Part shown: one piece after another, positions 1 through 64,000 of the stretch
Numbering within the stretch: the stretch's first letter is position 1
How the letters are laid out: each line of letters begins with the position of its first letter
Program-made: the position numbers and the translations under genes
The notes under the pieces: generated by a model
What the model saw: only the letters and a program-made list of their open reading frames with translations
Told to the model about the DNA's origin: nothing
The model's database searches: none
Source: Magallana gigas
Taxonomy: Eukaryota
Length of the DNA stretch: 64,000 nt
Reading direction: 5' to 3'
Assembly: GCF_963853765.1 (NCBI RefSeq)
Contig: NC_088859.1
Coordinates: 18,538,001 to 18,602,000, forward strand

Positions 1-12578: not shown

Positions 12579-14291
12579 ATGCGTGTCACAGACGAGTCAT
12601 TTATTTCAGAATTGACATACAATGATCAAATGTGCAGCCTATGGAGATTATATGTAAACATGTCAAATTTAAAATAGTAATTCGTAATAATCTTTTTTTT
12701 GCCAATTTACTTAGGGCCGTATTTAACATCATCCTTTATTTGAAATTCTCGAAGGAAATCTTGATATCAGTCTGGCGGAAGATCTTTGTGTTCAGTTATG
12801 ATATAATACCAAAAATAAATTTATGTAATAAATAGTTGATGTACTTCAGTTGTTGAACATACTAGATGAATTCAGCAGGCTCTCGATTTAGTTATGGCAT
12901 TAAACCTAAAAGAGAGTACAATCAAAATATACTGGTACTAGTACTAGTACTTCTTTGAAATTAATTTTTATTTATGTTGAAATCTTAACAAGTTTCAACT
13001 TACGCAGAACAGTAAGTAAAAAATATGAAAATAAGAGGAATACATGAATGTGATATATAACATATCACTAAAATTAACACGATGTAAAAAAAAATCTATT
13101 TCAAAATCTGAAAAACAAACTCTTAAAAAGAATTTAATTTGCATTACGTATACATTAAGAAAGAATATTTTGAATGTCTGCATGGGCGCACGTGTATACA
13201 CGATAATTTTATGCGCTATAATGAGCATGGGTACACCGTCAATTGGTTTAGAATGTCAGTTAGACATTCATACGGGTTTTTCCCTTGTGTATTTCTTTGA
13301 CAAAGTAGCTTGTGGCAAACAAGATAAACTGATTTAATGTGTTCATAAATACTGGTAATTTTATCAACAACAAAAGGCACAGCTAGATTGAGACTTATAC
13401 CAACGTCACACTTTATAAACAAATAATGGAGATTTGTTAACTCAATAAAGAATTCAAACCTCTGTTACTAGAATGAAACTCAATATTTGACTTTCAAATT
13501 TTGATAAAGCATCATCCTTAATGACCGTTTTAGACATTTAAAATGAAAAATATAATATTTGAAAAAAATTGAGCTCAAATCGTGTCTAAGTCTCTTTAAT
13601 CAAGTATAAAATGTGACTTTTGAAAATAATCTATATAATGTGCTAGAATAACTACATCCATACATATTTTTCTTACATTTTTAAATATAGTATTATGAAT
13701 AACTTCAATTTTAATTTTAAGATGATGAATGAAAAATAATGTCAATCCAATATATAAATTTTCCTGTATATAATGGCCGATGTGAGTAAGAAAAATGCAT
13801 ATTCTTATTTCTGTTTAACTGCAAACAACTATTGTTTAAAATTTTGATATAGAAAATTCTGGAGGAGCTTTTAATGAAATGAAAGTTAGAGATTTTTTTT
13901 TTGCTTTTTAAATTGTTAAGGATTAGTCTCCCACCATCGACTTAAAAAAACCCACCGATGCTAAATGTCCGATTCTATCAAGCCAGACTAGATGGAAATT
14001 AATTTATTCCTAGAACAAAATGTCATTAAAAGCGTAGCCAAATAGCTTTCATGCAAACATAAACAATTTCTGTAAATTTAATTGCATAAAAATTATGCCA
14101 CTGCATAGGAAACTGCCGACCCATTTTATATTGCATCACCATAAATACATGTACGAGGTGTTCTGTTTTCATTTATCAAAAATCGGTGGATAGGTACATA
14201 ATCATAAATCAATACCTAGATTTCGAAAATCACTATTGTACCTTTATATCTATTTTTAGTAAAAGGTACTTTCCGTTCAACCACGCATGGG

Positions 14292-14457
14292 TGCTCCTCG
14301 TCTATTTTTTAAATGACGAATGATGTTTGTACATGTATAAGTTTACCATGTATGTTATAGAATTGACTGATCAAGATTGATTTTGTAGCAACAAGGGTAA
14401 ACAGGGTATGCATGTATAGACTTGTCATTCGTCATTTTTAAAAATAGACGTGGAGCG
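14292..14457. repeat. Inverted repeat (about 32-bp arms) upstream of DHRS11 copy B, flanked by a 30-bp direct repeat
   Basis: GCTCCTCGTCTATTTTTTAAATGACGAATGA pairs with TCATTCGTCATTTTTAAAAATAGACGTGGAGC. TTTTTAGTAAAANGTACTTTCCGNTCAACCA occurs at about 14253 and 14491. Confidence 0.7.
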
Positions 14458-14629
14458 TCAAGGGCGAAATAGTATGAAAAGGCGCAATTATTTTTAGTAA
14501 AATGTACTTTCCGCTCAACCAAGGGTGTAGGCAAAACAACAGGAAAAGGTGCCATATCTCTTTGAATTTTGGTCACACATTTTTTCTCACTTTGTGACAA
14601 GGAAATAGTGAAAGGACGTTATTGTCAAC

Positions 14630-17600
14630 ATGGAGAAATGGGTCGGTCGGGTTGCGCTTGTTACCGGAGCCTCGGTGGGGACAGGAGCCGCCATCACACG
14701 AGCTTTGGTCAAACATGGCATGAAAGTTGTGGGCTGTGCAAGAAACGTGCAACAAATTGAGGTAACAAATCGAGTGTTTTATGCAAACGTTGTAATTGAT
14801 GCCGGTGTTGTATAGCAGTTTTTCCCTTATAGTAGCTTTTCCCCCGGAAAACCTACTATATAGTAGCCTTTCCCCCCGGGGGAAAAAGCTACTATAAAGT
14901 AGCTTTCCCCCCATAGTAGAGTTTCTCCCTCACGTTTTTGGTTCAGATTTTATAAAAAATATTTATGAAAATCCAGTCAGGATTAAAATCAATGTTTCTA
15001 CACTCTCATGTTGCATACATGTATATCTGCATTCATCTGTACAGGTTAAGTTTCGTTTTGCCGATTTATTATTTTTATAGACAATGCTGAAAGTTGAACA
15101 TGTGTGTAATGGAATTACACATAGAACTTAATTTAGGTAATTTATTGAAAAAAGTTTTACAAGTTATACACTTATATGCATAATTCTGTGTTCTGAAATT
15201 GTATAAAACGAGAATGCTTTAAGAATTTCTTGATAAATTTATCAGACTGTTTGTCTGTTTGTGAAAATTTTATCCAGGCTAAATCTCTGTTTTAGAGAAA
15301 TTTGGTTTCCGATGTTTCAGAGCCCGATTTTAAAATCCTATTATAATAATTATAGTGCATATTCTTTAGGGTCCAATGTCTCATAAACCAGAGATGACCA
15401 TATCACCATATTTTATCGTGGCAGTGGTTTACCACTTGAAGATGACTCTGAAAATTTCAGCTCTCAGGGAAGAGGCCCTTGAAGTTTCAGGGCCCAATGT
15501 TGAAAACCCCATTATAATGATTGATTAGTGTTCTATAAGTGGTGACCCGAATCTCGAATTCTAGAGATGACCAATTAACCATATTTTCACAGTGATAGTG
15601 GTATACCACTAGTAGATGACACCGAAAATTTAAGCCCCCATGCAGGGTAGGAGCCTTTGTTGTTTTCGAGCCCGATGTTTGAAATCCAATTATAAAGAAC
15701 ATGTATTTTTTAGGGCCCCATATCTCAAAAACTATAGATGACCACATGAACATATTTTTACGGTCATTTAAAAGTAAAAACATCATTTAAAAATACACAA
15801 TCACATATATTTCTTTATTAAAATGATTGAAAATTACGTTTAATTCTGCTGCTTTTTTTTTTAATTAACGAACAAAATTTTTTAAAAAGGTACGCGGGTA
15901 AAATTCATTATTCTTCAAAACATTTAATCAATTCATAAGATGACTAATGATATAATAAATAATTAAATAAAAAAATTAAAAAAAATAAATAAATCAATGA
16001 ACTTTTATTCATAAAAGGAGAAACCGAAAAAAAAAATAACCAACCTAAGCGCATATACGACTTTTTTACTTGTTAGTTGATTAGAAGAACAAGCTTATAT
16101 TTTAAAAAAAAAAGTCAGCTCATCACAATATATGTGTTGGTTGTTGTTTTTTTTTTTTTATTACCCTTGTTTAATTGTTCGAAGAAATAATATGGCACAC
16201 AAGTAAATCTTTATTGCAAAAATATGAAACAAATAGTATAATTTTGTTAGGTAATTGAATCGTATATCTTGATTTATATAGCATCGTTTTCAAAATTGTA
16301 TATTTATAAATCACGTTGCAAACTTAAAAGTGGAAAAATTAGCAAATACTGAGTGACAATATAAACATAAGGTTAGTTCAGGCTCCATTTCACATTTTCC
16401 AAAGTAACCAGCAAAGATACCGACATTGTTCTGGTTGTGAAGACATTTCATTGTTTTTTAAAATGTTTACATCATAATATCTCGCGTTTCGTAGAAATGT
16501 GCTTAAAATATGAATATGCGTAACTTTAAAACGAAATTGTAAACACTAACTTTACACATGCTTTTAATACATAATTAAAATACCAATAAACCATCAAAGT
16601 AAAACTAAAACATTTCAGTTTCTCATCATATCATTGGATCCTGTCTCCCGTTTGATATTTAGAAGAAACATATAACTGTTTTTAAGATCGTCAATTCTAA
16701 CGGTATTAATTTAAAATTGACGAAGGGATTAATACATTTCCACTTTTTATTCCCTTCCTCTACGAAAGTAAGTCAAGATTGGTCAGTTAGTTCCCTGGGA
16801 GAAGCTTATACATTGATGGTAATACATTGGAAAATTAGATTTCCAAACCGGCGTATTTTCACTCAAATGTGTTCTCACGTGTTCATAACGTCGAAGTCAA
16901 AACTGTAGATAAGCACCGATTAGATGAAAAAGATTCGAGGTATTCCGCCGAAATCCGTGTAAAAGGTGTTCCAAAAAGGGGTGAGAACAGGTGAAATAAA
17001 CGATGATGACACATGCATGTTATGAAGGCGCATGCCTTAGTTCATATTTGGGGTTGGAAAACCATGTATTTTATTCTATGTATTAATAAATGCCATAATT
17101 ATCCTTTTTTGTGAGAAATTAATATCATATCAGTTATTGCAAATTATTGTCACGAATGGCCCGCAATAAACATGGCCGGAAAGTAAAAATGGGGGAAAAT
17201 CCACTATATAGTAGGTTTTCCGTGGGGGTAATCTGGCTATAAAAAGGGGGAAAGCCCACTATTTAGTCAGCTTTCCGTGGGGGAAAAACTGCTATATAGC
17301 CATTTTTCCGGGGGGAAGAACTGCTATATAGCCATTTTTCCGGGGGAAAAGATGGCTAGGGGGAAAAGGCACTATATAACACCGGTCGACAGTGGATCAT
17401 GGTTGACCAAGATAAATAATACGAAGCAAGCTCTAAATGTTCTTTACAATGAAAAAAGTATGCATTGCATACTCATGGAAATACATGACGATTGGAGCAA
17501 TAATTTGGGCTATCGGAAAGTCAAACTGCCAAATAATGCAGTATGTAGAAGGCCCATGGACCACAATGCTCACTTGAATTTTATAACAAAAAATCGATCT

Positions 17601-20600
17601 CGTTTATATGTGTATTGGCAGGCACGTAGCAGTGATGGATGGGGGGCGGGGGCAGACTTATTCGAAATCTTGACAAGCAAAAAAAAAACCCCGCAAAACT
17701 ATTAACAGGTTCTTTTCCGTGGGAGGAAGGGGGCTTAGTTACTTTAAACTTCTGTTTTAATGTCAAAGTTGTTAATTTTTTCTGTAATTCGTAAGTGGAT
17801 GAACTCCTTTAAAATTAAATTTTCTATATCTAATTTCAAGCAAAATGTTTCTTGCATAAAAAGGAGGTGCAGGTCCCCCTCACCCTCTTCCTCCGATGCT
17901 GCATGCCTCATTGGCTTCTCTTCACACCCAGAACCGTCGGTGATTGTATGTTTTTTTTAAGCGTAAATAATGCTTATTGAAGGATATACAAGTCAGTTTT
18001 CTATGGAGTGAATGCAAAAACTGCCTTTGTCGTTTCAAGAAAACCCCTGAGTTAATTTTAAAAGTTGCTTCAATTGCCATTTTGTCACTATATTTATCAA
18101 TGAAATCTCAATTTAGAAGTGCTTTTTCATTTTAAATATTAATATGTTAAATTATTAATTTCAGTCTATACGAGATGAGCTGAAGGGTGAAAAGGGTCAG
18201 CTGATTCCAATCAAATGCGATCTCACCAAAGAAGAGGAGATTTTGGCAATGTTTAAAAAAATCCAGAAAGATCTAGGGGGTGTAGATGTGTGCATTAACA
18301 ACGCCGGACTATCACACTGTGCGCCCTTGCTGTCTGGCAGCACTGCTGACTGGAAAAACATGTTAGATGTAAATTTCAATTTTTTCAAATTTTCTCTCCT
18401 TATTTTAAAGCATTAGTTCATGAGTACTGTAATGAAAACATCAAGATTTGTTTTCTTTGAGAGAGAGAGAGAGAGAGATTGAGAGAAAGAGAATCTTTTC
18501 GAAAAATATGACTGAATAGGTTATCAAGATTTTTTAAAAAAATAATGACTGCAGCATGTCAGTCTTCAGCTGTGTTGTATATCTATTGTTACAGTGTATA
18601 GGTTAATAATTAGTAGTTATTTTTAAAGAAATACATTACTGTATTAAAGATTTAGAATTTAAACAATCTACTGTTTTAGGTTAATGTACTTGGTCTTTGC
18701 ATATGTACCAGGGAAGCTTTCCAACAAATGCAGAAAAACAAAGTTGATGATGGTCACATCATTCTAATGAATAGGTAATTGATTTTATATTCATTCAATG
18801 TAGGGAAAGTGAATAAGATTTTTATAACTTATAATTATACATAAAATATTACATGAAACTACACTAGACAATTGTCCTTTATGGTTGTATGGGACGCGTC
18901 CATATTATTACGTGATTCCTATCGAAATAAACCATAAAATGAAGTATAACATTATAAATGTTTTATTTCCCAATGTTGTTACCTAACAGCGTAGTGCAGT
19001 GGGTTAGAGCATGACTTGCAAATCTGTAAGTCATGAGCTCGAATCTCGCTGGGGCTTTTACAAATTTTACCTTTTTGAAAATTTTGGGTCAAAAATTGCA
19101 TAATTTGAAAATTCTAAACCGGTGAAAATATTTTGATTATAATGGGTTTTTTTTAAATTCAACATTAATCTCGACAGGTGTCCCATACCACATTAGCCAC
19201 AGGGAAAAAAAACCATTTCACACCTACACTTGGATACAGTTGGAAGGAATATTTTATATAGTTATATATTGTTATAATCAATATATGTAATGATATTTAT
19301 TTTTAGCTTGTCTGGACACCGTGTCGTTCCAAATGCAGAGGGTCATTTTTACTCTGTCACAAAATGTGCTGTGTCTGCAATTCTGGAGGGTATCAGGAAC
19401 GAACTTCATATGCTGAAATCTCACATAAGGGTTTCGGTGAGAAACTGGGGTTTTTAATTGTACATGTATACTGTCGAATTAAGAGTACATCCGCATGTAC
19501 AGAGATATATACAGATTTTCCTTTCTTTCTTTATGATTTGTAAAATCCATATAGATTCCATGGATTCTGAAACTAAAGAAATGGACTTATGTTTAAATTC
19601 TTTTTGTTCAACCTTTGAATTTTTAATTAGAAGGATAAGTAATTCTAATCTGTATACTAGTATTACCTGCTTTATCATTTAATCAATCATATGGGGTATA
19701 TTTCTGCACATGCAGACTATAAGCCAAGAGATGGCAAAAACAGTTATTTGAAACATGCAATTTGAAAAATTAAGAAGAAGGGAAGAGAATTTATGCAGAA
19801 TATAAGGCAGATAACTCTATTTCTCCTTGATCTTCTTAAATAGTCTGTCAGTCCAGGGATAGTGGCAACAGAATTCCATCAAAGAATGTATAAAAGTCCA
19901 GAAGTTGGGAAGAGAATTTGTAGTCGTATGAAGGTATGTATTGGTAAAATAAACAGTGTTTGAATTAATGATATTTACAGGTTTAAATGAAATGTAATCA
20001 TCCCGTTTTACATTTATAGAGAAAAAAATTGATGAATTCTCTGAAATGTCTTGATTTGCTTTCCAATAAATTGTAAACACATTACATCCCCTCTCCATTT
20101 AATTTGTACATTTTTACTTTTTTTATACAAATAATTTATTTGTTAAAAAAAAGAGAAAGATATAAATCCCAGGTTAATCCATCTTCGCTAGCCAAGGGTT
20201 TACGATCCACTCTGCTCCTCTACAACAGAGTGGATCGTAAACCCTGGGCTAGCGAAGATGAGGTTAATCAAGGTCATTGAAATAAGAAAGGTTCCATATG
20301 TATATTCAAAACATGATTATCATAATGACTGTGTCTTAATTAATTGAAAAATGCAAATTATCATTATGCACAAGAGTCAACCTTGATCAATATTGATACA
20401 GTGACCACTTTAGTACTTGAAGCACAGACTTTTAATTGATTTTTCAGTGTTTGGAAGGAGAGGATTTGGCCAATGCAGTCATTTATGCATTAAGTGCACC
20501 AGCACATGTTCAGGTTAGTGTCCTAATTTGAATATTTAAGTATCTTCTTCTATTTGAAAAACCACACCAGTAATGAATTAACATCACAGTTTTTGCATGA

Positions 20601-20862
20601 ATATCATGCAAAATTTGTAGGATGTTTTAAAGAAATGATGGTTTAAAACATTAGATGTATGATATTCCGATGGAAATCATTTCAAAATCACAGGAAGTTT
20701 TTGCACGAAATGTGTGTGTTACTTTACGTCTCTTTCTCATGCAAAGATTTTACATGAAATTCATGCAATATAACGAAGAAGCATGCATATTAAATATTAC
20801 GTAAAATTTCTTTTTCACAGGTTCATGACATCCTGGTGAGATCAATTGAACAGAAAACGTAA
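14630..20862 (+). CDS. DHRS11: DHRS11-like SDR, copy B, about 252 aa; exons 14630-14761, 18165-18368, 18680-18774, 19307-19436, 19844-19933, 20448-20513, 20821-20862
   Basis: Same exon sizes as copy A (132, 204, 95, 130, 90, 66, 42 nt), GT-AG introns and an open frame. Motifs TGASVGTG, NNAG and YSVTK; ends VHDILVRSIEQKT*. Confidence 0.9.
14802..17385. mobile_element. About 2.6-kb foldback-like TIR element with subterminal repeat arrays in intron 1 of copy B
   Basis: Left end CCGGTGTTGTATAG; reverse complement of the right end CCGGTGTTATATAG. Both ends carry ~30-bp units of the type GGGGGAAAAACTGCTATATAGCCATTTTTCC (14815-14915 and 17190-17375). No TSD identified. Confidence 0.65.
15385..15760. 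repeat. Diverged ~172-bp tandem repeat (2-3 units)
   Basis: GATGACC...CCATATTTT...GTGGT.TACCACT blocks recur at 15393, 15566 and 15737. Confidence 0.6.
17619..17909. mobile_element. MITE with CAGGCACGTAGCA termini
   Basis: Left CAGGCACGTAGCA, right TGCTGCATGCCTC; ATTGG flanks both ends (possible TSD). Confidence 0.6.
18987..19055 (+). mobile_element. tRNA-derived SINE head in intron 3 of copy B
   Basis: A-box-like TAGTGCAGTGGGTTAGAGC and B-box-like GAGCTCGAATCTC. No intact acceptor stem. Absent from the homologous intron of copy A. Confidence 0.55.
19716..19806 (+). pseudogene. Inactivated copy of alternative exon 5a in DHRS11 copy B (pseudo-exon)
   Basis: Homologous to 10767-10856 but 91 nt long (net +1). 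Reads TISQEMAKTVI* (PG changed to QE, early TGA), and the donor is GC instead of GT (tataag|gcagat). Confidence 0.88.
20180..20260. mobile_element. 81-bp hairpin micro-MITE with 9-bp TSD
   Basis: 35-bp arms CATCTTCGCTAGCCAAGGGTTTACGATCCACTCTG and CAGAGTGGATCGTAAACCCTGGGCTAGCGAAGATG (1 mismatch) with an 11-nt loop. AGGTTAATC is duplicated at 20171-20179 and 20261-20269. Confidence 0.92.
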
Positions 20863-21467
20863 TTCAAACTTAACAAAGAGACAAGCAGTTATTTGATTGT
20901 TGACAATATTAATATTATGTAATTTCGGAAATTAATTGTTATTTTTGAAAATTTCTGAACGTACATGACCATGGGGTTTTCCTAATGTATACTCCTATCT
21001 ATTTTGTATAGTATGAATCAGTTTAAGTGCATGGTTCTCTTGAACAGCAGAAACTGTTTTACTTTTTCTCATTACAATAAGTGTATTTCAGTAGTATCAC
21101 CTGTAGTATTTTCTTATTCCCCCGATTCTGCTAAATCTCAGAGGAGTGAAAGGATGATATCCCTAAACATGGAAACGGCTCCTTTTTATATACAATGAAC
21201 TATATACAAAACCAACCATGCTTTTGATAAAACAAGAGTGAATAAGAGTAATAAATGTAAACATCCTTGTTACTGTTGACATCTTTGATAATTTTTTATT
21301 GAATTGATTGATGCATTTTCGATGATTTTGTACATTCTGTAAAGATGAATTTTGTTCTGGTTTGTGACTTATTCAAATAAATAAAATTGAACAGAATGGG
21401 TTGACCTTGGTACAGTAGACGATATGTATTGTACATGAAACAGATCGTTCAATAGTCTTTTACAATC

Positions 21468-21637
21468 CACGTGACTATATATCGTCAAATTCTCACCAAC
21501 CATGGGGAAACTTAGTAATTAGAAAAAATCCGTTGACAATACAACTTACAAATGATTAATTTCATAAATGAAGGTATAGTAGATGGCATGTAAAGTCGCG
21601 TCGAACACGCTTAATATCGAAATATATGTCACGTGAC
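21468..21637. promoter_or_regulatory. E-box cluster downstream of DHRS11 copy B (duplicate of 12399-12578)
   Basis: CACGTGAC at 21468 and GTCACGTGAC at 21628 in homologous context. Confidence 0.4.
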
Positions 21638-22170
21638 ACGCCTCGCACAGACGAGTAACACTATGAAATAAGTTTAGCGCGTTTCTATTTATTTTAGAAG
21701 TTACACAGTGATGTAGAATTTTCTCTTTTTACATACAGATTTTGGTAAAATACATTAAAGTAGAAAAATGCATGTACCTCAGTGTGCTCGTGTGTATTTG
21801 AAATTTCAAATGTGGGGGGAGCTAAAGGTCTACGGGGAGATTGTATGTAATCAGCGTACCCCTACCATAAATATTGATTGTGACATTACTTATTTTTTAA
21901 TCATGAAGAAATATTCTATCTCTCTAATTTTACCACTCTTTTAAAATTCTGTTTGCCACTGTTTCATAATCTTAGAATCTGAAATTATGTCTAAGAAACT
22001 TAAGCAAAATGCATTTATATTTTTATTAAATACCACCAAACTATTAATTTAAAAGTATAATACACAACATAAAATCGCAGCAGATGTAATTATATATAAT
22101 TTACAGTAATATGCCTAGGCTTTGTGCCTTTCTTAATATATGCATGTACGTGTAATTTTTAAACATAGTG

Positions 22171-23067
22171 CTGTAAAACGAGAAAATTTGGCGCAAACAT
22201 ATTTACACAAGTGCCAATACATTCGTGCAATTAAATGTCAATGCTCGCACCTCTTACCTTAAAGAGGTTAAATAAAATTTCTTCTTGTTTGATCAATTGT
22301 TAATTCTGTGTTTACATAAGCACGTGATTTTCAACACGGCAACATAAACTGTTGTTGAGAACAATACACTTTCAAATCGTCAGTGAATAGGTATAAAAAC
22401 ATCATTTACTGGCGATGGGCTATCATTTGTAAACAAGTTTGAGTATCGCACTTTTAATTTAACGTAGCGACTGAGATAACACTAGAAATAAAAGTACATG
22501 CGAGGGAAATCAAATGCTATTTACTCTAATCCACATGCTATATACCTATGCTATTGTATATACAAATAGAGTTGTCCCTTCGGAATAACGTCTTATTATT
22601 CTTATTATTAATCAAGTACTGATAGTACTGAAAAGCGCTAACCCAGCTTCTGTATGTATATAACATATATATGTATATAACATTTCAGATTCTGTATATT
22701 TCCTCATCACTGCGTGGCAGCCCCTGCAATGATGTATGTAAGCCCCCTTCATTAAATTCACAATACCCCGTACATTAGATTCACAATAGCCCGTGCAGTT
22801 ATGTGCATAAACCCCTGAAACTGGTTTAAATGATGTATACTTCTGCTCATAGGGGGCGGTTATTCGATGCATCGGAAGTAGAAGTCTAACGACAATAAAG
22901 CGCTGAGTATGCTTAGCGCTTTAAAAAGGGGCTGAAGTTATCGTTTTGTAACTTGAAATTTCATTCAAATGTAGAAAATCGTTGGTGCACTATTAATTTT
23001 AGGTCTCAAGGGCAGTTGGGCCAAAGGCGCTAAAATTTGTACAGCGCCATACTTTCTCGTTTTACAG
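22171..23067. mobile_element. About 900-bp TA-target TIR element inserted in the 3' end of the TRIM-like CDS
   Basis: Left (TG)|CTGTAAAACGAGAAAATTTGGCGC; reverse complement of the right end (TA)|CTGTAAAACGAGAAAGTATGGCGC. Confidence 0.85.
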
Positions 23068-24731
23068 TATTTAATTTTTTTCACTTTACATGTCTTACAC
23101 TCAGCAACAAAGAGATTGTCTTTGGAATCCATACACAATCCCCATGGACGCTGTATATCACAGTCGTCAATGTAGCGGAGGAACTGTCCGTCCTGCTCAA
23201 AAATATGGATGCGGTTGTTCCAATAGTCTGCTGTCAGTATCCGACTCTGGCTGTCGGTAGTGATACCGACTGGACAAAATGATTCATTGGTAGTAGAAGA
23301 AGGACCAGTGTAGGTAAACCGGAGTTTCCCGGCCTGATTGACCACCACTACTGCCCCGGCTCTATAATCAGCTACGCAGATGTCAAGGTTCTTGTTCTCG
23401 CTGATATACTTGGAGAAATCGCCAAGTGAATAAAGCGGCTCACCATTATCATTTGATTGAATGCTTTGTTTTTCTTTGAAGTCTGGGCTTGAGTAACGCA
23501 CGACTTTTACTTGTTGATAATCATCACTGTCGATGATAACAAGGAAATCGCCGGCAGAAGAAACACATATACTACGAGGTCTCCATCCCTGAAGTTTGGC
23601 AACTCTCTGCAACTTTCTATCTTTCGATATGTTCACTGTTCTTTCATTGTAATCAGTATAAACTGGATACCCACTTGTCACTGCTATGGCCCCTGGTATG
23701 TTTCCTGTTTTGGTTTCAAATGACTTTACTAGTTTTCCCTGGAGATTGACGAGTCTCATGATTTTTTCATTTCCATGCGTCAAGATATAATCATCGCTTA
23801 GACAAGAAACGCCATGTAATTCACTTTGGTTACCATACTCGGTTTTTATTTCTGTAATGATCCGTGGTTCCTCAAGGAGTGGTTTTTCAGAGGGAAAGGT
23901 CTCAGCGTCAGGGGAATCTATTGTGTAACCATCATTATCGCATGTTATACAAAATGCTGACAAAGCACCAAACTGCTGATAAAGCTGTTCTTTATTTATC
24001 TTCTGAGAAGTCAAGCTTGGTAAAGATATTTTGAGTTTAGGAGGCAATCTTCTGAAATCGGCATTCCTGGATTTGTAAGCAAAGACATGAGAGGCATCAT
24101 TGGAATTAAGCAAACCATTCAAATCAGTAATGTTTTGAGTAATTTTAGAAATAGTTTGTGCTATTTCGTCCTCCTGCCTATTTAGAACAGCCAAGTATTT
24201 TGAATCTATTTTATCAAGAGCAGATTTCAGTTTTTTCAAAATGTTATCTATTTCTTTTCGCAAGTCTTCTTCTTGTTTTTCTAAAGCTATTGTCAACTTT
24301 TTAGAGTTGGTATTGATGTTATCTTTCTGAACTGAAATATAAGAGGCAATCTCTTTATATTTTGGATAAATGGATAGCTCAAACTCTTTTAAATCTCTTC
24401 GTATTACTTCTTTCTTATTTTCAATGTGTTTTAAAAACTCAACAAATTCATGGCCTCTATGATCCTCTGAAGAAGCACATGTTGCACATATAGGAATGTC
24501 ACATAGTACGCAATAAAGTTCACATATTTTCGAGGAATGTTTTTGACACTTTGCTGTAGATGCACGCATCTTAAAGGGCACCACCTTGTGGTCTTTAAAT
24601 TCGCTTGAGAGATGTTCTCCCTCACATTCTTTACACAGATGTATGTGACAAATGTCGCAGTACATAGGTGTAACAGGGGTCTTACAGAGATGACACCGTA
24701 ACACATCCTGGGCACAGCGCTTGGGATCCAT
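22965..24731 (-). CDS. Intronless RING-less TRIM-like protein (two B-boxes, coiled coil, NHL-type beta-propeller), 588 aa
   Basis: Starts MDPKRCAQDVLRCHLC (ATG at 24731; the ORF track starts at an upstream TTG). B-boxes CDICHIHLCKECEGEH and CQKHSSKICELYCVLCDIPICATCASSEDHRGH, a heptad-rich middle, and NHL-like repeats (PVGITTDSQSRILTADYWNNRIHI; PWGLCMDSKDNLFVAE). Confidence 0.9.
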   Translation of the reverse strand: MDPKRCAQDVLRCHLCKTPVTPMYCDICHIHLCKECEGEHLSSEFKDHKVVPFKMRASTAKCQKHSSKICELYCVLCDIPICATCASSEDHRGHEFVEFLKHIENKKEVIRRDLKEFELSIYPKYKEIASYISVQKDNINTNSKKLTIALEKQEEDLRKEIDNILKKLKSALDKIDSKYLAVLNRQEDEIAQTISKITQNITDLNGLLNSNDASHVFAYKSRNADFRRLPPKLKISLPSLTSQKINKEQLYQQFGALSAFCITCDNDGYTIDSPDAETFPSEKPLLEEPRIITEIKTEYGNQSELHGVSCLSDDYILTHGNEKIMRLVNLQGKLVKSFETKTGNIPGAIAVTSGYPVYTDYNERTVNISKDRKLQRVAKLQGWRPRSICVSSAGDFLVIIDSDDYQQVKVVRYSSPDFKEKQSIQSNDNGEPLYSLGDFSKYISENKNLDICVADYRAGAVVVVNQAGKLRFTYTGPSSTTNESFCPVGITTDSQSRILTADYWNNRIHIFEQDGQFLRYIDDCDIQRPWGLCMDSKDNLFVAECKTCKVKKIKYCKTRKYGAVQILAPLAQLPLRPKINSAPTIFYI

Positions 24732-26211
24732 TGTCAAACACGTTCATTCATACTTTGAATAAAAAATATAGTTGTAAAAACAGAAATTAATTAATACAGT
24801 TAAATGATCGAAAATTGGTAGGTCTACAAAAATCAGGTTTGAATGACGAAGTAAATAGATAAGGCATGTTTTCTATAGAAAATTAAAAATTAAGATAAAA
24901 TACGCAAAATTCAACGCAGCATTTACAGATATGCAAAACGAAGGTTTGAACAGGTTAAGCACTAGATTGAAAAAGTTAAAAATACGCAGTTTTGTATACA
25001 CACAAGTACCAACATGTATCAACTAAGAATCAATAATCGAAAATTTAAACACTTACTTGCTAATGCAATCCAATCCAATTGCAGATCTTTCAGTTCCACT
25101 TATGATCCAAAGTTAATAACCCTAATTTGATCAGAAATAACGTATAATATGCTAATATAGTTTTATTACAACATATATGGAATAGATTTGGTATCAATAC
25201 TTACAGATAAAAAATTACAAATCTCTTCAACCAAAGATTTATTTTGTGAGGTATCTTCACAGAAGTCTCTTTTAAACACCACGTGATGTGTTAAGGAACG
25301 GGTACTGTGCTATAAAACTGCTGAGGTATTTTTTGCAGATATCTTTGTGTTTCGTTCGTTTTCTTAAGCCAGCTTGAATGTCTCAGCCTTATTGTGTAAT
25401 GAATACAAAACTGCTTTAGAATCAGCATTTTTTTTCTTTTTTTGTTAAAAACTGCATCTGTAGTGTTTAATGGGGTCAAGGACGCAGGCTGTTTGACGTT
25501 TAAAGGGCAAACACCATTCCTATTTCATAATTATATGTATTCTGCGCATGCTCAAGCATAAAAGTAATCTGTAGTAGCAAAACTTCTTAACCATTCTTTA
25601 CTGAGTTTTTAAAAGCATATTATCATATACAGCGCACAAAAGCGTGACCATGTATAGAATATGGTAAGGATCTTGTTTACAAAGAACTGGGAACTCTTCA
25701 TCTGAACAGTGTTTCCCTTGTAACTATATATACCAGCAAATAAAAGATGCACTACAAAGAATAGAGCTGTCGGCTGTGTGATGTGATTGTAGAAATTTTT
25801 TAATCCAATTGTAGAAATCCTAGACTTCCTTATGTTGGCCTGCTATGGGTAAATATATAAACAAGATAATATTGTATCAAAAAAAGAAACATCATGCAAA
25901 CTAACATTTAACAGCAAAATTTTAAATCAAAACAGAATAACAAATTAACATAATTTGTAGATTGAAAGGTTGATTGGTTGAGTGGTTTACATTTAATATC
26001 ATTTTGGACTTTTCTAAAGCCTCTATATTATCTTTAAGAGTAACAGAGGTATACGTAAAAACTTTGTCAAATAGTTAAGAAACATAAAATCATGGTAAAA
26101 ATGATAATTATATAAATTAATGTACAAATTTGGACATATTCAATCCTGTTGTCTCCAGATCATAGTATACAATTGTTTTGGCGTTACCAACATCTGATGG
26201 TCTAGGAATTA

Positions 26212-26262
26212 CTGTGGAATCATTAGATTTCGTGGTGGCTTAATTTTTGTGGATTTCGTGGG
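26212..26262 (+). mobile_element. Single TIR of the family-1 MITE/pogo type
   Basis: TA|CTGTGGAATCATTAGATTTCGTGGTGGCTTAATTTTTGTGGATTTCGTGG, near-identical to the left end of the element at 3094. Confidence 0.8.
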
Positions 26263-26521
26263 AATAAAGACACTGAATTTGTAATTTTTAAATAAAAAAA
26301 TCTCTATATATATGCACAGATTAGAAGTAAAGACGTTTTTAATTTTTATGTTCATATTTTGATGCAAAGAACGCATAGTACATAAAGTTACATTTGTATT
26401 TTACAGCAAAAAATAAAATATTAGAACGCAGTGTGAAGAAGAGACATTAATATTTTATTTATAACATTTAATATTTCAGTTCAATCTTAATTACTACTCA
26501 GTACTGTGGTAGAATGACTCA

Positions 26522-28060
26522 TTACAGTCCCACTTTTTGGAAGCCGCTTTTTATCAGCTCGGGGCGTTTTGACATGTTATGATGAGTGTTAATTATCCAG
26601 TTAGCGTGTAGAGGCTTCACTGTCGATGTTCTTAGATCAACATTGGCATTCCCTTGACCGTCATGGTCAAGCAATTCTAAAACTTGGGTAACTTTACCTT
26701 GTAATCGTAGTTTACGGTCACATCCAACGGCTGGAGCTTATCGGTGCACGCGCCTGGGACATACGGGGCTGAATGTTGTGGCTTTTTAATTTTTCACTTT
26801 AAGAATTCGTGCGATGAGCGGCAAAAATGTCGAAAAAAGCAATGGCCTTCTGGTTGATTCGATTTAACGGAAGTTCCTTTCTAATCTCGTTAAAATATGG
26901 CACGATCACTTTATCCACATATCGCAGCATCGAACTTTCACCCCAGTGAATTTTGGTAAACGTGATATCCCAATCAGAAGGAAACTCTACATTTTGAGGT
27001 AGACAGCGCTCTGTTTTTCCTGCATATATGAGTTGCGGGGGAAGTAAAGTTCCCGATTTCGTTATTCCTAAAAGAAGTGTTATCTGCCGTTCATCATCAA
27101 TTTCGGCGACTGTAACCTGCTTTAATCCTTTTTCCTCCATTGTCCACTCACCCCCGGGAACGAGCTGGCAGCCAGTTTGATCCCAGTTGATAATAAGAGA
27201 ATCCGGGACAGGATACTCACTCACCACATAATTGACTTTTTTCACAAATTCACATTTGTATCGTCAAAATCACTTAGTAAAGTTTTAACAGTCTTTGTCA
27301 CTTTCTATTTCACAAAACCCATACGGCGCATTATTAACCTAGCAAGATGCTTAGTGATTTCGATGTGGCCACCAAACTGGGATAATTTTTTTTTCTGTCG
27401 AACTTGGTCACAACGGGGACCGCCATAACGATTCTCAAATTGATAACACCGCCGTTGAGCCGTTCTTGGCGGATCCAGTTTTGTACCTCACTATCCAAGG
27501 AACCAAACATCAGGGAGTTTCCTCCAAGGGATTTTGGAAGAGCAGCGAGATGTGAATCCCCTTAAAAAGTAATGCATCATATGTATTGCGTATTCATATT
27601 ATTTTTTACGGAGAAAAGTGCGACAATGCTTAATGTAATTTAGTATTTACGTAATATAATGGTAGTTTAAAAATGATTAAATAATATGACATACCAGATG
27701 CTTTTCTTGCTCTTAGATACCGGTCTCGAATGCTTCTTACTGTTGATTCAGACACCAGAATACCAGATACCAGAATTGGCCATAAAGCGCCTTGTTGCCC
27801 TTGCAACACCGTCTTCCACAGCGATTCTGTCAATTTTAGCCCTTTGTTCTTCGTCCAGGTTCTTATATTCATCCCGCTTTTTTTTCCTAGGTCTCGAGAG
27901 AGGACTATCGGTAGTACTACATGTAGTAATAATAGCTTCAGCTGCATCAATTGCAGCTTGGAATATACTGCCGCTTCCCGAGGTTCTGTACAGTCAGACC
28001 AGGAACTGTTGGTGCTGTTGTTTTGAGTTTACCTGTAGTCAACCGCTGTCTCTGCGACAT
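26522..28060 (-). mobile_element. Decayed pogo/Tigger-like (DDE_1-type) transposase gene with one intron (27561-27694)
   Basis: N-terminal EEQRAKI...ESTVRSIRDRYL, CENP-B-like HTH (NGGVINLRIV...GGHIEITKHLARLIMRRMGFVK), and catalytic NWDQTG, FDIFAAH and CTDKLQPLDV. Several frameshifts and stops. Confidence 0.88.
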
Positions 28061-28322
28061 CTTCGAGAAAAATGACCAATATTGCCCACCAAAAACACAT
28101 TGTGGATAAAGTATGAGTCAGATTGGGCCAAGGGGAGGGAAATCTACACCCAAAAATTGAAAGTCACAGGACAAACTTGGCAACTCTTATGTTTTCCTCA
28201 CCTTCTCTTACACACTGTTTACATAGTGGTATATAATAAGATCATACCTTTGGCTAAATATCTATATGATCAATCAAAAATAGACATACATGTACTCTTA
28301 TTGAATTGCTAAATAAAATCAC

Positions 28323-28985
28323 CTAAAACATTTGATGAGTAGCTGTCACCCTCTCTGACTTCTTGGCTCCTAGTTTCTCCACTCCTTTCACTTTTTATTT
28401 TTTGACGTTGCAACTGTGCAAAAAGAAACCAATCTAATTGTTGTCTTGTAAAATGACAAATGAATAGATTTTAATTATAAACAATTTCTATATATTTTTA
28501 CTAATGAAAAGGTTTGATCATATACATACATGTATGCATACATGAAATTTAATATTATAACTATGGTATATTTTGATTTTTGTTGTTGTTGTATGAGCTA
28601 AAAGAAAATTGGTATGGAATTCGTCTATAATATTTTTATATACCTTGAATTCTTTTGTTTTTGAAACTTTTCTTTTGCGATGAACATCTCTGTCTCTGAT
28701 GGAGGTTAGCAAAGTTGTTGCTGACCCAGGTATAAGTCCAAGCTTCTAATGAACCTATAAAGATAGCACTCAATTATCAAAACAAGAAAATGAAAATTAA
28801 TCCATGATTACGTGTACATATATTATTGATTTTTGTGCGAAAAAAAAGAAAGAAAATGCTCCTCTCAAAGTTTTAATACGGCTGCAGAAAGTCTATGTCC
28901 CAAGCTTCCACTCTCACTGTAGTGCTTGTCTTTTGGAGCCTTAAAGCTTTCATTGCAGTTGCTAGAGTCTAGTCTGCTTAGCTTG
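28323..28985 (-). mobile_element. Spliced remnant of a second transposase-like gene (Mutator-like/Kolobok-type C-terminal region)
   Basis: SNCNESFKAPKDKHYSESGSLGHRLSAAVL, then exon 28644-28754 (VH*KLGLIPGSATTLLTSIRDRDVHRKRKVSKTKEFK) and exon 28323-28413 (LQRQKIKSERSGETRSQEVREGDSYSSNVL) with AG/GT ends. Resembles recalled NESF..KAPK..HY..SL..R.AAAV and EVREG.TY.S motifs. Confidence 0.5.
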
Positions 28986-29209
28986 CGGGGATCAAGATCT
29001 CTGAACAATGTCAATAAATCAGTTTTCGTTTCTCATTCTAAACGTTAAGGGAAATTTTGGTTGCGAGAAGGGGGGGGGGGCAGTGCTCCCACTGGACCAT
29101 CTAAAAGGTACTGTTAGCAAGCTCACAAATGATACCCCCGCTAAGAAAAAACATCATAACTCACGTATTTCTCTATTAGAGAATAATGGGTGCTTCTTTT
29201 TCTTATAGT

Positions 29210-29733
29210 GAGTCAAGACAAGACAGGGTATATTTACAGGTCACAAGCAATCTTTATGTCAAACTTTAGCTTTTACTCATTTCCATAAGTACAAGATATG
29301 ACACAGACAGGAATTAAGCATTTTTTAATATGACTTTGAACTTGCGCAACTGACCCTGGGTCAAGTTCATGACACATCATCGGTCATAAGGAATCTGGCT
29401 ATAAAATAGAAACTCCAAAGGTTTCTCCTTAGGAACAAATCATTACACACTCCCAGGTCATAAGCAATCTTTGTGTGAAGTAAGAAATTCCAAAGTAGAC
29501 CGGAAACAAATTTTGCACTTTTCCTGCCAGTGACCTTTACTTTGTCAAATGACCTTGGGTTAAGGTCATGATGCTTCGTCAGATAATAAGTAATATTTGT
29601 ATGAAGTAAAAACTTCCAATGTTTCTCCATCAGAAAGATATGGACCGGACACGAATTTTTGCACAGACAGACGGACGGACAATGTGATTTTTATTTCCCC
29701 CCCCCCCAATTTATTTTCGTGGGGTATAAAAAT
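29210..29733 (+). mobile_element. Non-autonomous Helitron/HINE-like element with internal tandem units
   Basis: Repeated GTCATAAGCAATCTT..GTGAAGTA..AAACTTCCAA and TGACCTT..GTCAAGGTCATGA blocks, a (GACG)n-type microsatellite GACAGACGGACGGAC, and a terminal CCCC..GGGG hairpin. Confidence 0.65.
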
Positions 29734-29959
29734 CCTTTTCGCCCGTGTTTTGCGGCACAAAAAGCGAGCTATATTTTTCAATTATTTCTATCATATCACA
29801 TATAAATAAAATGTATGATTTGTATGCACATTTGAGTTCTTTTCTTGGGTTCTAATGATGTCTTTTCATTGGCATTTGTCAATTTGCATCACTAAATGAT
29901 TTCCAAGTGGTAAGGTATCAAAGTTTTTGAGAAGTTAGATACTGAATTTCTATAGATCA

Positions 29960-30600
29960 AAATTTTAGGTTATGAAAAACAACACTTTTTATATAGTGAA
30001 ACAAAATCTAAAATAGCTTTATGTACTCGTATACATAAAAAAGAAGACGTAGCGAAAGCCATAAAGACTTTATTCATTTCTTCTGTTCTAGACTTTTTTT
30101 CAGATCGGTCGAATAGTTTTCGAGAAATCGTGTGCACAAAATTTGGAAAAAAATAATATGTACGAAAACAATCAGGATAATGTAAAAAAAATCGTTTATT
30201 ACTTAAGAAATAGGTGTGGCAATGAGTTTTCCACATAGATATTGTTACGATCGACAACTTAGCTTCTATAATGCATAACAAAATCTTCATCGTTTTAAGG
30301 TTATTTGTAATAGACTTTACGAGTTGATTGGCCCCAAAATAAAGGGGCCAGCCCTTTTTTCATGGTTTTGTTAGAAAGAACTTTTATTATATATTCTTAA
30401 CAAAATATCAACTGATAAAAAGATATCGACCGAAACGTCCAAAAATTGTTATTCAAAATTTGTACCCAATTTCCGTTGGAAACGGAAGACCTTAATAAAC
30501 AGTACGAAAACAATAAGGTCTTCCACTGGAAATGGAAGACCTTAATTATCAACAGAATCAGTACAAGGTCTTCCGTTGAAAACGGAAGACCTTAATAAAA
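29960..30600 (-). mobile_element. Non-autonomous Helitron/Helentron-like element end with AAGGTCTTCC..GGAAGACCTT hairpins
   Basis: Three hairpin copies at 30471-30595. The minus strand continues with TTTTTTCCAAATTTTGTGCACACGATTTCTCGAAAAC, a core typical of these repeats. Confidence 0.55.
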
Positions 30601-30631
30601 AAATTATGCGATACAAATGATCGAAATTCAT

Positions 30632-30780
30632 ACAATGCAAATGGAAAATCACACAATACAAATGGAAAAATTATACAATAAAAACACAAAATTATACAAT
30701 GCATATAGAAAATTATAGAATACAAATGGAAAATTATACAACACAAATGAATATAAATACAATACAAATGGAAAAGATTG
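30632..30780. repeat. ~21-bp minisatellite (TACAAATGGAAAATTATACAA-like)
   Basis: About 7 degenerate copies visible. Confidence 0.8.
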
Positions 30781-32195
30781 AATATTGCAACGTTTGACAT
30801 GCCATATTAATATCACTCCTCATATTTTGATTTCATTGCGCAGATTATCATTATGTTCAAAATGAATATGATTTTATTTATTTTATCATCACAGAAAGAT
30901 TACAATATCATAATTGCACAACAGTCATAAGGAAAATTCATTTAAATTTAACAAACAAGTTTTTCTGGCAACTATTTTTTTTGTGCGGAAGGTTTTTTTT
31001 TTTAGACGAAAATTACAAAAAAATAAAAAAAACAAGCAATTTTATGAATTTTCAATATACTTTTCTTTTCATTATACTTTAATAATTATTCACAATTATA
31101 ACATTTGATAGGTTTGTAACATATTCTATAGGTTCTGTATGACACGTACAAAAATAAATCTTGAGAGATTGATAGACGTTTAGTATAAAATCGTTCAAAT
31201 ATATAGAAAATGTCTGATTTATTAAAGCCAAATTTTGCGAGAATTTCAATTTATTTTTGAAAATAAATAAATAACTAAAATTTGACATCACCGACCCCCA
31301 TATTTTATTGTGTCAAAATGATACTGAAGACATATCTAGGCAAACTGAATTAATCTTATAAAATTCTTGATTTTCAAAAAGTTTATATTCCAAACCAAAT
31401 TGTAACTACATGTACATGTATTATAGAACTTGTCTATTATAAGTGCAAAAGGGTCAGACAAAAAATTATGCAGCTTCGTATATAACTTTTTTCGTAATCC
31501 CTCTATTCAGTGTGATCATTGTGCTTAATTAAAAACAATATTTGAAGAAATAAGTTTGCTTGATAAAAAATACTGACAATAAATCTTAATCAGGCTGAAA
31601 TTGCATTTTAGGTGCACTGAGGTAAAATTAAATAGGCCATAACTTCAGAGGGATGAAAACTGACCCCCCCCCCCCCATTATCTTTGTATGTTTTTAGCAT
31701 GTTTTGTGTGCAGATTTCAATGATATACTTCTCAAGAAAGTCTTGATATAACAACATTGAGAAGTGAAATACCTTAAATAGAAATATTTTAAACCTTTTC
31801 TTTTCAGGTGGTGCTGGTGATGGGGGTGGGGGGTTGAATATGAATTTACTTGCCGGAAAAGAAAAGGTTGACGGTATGGATTTCTTTACTTAGCGAGCTT
31901 TCATTTTCCAAGGCGAAAAATGAAACTAAAATAATAACAACGTTGGCCAGCTGTTTAACGATTAGCGGATTACAGTGGAGTTATCAGGAGTGGTTAAACT
32001 GATAAGGTTATTATGCAATATCTGATAAAACCACAAGCGTTTATGTGACATATTTGTTGTGCTTGAAAGTCTTGTTAAAAAAAAAATAACCATGCAGTTA
32101 GGTAAGATTCACATACGTTATCGTGTGAATGTGCACGTAAAAGCAGGGGTAATCGGTTGATTGATAATAATAATAAATTCATTTGTGTTTTAGAT

Positions 32196-33598
32196 ATGGA
32201 GCACCAAGCAGAAGTCACAAAAAAGCCCTCAGGGGGCTGGAAAGTATGGAGGATAATTAATTTGTTGTTGGGAGTTTTCTTTATGTTAGCTGCTCTTGTN
32301 NNNNNNNNNNNNNNNNNNNNNNNNNNNNNNNNNNNNNNNNNNNNNNNNNNNNNNNNNNNNNNNNNNNNNNNNNNNNNNNNNNNNNNNNNNNNNNNNNNNN
32401 NNNNNNNNNNNNNNNNNNNNNNNNNNNNNNNNNNNNNNNNNNNNNNNNNNNNCAGGTGCGAGAATTTTAAAGTATTATTATTATGATAACAACTATAGAG
32501 GCTTTAAATAATATTGTATATCAAAATCAAACTATCCGAAGTTAATGTTTCTAAATGTGCTTATAAATACTTTATATGAATTTAAATGCAGTTAATTGGA
32601 AGAAGTAATTTATATAACTTAAAGCCATATTCTTTGATGAATTATTGTCTTCTTAATTTTCAGTTAAATGATTCCGACTGGTACCTATGGATGGTAAGTA
32701 TTGACAGGTATTTAATGGCATTATAAATTTCAAATGAATCACTTCTCTAAAACATAGGATTCAAGACCACGCAGTTATATGCTTAGCAACCTAAACCAGT
32801 TAGAGACTTTGGAAAAATTCTTCTAGAAGTAAATTAAAAGTTTTAAAGCTGCTTGGTCCGATTTTATATCAAATTTTATGCACGCTTTTAAACGATGGCT
32901 ATGCTAAGTTTATGAATAATAATAGACATTGCAGTAGTTTTACCCGTCAATTATGCCAAATTTCAATGAAGAAAAATACGTACAAAATTTGCTAACAAAA
33001 CAAACGACATTAAAAGGTACCGCGTTATTTCGCCTCATGTTAAATTTCACCCCTGACGACGAGACGGGTATGGTTGTATTACGAATTTGACATCGCTTTA
33101 AATAAAGGTCAAAATGATCAGACAAATTACAAATAAACATGTGTACGTTTTGTTCGCTAATATTTCCAAAGTCTGTTCTCTTTACAATTGATGCATAGCA
33201 TGCGGGTTGAATAACCCCAATCATTCGGGGGACGAAACCAAGCGGTCTCCTTTTCTAAACATTCCCGTGATGCATTTTGGTTTGTTTTTTCGTTTGCCCA
33301 AAGAGAAATTATATTTATTTACTTTGAATATTTCTAACTTTGAAAGGAGACTGATTCTGCTCGTGTAAATAGGAGAAAGTCCATAACTTTCTAAGATAAA
33401 TGATTTGTATGAAAAAAAATTTGATACTGTAATTGCAAAAAAATCGGACCAAGCAGCTTTAAATTTACTATGCAACTTGCTGCCAAAGATTTTCAATAAA
33501 TATGATTTTCTGTTTCAAATTTTTAGCCAGTCTATGGAGTTTCTGCTGCATTGTGTCTGCCTTTGGTATTGAAACCACAGTGGTCAGGTATGCCTCTC

Positions 33599-33657
<59 letters not shown>

Positions 33658-36208
33658 GTTGATAACTCCTATACTGCTTTTAAGTACAGCAAAAATTAAG
33701 GATATGATTTACTGATTAGCTAGATGATAACATAATAAAAGGACGATATGTATTCAACAGCTTTAAGATTGTTGCTGCTATTTCTGACAGCAAAGTGTTT
33801 AATCCTCCAAAAAATAATACAACTGCAATTGTGAAACTAAATTACATTTCTAAGAAAGTTTTATTTGATTTTGTATATCGAATGTAAAAACATTTTGAAC
33901 CTTGCTTTTTATGCATTCATTGTAATACTACTTGGAGTATTGTAACTGGCAACACTTGCAGGTCTGAAATAAAAAAAAAACCCTATAGTCTTTCACCTTT
34001 ATGTATTTTATTTAAGATCACTAATAACTTACACCATTCTTCATAAATAATTAATATAACTGACAATCAAGATATCAAGATAACAGATGCTGATATTGTA
34101 TGATTATTCTAGTTATTCAAATTTTTTTTAAACAGTAAGTAAAGTATGGAACACAGTGGTGACCATTCACTTCACAATGTGCCTGGCCTATGCTGTCTAT
34201 CAGGTTGTACTGTTGTTTGAGGCCATCAAAGGGGAACTGAAGAACCCACTTGAACAGGAGGAAGGCAGGTAAGAAGAAAAGACCATATTTCTTATAATCA
34301 TTGTATTGATCCAATTTATTGTTATTCTTTACTTGTACTTTCTCATCACAAAAAATAAAATACCAGTGTGCATAAATTATATATCAAATTCCCCCCCCCC
34401 ACATTTTTATAAGTTTTTTGGCACACAGAAACCACACATATACATGGTACATGTACAAGATGAGGAGATACCAGTTTGTTTATAATAACTTTATCTACAT
34501 GTGGCAGAATGAAGTTTAATCTTAATATAAAGTAAAACTTTTAAGACATTGCCATTGTTGACATGCATTGTTGTTTACTATCATTTATGTTTAAATATTC
34601 ACTCAGATATTTACATATCAGATTCAAAGACATACATTTAGGTACTGTATCATAGCAAGTGCAAGTTAATAACTAGTTTTTCTTAATCTTGAGGTCCTAA
34701 TTTTATTTTTTTATTTTCTGTATCTTTAAAAAGAATTGAAAATTAAAAATTCAAGGAATGATGGATTGTTCGTTATGCAGTTAATATGAATGATCACTGC
34801 ATGGTTATGAGACCTCTGTTTCTATCATAATTGAAAAAAAAATACACGGTCAAACACATGTATTGATGTACATAATAATATCAGAAAGTAAATTACTGTT
34901 TATCAAAAATTGTACAAGGTACCAAACAATGAAATCACAATGAAGTTTGATTTGAGTCTGAACAAAAAGCATGTTTTGTACTTTAAATTTTTTTTTGGCT
35001 GCTTGTTTTATATGCTGAAGCTAGCTTTAAGTAGTCCCTGATCAGATCAGATTCATCATAAGTGTTTTCTTACATGTTAAGAAAGAACCACTGTGCAGGA
35101 GTGAAGAAACAAAGTTGATTGCATTTTTTATGTTTATGCTTATACTTGAGTGGTTGCTCAGAGATACTGTGTACATTATGTTGATAAAGATCTTGTATAG
35201 ATGATATTGTAGAGGGGTGATTTTTACTGTAGATTGGGCCTCTTATTTCAGCTGACACAGAAACTTAATTGATAAATTAATTTTATAAAAGAATATCTTA
35301 ATCAATGCACATATTAATAGAGTTAAAGTTCTTATAGGCTTTTCTTTTAATGTCATCAGAAGAACTGTCATTAAAGCATGACAATTCACACTAATAGTAC
35401 ATTTGGTGTCGACTTTAGAATCCAGTATTTGTTGCTTAAAATACTTCGAAAATATTTTTGGAAAGTTCATCTTCACTGCTATTTGTACTCTAAAAATCAA
35501 GCAAATACAGTACTTTGATTATATTCTTTGATATATTATCCAGAATTTTATAGATATACTAACCAGAATTTTATATAACAGAGAAATGGGCGGACTGTTG
35601 ATCATCATTGCTTGGACATCGATAGCCAGGTTTACAACAGTTGGAAGGTATTTAGTAAATGATGAAACATCTGCAGTAGAAAGTTCAAAGATTTTGGGGT
35701 ACTGCAGTGTTTTAATGCATGATAAAACACAGCTTTCCTACCAGTGGTAAAAAAGTAATTTTTGTCATGAATCGGAATTATTTATAGAGAGTTACAGATA
35801 TCAATCTTAGAATATTTTATATTTGATATAAAAATCAATATTTTTCCCACCCAAATCAAATATTTAGTACATTTATCAATATCTTTATGGCAATGCTTTG
35901 ATCTTATGCTTGCATGATAAATCAAAAAGCAGAATAAAATTTTGTATAAATTGATTATTTTTAATTGATTAAACCTTTTTACTTACTGTAAACAGCAAAG
36001 GAAAAAAAATTAAAAAATATCTTTAAAGTGCAAAAGATAATTTTCCTTCTTTTTCAATTTCAGACCAGTTCATGCCAGCAACAAACAAATGATGAATGCC
36101 CTGCTCCTGATCACTGTGACCTTGACCTTCATTCCACTTCTGACCTGGTCCCTCTGTTATGTGGGTGACTGGCACACCAGGCTAGGCCACTGCAAAGGAA
36201 TGTTTTGA
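32196..36208 (+). CDS. TMEM220: Transmembrane protein 220; exons 32194-32455 (spanning the N gap), 32664-32693, 33527-33587, 34136-34268, 35582-35647, 36064-36208; possible upstream exon 31808-31873
   Basis: WRIINLLLGVFFMLAALV(Q)/LNDSDWYLWM/PVYGVSAALCL.../...NPLEQEEGR/EMGGLLIIIAW.../...HCKGMF*. This matches TMEM220 hallmarks (FFxxAAxVQxNDPD, EEGRExxGLxI, terminal HCK). Exon phases are consistent. Confidence 0.9.
32300..32452. other. Assembly gap (N run) inside a TMEM220 exon
   Basis: Run of N between CTT GT and CAG|gtgcga. Confidence 0.99.
32847..33458. mobile_element. Kolobok-type non-autonomous element
   Basis: TTAA|AGCTGCTTGGTCCGATTTT ... AAAATCGGACCAAGCAGCT|TTAA: a 19-bp perfect TIR, TTAA TSD and purine-purine start. 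Confidence 0.85.
33599..33656. repeat. (GA)n microsatellite
   Basis: Directly visible. Confidence 0.97.
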
Positions 36209-39200
36209 TGTTTTGGTGCTGCCAAGCAGACATCCTTATTTCTATTTTGTTGTTATTATGTAATGCATTGTGGATCATATGTTTGGTTATATGCATTATT
36301 TATAGTTTGCCTCAGGTCTCATTTCAATTGGTCTCAATGGTGCTAAACCACCTTTCTTGTATGTTTATGAATTTTCAAAACAAATGAGGAACTTTAAGTT
36401 TACTGTTTGAGATATATGTGTACAAACAGATTATGAAAAAAAAAACCAATTGTAAAGTATTATGCGTGTTCTCTCTAAAGATATGTAATCTGCATTGTAA
36501 ATTGGAGTTTGATTGTGTGCTAATGTGACCATAAGCTAAACAGTGTGTGAAATCCAGATACTAATCCAGTACTAATGCATGTACTACAGCAACTATATAT
36601 TTACTTCCTGTCATGCGATTTATTCATTATCCACATGTTTATGTGCCATTCAAAATCACACCATGCTTTGTGTATTGTACAATCCAAATTTTTTGCTGAG
36701 TTTATACTCTTTACATTCAAAATAAATTGATTTAATGATAACGATTGTCTAAACGAATAGTAAATTATAATACCAATGTACACAATATCAGCATAACCCT
36801 CTGAGCAAAATGAAAAAGAAATGATAATTTTATGATACAAACAATGTTTAAATCAATCAGTTGTCTTCTTTTACTCACAATCACAAGTTGGATAAATTTA
36901 TTTTACTAGTATGGAAAAATTGACAATTTTCTGTTTCAGTGCAGAAAAAGTACACATTTTAGATGAAAGGTACATGTTCCTAAAAACATTGAAATTTATG
37001 ATGTAAATTAATTCATTCTAATATTACAGTTGATATATTCTATACAGTTTTCAATTGCACACATGTACATGAATTTGAGTTTACATTGATTTATAATAAA
37101 TACCATGTTTATTGCAATAAATTTACATTAATTGTTACTATAGTGATAGTGTTTTTTAGTTTTTTTTCCTCAATCTGTAAACTTCGTGACCATCCAATGC
37201 AAATGTTTTCAGTTATAATTAGACGGAGGCTCTATGAGCCTAGCTCCTCTATTGCTACCGGTCAGCTCACATGTGACGTCGATAGTGGATTTGACGGACA
37301 CCACCTAGCGGCAAAAATTGCAATATTCGTTTGGGATTCATATTTCAGTATTATTATTGAAATAAATATCTTATTTGCATTAATTTACAATAAATAGAAC
37401 TATACATATTGCGATCAATAAACATAATTTCTCTCGAAAATTTTAGTCCATATGTTAAATTCAAGTAAGTATGAATATGCATGAGTTTAAGAATAGCAAT
37501 GGTGTGTAATCGTCTAGTGGCTATTTATACTTTTTATACAGCTTCCTGTCCGTGACGTCAAATAATGAGGATTCCTCAAGAACCATCTTGTGTTGACCGA
37601 ACTATTGAATAATTATGAGCTGCAATGGATAAACACGGCGTGGTTCTCAGTCTTTATCGTATATTACTTGCGCATTATCAATTAATCCTCTGCGGAGATA
37701 TATCTTTCTATGTATCGCTACACTCTCCCCACCCCCCGGCATCGATCCAATAAAATGATTATCCAACAAGTTGAACCACTGCTATGTGAACTTGAGTATT
37801 CTCCCAATTAAGAACAGACAACCGTGATCGTAGCATGATACATTTTAGTTTAGTTTTACTTGGCATGCATACTAGTGAAACAAATAAATTAAACATCCAG
37901 ATTACACCCTTTAACGCAACCCCCCCCCCCCCCCCACCCACACACACACACATTCAGTATGTGCATAGGTAAAGTACCCAGGCCACGTGCTGTGAAGTTT
38001 GATTAATCCTGCATTGTCTGGCCAGCGCTGTCGATTTCAAAGTAAGTTGGGAAGTCAGTGTGTGTTTTTGCAAGTTGATAAAAGAATTTCGCGTAAAAAA
38101 AAGTGTGAACACATTTGACAGAATGTACATATTTTCTTTTAAAAGTGAAGCACGGGGTATTATAAGATCTACCGCGGTATATTTTTTTTTAATTTAGCTT
38201 TAAAGAGATACATGTATTACAGCGAATTCTCTTCATCTTGGATATTTCCGTTTTTAAACATAGTTAGATAAAAGAATAGGAGTTTGCATATACTGACAGA
38301 TTGAATCTTTTTACAGCAAAAAAAGCTCGCAATTGCGTGTTAAATATTTTTCCGAAATTCTAAATTTATATCTCTCAAATTTTGTTTACACCACAAGTAA
38401 AATCTGTATAAATTCGTAATATTTTAATCCCATGCAGAAAGTCACGATGAAATGTTTACAGTTGATTCGCTAAGCTGTTGATCAAAAGGCTGAGCTAGCA
38501 ATATTTACTTTTTGGACCGCCTGAAATGATTAAATCAACGGTAATTTTGAGCAAAATGAGCTGTAGCGTCTCTTATATATAAATATTTCATCCGCTTAGA
38601 AATATATTTGATCACTCTCTACAATCGAATCGTACATTCTGCAAAAGAAAAAGAACAACTATGCGAGATTGAGATCATGCATGTATTACCTACATGTAAC
38701 ACTAGGGGTTTTTAAGCATGAACGATTTTTTTCATATGAAAAAAGTTCACTGTTCAACAGTTTTTATTGATTATATATCATAAATTTTAGTATATATTGT
38801 GAATCATTAGGTATAGTGCTAACTAACAAAATATTTTTTTGTTTGTACATGTAATTTGTTTTTGCATATTCCATAAAAGAGCCTGAATATGTTAGCAAAG
38901 TAGTTTCTGTCCATTAGTATTTAGTATTGCAAACTCTTAATTGATACTTTAAACCTTCTATACCTTAAAATTTGAAGAAGAAAAAACCATTATTATTTTT
39001 GGGATTTGATTTTTATCAACTCTCCTATACAGTTACTCTGGCAAACCGGAAGTGAAACTATGTTTGGACCTAACCACAGATCATCGCCGCTGACTGACAA
39101 GACCTTGTTCTCGAAAGTAATCGATAAATTCGATGTAATGCATTCTGAAGCATTAAATATTATTATAGTTAAACATTGCTCGGATCCATATAATTTTCCA

Positions 39201-39519
39201 GAAATATTTACATTACTGATACATAGTTTGATGGAAATAATTATATCTTAAAATATTACGCAACATGATTCATATGATGTTTTCCTATAATTCTTGAAAT
39301 TGTCGGAAAAGCCCAAAAATTCATATTACGAAAATATGCGTTATTCAATTACGGATAAGAAACTACTCGGCATGCCAAATTACATATCGTTGATTTTAAG
39401 ATAAATATCAATCGATGAAATCAACTCCCGTCGGTACTTCAATACTTGGAATTAAATTAATAGTAGATTAATCTCCTCCGCAATGATGCCTCCGTCTCTC
39501 AGTACTCTAAGTACTTTGA

Positions 39520-42500
39520 TTTTTAGGAGGGATCAATATGAAAAGAAGCTTATCAACATTTGTAAAAACTGTAGTATTTTTATTTTGAATGGTCGATCCA
39601 AACATGATAAAAATGGTGAATACACCTGTAAATCTTCCAGTGTAGTAGACTATTGTATTGCAAATGTAAGTTTTATCAAGTATGTATCAGAAATGAGGGT
39701 GCTACCTTTTCCAGAGTTATTGTCAGATGTGCACAATCCAATTAAAGTTATAATGTCTTCCCTTAAAAGTATAAACACAGGTTTATGCACTTCAACAAAT
39801 GATTGTGAATTGTCAAACAAATGTATGAATATAGATGTTGAAAAGAAGATGGGTTATTGATGAAAAGGTCACTTACCATAATGTTGTAGATAGTAAAATA
39901 TCTCTTATCAATAGTCTGGAGAATAGACTTAAATTTGCACAACTGAACATTTATCTTTAGATTATATTAATAATATTGTAGAAGAAACTGGTAATATACT
40001 TGTACAAAGTGCAAAAGAAGTTTTTGGTTCACAAAAACTGTATTCATGCGATAAAAATCCCGCGGCTTTTAAGAAACCATGGTTTACAAGAGAATACAAA
40101 TCTGCAAGACAAAATTTTAGAAAAGCAAAAAGATTAAAAAATAAAATAAATAAAAAAAAATAAAAAATATGGTGGGGAAATATTTAGAAATAATTTGTAT
40201 GAACATGAAACATTATGCAAGAAGAAACTAAAATATGCAGAAGGTCACCATAGAACAATAATGAAAGATAGATTAAAGTATTTGCGAACAACAGACCCGC
40301 AGGAATATTGGAAAATTCTCAATACCAATTGTGGTAATAAGTCATCATGTAATGCCGACTTGAAGGATCTTTTTGATTTTTATATCAAATGCTGTAATAC
40401 TGAAAATGATGGACCATGTGAACATGTATTATCTGAAGATGAACTGAAATTGTTATCCGATGGGGAATTTCATAATTTTATTAATCAGCCAATTACAAGT
40501 AATGAAATTATGAGATGTATTTAAGCACTGAAAAATAATAAGTCATGTGGAACTGACAAGACTTTTAATGAATACATTAAAAATACATGTGATATTACGT
40601 TAAATCTTTATGTGAAGTTATTTAACAAGATTTTTGAAACTGAAATTATACCTTCACAGTGGATACATGGAAACATTATCCGAATTTATAAAAATAAAGG
40701 TAACAGTACTGATCCATCAAACTATAGACCAATCACACTTATAAGCTGTCTTGGGAAATTATTTACTTCTATCCTCAATGAAAGATTGACTGAGTATGCA
40801 AATAGAGTAGAACTTATTTTAGAAAATAAAGCTGGGTTTCGTAAAGATTATTCGACTAATATTGATCACATTTTTTCGTTATATTCTCTGATAGAATTAT
40901 CCAAGACATTTAAAGTAAAATTATTTTGTGCTTTTATAGATTTTGAAAAGGCTTTTTGATTCAGTCTGGCGTGTTGGTCTATGGAACAAAATTTATTGAA
41001 CAATTTTGATGGCAAGTATTTTAACGTTATTACAAATATGTATAAGGGAATTAAATCTTGTGTAACTGCCAAGGTTTTAACCTCTGATATGTTTCCATGT
41101 ACAGTGGGTGTTAGACAAGGTGAAAATTTGTCACCTTTATTACTTGTACTCTATCTTAACGATTTAAAAGAATTTTTATCAACAAATGATGTAGAGGGTT
41201 TGACATCACTATCTTATCATATTATTATATGCAGATGATACAATATTATTATGAGAATCTTCTGATGATCTTCAACATCAACTTAATGTTTTTAAAAAGA
41301 TATTGTAAAAGCTGGCATCTCAAAGTTAATAGTGATAAAAAATTGTCATTTTTAACAAAGGTAGATCACGTGCAGATTATTCATTAATGTATGGAGACAT
41401 TAGTTTAGAAATTGTAGATAATTTTAAATACCTTGGAGTACATTATTCTAAAAATGGATCATTCAATCTCAATATGAAAGAACTTTGTGAAAAAGCTACT
41501 AGAGCCATGTATAGTGTAATAGCCAAATGTAGAGAACACAATATGTCAATTGATTGTAAATTAGATATGTTGGACAAAATTGTGAAACATATTTTACTAT
41601 ATGGATGTGAAGTTTGGGGATTTCGTAATATAACAATGGTTGAAAAGTTACATCTGAAATTTTGTACACATATCTTAAACCTAAAGTCTTCAACACCAAA
41701 TTATATGGTCTATGGGGAACTTGGACGATTCCCACTAATAATTAATGTTAAAGTCCGCATGATAGCATTTTGGAGTAAACTTGTCTTTTCACAAAATAAT
41801 AAAGTTTCGTCAAAACTACAATATGCAATGGGTAAAATGAACAGACCCTGGTTTAGATTAATTGTTAAAATATTGAATGATTGTGGTCTTCTTTTATTTA
41901 GTACCACCAAAATGTAAATATCCAGTGGCTTAAGGAAACTGTTTTTCATATATTTCTAGACCAATTCAAGCAGTCATGGAATAGTGAAATGTATAATTCA
42001 TTAAAAGGTATTAACTATAGAATTTTTAAAACCACATTATCCTTGGAAAAATACTAATTAGATCTGCCATCCAAATATCAGAAATCTTTTTGTACTTTTA
42101 GAACAAGTGATGCTAAATTGCCTATAGAACGAGGTAGATGGTATGATATACCTCGTGAAAACCGTATATGTACCATATGTAACTGTACTGAGATAGGAGA
42201 TGAATTTCATTGTTTATTTCATTGTACAGATATAAAATTAAAGATAAGAGAGTTTTATACGTACCTTCATACTTCTACACATAAACAAGTGTTTACAAAT
42301 TTCAGCAACTCTTTAATACTACTAATAAAAAAAAATGTTGATAAATCTGTGTAAATTCATTAAAGTTATAATTGAGAGAGTTAGCTCTCTAGATAAATTG
42401 CTAATCATACTTTTTTCCCTTTTTTCACTTTTGTATTGTGACTCACCAATGCATGCAATGTATGTATTATACGTATTATTGTTCAATTGATTTTTCTCAA

Positions 42501-42556
42501 CACTGTAATTTATGCAGTTCAGAGAATAAAGAAATTGTCATTGTCAATTGTCATTG
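39520..42556 (+). mobile_element. 5'-truncated, decayed non-LTR retrotransposon (RTE-X-like)
   Basis: APE C-terminus (ILNGR...TC..SVVDY...SDVHNP), RT motifs NYRPITLISCLGKLF, FIDFEKAF, GVRQGENLSP and LLYADD (about 41222), YGELGRFPL, RICTIC...IGDEFH, and a 3' tail AATAAAGAA(ATTGTC)n. Many stops and frameshifts. Confidence 0.93.
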
Positions 42557-44149
42557 AAAACATCGTTGTGAAGTTTGGCAGACCATACAACCATGAAGAG
42601 AACTACTTTTGATTGGCTGCAGAGTCCTTCATCAGTGGTTTGAAGAAAAGGGGCAGAGATGAGGCAACACCAATTCCTTCCATCTATGATGAAGAGTAAG
42701 AGAGTCTGCGCAACAAAAAATGTGACGATTCAGTGGTGGATATGATCCACAACATTCCAACATTCCAGGCCTGCAAGTCTTCGTTATACAGGAATCGGGC
42801 AAAGACAAAACAGGAGCTGCCTACATTACAGGAAGAAACCTTGATGGTCCATAGGCCTGCACATCAGCTGGAGAAATGTTCCTCCTCCGTGACGACACTG
42901 ATGCCCAGGGACATAGAATCCCGATATTCTCAACGGATTCAAACATTCAACACCTGTGTGCAGCGGAGACAGTGTTTATTGATGGAACCTTTTATTCGTG
43001 TACCAAATTCTATACACCCTGCATGCCAATGTCAATGGAACCATGTTTCCCCTCGTCTGTGGGCTTTTACCGAACAAGAGCGCGGCGACCTACACCCGAT
43101 TCTTTGTGTTATTAAAGGATGCAGTACGTGATCAGCGGTCTGTGTTAACGCCTGAACATTGGTTACTGGACTTCGAAATCGTTGCAAGAAACGCTGTGCA
43201 CACCAACTTCTCTGAGACAACAATAAAAGGATGTTTTTTTCTACTATACGCAGTGCATATGGAGGAAGGTACAATCTTGTAGATTGGCAGCGCAGTTTTG
43301 TGAGAATGACGACTTTCATCGCCTAGTAAGAAGAGCGGCTGTACTTCCTTTAGTACCTGGACACCAAGTAGAAGATGTGTGGTTGGAGGCGCTAGAGGAT
43401 AACGACGACGACCGCCAAGATGTGCTGCGTTTTAAAGACTATGTGACAGACACTTGGGTTGAAGGCCATCTGATGAAGTTGAACCACTTTGACAACGATT
43501 GACCACGAATAACAAACGCAGTTGAAGGGTGGCATAATAAATTCCACAGGATGTGTCGGCGCTTCCACCCAAAAGTGTACATGTTCATCCAGTTTCTTCA
43601 AAAGGAACAAGCAGCCAACGAGGCAAGGATGATCCAGCTCGCTGCAGGTGGCGTAGTGCGTCCCAAGAAAAGGAAGTACGTACAGTTAGACCAGCGCATT
43701 CATGAACTGAGACATCACGTCGCTGAAAGGTGAACAAGCACGAACCGAAATGATCATCGGTGCCCTAGTCCGAGGGGAGGAACCTGATGGGGCGCGAAAA
43801 AAGAAATTACAAAAAACAAAAAGATTTACTCGATCGTTTCAACATTCGGAGAACGAGTCGCGAATGGCATTTATTTACCATATCTTGAAGGGCTATCACA
43901 CAATTTAAGGTATTAATGTAAATGTTTATCAGTGCGAATACAATTAATTTTTTTTATACCTATTAGTTATTGTGTTTTACTTTTCACTTTTAGTGTCTAC
44001 TGTTTCACTTTCGATAAGTTTCGATGTATTGTCGTATCCATGAGATGTCTATTCCATGACTTGTCGTATCGATGAGCTGTCCATTCGGTGAGTTGTCGCA
44101 TCGATGCATTTTTTCGATGAGTTGTCTTTCGATGGGTTGTCATAGACCC
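42557..44149 (+). mobile_element. Decayed MULE (Mutator) transposase with right TIR
   Basis: VFIDGTF (D1), LLDFE (D2), KGCFFH, TNAVEGWHN (E). Terminal array of TCGATGAGTTGTC-like repeats ending CATAGACCC at 44149. Confidence 0.9.
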
Positions 44150-44754
44150 GAGAGAAAGACTACGCCGTGGACATATCCAGTTGATGGACTATACATATGC
44201 TGCATCACATATCCTTCATCTAGAGTGATATGTATTTCCGCAAGTATGTGAACATTGTGACTATTACTCCATAGAACTGTACATTTTTTGGCATACTAAG
44301 ACAGATACCTGTATATATTTCAATTTTGCATTGGATAATAAAGAAATTTACCAGTATTATGTTTATTATAAATGCATTTTTCATGAAAATGTCAGATTGT
44401 ATTGGTATTGAACAGTAATTAAAATGGATGATAAAAAATGTGCTTCGATCCCTATCTTTCATAGCTCCTATTTTCATTTAAATACATTTAATTAATGGTG
44501 GACATATGACATTGAAAATTCATGGAAAATACAGGAGACTCATAGAAGGAAAAAATATAAAATAAAAAAAATAAAATAAAAAAAGTTCTAATACAGAAAA
44601 ACTCAACAAAAAGACTAAATATGAAGATCAGATATAAACAAATTTAGTAAAACAATTATTCTAAAACACACTATAGGTCACCTGTAATTAATTTCTTTTG
44701 TTCTCTCCCCCCCCTCCTTTACCTGTACACCATTCCCACCTAGCCAAAATCAGT

Positions 44755-47700
44755 CTGTTGATTTGAACATATTTTATTGTATACATATATAAAAGATACA
44801 TATACAAATGGTTAGGACACAAGTTCTGACAACTTACTAGGTCTTTACCATGAAATAGAAAAATTATACAAAACTTACAACTGTTATTGCATGATATAGA
44901 ATTATTATTACGATAAATGAAAATAAGTGATATATACGAAAATAAGAAATATGCACATAAACCATATTAAACAAATCTACCAGTTTCGTTGATGTACAAT
45001 TGAACTAATGAGAATAACTGCTTGTTAATATCAATGGATAATGACTCATCGCCCCATAATAAAAGATGAGTATTAATTATATGAAAATGATCTAGTTGTA
45101 GCAGATTAAGAAAAAAATTATTTCTAGCGATTGTATAATTTTTGCATTTGAAGAAAAAATGGTAAGCATCTTCGGGTGATTCACAACGACAATTACAGCT
45201 TTCTATAATATTTATTTTGTGTAAATCATAATTGAGTATGCAATTGTGTCTTAGCTTGGTATGTATTATGTTTAGCTTGCGCTTACCATGTGTAAAAAAA
45301 GAGGGAGCTTTAGCTATGTTTTTAGATTTATATAATGAATTCTTAAATCTTTGTATGGAATTTTCATTTCTTACTCCTATACTTAGTGTATTCCACAATT
45401 GAATAGTGTCCGGTACAAATGATTTCTTAAATAATTCTGTTCTACACCTAGGTAAACTATAATTTTCAATGTTCCTAGTTCTATATGCAGAGTCGTTACT
45501 CCTGGCATTAGGGGTGATCTGAGATAGATATTCAGGGACACACTTGTTGTGGATCTTGTACATAGTGGTAAGTTTAGACGTTATTCTTCTAGCAGAGATT
45601 CCCAGCCCGTTTCAAAATATAAGGATGTTTTTGATGCAATAATTGGTAACCCTGTAACAATGCGGGCAGCATATAATTGAACTTTTTCTAACTTGTCAAT
45701 GTCATATTGACTACAGCCATCCCAAACAACTGAGGCATATTCCAGAATTGGCCTTACAAAGGTAATATACATTTTGGAAAGGCTGCTTTTTCCAAGACTA
45801 AATTTAGGTTTTTTCAAGAGACCTAATTTTTTTAGTGCTTTGTTAACTATAATATTGATGTGCTCCGACCATTTAAGATCGCTTGATAGATGTAAACCTA
45901 AGTGTTTGTGTGTTGTGATATATTCTAACTTACAATGCTGAAAAAATATGTCGGGTAGTTCATAGCTAGATTTTGTAGTAAAAAAGACAGCCTTAGTTTT
46001 GTTTGGATTGAATTTAAGTAACCATCGACTAGACCACTGTTCCAAAATGTATAAATCATGATTGATATTGTGTTCAATGCTAGATAAATCATGCGATGCA
46101 TATTGGATACAATTGTCATATATCAAAAAAAGCAAGGGTCCTAACACTGATCCTTGCAGTACACCCGATTTTATACAAGTATTAGATGATAAAACATCTT
46201 TGTACATTACTTTTTGACTTCTATTACATAAATAACTTGTAAACCATTGTAAAACGTTGCCAGATATTCCATAGGTGTCTAATTTAAAAAGTAGACCTTT
46301 GTGCCATACTCTATTAGACGCTTTTGATAAGTTAAAAAAATTTCCCGTCATCAATACCTTTTACAATATTGTGATATGTTTCAATTAACTGGTACACAGT
46401 TGAGTGGCCGGGCAGAAAACCAGCTTGATATTTATAAAACAAGTTGTTGCAGTGAAAAAAATTATACACATGTTTAAAAATTAAACGTTCCATTAATTTA
46501 CTAACACAGCTCAATAATGACACAGGTCTGTAATTAGAGGCTACAGAAGGATCTTCCTCCTTAAACAATGGGATAACATGAGCCAGTTTCCAATTCTTTG
46601 GAAACTTATTTTCAGACAATGACCTATTAAATAAAAGACACAAGTGCTTGGAAATAGTAAATTTTGTGAGTTTAAGCATTTTGTGACTAATATTGTCAGG
46701 CCCAATAGCTTTGTTGGCTGGCAAAATTGAAATGATATCTATAATTTCTTCTTCATTAATAACAATATTTGATAATTTATTATTACAGAGTGAATACATT
46801 GACGGCAATACATGGCCTGTGTCATACACATTACAAACAGATGAAAAAAATTGTTAAGAAGCTCCACTTTATCTAAATCTGAAAAAGCTACAAAGTGTTC
46901 TCCTTTGTCGGAGACATGTTGTATAGGTGGAATATCTGAACATGATTTTGTTTTAAATGTGTCTTTCATGAGTTTCCAATAGAGATTATTATTGTCTTTG
47001 AATGCCTCATCTAAATGGAATTCAATGTTGTCATAATAGTTAGAAAGTGCATGTTTTTTCATATTGTTAACCTGATTTCTAGTATTTCTGAATTTGATCC
47101 AGTCTGTTTCGCGATTATATTTTAGAGCCAAATTACGTAAACGATCACGCTTTCTAATTGTTCTCCTTAACAGCGAATCGAACCATGGCTTATCTTTCGG
47201 CCTAATTGTAACCGTTTTCTCTGGAATGCATTCGCGGATAAGTGTCAATAATTTTGATGAAAAATTTGAAGTTGCAGAATCAATGTCTTCAGCGTCGCAT
47301 ATTACACTACTCCAATCAGTATTCATAATGAGCAAGTTTAATTTTTCGGTATCTGCATGTTTAAATTGCCATATTTTTCGGGTATACGAGCGATTTAAAT
47401 TATATTTCAGAGAAATAGAAATAAAAGTAGCCCTGTGGTCACTGACGCAAGTATCGACATTGAGAGTGCCTGCTTCAATAACTTCGATGCTGTTTGTTGT
47501 AAGAATTGGGTCAATCAGTGTTCGCGTAGTATTCGTGATTCTCGTTGGTTGAGAAATTCTATTGGTGAGATTGTTAATGGACAAAATGTCGCGCAATTCG
47601 TGTGTGTTTGGGATATTTAAAAAATCAACGTTGACATCGCCTACAATGATGATTTTATCGGATATTTCATTAACTTTATCTAAAGACCATGAAAGATTAT

Positions 47701-48312
47701 TCCAAAATGTAGAATTTGTGTGAGGAGGACGATAAAGACAACATAAAAAGTATCTACAGGTAGGTTCTTCAATTTCTAGCCAAATACATTCGACATTGTT
47801 TGGATCAAGGTCTACGCGTCTACGAGCACGAACGGCATTCGATAAGTAAATCATTACACCCCCGCCAAAAGAATTTCTATCTTTACGGTAAATGGAAATA
47901 AAACCATCAAGTTCCAATTCTTCGTCCAAAATGCTGTCATCTAGATGAGTTTCAGTGAAGCATGCAATGTCAAAATCGCGCAAAAAGGTGTTTAAAAATC
48001 AAGTTTGTGTCGTATGCTTCTTATATTCAGGTGAATAATGTCAAGTACATGTTCATATACAGGACCTGGGTTCAATTCAACATCTCCTGACAATAGTAAA
48101 ATGAAACAGTAAAATTGGATGAAAAAATTAAGATCCAATGAGAAAAAAGCTAATAAGCGAACAAATTTTAAAGCACAGTTGCTTAAATATCTCAACAGGT
48201 TTTTCAATATGACATCATATTGAAGAATAAATGTAGAAGATTTGCTTAAGTATCTTCCAACGTAGTAGAACTTCCCTATTGCAGCACGATATTGAGTGAG
48301 AGTATCACCCAT
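44755..48312 (-). mobile_element. Near full-length ORF2 of a CR1/L2-clade LINE, decayed
   Basis: Leader ending LLLSGDVELNPGP, APE domain (HLNIRS, FTETHL, YRKDR, GDVN, SDH), RT (KAIGPD, NYRPVSLLS, QAGF, GSVLGPLLF), C-terminal zinc-finger-like region (ESPEDAYHFFFKC), and a 3' UTR ending AATAAAATATGTTCAAATC. Confidence 0.93.
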
Positions 48313-49149
48313 TATCTAATAGTTCAAAATCTAGGTAGGTAACAAAAGCAATCATAAAAGTGCTGCATATAGGATACTTATTTATATAATGGTATTTTGA
48401 TGGATAAATAACAGTCATAAGTTGTCATATGTTCATCAAATAAGTAAAAGGAAAAAATAAAAAGGTTCAAGAAATAGGGAAAAAAAAGTGTAGAAAAAAA
48501 GAAAAAGAAATGGGAGGCGTCCAATGATATGACTTGTCTTTATATACATAACAGAGAAAAAGTTTGGATCCGCCTCTGGCAAAATAATAAAACAAAAGCA
48601 AAGTGTGTTTCAAGATTATGTTGCGTATAAACACATAAAAAAACTGTACAGTGACTATTGGTGCAACTTACTTCCGATTTGCATAAAACAAAGGGAGCAC
48701 CAATTAAGGTAATGGAGTAGCCCAATAATTCAAACACATATTTACATGTGTGGGCATACTTAGTCATACATGTATTGTAGGCTAGACAAAATCCTACAAA
48801 TAAGACTGTCTGCTTTATACCATTCAATGGATGAAACATGGGACGTTTGCACTTATGATCAAAGGGTATGTTATGATATTGATCCAAGGTCAATTAGCCA
48901 GGTTCAAGGTCATTTTAATAAAAATGGCATTATTCCTGTCATGTTCATATCTTTTTATTGTAAACGATAAGAACATAAAACTTGATACAAAGGATGACTG
49001 TGATCTAGAAATGTGGAAATATGTCCCGGATTACATTGAGTTAAGTTGTTTGTGAAATTTCAAGGTCTTTGAAAGACAAATTGCGCATTCATTACTTTCC
49101 AATAGAAAAAATACTAGAATATAAAATTATATTCCTTAGAGGGAGTATC

Positions 49150-49760
49150 TTTTTTTTTAGCTTTTAGCTTTCACAGTTCCTATAGTTAACTTCTTAAAAA
49201 CTACAAGACCAATTGTAACCATTTCTGTCCTCATGTGCAGGGCAAAATACGGAAAGGTCATGCAATTTTCAAAATCTTATGAACTTCCACACGTGTAAAA
49301 AAAATATCTAAATGCATGGTTATGTTGTCCAAGAAACCCGCTACTTAAATTGTGAAATTCATGGCCCCTAGGTCAGGGGTCAGGCCCTTGGGTGGGGCTA
49401 ATATAGCCATATAATGAAAATTTATTAAATCTAAGAATCATCTTCCCTACTAGCAAAAATTGAGAAATAATAAATGGATTGTTATGATGTCAATGAAGCC
49501 CTCCACCAAAATTGGGCCTCTAGATCAGCTATTAGAGCCTTAGGGCTGGGCCAATATGGCCACAGTGAAAATGAAAATAAATATTAAATCTTAGAAAATG
49601 ATGTCAATGAAGCCCTCAGCCTAAACTGTGAAATTCATAGTCCTTAAGAAAGGAGTTCAGGCTTAAGACAGGGCCAAAATATTGAAAATGTATTTAATAT
49701 ATTTGAAAGTGAAAATGTATTGAATCTTATAATCTTTATTCCAACGTATATTTTAGAAAA
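49150..49760 (+). repeat. ~165-bp satellite-like units of the Helitron-N/Cg170 type
   Basis: Recurring TGTGAAATTCATGGCCCC..GGTCAGGGGT..GGCC..GGGTGGGGCCAATATGGCCATATAGTGAAAATG-type blocks. The array resumes at 51610. Confidence 0.75.
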
Positions 49761-49767
49761 AGGTATT

Positions 49768-51605
49768 GGGTTCGGTCGTCCTATCTACCTGTTCGCCTGA
49801 GTTCGTTCGTTCTAATTATTGTTCGCCCTAATAATCGTTCGCCCTAAACCACGGTCGTCCCTTATTCGTTAATAAACCACATCATAAGTTATTTCATTTA
49901 CTTTTAACTTGAAACTTGTTAACTTTTATTAATTATTCTTATATTCTATGTTTTTCCTTCATAAAAAAACAGAAATTGGTATAAATGGATTTGCATATGT
50001 TGCCTTTAAAATTTTTAAATTACTTCCTTTTGATGTATTTTGTTTGTTATATAACAAGTCAGGAAACACAAAATATGACATATCTTCATAGTTTTGCGTT
50101 TCTTGACGTTATTCTTATCATATCACTACAATTATTTTCAGTAATAACATTTCAGCAGTATAATGCTGCAAAACACCACAGAGAGGAAGTCCACTAGTTT
50201 TGCAGACCATGCGAGGATCGGTATTGGCCAGACCAACCTAGCTGATGCTGAGGAACATGATGCTGAGAAATCTGATGACCCAGCTGATGCTGCACCCGCC
50301 CCTGTTGCTGACCAACCTGATACTGACCCATTCGAGGGATCCTTTGATGTAGGTCATCGCTCTGCTTCCATACACCATAAACGTGTAGACACGTAAGTTA
50401 AAAATAACAAACTGTATTGTTGTAACTTTTCATATGTCTTAATTGTGTGTTTTTTTCAATGAATATAAATTTTTTATATCACTTAATTTAGAACAAGAGT
50501 TTAGAAAACAAATTTAAATGAGTTATAAAATATAGTTCTTAAAATAATTGTATTAACTTATATTTTTAGATCACTTAACGCAGATCCAGAGTTGCCAAAA
50601 GACATCATACTTGACGACGGTGTCATCCACTACAAGGTTCTAGAGAAGGGAAGCAAACGAGGAGGACGCTTGCTATTTATAAACCAAAATCAAAACTCAA
50701 TAACTTATTTATGAATTCAATTTAATTACTGATGTAAAATCTAGATTAAAAATATTTTCTATTTAAAGCAACAATATTGTACGATATTTTTATTTCAACA
50801 AAATATAAATTGCATTCTATAATAATTCATTTTTTTCAGAATGCTAACAAGTCATCCACTCTCTGGACCTGCAGCGTTCGATCGGCAAAACTGCGTTGCC
50901 ATGCAACAGTTAGCCTGAAATGGGGTCAGTTCGGGGCAGGAGTCCAGCCTCACTGCCATCCAGCTAACCCAAGACTTTCCGTCTACAAAGAGGTTGCTGC
51001 AGTGGTAAGTTTTCAATAATATGAAATGTTTATTATACATGTACTTAATATTTATTATAGCCATGTCTTCATTATGTTTATATGTCACTGGACACAGGCA
51101 GTTTGGAGGCATGTGCAGTCGTTAGGCTTGACCCGAGCATACAAGGAACAACAGGCAGTCCACAGCTACACCCGTGAGCTACTCTCCCTGCATTTCCTGC
51201 CAGCACAACACATTCCCGAGACATTCCACCATTTGAGAGGAAGAGCCAACACACCACAACTTCGAGACCTGATGGACTATATATGGACCGAAAGTGGTTT
51301 CACCATCGAGTCTTCAGGGTCCAGGACTGGTCAGTGTTTCGGCGGACAGTGCGCACCAACAACGATGTTGAAGGCATGTTAACATGTCAATTATCTTTTT
51401 TAAATGTTATAAATAAATGGATGTAATTTTGATGTAAATTAAACATCATTTTTGAAATTAAATAAATAATGAAATGAACTAATATACAATTATGAATAAT
51501 TCCTTTTTGCAGGCTGGCACAACCGACTGAACACATTGGCAAGGCATGGGTGTTTCCCTTTCTACAAGTTGGTGCTACAGCTGCGACAAGAAGCAGAGAT
51601 TGGTG
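49768..51605 (+). mobile_element. Intron-containing FLYWCH-MULE transposase remnant, DDE core deleted
   Basis: Left TIR with GTTCGCCCT repeats. Exons 50206-50392, 50570-~50674 (YKVLEKGSKRGGRLL), 50840-51004 (WTCSVRSAKLRCHATV...PHCHP), ~51085-51373 (CHWTQAVWR...RTNNDVE) and 51513-51605 (GWHNRLN). Splice phases match. Confidence 0.82.
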
Positions 51606-51609
51606 AAAA

Positions 51610-51930
51610 AATTAATGAATGGCTGTGATGTCCATGAAGTCCTTTACCAAAATTGTGAAATTTGTGGTCCCATGCTCAGGAGTTTATACCCTAGCCTAGG
51701 CTATTGTGGTCATATAGTGAAAATGTATAACTCTTATAACATCTCTGATAAATTGAATGTACGATTATGATGTGCATGAAGCCATCCAACAAATTTGTGA
51801 AATTCATGACTTCTGAATCAGAAGTTGGACGGGTTAAATATGTATTTATTCTTAAAAAATCGTCTTCTCTATATCCACAGCTGGGCGAAATATACTGAAT
51901 GGAGGGTTATGATTTCCATAAAGCCTCTAC
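51610..51930 (+). repeat. Continuation of the ~165-bp satellite-like array
   Basis: GATGTCCATGAAG..TACCAAAATTGTGAAATT.ATG units like those at 49150-49760. Confidence 0.7.
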
Positions 51931-54739
51931 CTACCCACACAGTAAAACAGTAAATAAGGCCACATCATGAAAACGTATCAAATATTATTATATTTTTTCC
52001 TGTACTTTCAAAGTTATGGGAAATGCATTGCTATTACATGTATATGTCAATAATTTCTTGAATTGTAAACAATTAAGCAGAGATTGAGGCTCTTTATTTG
52101 GCGTGTGTGTGACATTTGGACCAGATAGTGAACATTTTTTAAAAGATTACTTGAGAAACTTTGGTAACCAATTGCTGTTGGTCGTGCGTCGTTTGTGTAC
52201 AATTTTACATTTGTAACTTTATGTTGAAAACTACACGGAAAAATGTGACTAAGTCTTGGTCATATTAAATTAAATTTGTGTTCTATTTTAGGAAATCTAC
52301 TTTAATTTTCTGGGCATTGTTTGCTTGTAGCAATAAACTGTATGCATGTTGTGATTAATTATAAAAAGAAACTGTGGATATCATAAAAGATTAACAAAAC
52401 TCTCTATAGTTCATTCCTGTAGCTGTTATCTCGATTTTATTAACACACATGAAGTAAAATGATACGTTCAACGTCCGTTGGATGATACATTTGTAACCGT
52501 TCTTGGACGAATAAAACAAAACACCAAGACGATTGTAGGGTTCTATATTATATATTCTGAGCGTTACGTCGCATTAATCGTTTCACCCTAAAACAATACA
52601 TAAAACATATAAGCACACCACTATAACAACACAAACATTATAGACATCACAAACATGTATAACATACATTTACTTATAGGTCAATTATATCGCTTTACAT
52701 TTAATCGCAATACACGATAAATCTGAATTTTATGTTAAATAATATTTCCAACTCTTAGAAACATCACTCTAATATATAGATTATATGAAAACTATTTACA
52801 ATAATGAATTTCAACAGATAGTTACCAATTTATGGAACTAGGTGCACGACACTGCATATACGTAGTATCAATCAGCGGATCAGGCTCATTATATGACTTG
52901 ACCTATTTATAATTTATACAATATATATAAGATCTTGTCTACTATACAATTAAATATATAAGACATATACTGCTCACCGATATTTACATTATACTGTATT
53001 CAAAACATTCACTCTACACACTCATACTTATATATTAACTTTACTTATTTATTTTAATCTAGTTTAGAATTGTATTTAATTAAAGAATTATGTTTTAAAA
53101 GAATAACTTACAGGTCTGAGTCTGTATGCTTTGTCTCAGTCTGAAACACACCTGTCTGGCTAGAAGTCTTGGTTGCAATTAAAGAATTACAGAACCAGAA
53201 TACAAAAGAATATCTCCCGCCAAACTCTATCAGTAGTGACCAATACTGACCAATCACAAACCGTAAATATAAAAATACCTATCTTCAAATGGAATAATCC
53301 AAACCACTGAAATAAATAACCTAAACGGACTATACCATTATTTATAATAGGGGTGTTTAAGTTTACACACACTTGTTAGTATTAGTGCAGCGCAAAGAGT
53401 GAAAGATGGAAAAAAATGAATGAATACCGGTAACTAATACTAAAAATAAAACTAAGTCAGACTATCACACATTCAAAATTTGTTTTTAAACCAGTGATGA
53501 AACACTCATGTGCCCTATTTGTCGAGTTAAATCAAACCAAAATGACAGTGTTTTATTGCTTAAAATGATACATTTTTAATTGGAATAAGAAGTATTTGAT
53601 AAATAAACATACGACAAAATAATATTCAGATCAATCTTTTTTTTCAGATCGTACAATCAAAGATGCAGCACAGTGAATGACAAGGGAATTAAATACGTTT
53701 CATTGCTACATGTACTATTGTCATGAACAATTTAACATTTTTTTTTTGTGAAACAAACAACCATTTATGCAACAATCATGATAACTGTAAAATAAAACAC
53801 AAAGAAAGAGAGTTGTGCCCTTCATCTGGCAAACTCGGTTAAAGAACAAAAATCTTTCAAAATGTTTACCGGAAACCTACACCATAACTGTCACAGATGA
53901 TAACCGATTGAGTACATGTACCAAACTTGGATAGGACAAAGAAAAAGAAAGCAAACACACTTACGATCAAATTACACTGAACAAGACGATGAAAAGCAGT
54001 ATAAAAGCAAAAAACCTTTATCAGAATTGCTGAACAAAATGGAAATAAATGCAGACAAAGAAGATGACAATAACAGTGATAACGATGATGACTCTACCAG
54101 TGATTTAAAGTACTTGGTTACTATCCTTCAAGATGATATTGAGGAACTAAAAGAACATGATCAATTGGAAATATGTAAGAAGTGGTGCACACTCGTGAAC
54201 AGCAATAGCTTTCCATTAGGTAACTGCAGAACTGTAGCTCTCCGGGAAAAAATATTGACAGACCGGAGAGCTACAGGGCCACCCATTGAAAAAATTATAT
54301 ATTTATTGCGCAGAAAAACGTGCGCTAGTTTTCGACTAATTTACCTTATTTATACGCAAATTCTGTGAAAACAATTAGTACCATTAAATTCTTCATGCAA
54401 TTTACTACTGATATCGTCTCTTCACTTGCCTCGGATAGTCTTTTAAACACCATCACCAGTCCCATAAATTCATTTGGTGCACTTTGTTTACATGTAAAAA
54501 TGGCGACTCTCGATCTCGATGTAAATTCAACATACTTGATTTTCTGAGGTCGGTAGCGTGTTTCGGAGAAAGTCTGAGGCAAATAAAGAGGCGATATCAG
54601 TAGTAAATTGTAGGAAGAACTTTGCTTCTAAAAAACTGACTAAAACATAACGAGAAAAGTCCTTATCTTGCTAATGGGAATAACTTTAAACAAACATTTG
54701 TAAAAGAAAAATAGATATGAAAAGTGGTATACAACTGTT

Positions 54740-54951
54740 CTATGGAATCATTATAATTCGTGGTGCCTTAATTTTCCTGGTAATCCTGGGTAGCCCTCAC
54801 CAATGATTTACGTTCTCAACGAAATTGAATATAGTTATTTTTCTTAATGAAACTGAAAACCGACGCATCCACGAAATCACATCCCCGCAAATTAGTTTAA
54901 AAAAAACATAATCCGCAAAAATTGCCCCCACGAAATTAAATGATTCCATAA
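54740..54951. mobile_element. Family-1 MITE, full copy
   Basis: Colinear with 3094-3302, including GAAACTGAAAACC.AC.CATCCACGAAAT.ACATCCCC. Confidence 0.82.
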
Positions 54952-54961
54952 TATTTAATCA

Positions 54962-55032
54962 TCCGAGAACAATGATTTACTGGTTTTAGATAGAGGATTT
55001 AGGGATTCTCTGGATATTATCGAGTCTGCGTG
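54962..55032 (+). mobile_element. Short PIF/Harbinger-ISL2EU-type DDE transposase fragment
   Basis: SENNDLLVLDRGFRDSLDIIESA resembles the D(R/K)GF second-Asp motif of IS5-like transposases. Confidence 0.45.
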
Positions 55033-55036
55033 TTAA

Positions 55037-55525
55037 AGGTGCATAGTCACGATGATTTTGGTCAAAAATTATTTTTCCGATTTTAATGTTAACAATGCTA
55101 AAGTAAGGCAATTTTAATGTGCGACAAAAATGTGAGTGTCATTCGTTGAATTATAAGCGAGTTACACAGCTCACAGTTCTTTACTATGTAAATAATGCTT
55201 TCGTTTACATTTGAATGTTGAAGTGAAAAATCATCCAATTTTAGACATTAAATGAATGTGTTAAACGTATGAACTGCTTATGTATGCTTAAGATGATTAA
55301 GAAGATAGACAAATCATCTTGAAAGAGAGTTTTTACAGGTATATTGAACTTACGTAAACAAAAACAGGGCACGAGCCTTGTTTACATGACAAATAACTGT
55401 GAGCACTGTATCTTGCGTATAACTTAACGACTGAGTCTCAAATTTCATTTGATCATTAGAAATGCATTCTTAAAGCATTATTAATAATAAAAATAGAATT
55501 TGACCAAAATCGTGACCATGCCACT
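55037..55525. mobile_element. Kolobok-type non-autonomous element
   Basis: TTAA|AGGTGCATAGTCACGAT..TTTGGTCAAA ... TTTGACCAAAATCGTGACCATGCCACT|TTAA. Confidence 0.8.
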
Positions 55526-56689
55526 TTAAAATCTCTGACTCTTTTATATAGGAAGCAATATAAAACCAACAACATTCGTTTCGTTTTGTCCCGAAAATCG
55601 AAAATTTGAAAGGGACTTATTGACACATAGAAAGGGCAGAAAAAAGTGGACAGAGAAATGGTTCACACTACTTTGTAAGTGAGATTTACAATATTTATTG
55701 TTCGTGTCAGCTGTTATTTTTAGTGTTCATATATTGCATTACATTGTTAAAACATCACCTCAACCATATCCTGCTCCCTCTCTCTCCCAATAAGGAGAAG
55801 ATTATAAAGAGAATCTGCAATACATGGGGGTTTCACACCTCTATTTGGAAATAAACTACAATGAGACGGGTCTCCAAGTGAGACAGGCAATGTTAAGTAA
55901 ATTAAGAATCTTCAATTTTTTTTACAATTTTAAATCATCTTTCTTCTATCTTACTTTTTATATGCTAAAATGTGTTTAAAAATTTATTTATTTATTATCT
56001 TATATATGTTAATTGTTTTAAGCATTAAAAGAACTATCGATGATTGAATTTTCAAAGTATTAATCAGAACCCATTTCATTACATCTGGATAAAATTATAT
56101 CATAAGTCACGAATTCAGGAAATTTTTTTATGCAAAAACTAAAGTCTTCCGTGTATTGAAATAGATAATTGTCTACCCTTTTTATATTTGAATACTTCAT
56201 AAGCTGTCATTTATTATAACGTCTCATACAGTGTACGTCTTTTAAGACAGGATGGCAATATTTTATATTATATGCCATGAACAATTTTATTTATTTTATT
56301 TATTATTGACAAGTGGCATTTAATTAAACAATAACATGTTCTTACATGTACTTACTTCACTTATATATGTTCTTACTTTTCTTAATTATTGAGCAACAAC
56401 TTGTTATGAATCCTCTGATGTTTCAGTTCGTCAAAACTTAGTATTGTACATCAGTTACGTAACTAAGAGGAGTCTTTAGGTAGATTAGATGCTAAAACGT
56501 CCTTAATGGGTTAGGGAATCGGGCTTCTTTATTATCATAATAGATAAATCTTTTGATGTTTCAGTTCGCTAAATCTTAAGATTTACATTAGGAACTAAGA
56601 GGAATCTTTGGATGCTTAAACTTCCTTCATGGGATTAGGCAGTTAGCTTCAGCAAATTTAAAAAAGCATTAGGAAAGAGGTTTTACCAA

Positions 56690-57770
56690 GGGATTAAAGA
56701 CTTCAAACCTTGTACGCCTAACTACTAATGGGGCAAGTGTTATGACAGGTTGTGAGGCTGATGATGTAGCAGTTGAATGATCTCTCCCCCACTGCAAATC
56801 ATCTTGTGGAGTTTCAAAAAATTCTCAACTCTCTTCACAAGTATTTCTTATAACTCTGCTAAGAACATTGCCAGACGTGAGTCTATTCAATCTGTTCTAA
56901 AATCTAGTTCTTTCAAGATGAAGGAGGATTTTCACATTAGGTGGTTGAGTTTTGAAGGTGCTGTGGATGCTGTTATATATGAAGACATATACTCACTTCT
57001 ATCTATTTTCTTAGAGGAGGTCTGCTAAAGGCCCCAAACCCCCAAAACCTCTTTCTTGCTACAAGTTTCTCTAATGTGCCCATTTCTTGTCTGGTGTTCT
57101 TGAACAGCTATGTTTTCTTTGTAAACAGTATAAGGGATCTTACTGGGACTTCTCTGCCAACCCTCTCCTGTATTCCACAGTTTCAGTTCTAGAGAGTTTA
57201 AGGGATTCTAAAGATAACATTGTCTTGTCTTCTTTCCTTCAGCAATCTCCTTCTTCTCCATATGTAGACTCATCTGGACTCTGCACTTTCGACTTCAAAG
57301 CAGAGGGCTTAGGCTGCCTCAGAAGTTTGTTTCATGTGTGATTGATAACTTAAGGATATGTGTGTTAGTGAAGAGGTTGGTAAGGCAATCTCAGCTTTGT
57401 GTTGTATCTTTGACATTTCCTCTACAACACCTTTTCGGGAGAAGTTGACTACACTTACCGATTTCCTTCAAAAGTCGTTGGGTTTCATGAGTATGTTAGA
57501 CATGCAGGTAGTAATGCAGGTTTTACTTCAGTTAAGGATATAGCTCAGTTCAGTAGTAGGCATAGTTTTGTATATCCAGTGGTAGCATTCTTGGGTAGGA
57601 GACTGTTGGTACTTACAGTACCCACTGTTGATAGTGAGAAAGGCTTCTTCAGACAGAACCTGATCAAGACAGACGCGTAACTCTTAAAAGACAGAGTCCC
57701 TCTACAACATCATGATGATCTCAAAAGAAGAACCCACATATGAAGACAGGGAGGATATTGTGAAATTGTG
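56690..57770 (+). mobile_element. Decayed hAT-family transposase (ZNF862-like)
   Basis: LTTNGASVMTG, IRWLSFEGAVDAV, and dimerisation-domain-like VPTVDSEKGFFRQNLIKT. Many stops. Confidence 0.75.
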
Positions 57771-58041
57771 AACGATGAAATGTCATGAAAATATATGCAC
57801 TATATATTCTAGCAATTTATACACCTTACATGACCAGCCATACCTTAGGTTCTATTCTTAGTCTTTTTGTGAGACTGTCCCCTGCCACCTAAATTTTCGA
57901 GTCCTTTCATCCTAACTGAAACACTTTAAAATCAGAAATCTCATGTAATTCGGAGTAAAACTTTTCGAATTTGGCTTTATTTCATTTAAAAAATAAATAA
58001 AAGTTGTGATTGTTGAAAGATCACCCTCATTCCCCGACAAG

Positions 58042-58093
<52 letters not shown>
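58042..58093. repeat. (TATC)n microsatellite
   Basis: Directly visible. Confidence 0.97.
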
Positions 58094-58113
<20 letters not shown>

Positions 58114-58379
58114 CCGGCCATGTTATTCTGGTGACTGTCAAGGCCTTTAGGCCTCTTGGTGTAAGTTGGGCAATTTTTATATAATGTATGATAAAAAAAC
58201 TCAACATTAATTATGATTATTTATTGTGCTTTCTGAATAATTATCTTTTTGTAAGTAAACGTCATTTCATTACACAGAAAATGCCACGTAAAAGCAAAAA
58301 ATCCACTGATCGAAAGAAGAAGGAACAAAAGACTAGAATGAAAAAGAGACGAAGCCATGAGAAAGCTAATAGTAACTTC

Positions 58380-58631
58380 TAGAAACTGTCCAGTAGAGAG
58401 CAACGCCTCTAAAAACTGTCCTGAAGAAAACGATATCTCTATAAACTGTCCTGTAGAGAGCAACACCTTTATAAACTGTCCAAAAAAGCAACATCTCTAT
58501 AAACTGTCCAGAAGAGAGCAACACCTCTATAAACTGTCCTTAAGAGAGCAACACCTCTATAAACTGTTCTAAAGAGAGCAACAACACTAAAAACTGTCTA
58601 GAAGAGAGCAACACCTCTTCACAATGTCCTA
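58380..58631 (+). repeat. 30-bp coding minisatellite (about 8.5 units, NCPVESNTSI-like)
   Basis: TATAAACTGTCCAGAAGAGAGCAACACCTC units inside the Helitron N-terminus. Confidence 0.92.
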
Positions 58632-59119
58632 ATATTATTGAAAAACAAAAGTATAGAAACAACAAAAACATGCAAATTGAATCGGAAAGATCAATTGGCA
58701 AAATTGTGTATAATTCAAACATATACCAATCATCTGCAAGGTCGACAGAAACGAAATGAGGAATCTAGGTGTTCAGGGTACTATTCACCAAAGAGATATA
58801 AGATTTTGATTAAAAAGTGGCAAACAATGCGTTACAAACAGTTTGTCAGCTATAGTACATAGCAAATTATAAAATGTTGATGAGTGGGATCAAACATTCC
58901 TATCAAAGGGAATGAAATTTACACTTTAATTCATGGATCCAATGACTTGTTGTTAATGTCCGATTTACCAGAAATTAAAGAATTATCTGGAAAATATTGA
59001 ACTAAGAAAAAAAGATTCAATCAAAGCGACTATAAATTCTGATGAAATCGTTGATTACACTGCTTTTGGCAATTATTTACCTCTTGATCTAGCAGTACAC
59101 GAATATCTGATTGGCGCAG

Positions 59120-59330
59120 ATTGTTGTTATCCCCTCGCGCAACTTGTTGCGAGGGGGGATAAAGCATCGCAGCTGTGCATGTGTGTGTATGTATGTGTGT
59201 GTGTGTGTCCATCGTGAGCTCTTTAGCACAATTTAAAGAAAACCCTCCCATGAATATTCATCAAACTTTGTACACTTCTTTGGCATGGTCAAAGGACAAA
59301 CCCTATTGATTTCCAAGCCAAATAATTCAA
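59120..59330 (+). mobile_element. HINE-type fragment nested in the Helitron
   Basis: Hairpin TTATCCCCTCGCGCAACTTGTTGCGAGGGGGGATAA, then a (GT)n/(GTAT) microsatellite, then an ATCAAACTTTGTACAC core. Confidence 0.7.
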
Positions 59331-62300
59331 CATTTTTTTAAATTGTCATAAAAAACGAAGTTAAAACAGGAATTTTATGTACGACTTGACAATAGACATT
59401 TTCGGAAATTTTATGTACGACTTGAATTAAATCGCTTCTGTATGCAGATCAAATCAACAACTTGGCATTTTTTGGGATTTAAATCTAGTAAGGGTAAGAA
59501 ACGGAAATGTTTGTAGCGTTGGAGGGTTAGAAGACTGACCATAGTTAAAAGTTGAAGCGGGCAAGAGATTAAAGTCATCCGATTTACATCGAAACAAGCA
59601 GTCGACGTTTGGAGAAATGTTCCCGTATTACTGATATCGCAAACGCGAAAATTGTTTCATATTAATTATAGCTGCATATCTACTACTATGGGTCGACATA
59701 CGACAAGCAACTAGAATTGTCTATCAGAGCAGACTACAGCAGCTGTACAGATCGCTAGATCTTCAGTTACGTTTCATAATGTATACGGGTCGTTTATCGT
59801 TTATGTATGCTTATATACAAATGAATGTCACTAAATCAGTAAATGAAACTAAATTATTAAACTTTAATGAATATGTGCTGAGTTTCTGCTAGGAATAAGA
59901 AAACTGCATCCACGTAAATGTACCCCCCCCCCAATATACATCACAAAGCTTGGAGATTGGAATAAAATAGATCTTATGAATTCATAGTGGTTTTAAGAAA
60001 TACTTGTGTCATTTATTTTGATTTGAAAAATTTACATGTATGTTCCTAAATAATTCATTTCCCTTTACAACAAGTCGTGTCACAAGGGGATGCTCCGCTT
60101 AGCGGTGCCCTTGTTGATAAAATATTCATGGTTATGAAGCGTGATCATGGCTTAAATAATACATTTGACTCTCATTCACGAAATGGTTTTTGATTGATTG
60201 ATCCGAAAGGCAAAATTTTATTAATGCAGTAACGAGACATTGCTCATCTGTATAAATATTGTTGCAATATGGTGCATAGTGTTGTTCCAGAAAGTAAATG
60301 TTCGAAATCGCGGGCGTAAACGTGCATGAGTGTTCTGAACATCAACCACGATGTCGCATATCAACAAGAAATGATCAAAATAATGGAAAATGATGAGAAT
60401 AGTCCTTTTGAAAGCTCCTCAGTTGACATGAAAATGTTTAGCCCTCAAAAATTGTTCAAATACGTTTCGAAAAGACAATCTGCTGTCATTTCAAATATTG
60501 GTCATCCAAAAATTACAAAGCAAATCGCAAGCGATGGCAGTTGTCTATTTAGAACAATATTTATTCAATTTCAAATAGATAAGAGTATTATCAGAAAGTA
60601 AGACATGCAGTAAGACAGGCATGGTACCCGGCGATTCCGTTTTCGAATAACCTTGAGCTGGAAGATGTTCCAAAAGAACTTGGTCGTCTTAATTCATTAG
60701 AACAGCATCTAGTGGCACTGAACATACCATTTATAAAAATACTCGGTTTGCCAAAGAGAGGACAAAATGAAGTGCATGATCCTGTTGTTTGTGTGCCATC
60801 CGATTTAAAAAATGTAACAGCTACTCTTCCAAGACCAGAAGACGAAAGTATTTTAATGAAAGTCAAATCAAAGAGAAAGTTGATATATAATGGGTACGAA
60901 GAATATCAATTTGTCAATTCTAAATATCTGGAGGAAGTTTTATCGTTTCTTTAAAAACTTATAAATGGAACAGTCATGTTGAATAAATAAAGATTGGTTT
61001 AATCCTATTCCTGATGAAAATCAATCTAATACTGAAACAAAAACACCGATGATTCTGAAACCGATGAAATGGAAACGAATGAAAATTTATTACAGGAGAA
61101 CACTGATATGCGCAATGTTAAATTCACAGGGTGATTAATTCATGGATCCAATATTTATTTTAATATATTGACATTTAATGTACTGATTCATACATGTATA
61201 TCATTTTCATCATCATCTATAAACATAGTGAATTACAGATCACTGGAATTCACTACGTTTGCACACACTTTTGATTCATATTCATGGTGTTTAACGTTCA
61301 TTGGTTCCGTTTGGATTGTGAAAGATCAAAAGTGTTTGGATCATGTGAGGGTTGTATAATTGGTTTATGTTTTAGAAATAGTAATGAATGAGTGTTTTAA
61401 CAAGTTTAACATATAAGTGCGCATGCTTGGCACCAAATCTTAAAACTAATACACTTCACCCCCAGACAGCCGGGAGAAACGAAGAGTCTATCTCCTTTTC
61501 TATATATCATCTATTTTATAATAGTGAAATAAAATATGTCATTTCGGTAAGTTCGTTTACCGCAGTTACTAAAGTTATCTGTTGAAATAATTAACTATTT
61601 AAAACATGAATTAATCTTATTTAAACATCTTAAAATATATTTTATGTGTGAATCTTAGCTGTGTGTGTATTTTACTATATTTTTGCAATAATAATTGTTA
61701 CAGATTACCATGAATTCTATACATTGAAAACTATATAATTTCCAAGAACCCAACATCAGAGTTGTTCATTCATTTGACAACAGCGATTTAACATCTAAAT
61801 TGTGGCTGTGACATTAACAATACAGAAAATGACAATCGAGTCGGATTCATTTCTAAACGAAAATTTGCAAGGCGTTCACCTAGATACATGCCTGCAACCT
61901 GCTGATATCGGACTAAATGTGTTAGATTTATGCTTTGATCAAGTTTTTGAAATTTCACCCGCGGAGAACAATACTCCAGTTAACGTATTACAAGGGAATA
62001 GAAGCCAAAACATTCCTAGCCCATTTTCCAACAGGCAAACATACCATGTCAGAAGAGCGAAATAAAAAATTAACAATGGGCAGATAGTTTAACCTAAAAC
62101 TATTGAGTGTAGAAAATAGATTTGCTCAAGACACGTTTTACATATTTTTTTAGTCAGTATTTAATAGAATTGAATAAAGTCATTTTAAATGGGCAAATTT
62201 CTTAAAGAAAAGGACCAGATCAGACATGGCAAAAATGTGAATGCAGTAATGCTTTGTGACAAAAACGTTTAAAAAATTGTTTAAAAAAGATGAAGCATTT

Positions 62301-63201
62301 TAATTGTTTAAAATCTGTCAGAGGGAAACCACCTTATTGCCAAGCTGTACAAAAAGATGTCGTTGCATTGATACGTCAGTTGGGAATTCCTATAAAAATT
62401 TGTTCCTTTTTATTTGCTATTTAGATGGCCGGAAATCGTACAAATAATCATGAAACAGCAAGGTGACACAAGAGACTTTGAAAAACTTACATGGAATGAC
62501 AAATGCAAAATTCTGCAAAGCAATCCAGTGACAGTAGCAAGAATGTTTGACAATAGATTTCACACTTTTCTGCAAAAAGTTACATTGTCAACTTCAGAAC
62601 CAATTGGAAAAGTAATTTACTACTTCTACAGAATTGAATTCAAGCGAAGAGGTTCAACACATACATATTGCCTGTTTTGCCTTGAAAATCCCCAAAGTTC
62701 AGAGAAAATCACAAAATTCCACATAAACACGAAAACCAAGAACTATATAATATTGTCATGACTGTGGAACAAAACAGTGAAAATCATGTTAAAAGAAAGG
62801 AACCGTTTGCAGATTCAATTTCCAAAGACCATCCTCATCCCACAGTAAAATCTTTCATATCAAAACCTTAAGACGATGTTGAAAAAGATTAAGAACACTT
62901 AGCAAAAGAAAGGTTGTCGTACCTGTGAAATACTTGTCATCCATCGGAAATAATGCATAAAGCAAATTTGTCACACAAAGAGTTTGAAAAATGTTTTAGA
63001 TATGTAATGAAGAGAGACACAGTTGTGCTTCAAATACCAACTAGTGAAGTGTTCACAGATCAATATAACAAACATCTTTTTAAAGCTTGGAATGCAACCA
63101 TGGATATGCAATATATTCTATATGCGTTTTCATTCGTCGTGTATGTAATAAGTTACATAGGCAAACCAAAGGGAGAATTAGGACTGCTATTACAACAAAT
63201 T

Positions 63202-64000
63202 TATCGACCGTCGGCTAACGGACAGGTTGAACTCTATAATCGGACTCTCATGGATGCTGTCAGATGCTACATTAAATAGGCCCAGGATTGTTGGGACGAG
63301 CATTTTGCACAGATAGCCGGGGCTCTGCGCTCTGCAGTGAACCGTAACTCTGGTTTCACCGCCAATAAACTGATGTTGGGCAGGGAAGTTAACACACCAG
63401 CCAGTTTAATGTACAGACCTCCCCATCAAGAGAATCTGGTGAATCTGGATAAGATCTAAAGGAGAGGATACAGTCTGCGCATGAGACCGCCCGTAGACCC
63501 TTGAACACCTCGGAAGAGCGGATGAAGAGGGATTTTGACCTTAAGGCAGCCACCCGCCCCTTTGAGGAGGGCGACTTGGTATACATGCTAGATACTGCGA
63601 CTGTTAAGAGCAAGTGCCGGAAGTTGAGCCCAGGAATCATCCTCAAGAGGCTGTCACATTACCTTTACCGTGTGAAAACTAAGACAGCCGTGATAGTGGC
63701 AAACCATGACCGCCTTAAGAAGTGCAACAACAGGGATATCCCCTTGTGGCTGGCCAGGTATCGGGAGAAGTTCGTGAGTGGGGGAGGTTCACAATGTGAT
63801 GTACAATCTGATGAAGATTGCGAGGCGCAAGGTTCGAGTTCTCAGGGAAAAAGAGCAGTCGAAGGCCCAGACGAGGGTGATGACAGTCAGCCTAAACCCG
63901 CTCGCCGCAGAGGACGTCCTCGGAAGCTGAGTAAGACTCCTGAGGAACCCTACCGAGGAGGGGGCCGACCCACGAGGCCCAGCCAGTCATCCTCTGATAC
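63202..64000 (+). mobile_element. Gypsy/Ty3 integrase C-terminal part (runs off the window end)
   Basis: YRPSANGQVELYNRTL, WDEHFAQIAGALRSAVNRNSGFTANKLMLGREV, FEEGDLVY and ANHDRLK, with an abrupt GC increase. Confidence 0.9.

What the first reader, a model, noticed from the sequence alone, without database searches (positions are those of the whole stretch)
19716..19933. Duplicate gene has killed one of the two alternative exons (isoform loss after duplication)
In copy B, exon 5a has a net +1 frameshift with an early TGA, its conserved PG changed to QE, and a GT-to-GC donor. Exon 5b (19844-19933) is intact, and the spacer is 37 nt. Copy A keeps both exons. This looks like a snapshot of an alternatively spliced gene resolving into a single-isoform paralogue (subfunctionalisation).
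Basis: partly seen in the sequence, partly recalled or inferred. Interest (0 to 1): 0.75.

Follow-up and report, generated by a model that had tools for sequence, protein, structure and literature searches.

The report
Oyster enzyme duplicate lost alternative exon
In the Pacific oyster, the newer of two neighbouring DHRS11 enzyme genes has let one of its two interchangeable exons decay and makes only one protein form; the second DHRS11 gene of three other oyster lineages has lost the same exon through different mutations.

Summary
The window holds two tandem DHRS11-like dehydrogenase genes, A (8421-11836) and B (14630-20862). A has two intact 90-nt homologous exons, 5a and 5b, 36 nt apart. In B, 5a (19716-19806) has a +1 insertion, TGA at 19749-19751, a TAA in the old frame, PG>QE and a GC donor. 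B's 5b is intact.

These are not errors or haplotypes. The C. angulata assembly carries the same lesions, and A/B synonymous divergence is 0.38. Spliced RNA contigs join B exon 4 directly to 5b. RefSeq lists one isoform for B and 5a and 5b isoforms for A.

"Subfunctionalisation" is only half right. A keeps both exons and still expresses 5b, so the loss is one-sided. All 19 polarisable residue changes lie on B's branch.

New here: the second DHRS11 gene of C. virginica, Saccostrea echinata and Ostrea edulis also has a dead 5a and a live 5b, each with different lesions.

One-sided loss after duplication is a known kind (Abascal 2015). The scan had already noted A's exon pair on this same window (s1-395813).

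The parts
8421..11836 (+). Gene A (DHRS11, RefSeq isoforms X1/X2). Coding exons: E1 8421-8552, E2 9461-9664, E3 10047-10141, E4 10348-10477, 5a 10767-10856, 5b 10893-10982, E6 11272-11337, E7 11795-11836 (stop).
   Evidence: One search gives the models, all with AG/GT sites; both the 5a and 5b versions translate to 252 aa. One search shows Pfam adh_short matches exon by exon. One search shows identity to XP_011433720 (5b) and XP_011433721 (5a).
10767..10982 (+). A's intact homologous exon pair: 5a (10767-10856) and 5b (10893-10982), with a 36-nt spacer. They encode the PG motif and the loop that follows it.
   Evidence: Among intact oyster copies 5a has omega 0.03-0.14 at dS 0.7-1.3.
14422..21344 (+). 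Gene B (DHRS11-like, XP_034313004.1) as covered by mRNA contig L001. Coding exons: E1 14630-14761, E2 18165-18368, E3 18680-18774, E4 19307-19436, 5b 19844-19933, E6 20448-20513, E7 20821-20862 (stop). The 5'UTR starts at or before 14422 and the 3'UTR reaches at least 21344.
   Evidence: One search gives an intact 252-aa reading frame with 5b. One search shows L001 and L002 are 98-100% identical to these blocks and skip 19437-19843.
19716..19806 (+). B pseudo-exon 5a, 91 nt.
   Evidence: There are 11 substitutions against A, 9 of them shared with C. angulata B. All 9 change the residue or create a stop, and all lie on B's branch.
19725..19730 (+). CAA GAG (Q E) in place of the conserved P G of the SDR PG motif.
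   Evidence: codon table.
19744..19751 (+). The +1 insertion (within 19744-19746) and the resulting TGA (19749-19751).
19771..19773 (+). TAA in the original reading frame (AAA in A and in all intact copies).
19807..19843 (+). 37-nt spacer. Its first two bases are GC where A has the GT donor.
19844..19933 (+). B exon 5b, intact and used in mRNA.
   Evidence: 100% identity to L001 and L002.

Best explanation
A and B are tandem paralogues of the oyster DHRS11 short-chain dehydrogenase. The ancestral gene carried two homologous 90-nt exons, 5a and 5b. Each encodes the PG motif and the 25 residues after it, the segment that in classical SDRs forms the substrate-binding loop. The 5a donor and the 5b acceptor are only 36-37 nt apart, too close to be spliced to each other, so a transcript should take one exon or the other (inferred from general knowledge of minimal intron size).

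After a duplication within the Magallana lineage (C. gigas, C. angulata and at least one further Crassostrea species), copy B stopped using 5a. The exon then drifted neutrally. It acquired a frameshift, stops in both the new and the old frame, loss of the PG motif and a GC donor. B is now a constitutive 5b-only gene. It is transcribed, correctly spliced and still under purifying selection, but it evolves much faster than A.

A keeps both exons and still makes the 5b form. The event is therefore one-sided isoform loss, a specialisation of the new copy, and not a reciprocal partition of isoforms.

The same outcome arose separately in C. virginica, Saccostrea echinata and Ostrea edulis. In each, the second DHRS11 gene has a 5a remnant disabled by its own lesions and an intact 5b.

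Shown here: the lesions, their presence in a second assembly, B's expression and exon 4 to 5b splicing, selection on 5a in intact copies, the rate asymmetry, and the lineage-specific lesions. Inferred: the steric mutual exclusion, the effect on substrate range, and the reason 5a is always the exon lost.
For: - Lesions and models.
- Same lesions in C. angulata B (L003).
- B mRNA: L001 and L002 match B at 98-100% (A at 84-93%) and go from 19436 to 19844.
- Annotation: the B cluster has 71 members and every listed one has 5b. RefSeq gives one isoform for B and X1 (5b) and X2 (5a) for A.
- A still expresses 5b: L009 and L010 match A exons 2-7 at 96-100%.
- Selection: A/B whole-CDS dS 0.38, dN 0.051, omega 0.14. 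For 5a among intact copies omega is 0.03-0.14.
- Asymmetry: 19 of 19 polarisable residue differences lie on B's branch, p = 4e-6.
- B's 5a shows 11 of 90 substitutions, all on B's branch. This is close to half of the roughly 20% A/B intron divergence.
- Other lineages:
  - C. virginica g2 has a -1 deletion and a GT>TT donor.
  - S. echinata g2 has a +1 in an A run, a TAG, and has lost its acceptor AG.
  - O. edulis g2 has a 20-nt and a 3-nt deletion and an AG>TG acceptor.
- No lesion is shared between genera.
- Paralogues group by lineage in protein and DNA trees with 96-100% support. Their dS is 0.10-0.38, against more than 1 between genera.
- Introns align within lineages but not between them.
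- Family: human DHRS11 structure 1XG5 at E = 2.7e-86; Pfam adh_short.
Against:
- No Logan-derived protein with a C. gigas 5a was found. Use of A's 5a in C. gigas therefore rests on the RefSeq model and on conservation.
- Independence of the four losses could be overstated if the pair is ancient and homogenised by gene conversion. The same A-then-B order occurs in Magallana, Ostrea and Saccostrea, and copy 2 shares several residue states across lineages (G168A in three; L193I, Q199H and A221G in two).
- The S. echinata +1 lies in a homopolymer and could be an assembly error, although that exon also lacks its acceptor AG.
Confidence: 0.85

Rival explanations
1. Reciprocal subfunctionalisation in progress. 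The two isoforms are being divided between the copies, B taking 5b and A moving toward 5a.
For: B has lost 5a. Reciprocal separation of homologous exons after duplication is documented in vertebrates (PMC4494069, PMC4417111).
Against: A's 5b is intact, with canonical splice sites. A-type mRNAs carry 5b and RefSeq X1 uses it. A has no polarisable residue change at all on its branch. In none of the four lineages has copy 1 lost 5b.
Confidence: 0.08
2. One ancient duplication in the oyster ancestor, with the two copies kept similar by gene conversion. The 5b-only copies of the four lineages would then be orthologues, and selected sites would resist conversion.
For: The order is copy 1 then copy 2, in the same orientation, in C. 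gigas, O. edulis and S. echinata. Copy 2 shares identical derived residues across lineages: G168A in three; L193I, Q199H and A221G in gigas and virginica; H203Y and P247S in gigas and Ostrea.
Against: Paralogue dS differs between lineages (0.38, 0.10, 0.13) and is low in every exon block. Introns and flanks align within lineages over the whole unit. In C. virginica copy 2 is inverted and lies on the other side of copy 1 relative to the DUF4795 neighbour. No 5a lesion is shared. Each dead 5a carries its own lineage's synonymous variants, so even under this model the exon was disabled separately each time. S. cucullata's dual-exon gene also has V151, A168 and H199, so these states are not specific to 5b-only copies.
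Confidence: 0.25
3. B's 5a is kept as a regulated 'poison' exon. Its inclusion would introduce a premature stop and lower B's output through nonsense-mediated decay.
For: Its acceptor and polypyrimidine tract are unchanged from A. GC donors can be used by the spliceosome (general knowledge).
Against: The exon has changed at about the neutral rate, with 9 of 9 shared changes altering the residue or creating a stop. gigas and angulata B differ further within it. No assembled transcript contains it. In the other lineages the splice sites themselves are destroyed.
Confidence: 0.04
4. Artefact: the lesions are sequencing errors, or A and B are uncollapsed haplotypes of a single locus.
For: Oyster genomes are highly heterozygous, and the C. 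angulata assembly shows extra A-like copies.
Against: There are five separate lesions, all reproduced in an independent assembly. A and B lie in tandem on one contig, with dS 0.38, different intron sizes and different 5' regions. Each has its own mRNAs.
Confidence: 0.01

Closest known systems
Fate of mutually exclusive homologous exons after gene duplication (Abascal, Tress and Valencia 2015, PMC4494069)
   Same: A gene with two homologous alternative exons duplicates and one paralogue loses one of the exons. [quoted passage not shown] That is the situation here.
   Different: Those cases are vertebrate genes, mostly after whole-genome duplication and hundreds of millions of years old. Here the duplication is a young tandem one in a mollusc, the dead exon is still readable, and the same exon was lost repeatedly in related lineages.
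Splice-form subfunctionalisation (Lambert et al. 2015, PMC4417111; the teleost CALU pair in PMC4494069)
   Same: Duplication reduces alternative splicing in a daughter gene.
   Different: That model needs complementary loss in the two copies. Here copy A keeps both exons.
Mutual exclusion by a too-short intron between alternative exons (alpha-tropomyosin exons 2/3; from my own knowledge, not checked in a paper here)
   Same: The donor of the first alternative exon lies 36-37 nt from the acceptor of the second, too close for the two to be spliced together.
   Different: Not tested experimentally in the oyster. RefSeq also lists 282-aa models containing both exons, which would need a 36-nt intron.
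Human DHRS11 (PDB 1XG5)
   Same: B aligns over residues 1-246 at E = 2.7e-86 and has the same cofactor and catalytic motifs.
   Different: No alternative exon 5 was seen among the vertebrate DHRS11 proteins returned. The oyster enzymes' substrates are unknown.

Membership tests
Classical short-chain dehydrogenase/reductase, DHRS11 group | N-terminal TGxxxGxG cofactor motif and NNAG motif | tested here: met
   B's translation has TGASVGTG and NNAG. A's exons 1-4 match Pfam adh_short profile positions 1-174.
Classical short-chain dehydrogenase/reductase, DHRS11 group | Catalytic Ser and YxxxK, followed by the PG motif | tested here: met
   B has SLSGH, YSVTK, and SPG in 5b. In B's 5a the PG motif is replaced by QE.
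Classical short-chain dehydrogenase/reductase, DHRS11 group | Closest relatives are DHRS11 proteins | tested here: met
   Human DHRS11 structure 1XG5 at E = 2.7e-86. The named hits among the best 120 listed at E <= 1e-60 are almost all DHRS11 or DHRS11-like.
Classical short-chain dehydrogenase/reductase, DHRS11 group | NADP(H)-dependent oxidoreductase activity | not testable with these tools
   Needs an enzyme assay.
Mutually exclusive homologous exon pair (tandem exon duplication) | Two adjacent exons of equal length and phase with recognisable homology | tested here: met
   In A both exons are 90 nt and phase 0, and share SPG..TEF and other residues. The pair is conserved in C. virginica, both Saccostrea species and O. 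edulis.
Mutually exclusive homologous exon pair (tandem exon duplication) | Both exons have working splice sites and open frames | tested here: not met
   Met for A. For B, 5a has a GC donor, a frameshift and stops, so B no longer has a working pair.
Mutually exclusive homologous exon pair (tandem exon duplication) | Transcripts contain one exon or the other | tested here: inconclusive
   5b-only mRNAs were seen for both A and B. The 5a form is known only from RefSeq models. No reads could be laid.
Reciprocal splice-isoform separation (subfunctionalisation) after duplication | The ancestor had both exons and one daughter lost one | tested here: met
   Outgroup lineages have both exons, and B lost 5a.
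Reciprocal splice-isoform separation (subfunctionalisation) after duplication | The other daughter lost the complementary exon | tested here: not met
   A's 5b is intact and expressed. The same holds for copy 1 in the other lineages.

The most novel reading that the evidence does not exclude
Oyster DHRS11 is a replicated natural experiment. Each time the gene is copied, the new copy discards lid exon 5a, keeps 5b, evolves faster, and repeatedly takes the same replacements in the flanking exons and in 5b (G168A, L193I, Q199H, A221G, changes at F216). This would mean that serving two alternative lids constrains the enzyme core, and that duplication releases the constraint in a predictable direction (escape from adaptive conflict). 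The choice of which exon dies would then be selected rather than random.
Probability: 0.2. Interest if true: 0.75.

Novelty: new member of a known kind. Interest (0 to 1): 0.5.

Why it matters
How alternative splicing and gene duplication trade off is mostly known from ancient vertebrate duplicates, where the lost exon has vanished. Here the dead exon is still readable, the duplicate is young and tandem, and related oysters offer at least four separate instances with the same outcome. That makes this a tractable system for three questions:

- Is isoform loss after duplication neutral or directed?
- How quickly does it follow duplication?
- Is an enzyme core shaped by having to work with two alternative substrate lids?

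For annotation, B should be treated as a single-isoform gene and 19716-19806 as a pseudo-exon.

Tried and rejected
- **Read-level test.** There are no junction counts and no population check.
- **5a-type exon search.** A search restricted to the 5a segment of P0069 returned only three cluster representatives (S. echinata, C. virginica, O. edulis) and no RNA-derived C. gigas protein. This is not evidence of absence, because isoforms merge in 90% clusters.
- **Locus look-ups.** Look-ups for P0007, P0006 and P0009 found nothing, since only the longest product of a gene is on record. The loci were reached through P0186, P0082, P0012 and P0185 instead.
- **Literature.** A search for DHRS11 plus oyster found no paper.
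- **Co-adaptation after 5a loss.** I considered this as the cause of the parallel replacements and marked it down. S. cucullata's dual-exon gene already has V151, A168 and H199, and V151 is not shared by C. angulata B.
- **B-type 5' ends on A-type mRNAs.** L009 and L010 start with B's 5'UTR. The switch lies inside a 43-nt stretch identical in A and B, so I read this as a chimeric k-mer assembly and not as biology.
- **Joined models.** Searches used single-exon references or proteins returned by the tools. Exons were joined only inside local scripts, for translation and dN/dS.
- **Masked run.** The first homologue search used the open frame 9407-9889, which reads the N run as X, with scoring restricted to exon 2. 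The N run was not filled or looked up.

Full report
**What is there.** The window is AT-rich eukaryotic DNA. A self-comparison finds a tandem repeat of a gene-sized unit, about 7161-12597 against 13896-21656. Identity is 69-92% and includes introns and flanks.

Exact models give two seven-coding-exon genes on the + strand, with identical exon lengths (132, 204, 95, 130, 90, 66, 42 nt) and canonical splice sites.
- Gene A runs 8421-11836.
- Gene B runs 14630-20862.

A's exons match Pfam adh_short in order. B's protein aligns with human DHRS11 (PDB 1XG5) at E = 2.7e-86. Homologue searches name the organism. A equals C. gigas XP_011433720 and XP_011433721, and B equals XP_034313004.1 apart from two polymorphic residues.

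**The observation.** A carries two homologous 90-nt exons, 5a (10767-10856) and 5b (10893-10982), both open and both with AG and GT sites, 36 nt apart. In B the 5a homologue (19716-19806) is 91 nt. Its lesions are:
- a +1 insertion at 19744-19746, giving TGA at 19749-19751;
- Q E for P G at 19725-19730;
- a GC donor at 19807-19808;

B's 5b (19844-19933) is intact and the spacer is 37 nt.

**Not an artefact.** The independent C. angulata assembly (L003) has A-like and B copies in tandem, and its B carries the same insertion, Q E, TAA and GC donor. A and B differ by dS 0.38. They have different intron sizes and different 5' regions. Haplotypes and sequencing errors are excluded as far as assemblies can show.

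**Expression.**
- Logan contigs L001 and L002, from two runs, are spliced B mRNAs. They are 98-100% identical to B's exons (84-93% to A's) and pass from 19436 directly to 19844.
- The B protein cluster has 71 members, many from RNA assemblies. All 15 listed carry B's 5b, and RefSeq gives B one isoform in both C. gigas and C. angulata.
- A-type mRNAs L009 and L010 carry A's exon 4, 5b and exon 6, so A still makes the 5b form.
- RefSeq lists a 5a isoform for A, but I found no RNA-derived C. gigas protein with 5a.

**Is 5a a real coding exon?** Yes. Among the intact copies of C. gigas, C. virginica, S. echinata and O. edulis, dS is 0.7-1.3 but omega is only 0.03-0.14.

**How B's 5a evolved.** Against A it has 11 substitutions. 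Nine are shared with C. angulata B, and all nine change the residue or create a stop. At every one of these sites A matches the outgroups, so all changes lie on B's branch. Eleven of 90 is about half of the roughly 20% A/B intron divergence. This is what neutral drift since about the time of duplication would give, so the loss was early and is not a fresh snapshot.

**Fate of the two genes.** Overall omega for A against B is 0.14, so both remain constrained. The change is one-sided, however: 19 of 19 polarisable residue differences are on B's branch (p = 4e-6). They are concentrated in exon 4, 5b and exons 6-7. A has lost nothing. The case is therefore one-sided isoform loss in a fast-evolving new copy, not reciprocal subfunctionalisation. 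Abascal et al. (PMC4494069) name exactly this intermediate class.

**Other oysters.** RefSeq lists one multi-isoform and one single-isoform DHRS11 gene in C. virginica, S. echinata and O. edulis. I fetched the loci. In every case the single-isoform gene has an intact 5b preceded by a 5a remnant:
- C. virginica g2: a -1 deletion and a GT>TT donor.
- S. echinata g2: +1 in an A run, a TAG, and the acceptor AG lost.
- O. edulis g2: 20-nt and 3-nt deletions and an AG>TG acceptor.

No lesion is shared between genera, and each remnant carries its own lineage's synonymous variants. Paralogues group by lineage in protein and DNA trees (96-100% support). Their dS values are 0.10, 0.13 and 0.38, against more than 1 between genera. 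Introns align within lineages but not between them. In C. virginica the two genes are head to head, and copy 2 lies between copy 1 and the conserved DUF4795 neighbour. In C. gigas and Saccostrea copy 1 is next to DUF4795.

The simplest reading is separate duplications. Even under an ancient pair homogenised by gene conversion, the exon must have been disabled separately each time. Four of four losses hitting 5a is suggestive but not significant on its own (0.125 two-sided).

**An unexplained pattern.** Copy 2 repeatedly shows the same replacements relative to copy 1:
- G168A in three lineages;
- L193I, Q199H and A221G in gigas and virginica;
- H203Y and P247S in gigas and Ostrea;
- F216 changed in three lineages.

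gigas and virginica share 7 changed positions in the last four exons, where about 2.4 are expected. This could be convergent re-tuning of a 5b-only enzyme, or old B-type sites surviving gene conversion. Against a simple link to 5a loss, S. cucullata's dual-exon gene has V151, A168 and H199, and V151 is absent from C. angulata B.

**Mechanism, as inferred.** Exon 5 encodes the PG motif and the following loop, the substrate-binding region of classical SDRs (general SDR knowledge; alignment to 1XG5). A can therefore make two enzymes with different lids, while B makes one. The 36-37-nt spacer should prevent 5a-to-5b splicing. The 282-aa 'both exons' models in the databases would need a 36-nt intron and are doubtful.

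**Verdict.** The phenomenon is a known kind, and B's single-isoform status is already implicit in RefSeq. The readable pseudo-exon and its repeated, separate loss across oysters are the new part.

Noticed in passing
L003 (C. angulata) 954-7846, 8346-17410, 19048-26192: The C. angulata assembly holds A1-B-A2. A2 lacks the stretch equal to window 10191-10760, which includes exon 4. RefSeq XP_052688399-401 appear to join A1's exons 1-4 to A2's exons 5-7. A1's 5a has P>Q (the same C>A change as in B) and E>K, but its frame is intact.
   Followed up: partly
L009 1-440 and L010 1-310 against window 14321-14761 and 8403-8552: A-type mRNA contigs begin with B's 5'UTR and switch to A inside a 43-nt stretch identical in both genes' exon 1. 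This is probably a chimeric k-mer assembly, but a recombinant allele is not excluded.
   Followed up: partly
window 14762-18164, ORF 17232-17702: B's intron 1 is 3.4 kb against 0.9 kb in A, and it contains a 157-aa open frame. This may be a mobile-element insertion.
   Followed up: no
window 20170-20270: A near-perfect palindrome of about 100 nt lies in B's intron between 5b and exon 6. It has no counterpart in A and looks like a miniature inverted-repeat element.
   Followed up: no
window about 1015-5208, minus strand: A DUF4795-family gene is a conserved neighbour of the DHRS11 locus in C. virginica, S. echinata and S. cucullata.
   Followed up: partly
B exon 4, window 19307-19436, against L003 14725-14854: Between C. 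gigas and C. angulata, B's exon 4 has 8 replacement and 3 silent differences (omega 0.85). The window's B also differs from RefSeq XP_034313004.1 at two residues of this exon. This exon of B is unusually variable.
   Followed up: partly
proteins P0018, P0021, P0023 (Ruditapes philippinarum): DHRS11-like isoforms X1, X2 and X4 of this clam differ in the same 30-residue segment. Alternative exon 5 may be wider among bivalves than oysters.
   Followed up: no
window 9736-9879: An N run lies inside A's intron 2. It was left as it is, not filled or looked up.
   Followed up: no
L011-L016 (Logan RNA contigs, six runs): A B-like mRNA (P0059) from another Crassostrea species shares B's diagnostic residues, but at the DNA level it is a mosaic, nearer to A in exon 3 and nearer to B in exons 1 and 6. 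The species is not identified.
   Followed up: partly

What the first reader, a model, noticed from the sequence alone, without database searches (positions are those of the whole stretch)
22156..23075. Transposon inserted just before the stop gives the TRIM-like protein a new 33-aa C-terminus
The ORF reads ...KKIK-Y and then runs into the TIR: CKTRKYGAVQILAPLAQLPLRPKINSAPTIFYI*. Removing 22171-23067 plus one target copy (now CA, originally TA) restores AAA TAC TAT GTT TAA, that is KYYV*, a short ending like that of related B-box/NHL proteins. The insertion therefore replaced the last two residues of the final propeller strand, added a TE-encoded tail, and displaced the 3' UTR by about 900 nt while leaving the ORF intact.
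Basis: seen in the sequence. Interest (0 to 1): 0.7.

Follow-up and report, generated by a model that had tools for sequence, protein, structure and literature searches.

The report
Transposon-made tail on oyster NHL protein
In the Pacific oyster, an old non-autonomous cut-and-paste transposon sits eight bases before the stop codon of a B-box/NHL gene and swaps its last two residues for a 33-residue, probably floppy, tail; the event is real and cleanly reconstructed, but it is an ordinary kind of event with no sign yet that the tail does anything.

Summary
Window 22171-23067 is an 897-bp element with 24-nt inverted ends. It belongs to a roughly 930-bp family with at least 125 copies in this genome (Magallana gigas). 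Other copies are flanked TA/TA, as Tc1/mariner-type elements are.

It lies inside the third-last codon of a single-exon B-box/coiled-coil/NHL gene (minus strand, 588 aa). The two closest paralogues (83-84% aa) carry the exact empty site and end ...KIQYYV*. Of 69 family proteins, 66 have 1-4 residues after the conserved Tyr (three lacked the motif); this one has 33.

The insertion is old. The same tail is in two other C. gigas RefSeq models and in the C. angulata orthologue. The copy is 18-23% diverged from its family and holds a second repeat.

Since the gigas/angulata split the gene shows omega about 0.29. The tail is no more conserved than the rest of the element, and AlphaFold2 predicts it disordered (pLDDT 27-28). 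The same frame is open in 22 of 30 other copies, so the tail is a by-product of the element's end.

Verdict: a tolerated insertion, probably near neutral; a new member of a known kind.

The parts
22965..24731 (-). Whole present coding sequence with stop: a single exon of 588 codons encoding B-box, coiled coil, NHL propeller and the element-encoded tail
   Evidence: ORF list. Pfam finds NHL at E 2e-14 and B-box at E 1e-7. The exact protein is on record and 97-99% identical to RefSeq XP_019924668.1/.2.
23070..24731 (-). Host-derived part of the coding sequence (residues 1-554, up to ...KVKKIK)
   Evidence: 88.4-88.6% nt identity to paralogues L062/L063 over window 24778->23066. AF2 places the propeller at 290-554 with pLDDT about 90.
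23068..23069 (.). Gene-side copy of the TA target duplication. With the first base of the element (23067) it forms the retained Tyr codon TAC.
   Evidence: Read directly. TA flanks in the family.
22171..23067 (.). 897-bp non-autonomous TA-target (Tc1/mariner-type) element, a diverged and chimeric copy
   Evidence: Inverted repeat. Family of at least 125 candidate copies of about 930 bp. 77-82% identity to other copies, which are 93-95% identical to each other.
23044..23067 (.). Gene-side terminal inverted repeat, read as codons C-K-T-R-K-Y-G-A of the tail
22171..22194 (.). Far-side terminal inverted repeat
22965..23066 (-). 33 element-encoded codons plus the new TGA stop (22965-22967)
   Evidence: The same frame gives a near-identical peptide of 33-35 residues in 22 of 30 other copies. 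Predicted disordered, pLDDT 27-28.
22169..22170 (.). Far-side copy of the target duplication, now TG (CA on the gene strand): one transition away from TA
22159..22168 (-). Stranded remnant of the old ending: C TAT GTT TAA, with the old stop at 22159-22161
   Evidence: Matches the ends of paralogues L062/L063
21932..22158 (-). Ancestral 3' flank and UTR, still 76-78% identical to the paralogues. Its AATAAA lies at 22022-22027, 132 nt after the old stop and 938 nt after the new one.
   Evidence: The AATAAA region is also kept in C. angulata.
22610..22928 (.). A second, unrelated high-copy repeat (about 320-340 bp) inside the element, which replaces the family's usual middle. It lies in the new 3' UTR, not in the tail.
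   Evidence: At least 764 candidate copies at 88-94% identity. The family middle is unrelated. The junction 22490-22625 is unique in the genome. The repeat is also present in C. angulata.
22453..22458 (-). ATTAAA inside the element, a possible alternative polyadenylation signal 507 nt after the new stop
   Evidence: sequence scan only; use not tested

Best explanation
SHOWN. A roughly 0.9-kb non-autonomous DNA transposon of a TA-target, Tc1/mariner-type family inserted at the TA of the codon pair TAC-TAT, eight bases before the stop of a single-exon B-box/coiled-coil/NHL gene. The Tyr codon is rebuilt from TA plus the first base of the element. Translation then runs through the terminal inverted repeat and the subterminal sequence for 33 codons to a TGA. 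The old ending (Y-V-stop) and the old 3' UTR now lie about 900 nt downstream. The insertion came after this gene split from its closest paralogues on chromosome 4, which have the empty site (dS about 0.3). It came before Magallana gigas and C. angulata split, since both have the tail (dS 0.024). A second repeat later entered or replaced the middle of the element, and C. angulata then lost the far end.

INFERRED. The tail is an unstructured appendage at the end of the last propeller strand. The open frame was supplied ready-made by the element's end. The gene has stayed under purifying selection with the tail attached. The tail is therefore tolerated and most likely near neutral. Its main possible effects are a slightly frayed closure of the propeller and a 3' UTR of about 960 nt in place of one of about 150 nt.
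For: Element and family:
- Inverted repeat of 24 nt, 22 of 24 complementary.
- At least 125 candidate copies for each arm.
- TA/TA flanks in 28 of 30 copies.
- 152 TA+terminus matches in the genome against 0 for the control.

Empty site:
- The 24 nearest paralogues examined stop two or three codons after KIQ/KIK, and L062/L063 read the reconstructed sequence.
- The nucleotide alignment is split exactly at the element, and 240 nt of 3' flank remain homologous.
- Of 69 family proteins, 66 have 1-4 residues after the conserved Tyr (three lacked the motif), against 33 here.
- A word search with the tail alone finds only the gene's own cluster.

Age:
- The same tail is in XP_019924668.1, XP_019924668.2 and C. 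angulata XP_052690430.1.
- The angulata locus is collinear through the gene, the near terminus and the nested repeat.
- The copy is 77-82% identical to its family, whose other copies are 93-95% alike.
- dS to the paralogues is 0.30-0.32.

Selection:
- Core omega is 0.29 (Nd 9, Sd 8; P = 0.014 against neutrality).
- The tail has 1 change in 103 nt, not different from the rest of the element (P = 0.31).

Tail as a by-product: the same frame is open for 33-35 codons, with nearly the same peptide, in 22 of 30 other copies.

Structure:
- Tail pLDDT is 27-28 with no secondary structure, and the last strand is 549-554.
- In the paralogue the last strand is 548-555.
- The human TRIM3 NHL chain ends two residues after the residue aligned to Tyr555.

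Presence in other samples: 18 runs hold at least half of the words of 21900-23500 (the 20 holders overall come from 11 studies). Four of them are RNA-Seq runs at 0.61-0.77. That share cannot be reached without part of the element, which makes up 56% of the stretch.
Against: No read-level evidence. RNA-run contigs can carry DNA or pre-mRNA. RefSeq models are predictions.

Near-neutrality is an inference from small counts (17 substitutions). Within C. gigas the protein is rather polymorphic: 97% identity between two alleles, and one Leu/Ser change in the tail. This fits either relaxed constraint or the variability typical of this family.

No autonomous partner with a transposase was found for the element family, so the superfamily assignment rests on the TA duplication and the inverted ends.
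Confidence: 0.85

Rival explanations
1. The tail, or the element-derived 3' UTR, has been co-opted. It would give this one family member a new property, such as altered turnover, a docking peptide or new post-transcriptional control, and would be kept by selection.
For: The tail has stayed open, with no amino-acid change between the window's C. gigas and C. angulata. The gene itself is constrained, with omega 0.29. The end of this family is otherwise very uniform at 1-4 residues, so a 33-residue tail is a large departure that was nevertheless retained.
Against: The tail is no better conserved than the non-coding remainder of the element (P = 0.31). A Leu/Ser polymorphism segregates in it. It is predicted disordered. 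The open frame pre-exists in most copies of the element. No other annotated protein uses it.
Confidence: 0.1
2. The gene is a dispersed duplicate on its way to becoming a pseudogene. The insertion damaged it, and the open frame is only not yet broken.
For: It sits alone at C7:18.56 Mb, far from the large family arrays on C4, C9 and C7:51.7-52.8 Mb. Two C. gigas alleles differ at about 3% of residues. The predicted last strand is shortened and less confident, with pLDDT 71 against 89.
Against: The frame is intact over 584-588 codons in four independent sequences of two species. Omega is 0.29 since the species split, significantly below 1. It is the same as the omega of 0.24-0.28 to the paralogues. 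RNA-Seq runs hold the sequence.
Confidence: 0.1
3. The tail is never made: transcripts are polyadenylated or spliced so that the element-encoded codons are skipped.
For: Not excluded, since no reads could be laid. An early gene model (K1R708) ended differently.
Against: The tail starts at the first base of the element, directly in frame with a single-exon ORF. No AATAAA or ATTAAA lies between 23067 and the new stop, and the first such signal comes 507 nt after it. Three RefSeq annotation rounds chose the read-through model. RNA-run contigs hold a share of words that requires part of the element.
Confidence: 0.04
4. There was no insertion: either the long ending is ancestral and the relatives lost it, or the inverted repeat is a chance match or an assembly error.
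For: None found.
Against: The stretch belongs to a dispersed repeat family with the same termini and TA flanks. The paralogues show the exact empty site with continuing 3' homology. Independent assemblies hold it, as do the runs that carry the stretch, which come from 11 studies.
Confidence: 0.01

Closest known systems
Non-autonomous Tc1/mariner-type elements (MITE-like, Stowaway-type) in bivalve genomes
   Same: TA target duplication, short terminal inverted repeats, no coding capacity, and more than a hundred dispersed copies. DNA elements and their non-autonomous derivatives are reported as abundant in bivalves (PMC10294476).
   Different: At about 930 bp it is longer than a classical MITE. 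No transposase-bearing partner was identified here. This copy is a unique chimera with a second repeat inside it.
Transposable-element exonisation that replaces a protein's C-terminus (own knowledge: Alu or MIR exonisation; SETMAR, where a mariner copy downstream of a SET gene became its C-terminal part)
   Same: Host reading frame continues into element sequence, giving a lineage-specific new C-terminus that is kept for a long time.
   Different: No splicing is needed here. The element sits directly in the last coding exon, two codons before the stop. What is translated is the non-coding terminal repeat, not a transposase domain. No function is shown for the added part.
TRIM2/TRIM3/TRIM71/Brat NHL-propeller proteins
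   Same: B-box, long coiled coil and a six-bladed NHL propeller. The best solved matches are the TRIM2 and TRIM3 NHL domains at E 4e-20. The normal end lies two residues after the conserved Tyr, as in TRIM3.
   Different: No RING domain was detected. The gene belongs to a lineage-specific expansion of more than 130 single-exon genes in Magallana, with no orthologue above about 65% identity outside C. gigas and C. angulata.

Membership tests
Tc1/mariner-superfamily non-autonomous DNA transposon | TA target-site duplication | tested here: met
   All 30 other copies have TA on one side and 28 of 30 on both. This copy has TA on the gene side and TG on the far side, one transition away. The paralogue empty site has a single TA there.
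Tc1/mariner-superfamily non-autonomous DNA transposon | Terminal inverted repeats | tested here: met
   24 nt, 22 of 24 complementary. The termini are conserved across the family.
Tc1/mariner-superfamily non-autonomous DNA transposon | Dispersed multi-copy family without a transposase gene | tested here: met
   125-127 candidate copies for each arm and 152 TA+terminus matches against 0 for the control. The 897 bp hold only one ORF of 60 aa or more (86 aa, inside the nested repeat).
Tc1/mariner-superfamily non-autonomous DNA transposon | An autonomous relative with the same termini and a DD(E/D) transposase | tested here: inconclusive
   Terminus pairs 2.1-2.3 kb apart exist, for example C1:11908261-11910605 and C2:34782936-34785248, but could not be fetched. 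None overlaps a listed DDE_3 match, though only 150 of 428 candidates were scored. A 1.8-kb copy (L044) has no transposase ORF.
TRIM-NHL (RING/B-box/coiled-coil/NHL) proteins | RING finger | tested here: not met
   Pfam reports no RING. The N-terminal Cys/His cluster (residues 13-48) is conserved in the family but was not assigned to any domain. The gene is therefore TRIM-like, not a full tripartite-motif protein.
TRIM-NHL (RING/B-box/coiled-coil/NHL) proteins | B-box zinc finger | tested here: met
   PF00643, E 1e-7, residues 60-98
TRIM-NHL (RING/B-box/coiled-coil/NHL) proteins | Coiled coil | tested here: met
   The AF2 model has one long helix at 99-208; this is a model only.
TRIM-NHL (RING/B-box/coiled-coil/NHL) proteins | C-terminal NHL beta-propeller | tested here: met
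   PF01436, E 2e-14. TRIM2/TRIM3 NHL chains at E 4e-20. The AF2 model shows strands 290-554 at pLDDT about 90.
Element-derived C-terminal replacement (exonisation at the 3' end) | Host frame continues in frame into element sequence, and relatives show the empty site | tested here: met
Element-derived C-terminal replacement (exonisation at the 3' end) | The chimeric mRNA exists | tested here: inconclusive
   Four RNA-Seq runs hold 0.61-0.77 of the words of 21900-23500.
Element-derived C-terminal replacement (exonisation at the 3' end) | The chimeric protein exists | not testable with these tools
   Needs proteomics.

The most novel reading that the evidence does not exclude
The element-encoded tail and/or the 0.8-kb element-derived 3' UTR has been co-opted. 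It would set this solitary family member apart from its more than 130 short-ended relatives, for instance by changing its turnover, partner binding or mRNA regulation. That would make it a dated, testable case of a MITE-like element creating a functional protein end in a candidate immune-receptor family.
Probability: 0.1. Interest if true: 0.55.

Novelty: new member of a known kind. Interest (0 to 1): 0.3.

Why it matters
This is a textbook-clean, datable example of how a small DNA transposon can rewrite a protein's end without breaking the gene. The empty site is preserved in the paralogues, and the old stop and 3' UTR are still readable downstream. The insertion is bracketed between a gene duplication (dS about 0.3) and a species split (dS 0.024).

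It lies in a family that other studies link to oyster antiviral responses (TRIM genes among those differentially expressed in resistant oysters, PMC6971885). Earlier notes of this scan describe the same family as having a hypervariable propeller face.

It shows that the otherwise uniform C-terminus of these propellers tolerates a 33-residue appendage. Practically, it warns annotators that the last 33 residues of XP_019924668 and XP_052690430 are transposon sequence. By itself it does not open a new question.

Tried and rejected
1. Read laying. As a result there is no depth, splice, strand or poly(A) evidence. After those places were sent to no search tool and were masked with N in the scripts that ran local BLAST or pattern scans. 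Two later local scripts still read them unmasked: a pairwise alignment, which did not print them, and a pairwise identity comparison of element arms.

2. Autonomous partner of the element. The DDE_3 scan listed no match inside them. The longer copy L044 has no transposase ORF.

3. DNA of the two other C. gigas alleles. The exact-protein look-ups for P0002 and P0005 found no record.

4. Rfam scan of 22686-23100 for an RNA-derived origin of the nested repeat: no match.

5. Literature. No paper mentions XP_019924668, and a search on oyster TRIM/NHL expansion gave nothing specific.

6. Selection on the tail was tested and not found.

8. I built no consensus of the element; copies were compared one by one.
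Full report
WHAT IS THERE

The window is G000:C7:18538001-18602000 of a 564-Mb, ten-chromosome assembly. Exact look-up of the encoded protein places it in Magallana (Crassostrea) gigas.

On the minus strand an ORF runs 24737->22965. Its real ATG is at 24731, giving 588 residues in one exon. Pfam finds a B-box (60-98) and NHL repeats but no RING. An AlphaFold2 model built on 70 family members shows the following:
- zinc-finger modules at the N-terminus;
- one long helix, 99-208;
- a poorly predicted linker, 227-285;
- a confident beta-propeller, 290-554, at pLDDT about 90.

The best solved relatives are the NHL domains of TRIM2 and TRIM3.

THE ELEMENT

Window 22171-23067 (897 bp) is bounded by a 24-nt inverted repeat with 22 of 24 positions complementary. 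Both arms belong to a dispersed family, with 127 and 125 candidate copies in the genome for the left and right arms.

Thirty full copies of about 900-940 bp share the termini CTGTAAAACGAG...CTCGTTTTACAG. All 30 have TA on one side and 28 of 30 have it on both. TA plus the terminus occurs 152 times in the genome, against 0 for a reversed control. A TA duplication, short inverted ends, no coding capacity and more than 100 copies together describe a non-autonomous Tc1/mariner-type element. I could not find its autonomous partner, so the superfamily assignment rests on these structural features.

The window copy is unusual in two ways:
- It is 77-82% identical to the other copies, which are 93-95% identical to one another. 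It is therefore either old or from an older subfamily.
- Only its ends are homologous to the family, roughly 22171-22520 and 22929-23067. Its middle holds a different repeat of about 320 bp (22610-22928), with at least 764 candidate copies at 88-94% identity.

The junction 22490-22625 is unique in the genome. The chimera therefore has no second copy and probably arose at this locus.

THE INSERTION SITE

On the gene strand the sequence reads ...AAA ATT AAA TA | C TGT AAA ACG ... (element) ... | CA C TAT GTT TAA.

The two closest paralogues (C4:50557328 and C4:50599664, 83-84% aa) read AAA ATT CAA TAC TAT GTT TAG, that is ...KIQYYV*.

At nucleotide level the window aligns to them from 24778 to 23066 and again from 22169 to 21932. 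The two blocks abut in the paralogue at positions 1494/1496. That is an exact empty site with a single TA, and about 240 nt of 3' flank are still recognisable beyond the element.

All 24 nearest paralogues stop two or three codons after KIQ/KIK. Of 69 annotated family proteins, 66 have 1-4 residues after the conserved Tyr (three lacked the motif); this protein has 33. A word search restricted to the tail finds only the gene's own 90% cluster among 5.8 billion proteins.

That includes the far-side target copy having mutated from TA to CA on the gene strand.

AGE

The same tail is present in XP_019924668.1 and XP_019924668.2, which are two other C. gigas annotation rounds that differ from the window protein at 1-3% of residues and carry a Leu/Ser difference in the tail. 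It is also present in C. angulata XP_052690430.1.

The C. angulata locus (L087) is collinear with the window from 28720 down to 22523, at 96.6% identity. That span covers the gene, the near terminus, the tail and the nested repeat. After it, 238 bp of unrelated sequence replace the far 350 bp of the element and the old stop. Collinearity resumes at the AATAAA region, 22027->21878.

The insertion and the nested repeat therefore predate the gigas/angulata split (dS 0.024). They postdate the split from the chromosome-4 paralogues (dS 0.30-0.32). The element's own divergence fits that bracket.

No orthologue above about 65% identity exists outside these two species in the protein collection.

In public data, 18 runs hold at least half of the sampled words of 21900-23500 (the 20 holders overall come from 11 studies). 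The element makes up 56% of that stretch.

CONSEQUENCES

Protein. Tyr555 is kept, the residues Y-V are lost, and 33 residues are added.

In the paralogue model the last strand runs 548-555 of 556 residues at pLDDT 89, and the N-terminal strand of the propeller runs 284-295. In this protein the last strand ends at 554, the N-terminal strand is 290-296, the 551-560 block drops to pLDDT 71, and residues 559-588 have pLDDT 27-28 with no secondary structure. These are models, not measurements. They suggest a slightly frayed closure of the propeller plus a disordered appendage.

The tail is not something that evolved after insertion. Read in the same frame, 22 of 30 other copies give an open 33-35-codon frame with almost the same peptide.

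Messenger RNA. After the new stop the only signals found are ATTAAA at 22458 (inside the element) and the ancestral AATAAA at 22027. The 3' UTR would therefore be about 530 nt or about 960 nt, instead of about 150 nt.

Four RNA-Seq runs hold 0.61-0.77 of the words of the stretch, which cannot be reached without element sequence. This fits read-through transcription but does not prove a continuous mature transcript.

SELECTION

Between the window and C. angulata the host-derived core has 9 non-synonymous and 8 synonymous changes. Omega is 0.29, with P = 0.014 against neutrality. That resembles the omega of 0.24-0.28 to the paralogues.

The gene has thus stayed constrained with the tail attached.

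The tail has one synonymous change in 103 nt. This is not significantly fewer than the 12 in 355 found in the non-coding part of the element (P = 0.31).

I therefore read the tail as tolerated rather than selected. The counts are small.

WHAT COULD NOT BE DONE

Transcript ends, splicing and expression level are therefore untested.

Those places were sent to no search tool afterwards. They were masked in the later scripts that ran local BLAST or pattern scans. Two later local scripts still read them unmasked: a pairwise alignment that did not print them and a pairwise identity comparison of element arms.

Further genome DNA could not be fetched.

COMPARISON AND VERDICT

Transposon sequence read as a new protein end is a known kind of event (own knowledge: Alu/MIR exonisation, SETMAR). 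Abundant non-autonomous DNA elements are known in bivalves (PMC10294476). TRIM-like genes are prominent among oyster immune-response genes (PMC6971885). Earlier notes of this scan (s1-403220, s1-399379; not tested here) describe hypervariable propeller faces in this family.

The present case is a clean, dated new instance, with no evidence of function for the added part. The protein with its tail is already in RefSeq. What this work adds is the transposon origin of its last 33 residues, the empty-site proof and the dating.

Noticed in passing
window 22610-22928: A repeat of about 320-340 bp with at least 764 candidate copies in the genome (88-94% identity) sits inside the element. It ends in a 12-nt hairpin (22896-22907 / 22912-22923) followed by an A-rich stretch. 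It carries a 23-bp tandem duplication (22743-22788). Five copies (L002-L006) have unique flanks. In L007-L020 the repeat is embedded in a longer repeated unit. It is unclassified, and Rfam finds nothing in 22686-23100.
   Followed up: partly
L087:6215-6452 (C. angulata, GCA_025612915.2 CM046785.1): In C. angulata the far 350 bp of the element, its far terminal repeat and the old stop remnant (window 22028-22522) are replaced by 238 bp of unrelated sequence. Downstream of L087:6603 nothing aligns to window 14000-21878. The region 3' of the gene therefore differs structurally between the two species.
   Followed up: partly
window about 22822-22823: The window's nested repeat lacks 12 bp (GTTCCCTAACCA on the + strand) that are present in C. 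angulata and in nearly all other copies. This is a small deletion specific to this C. gigas haplotype or lineage.
   Followed up: no
G000 C1:11908261-11910605, C1:11962737-11965080, C2:34782936-34785248, C1:5937417-5939555: Inward-facing pairs of the same TA+terminus lie 2.1-2.3 kb apart. They may be longer or autonomous relatives of the element family. They could not be fetched.
   Followed up: partly
L054 (C4:44314817) and L056 (C3:43245232): Two copies of the element on different chromosomes have identical 12-nt flanks on both sides and identical length (909 bp). This points to a duplicated segment rather than two independent insertions.
   Followed up: no
G000 C4:49-56 Mb, C9:25-30 and 46-48 Mb, C7:51.7-52.8 Mb: The B-box/NHL family forms very large arrays: 131 scored matches, all with E at most 1e-105, out of 1965 candidates. 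The gene in the window lies alone at C7:18.56 Mb, and its two nearest relatives are on C4:50.56-50.60 Mb. It is therefore a dispersed duplicate of about 3 kb (homology window 21932-24950).
   Followed up: partly
protein P0004 (UniRef K1R708, 244 aa): The 2012 gene model of this locus starts at residue 325 and ends with a different, shorter C-terminus after ...VAEC. It looks like a mis-predicted splice out of the last strand rather than a real isoform.
   Followed up: no
window 22965-24731: Two C. gigas RefSeq versions of this protein differ from the window allele at about 1% and 3% of residues, and the differences are spread over the coiled coil and the propeller. That is high amino-acid polymorphism within a species.
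   Followed up: no
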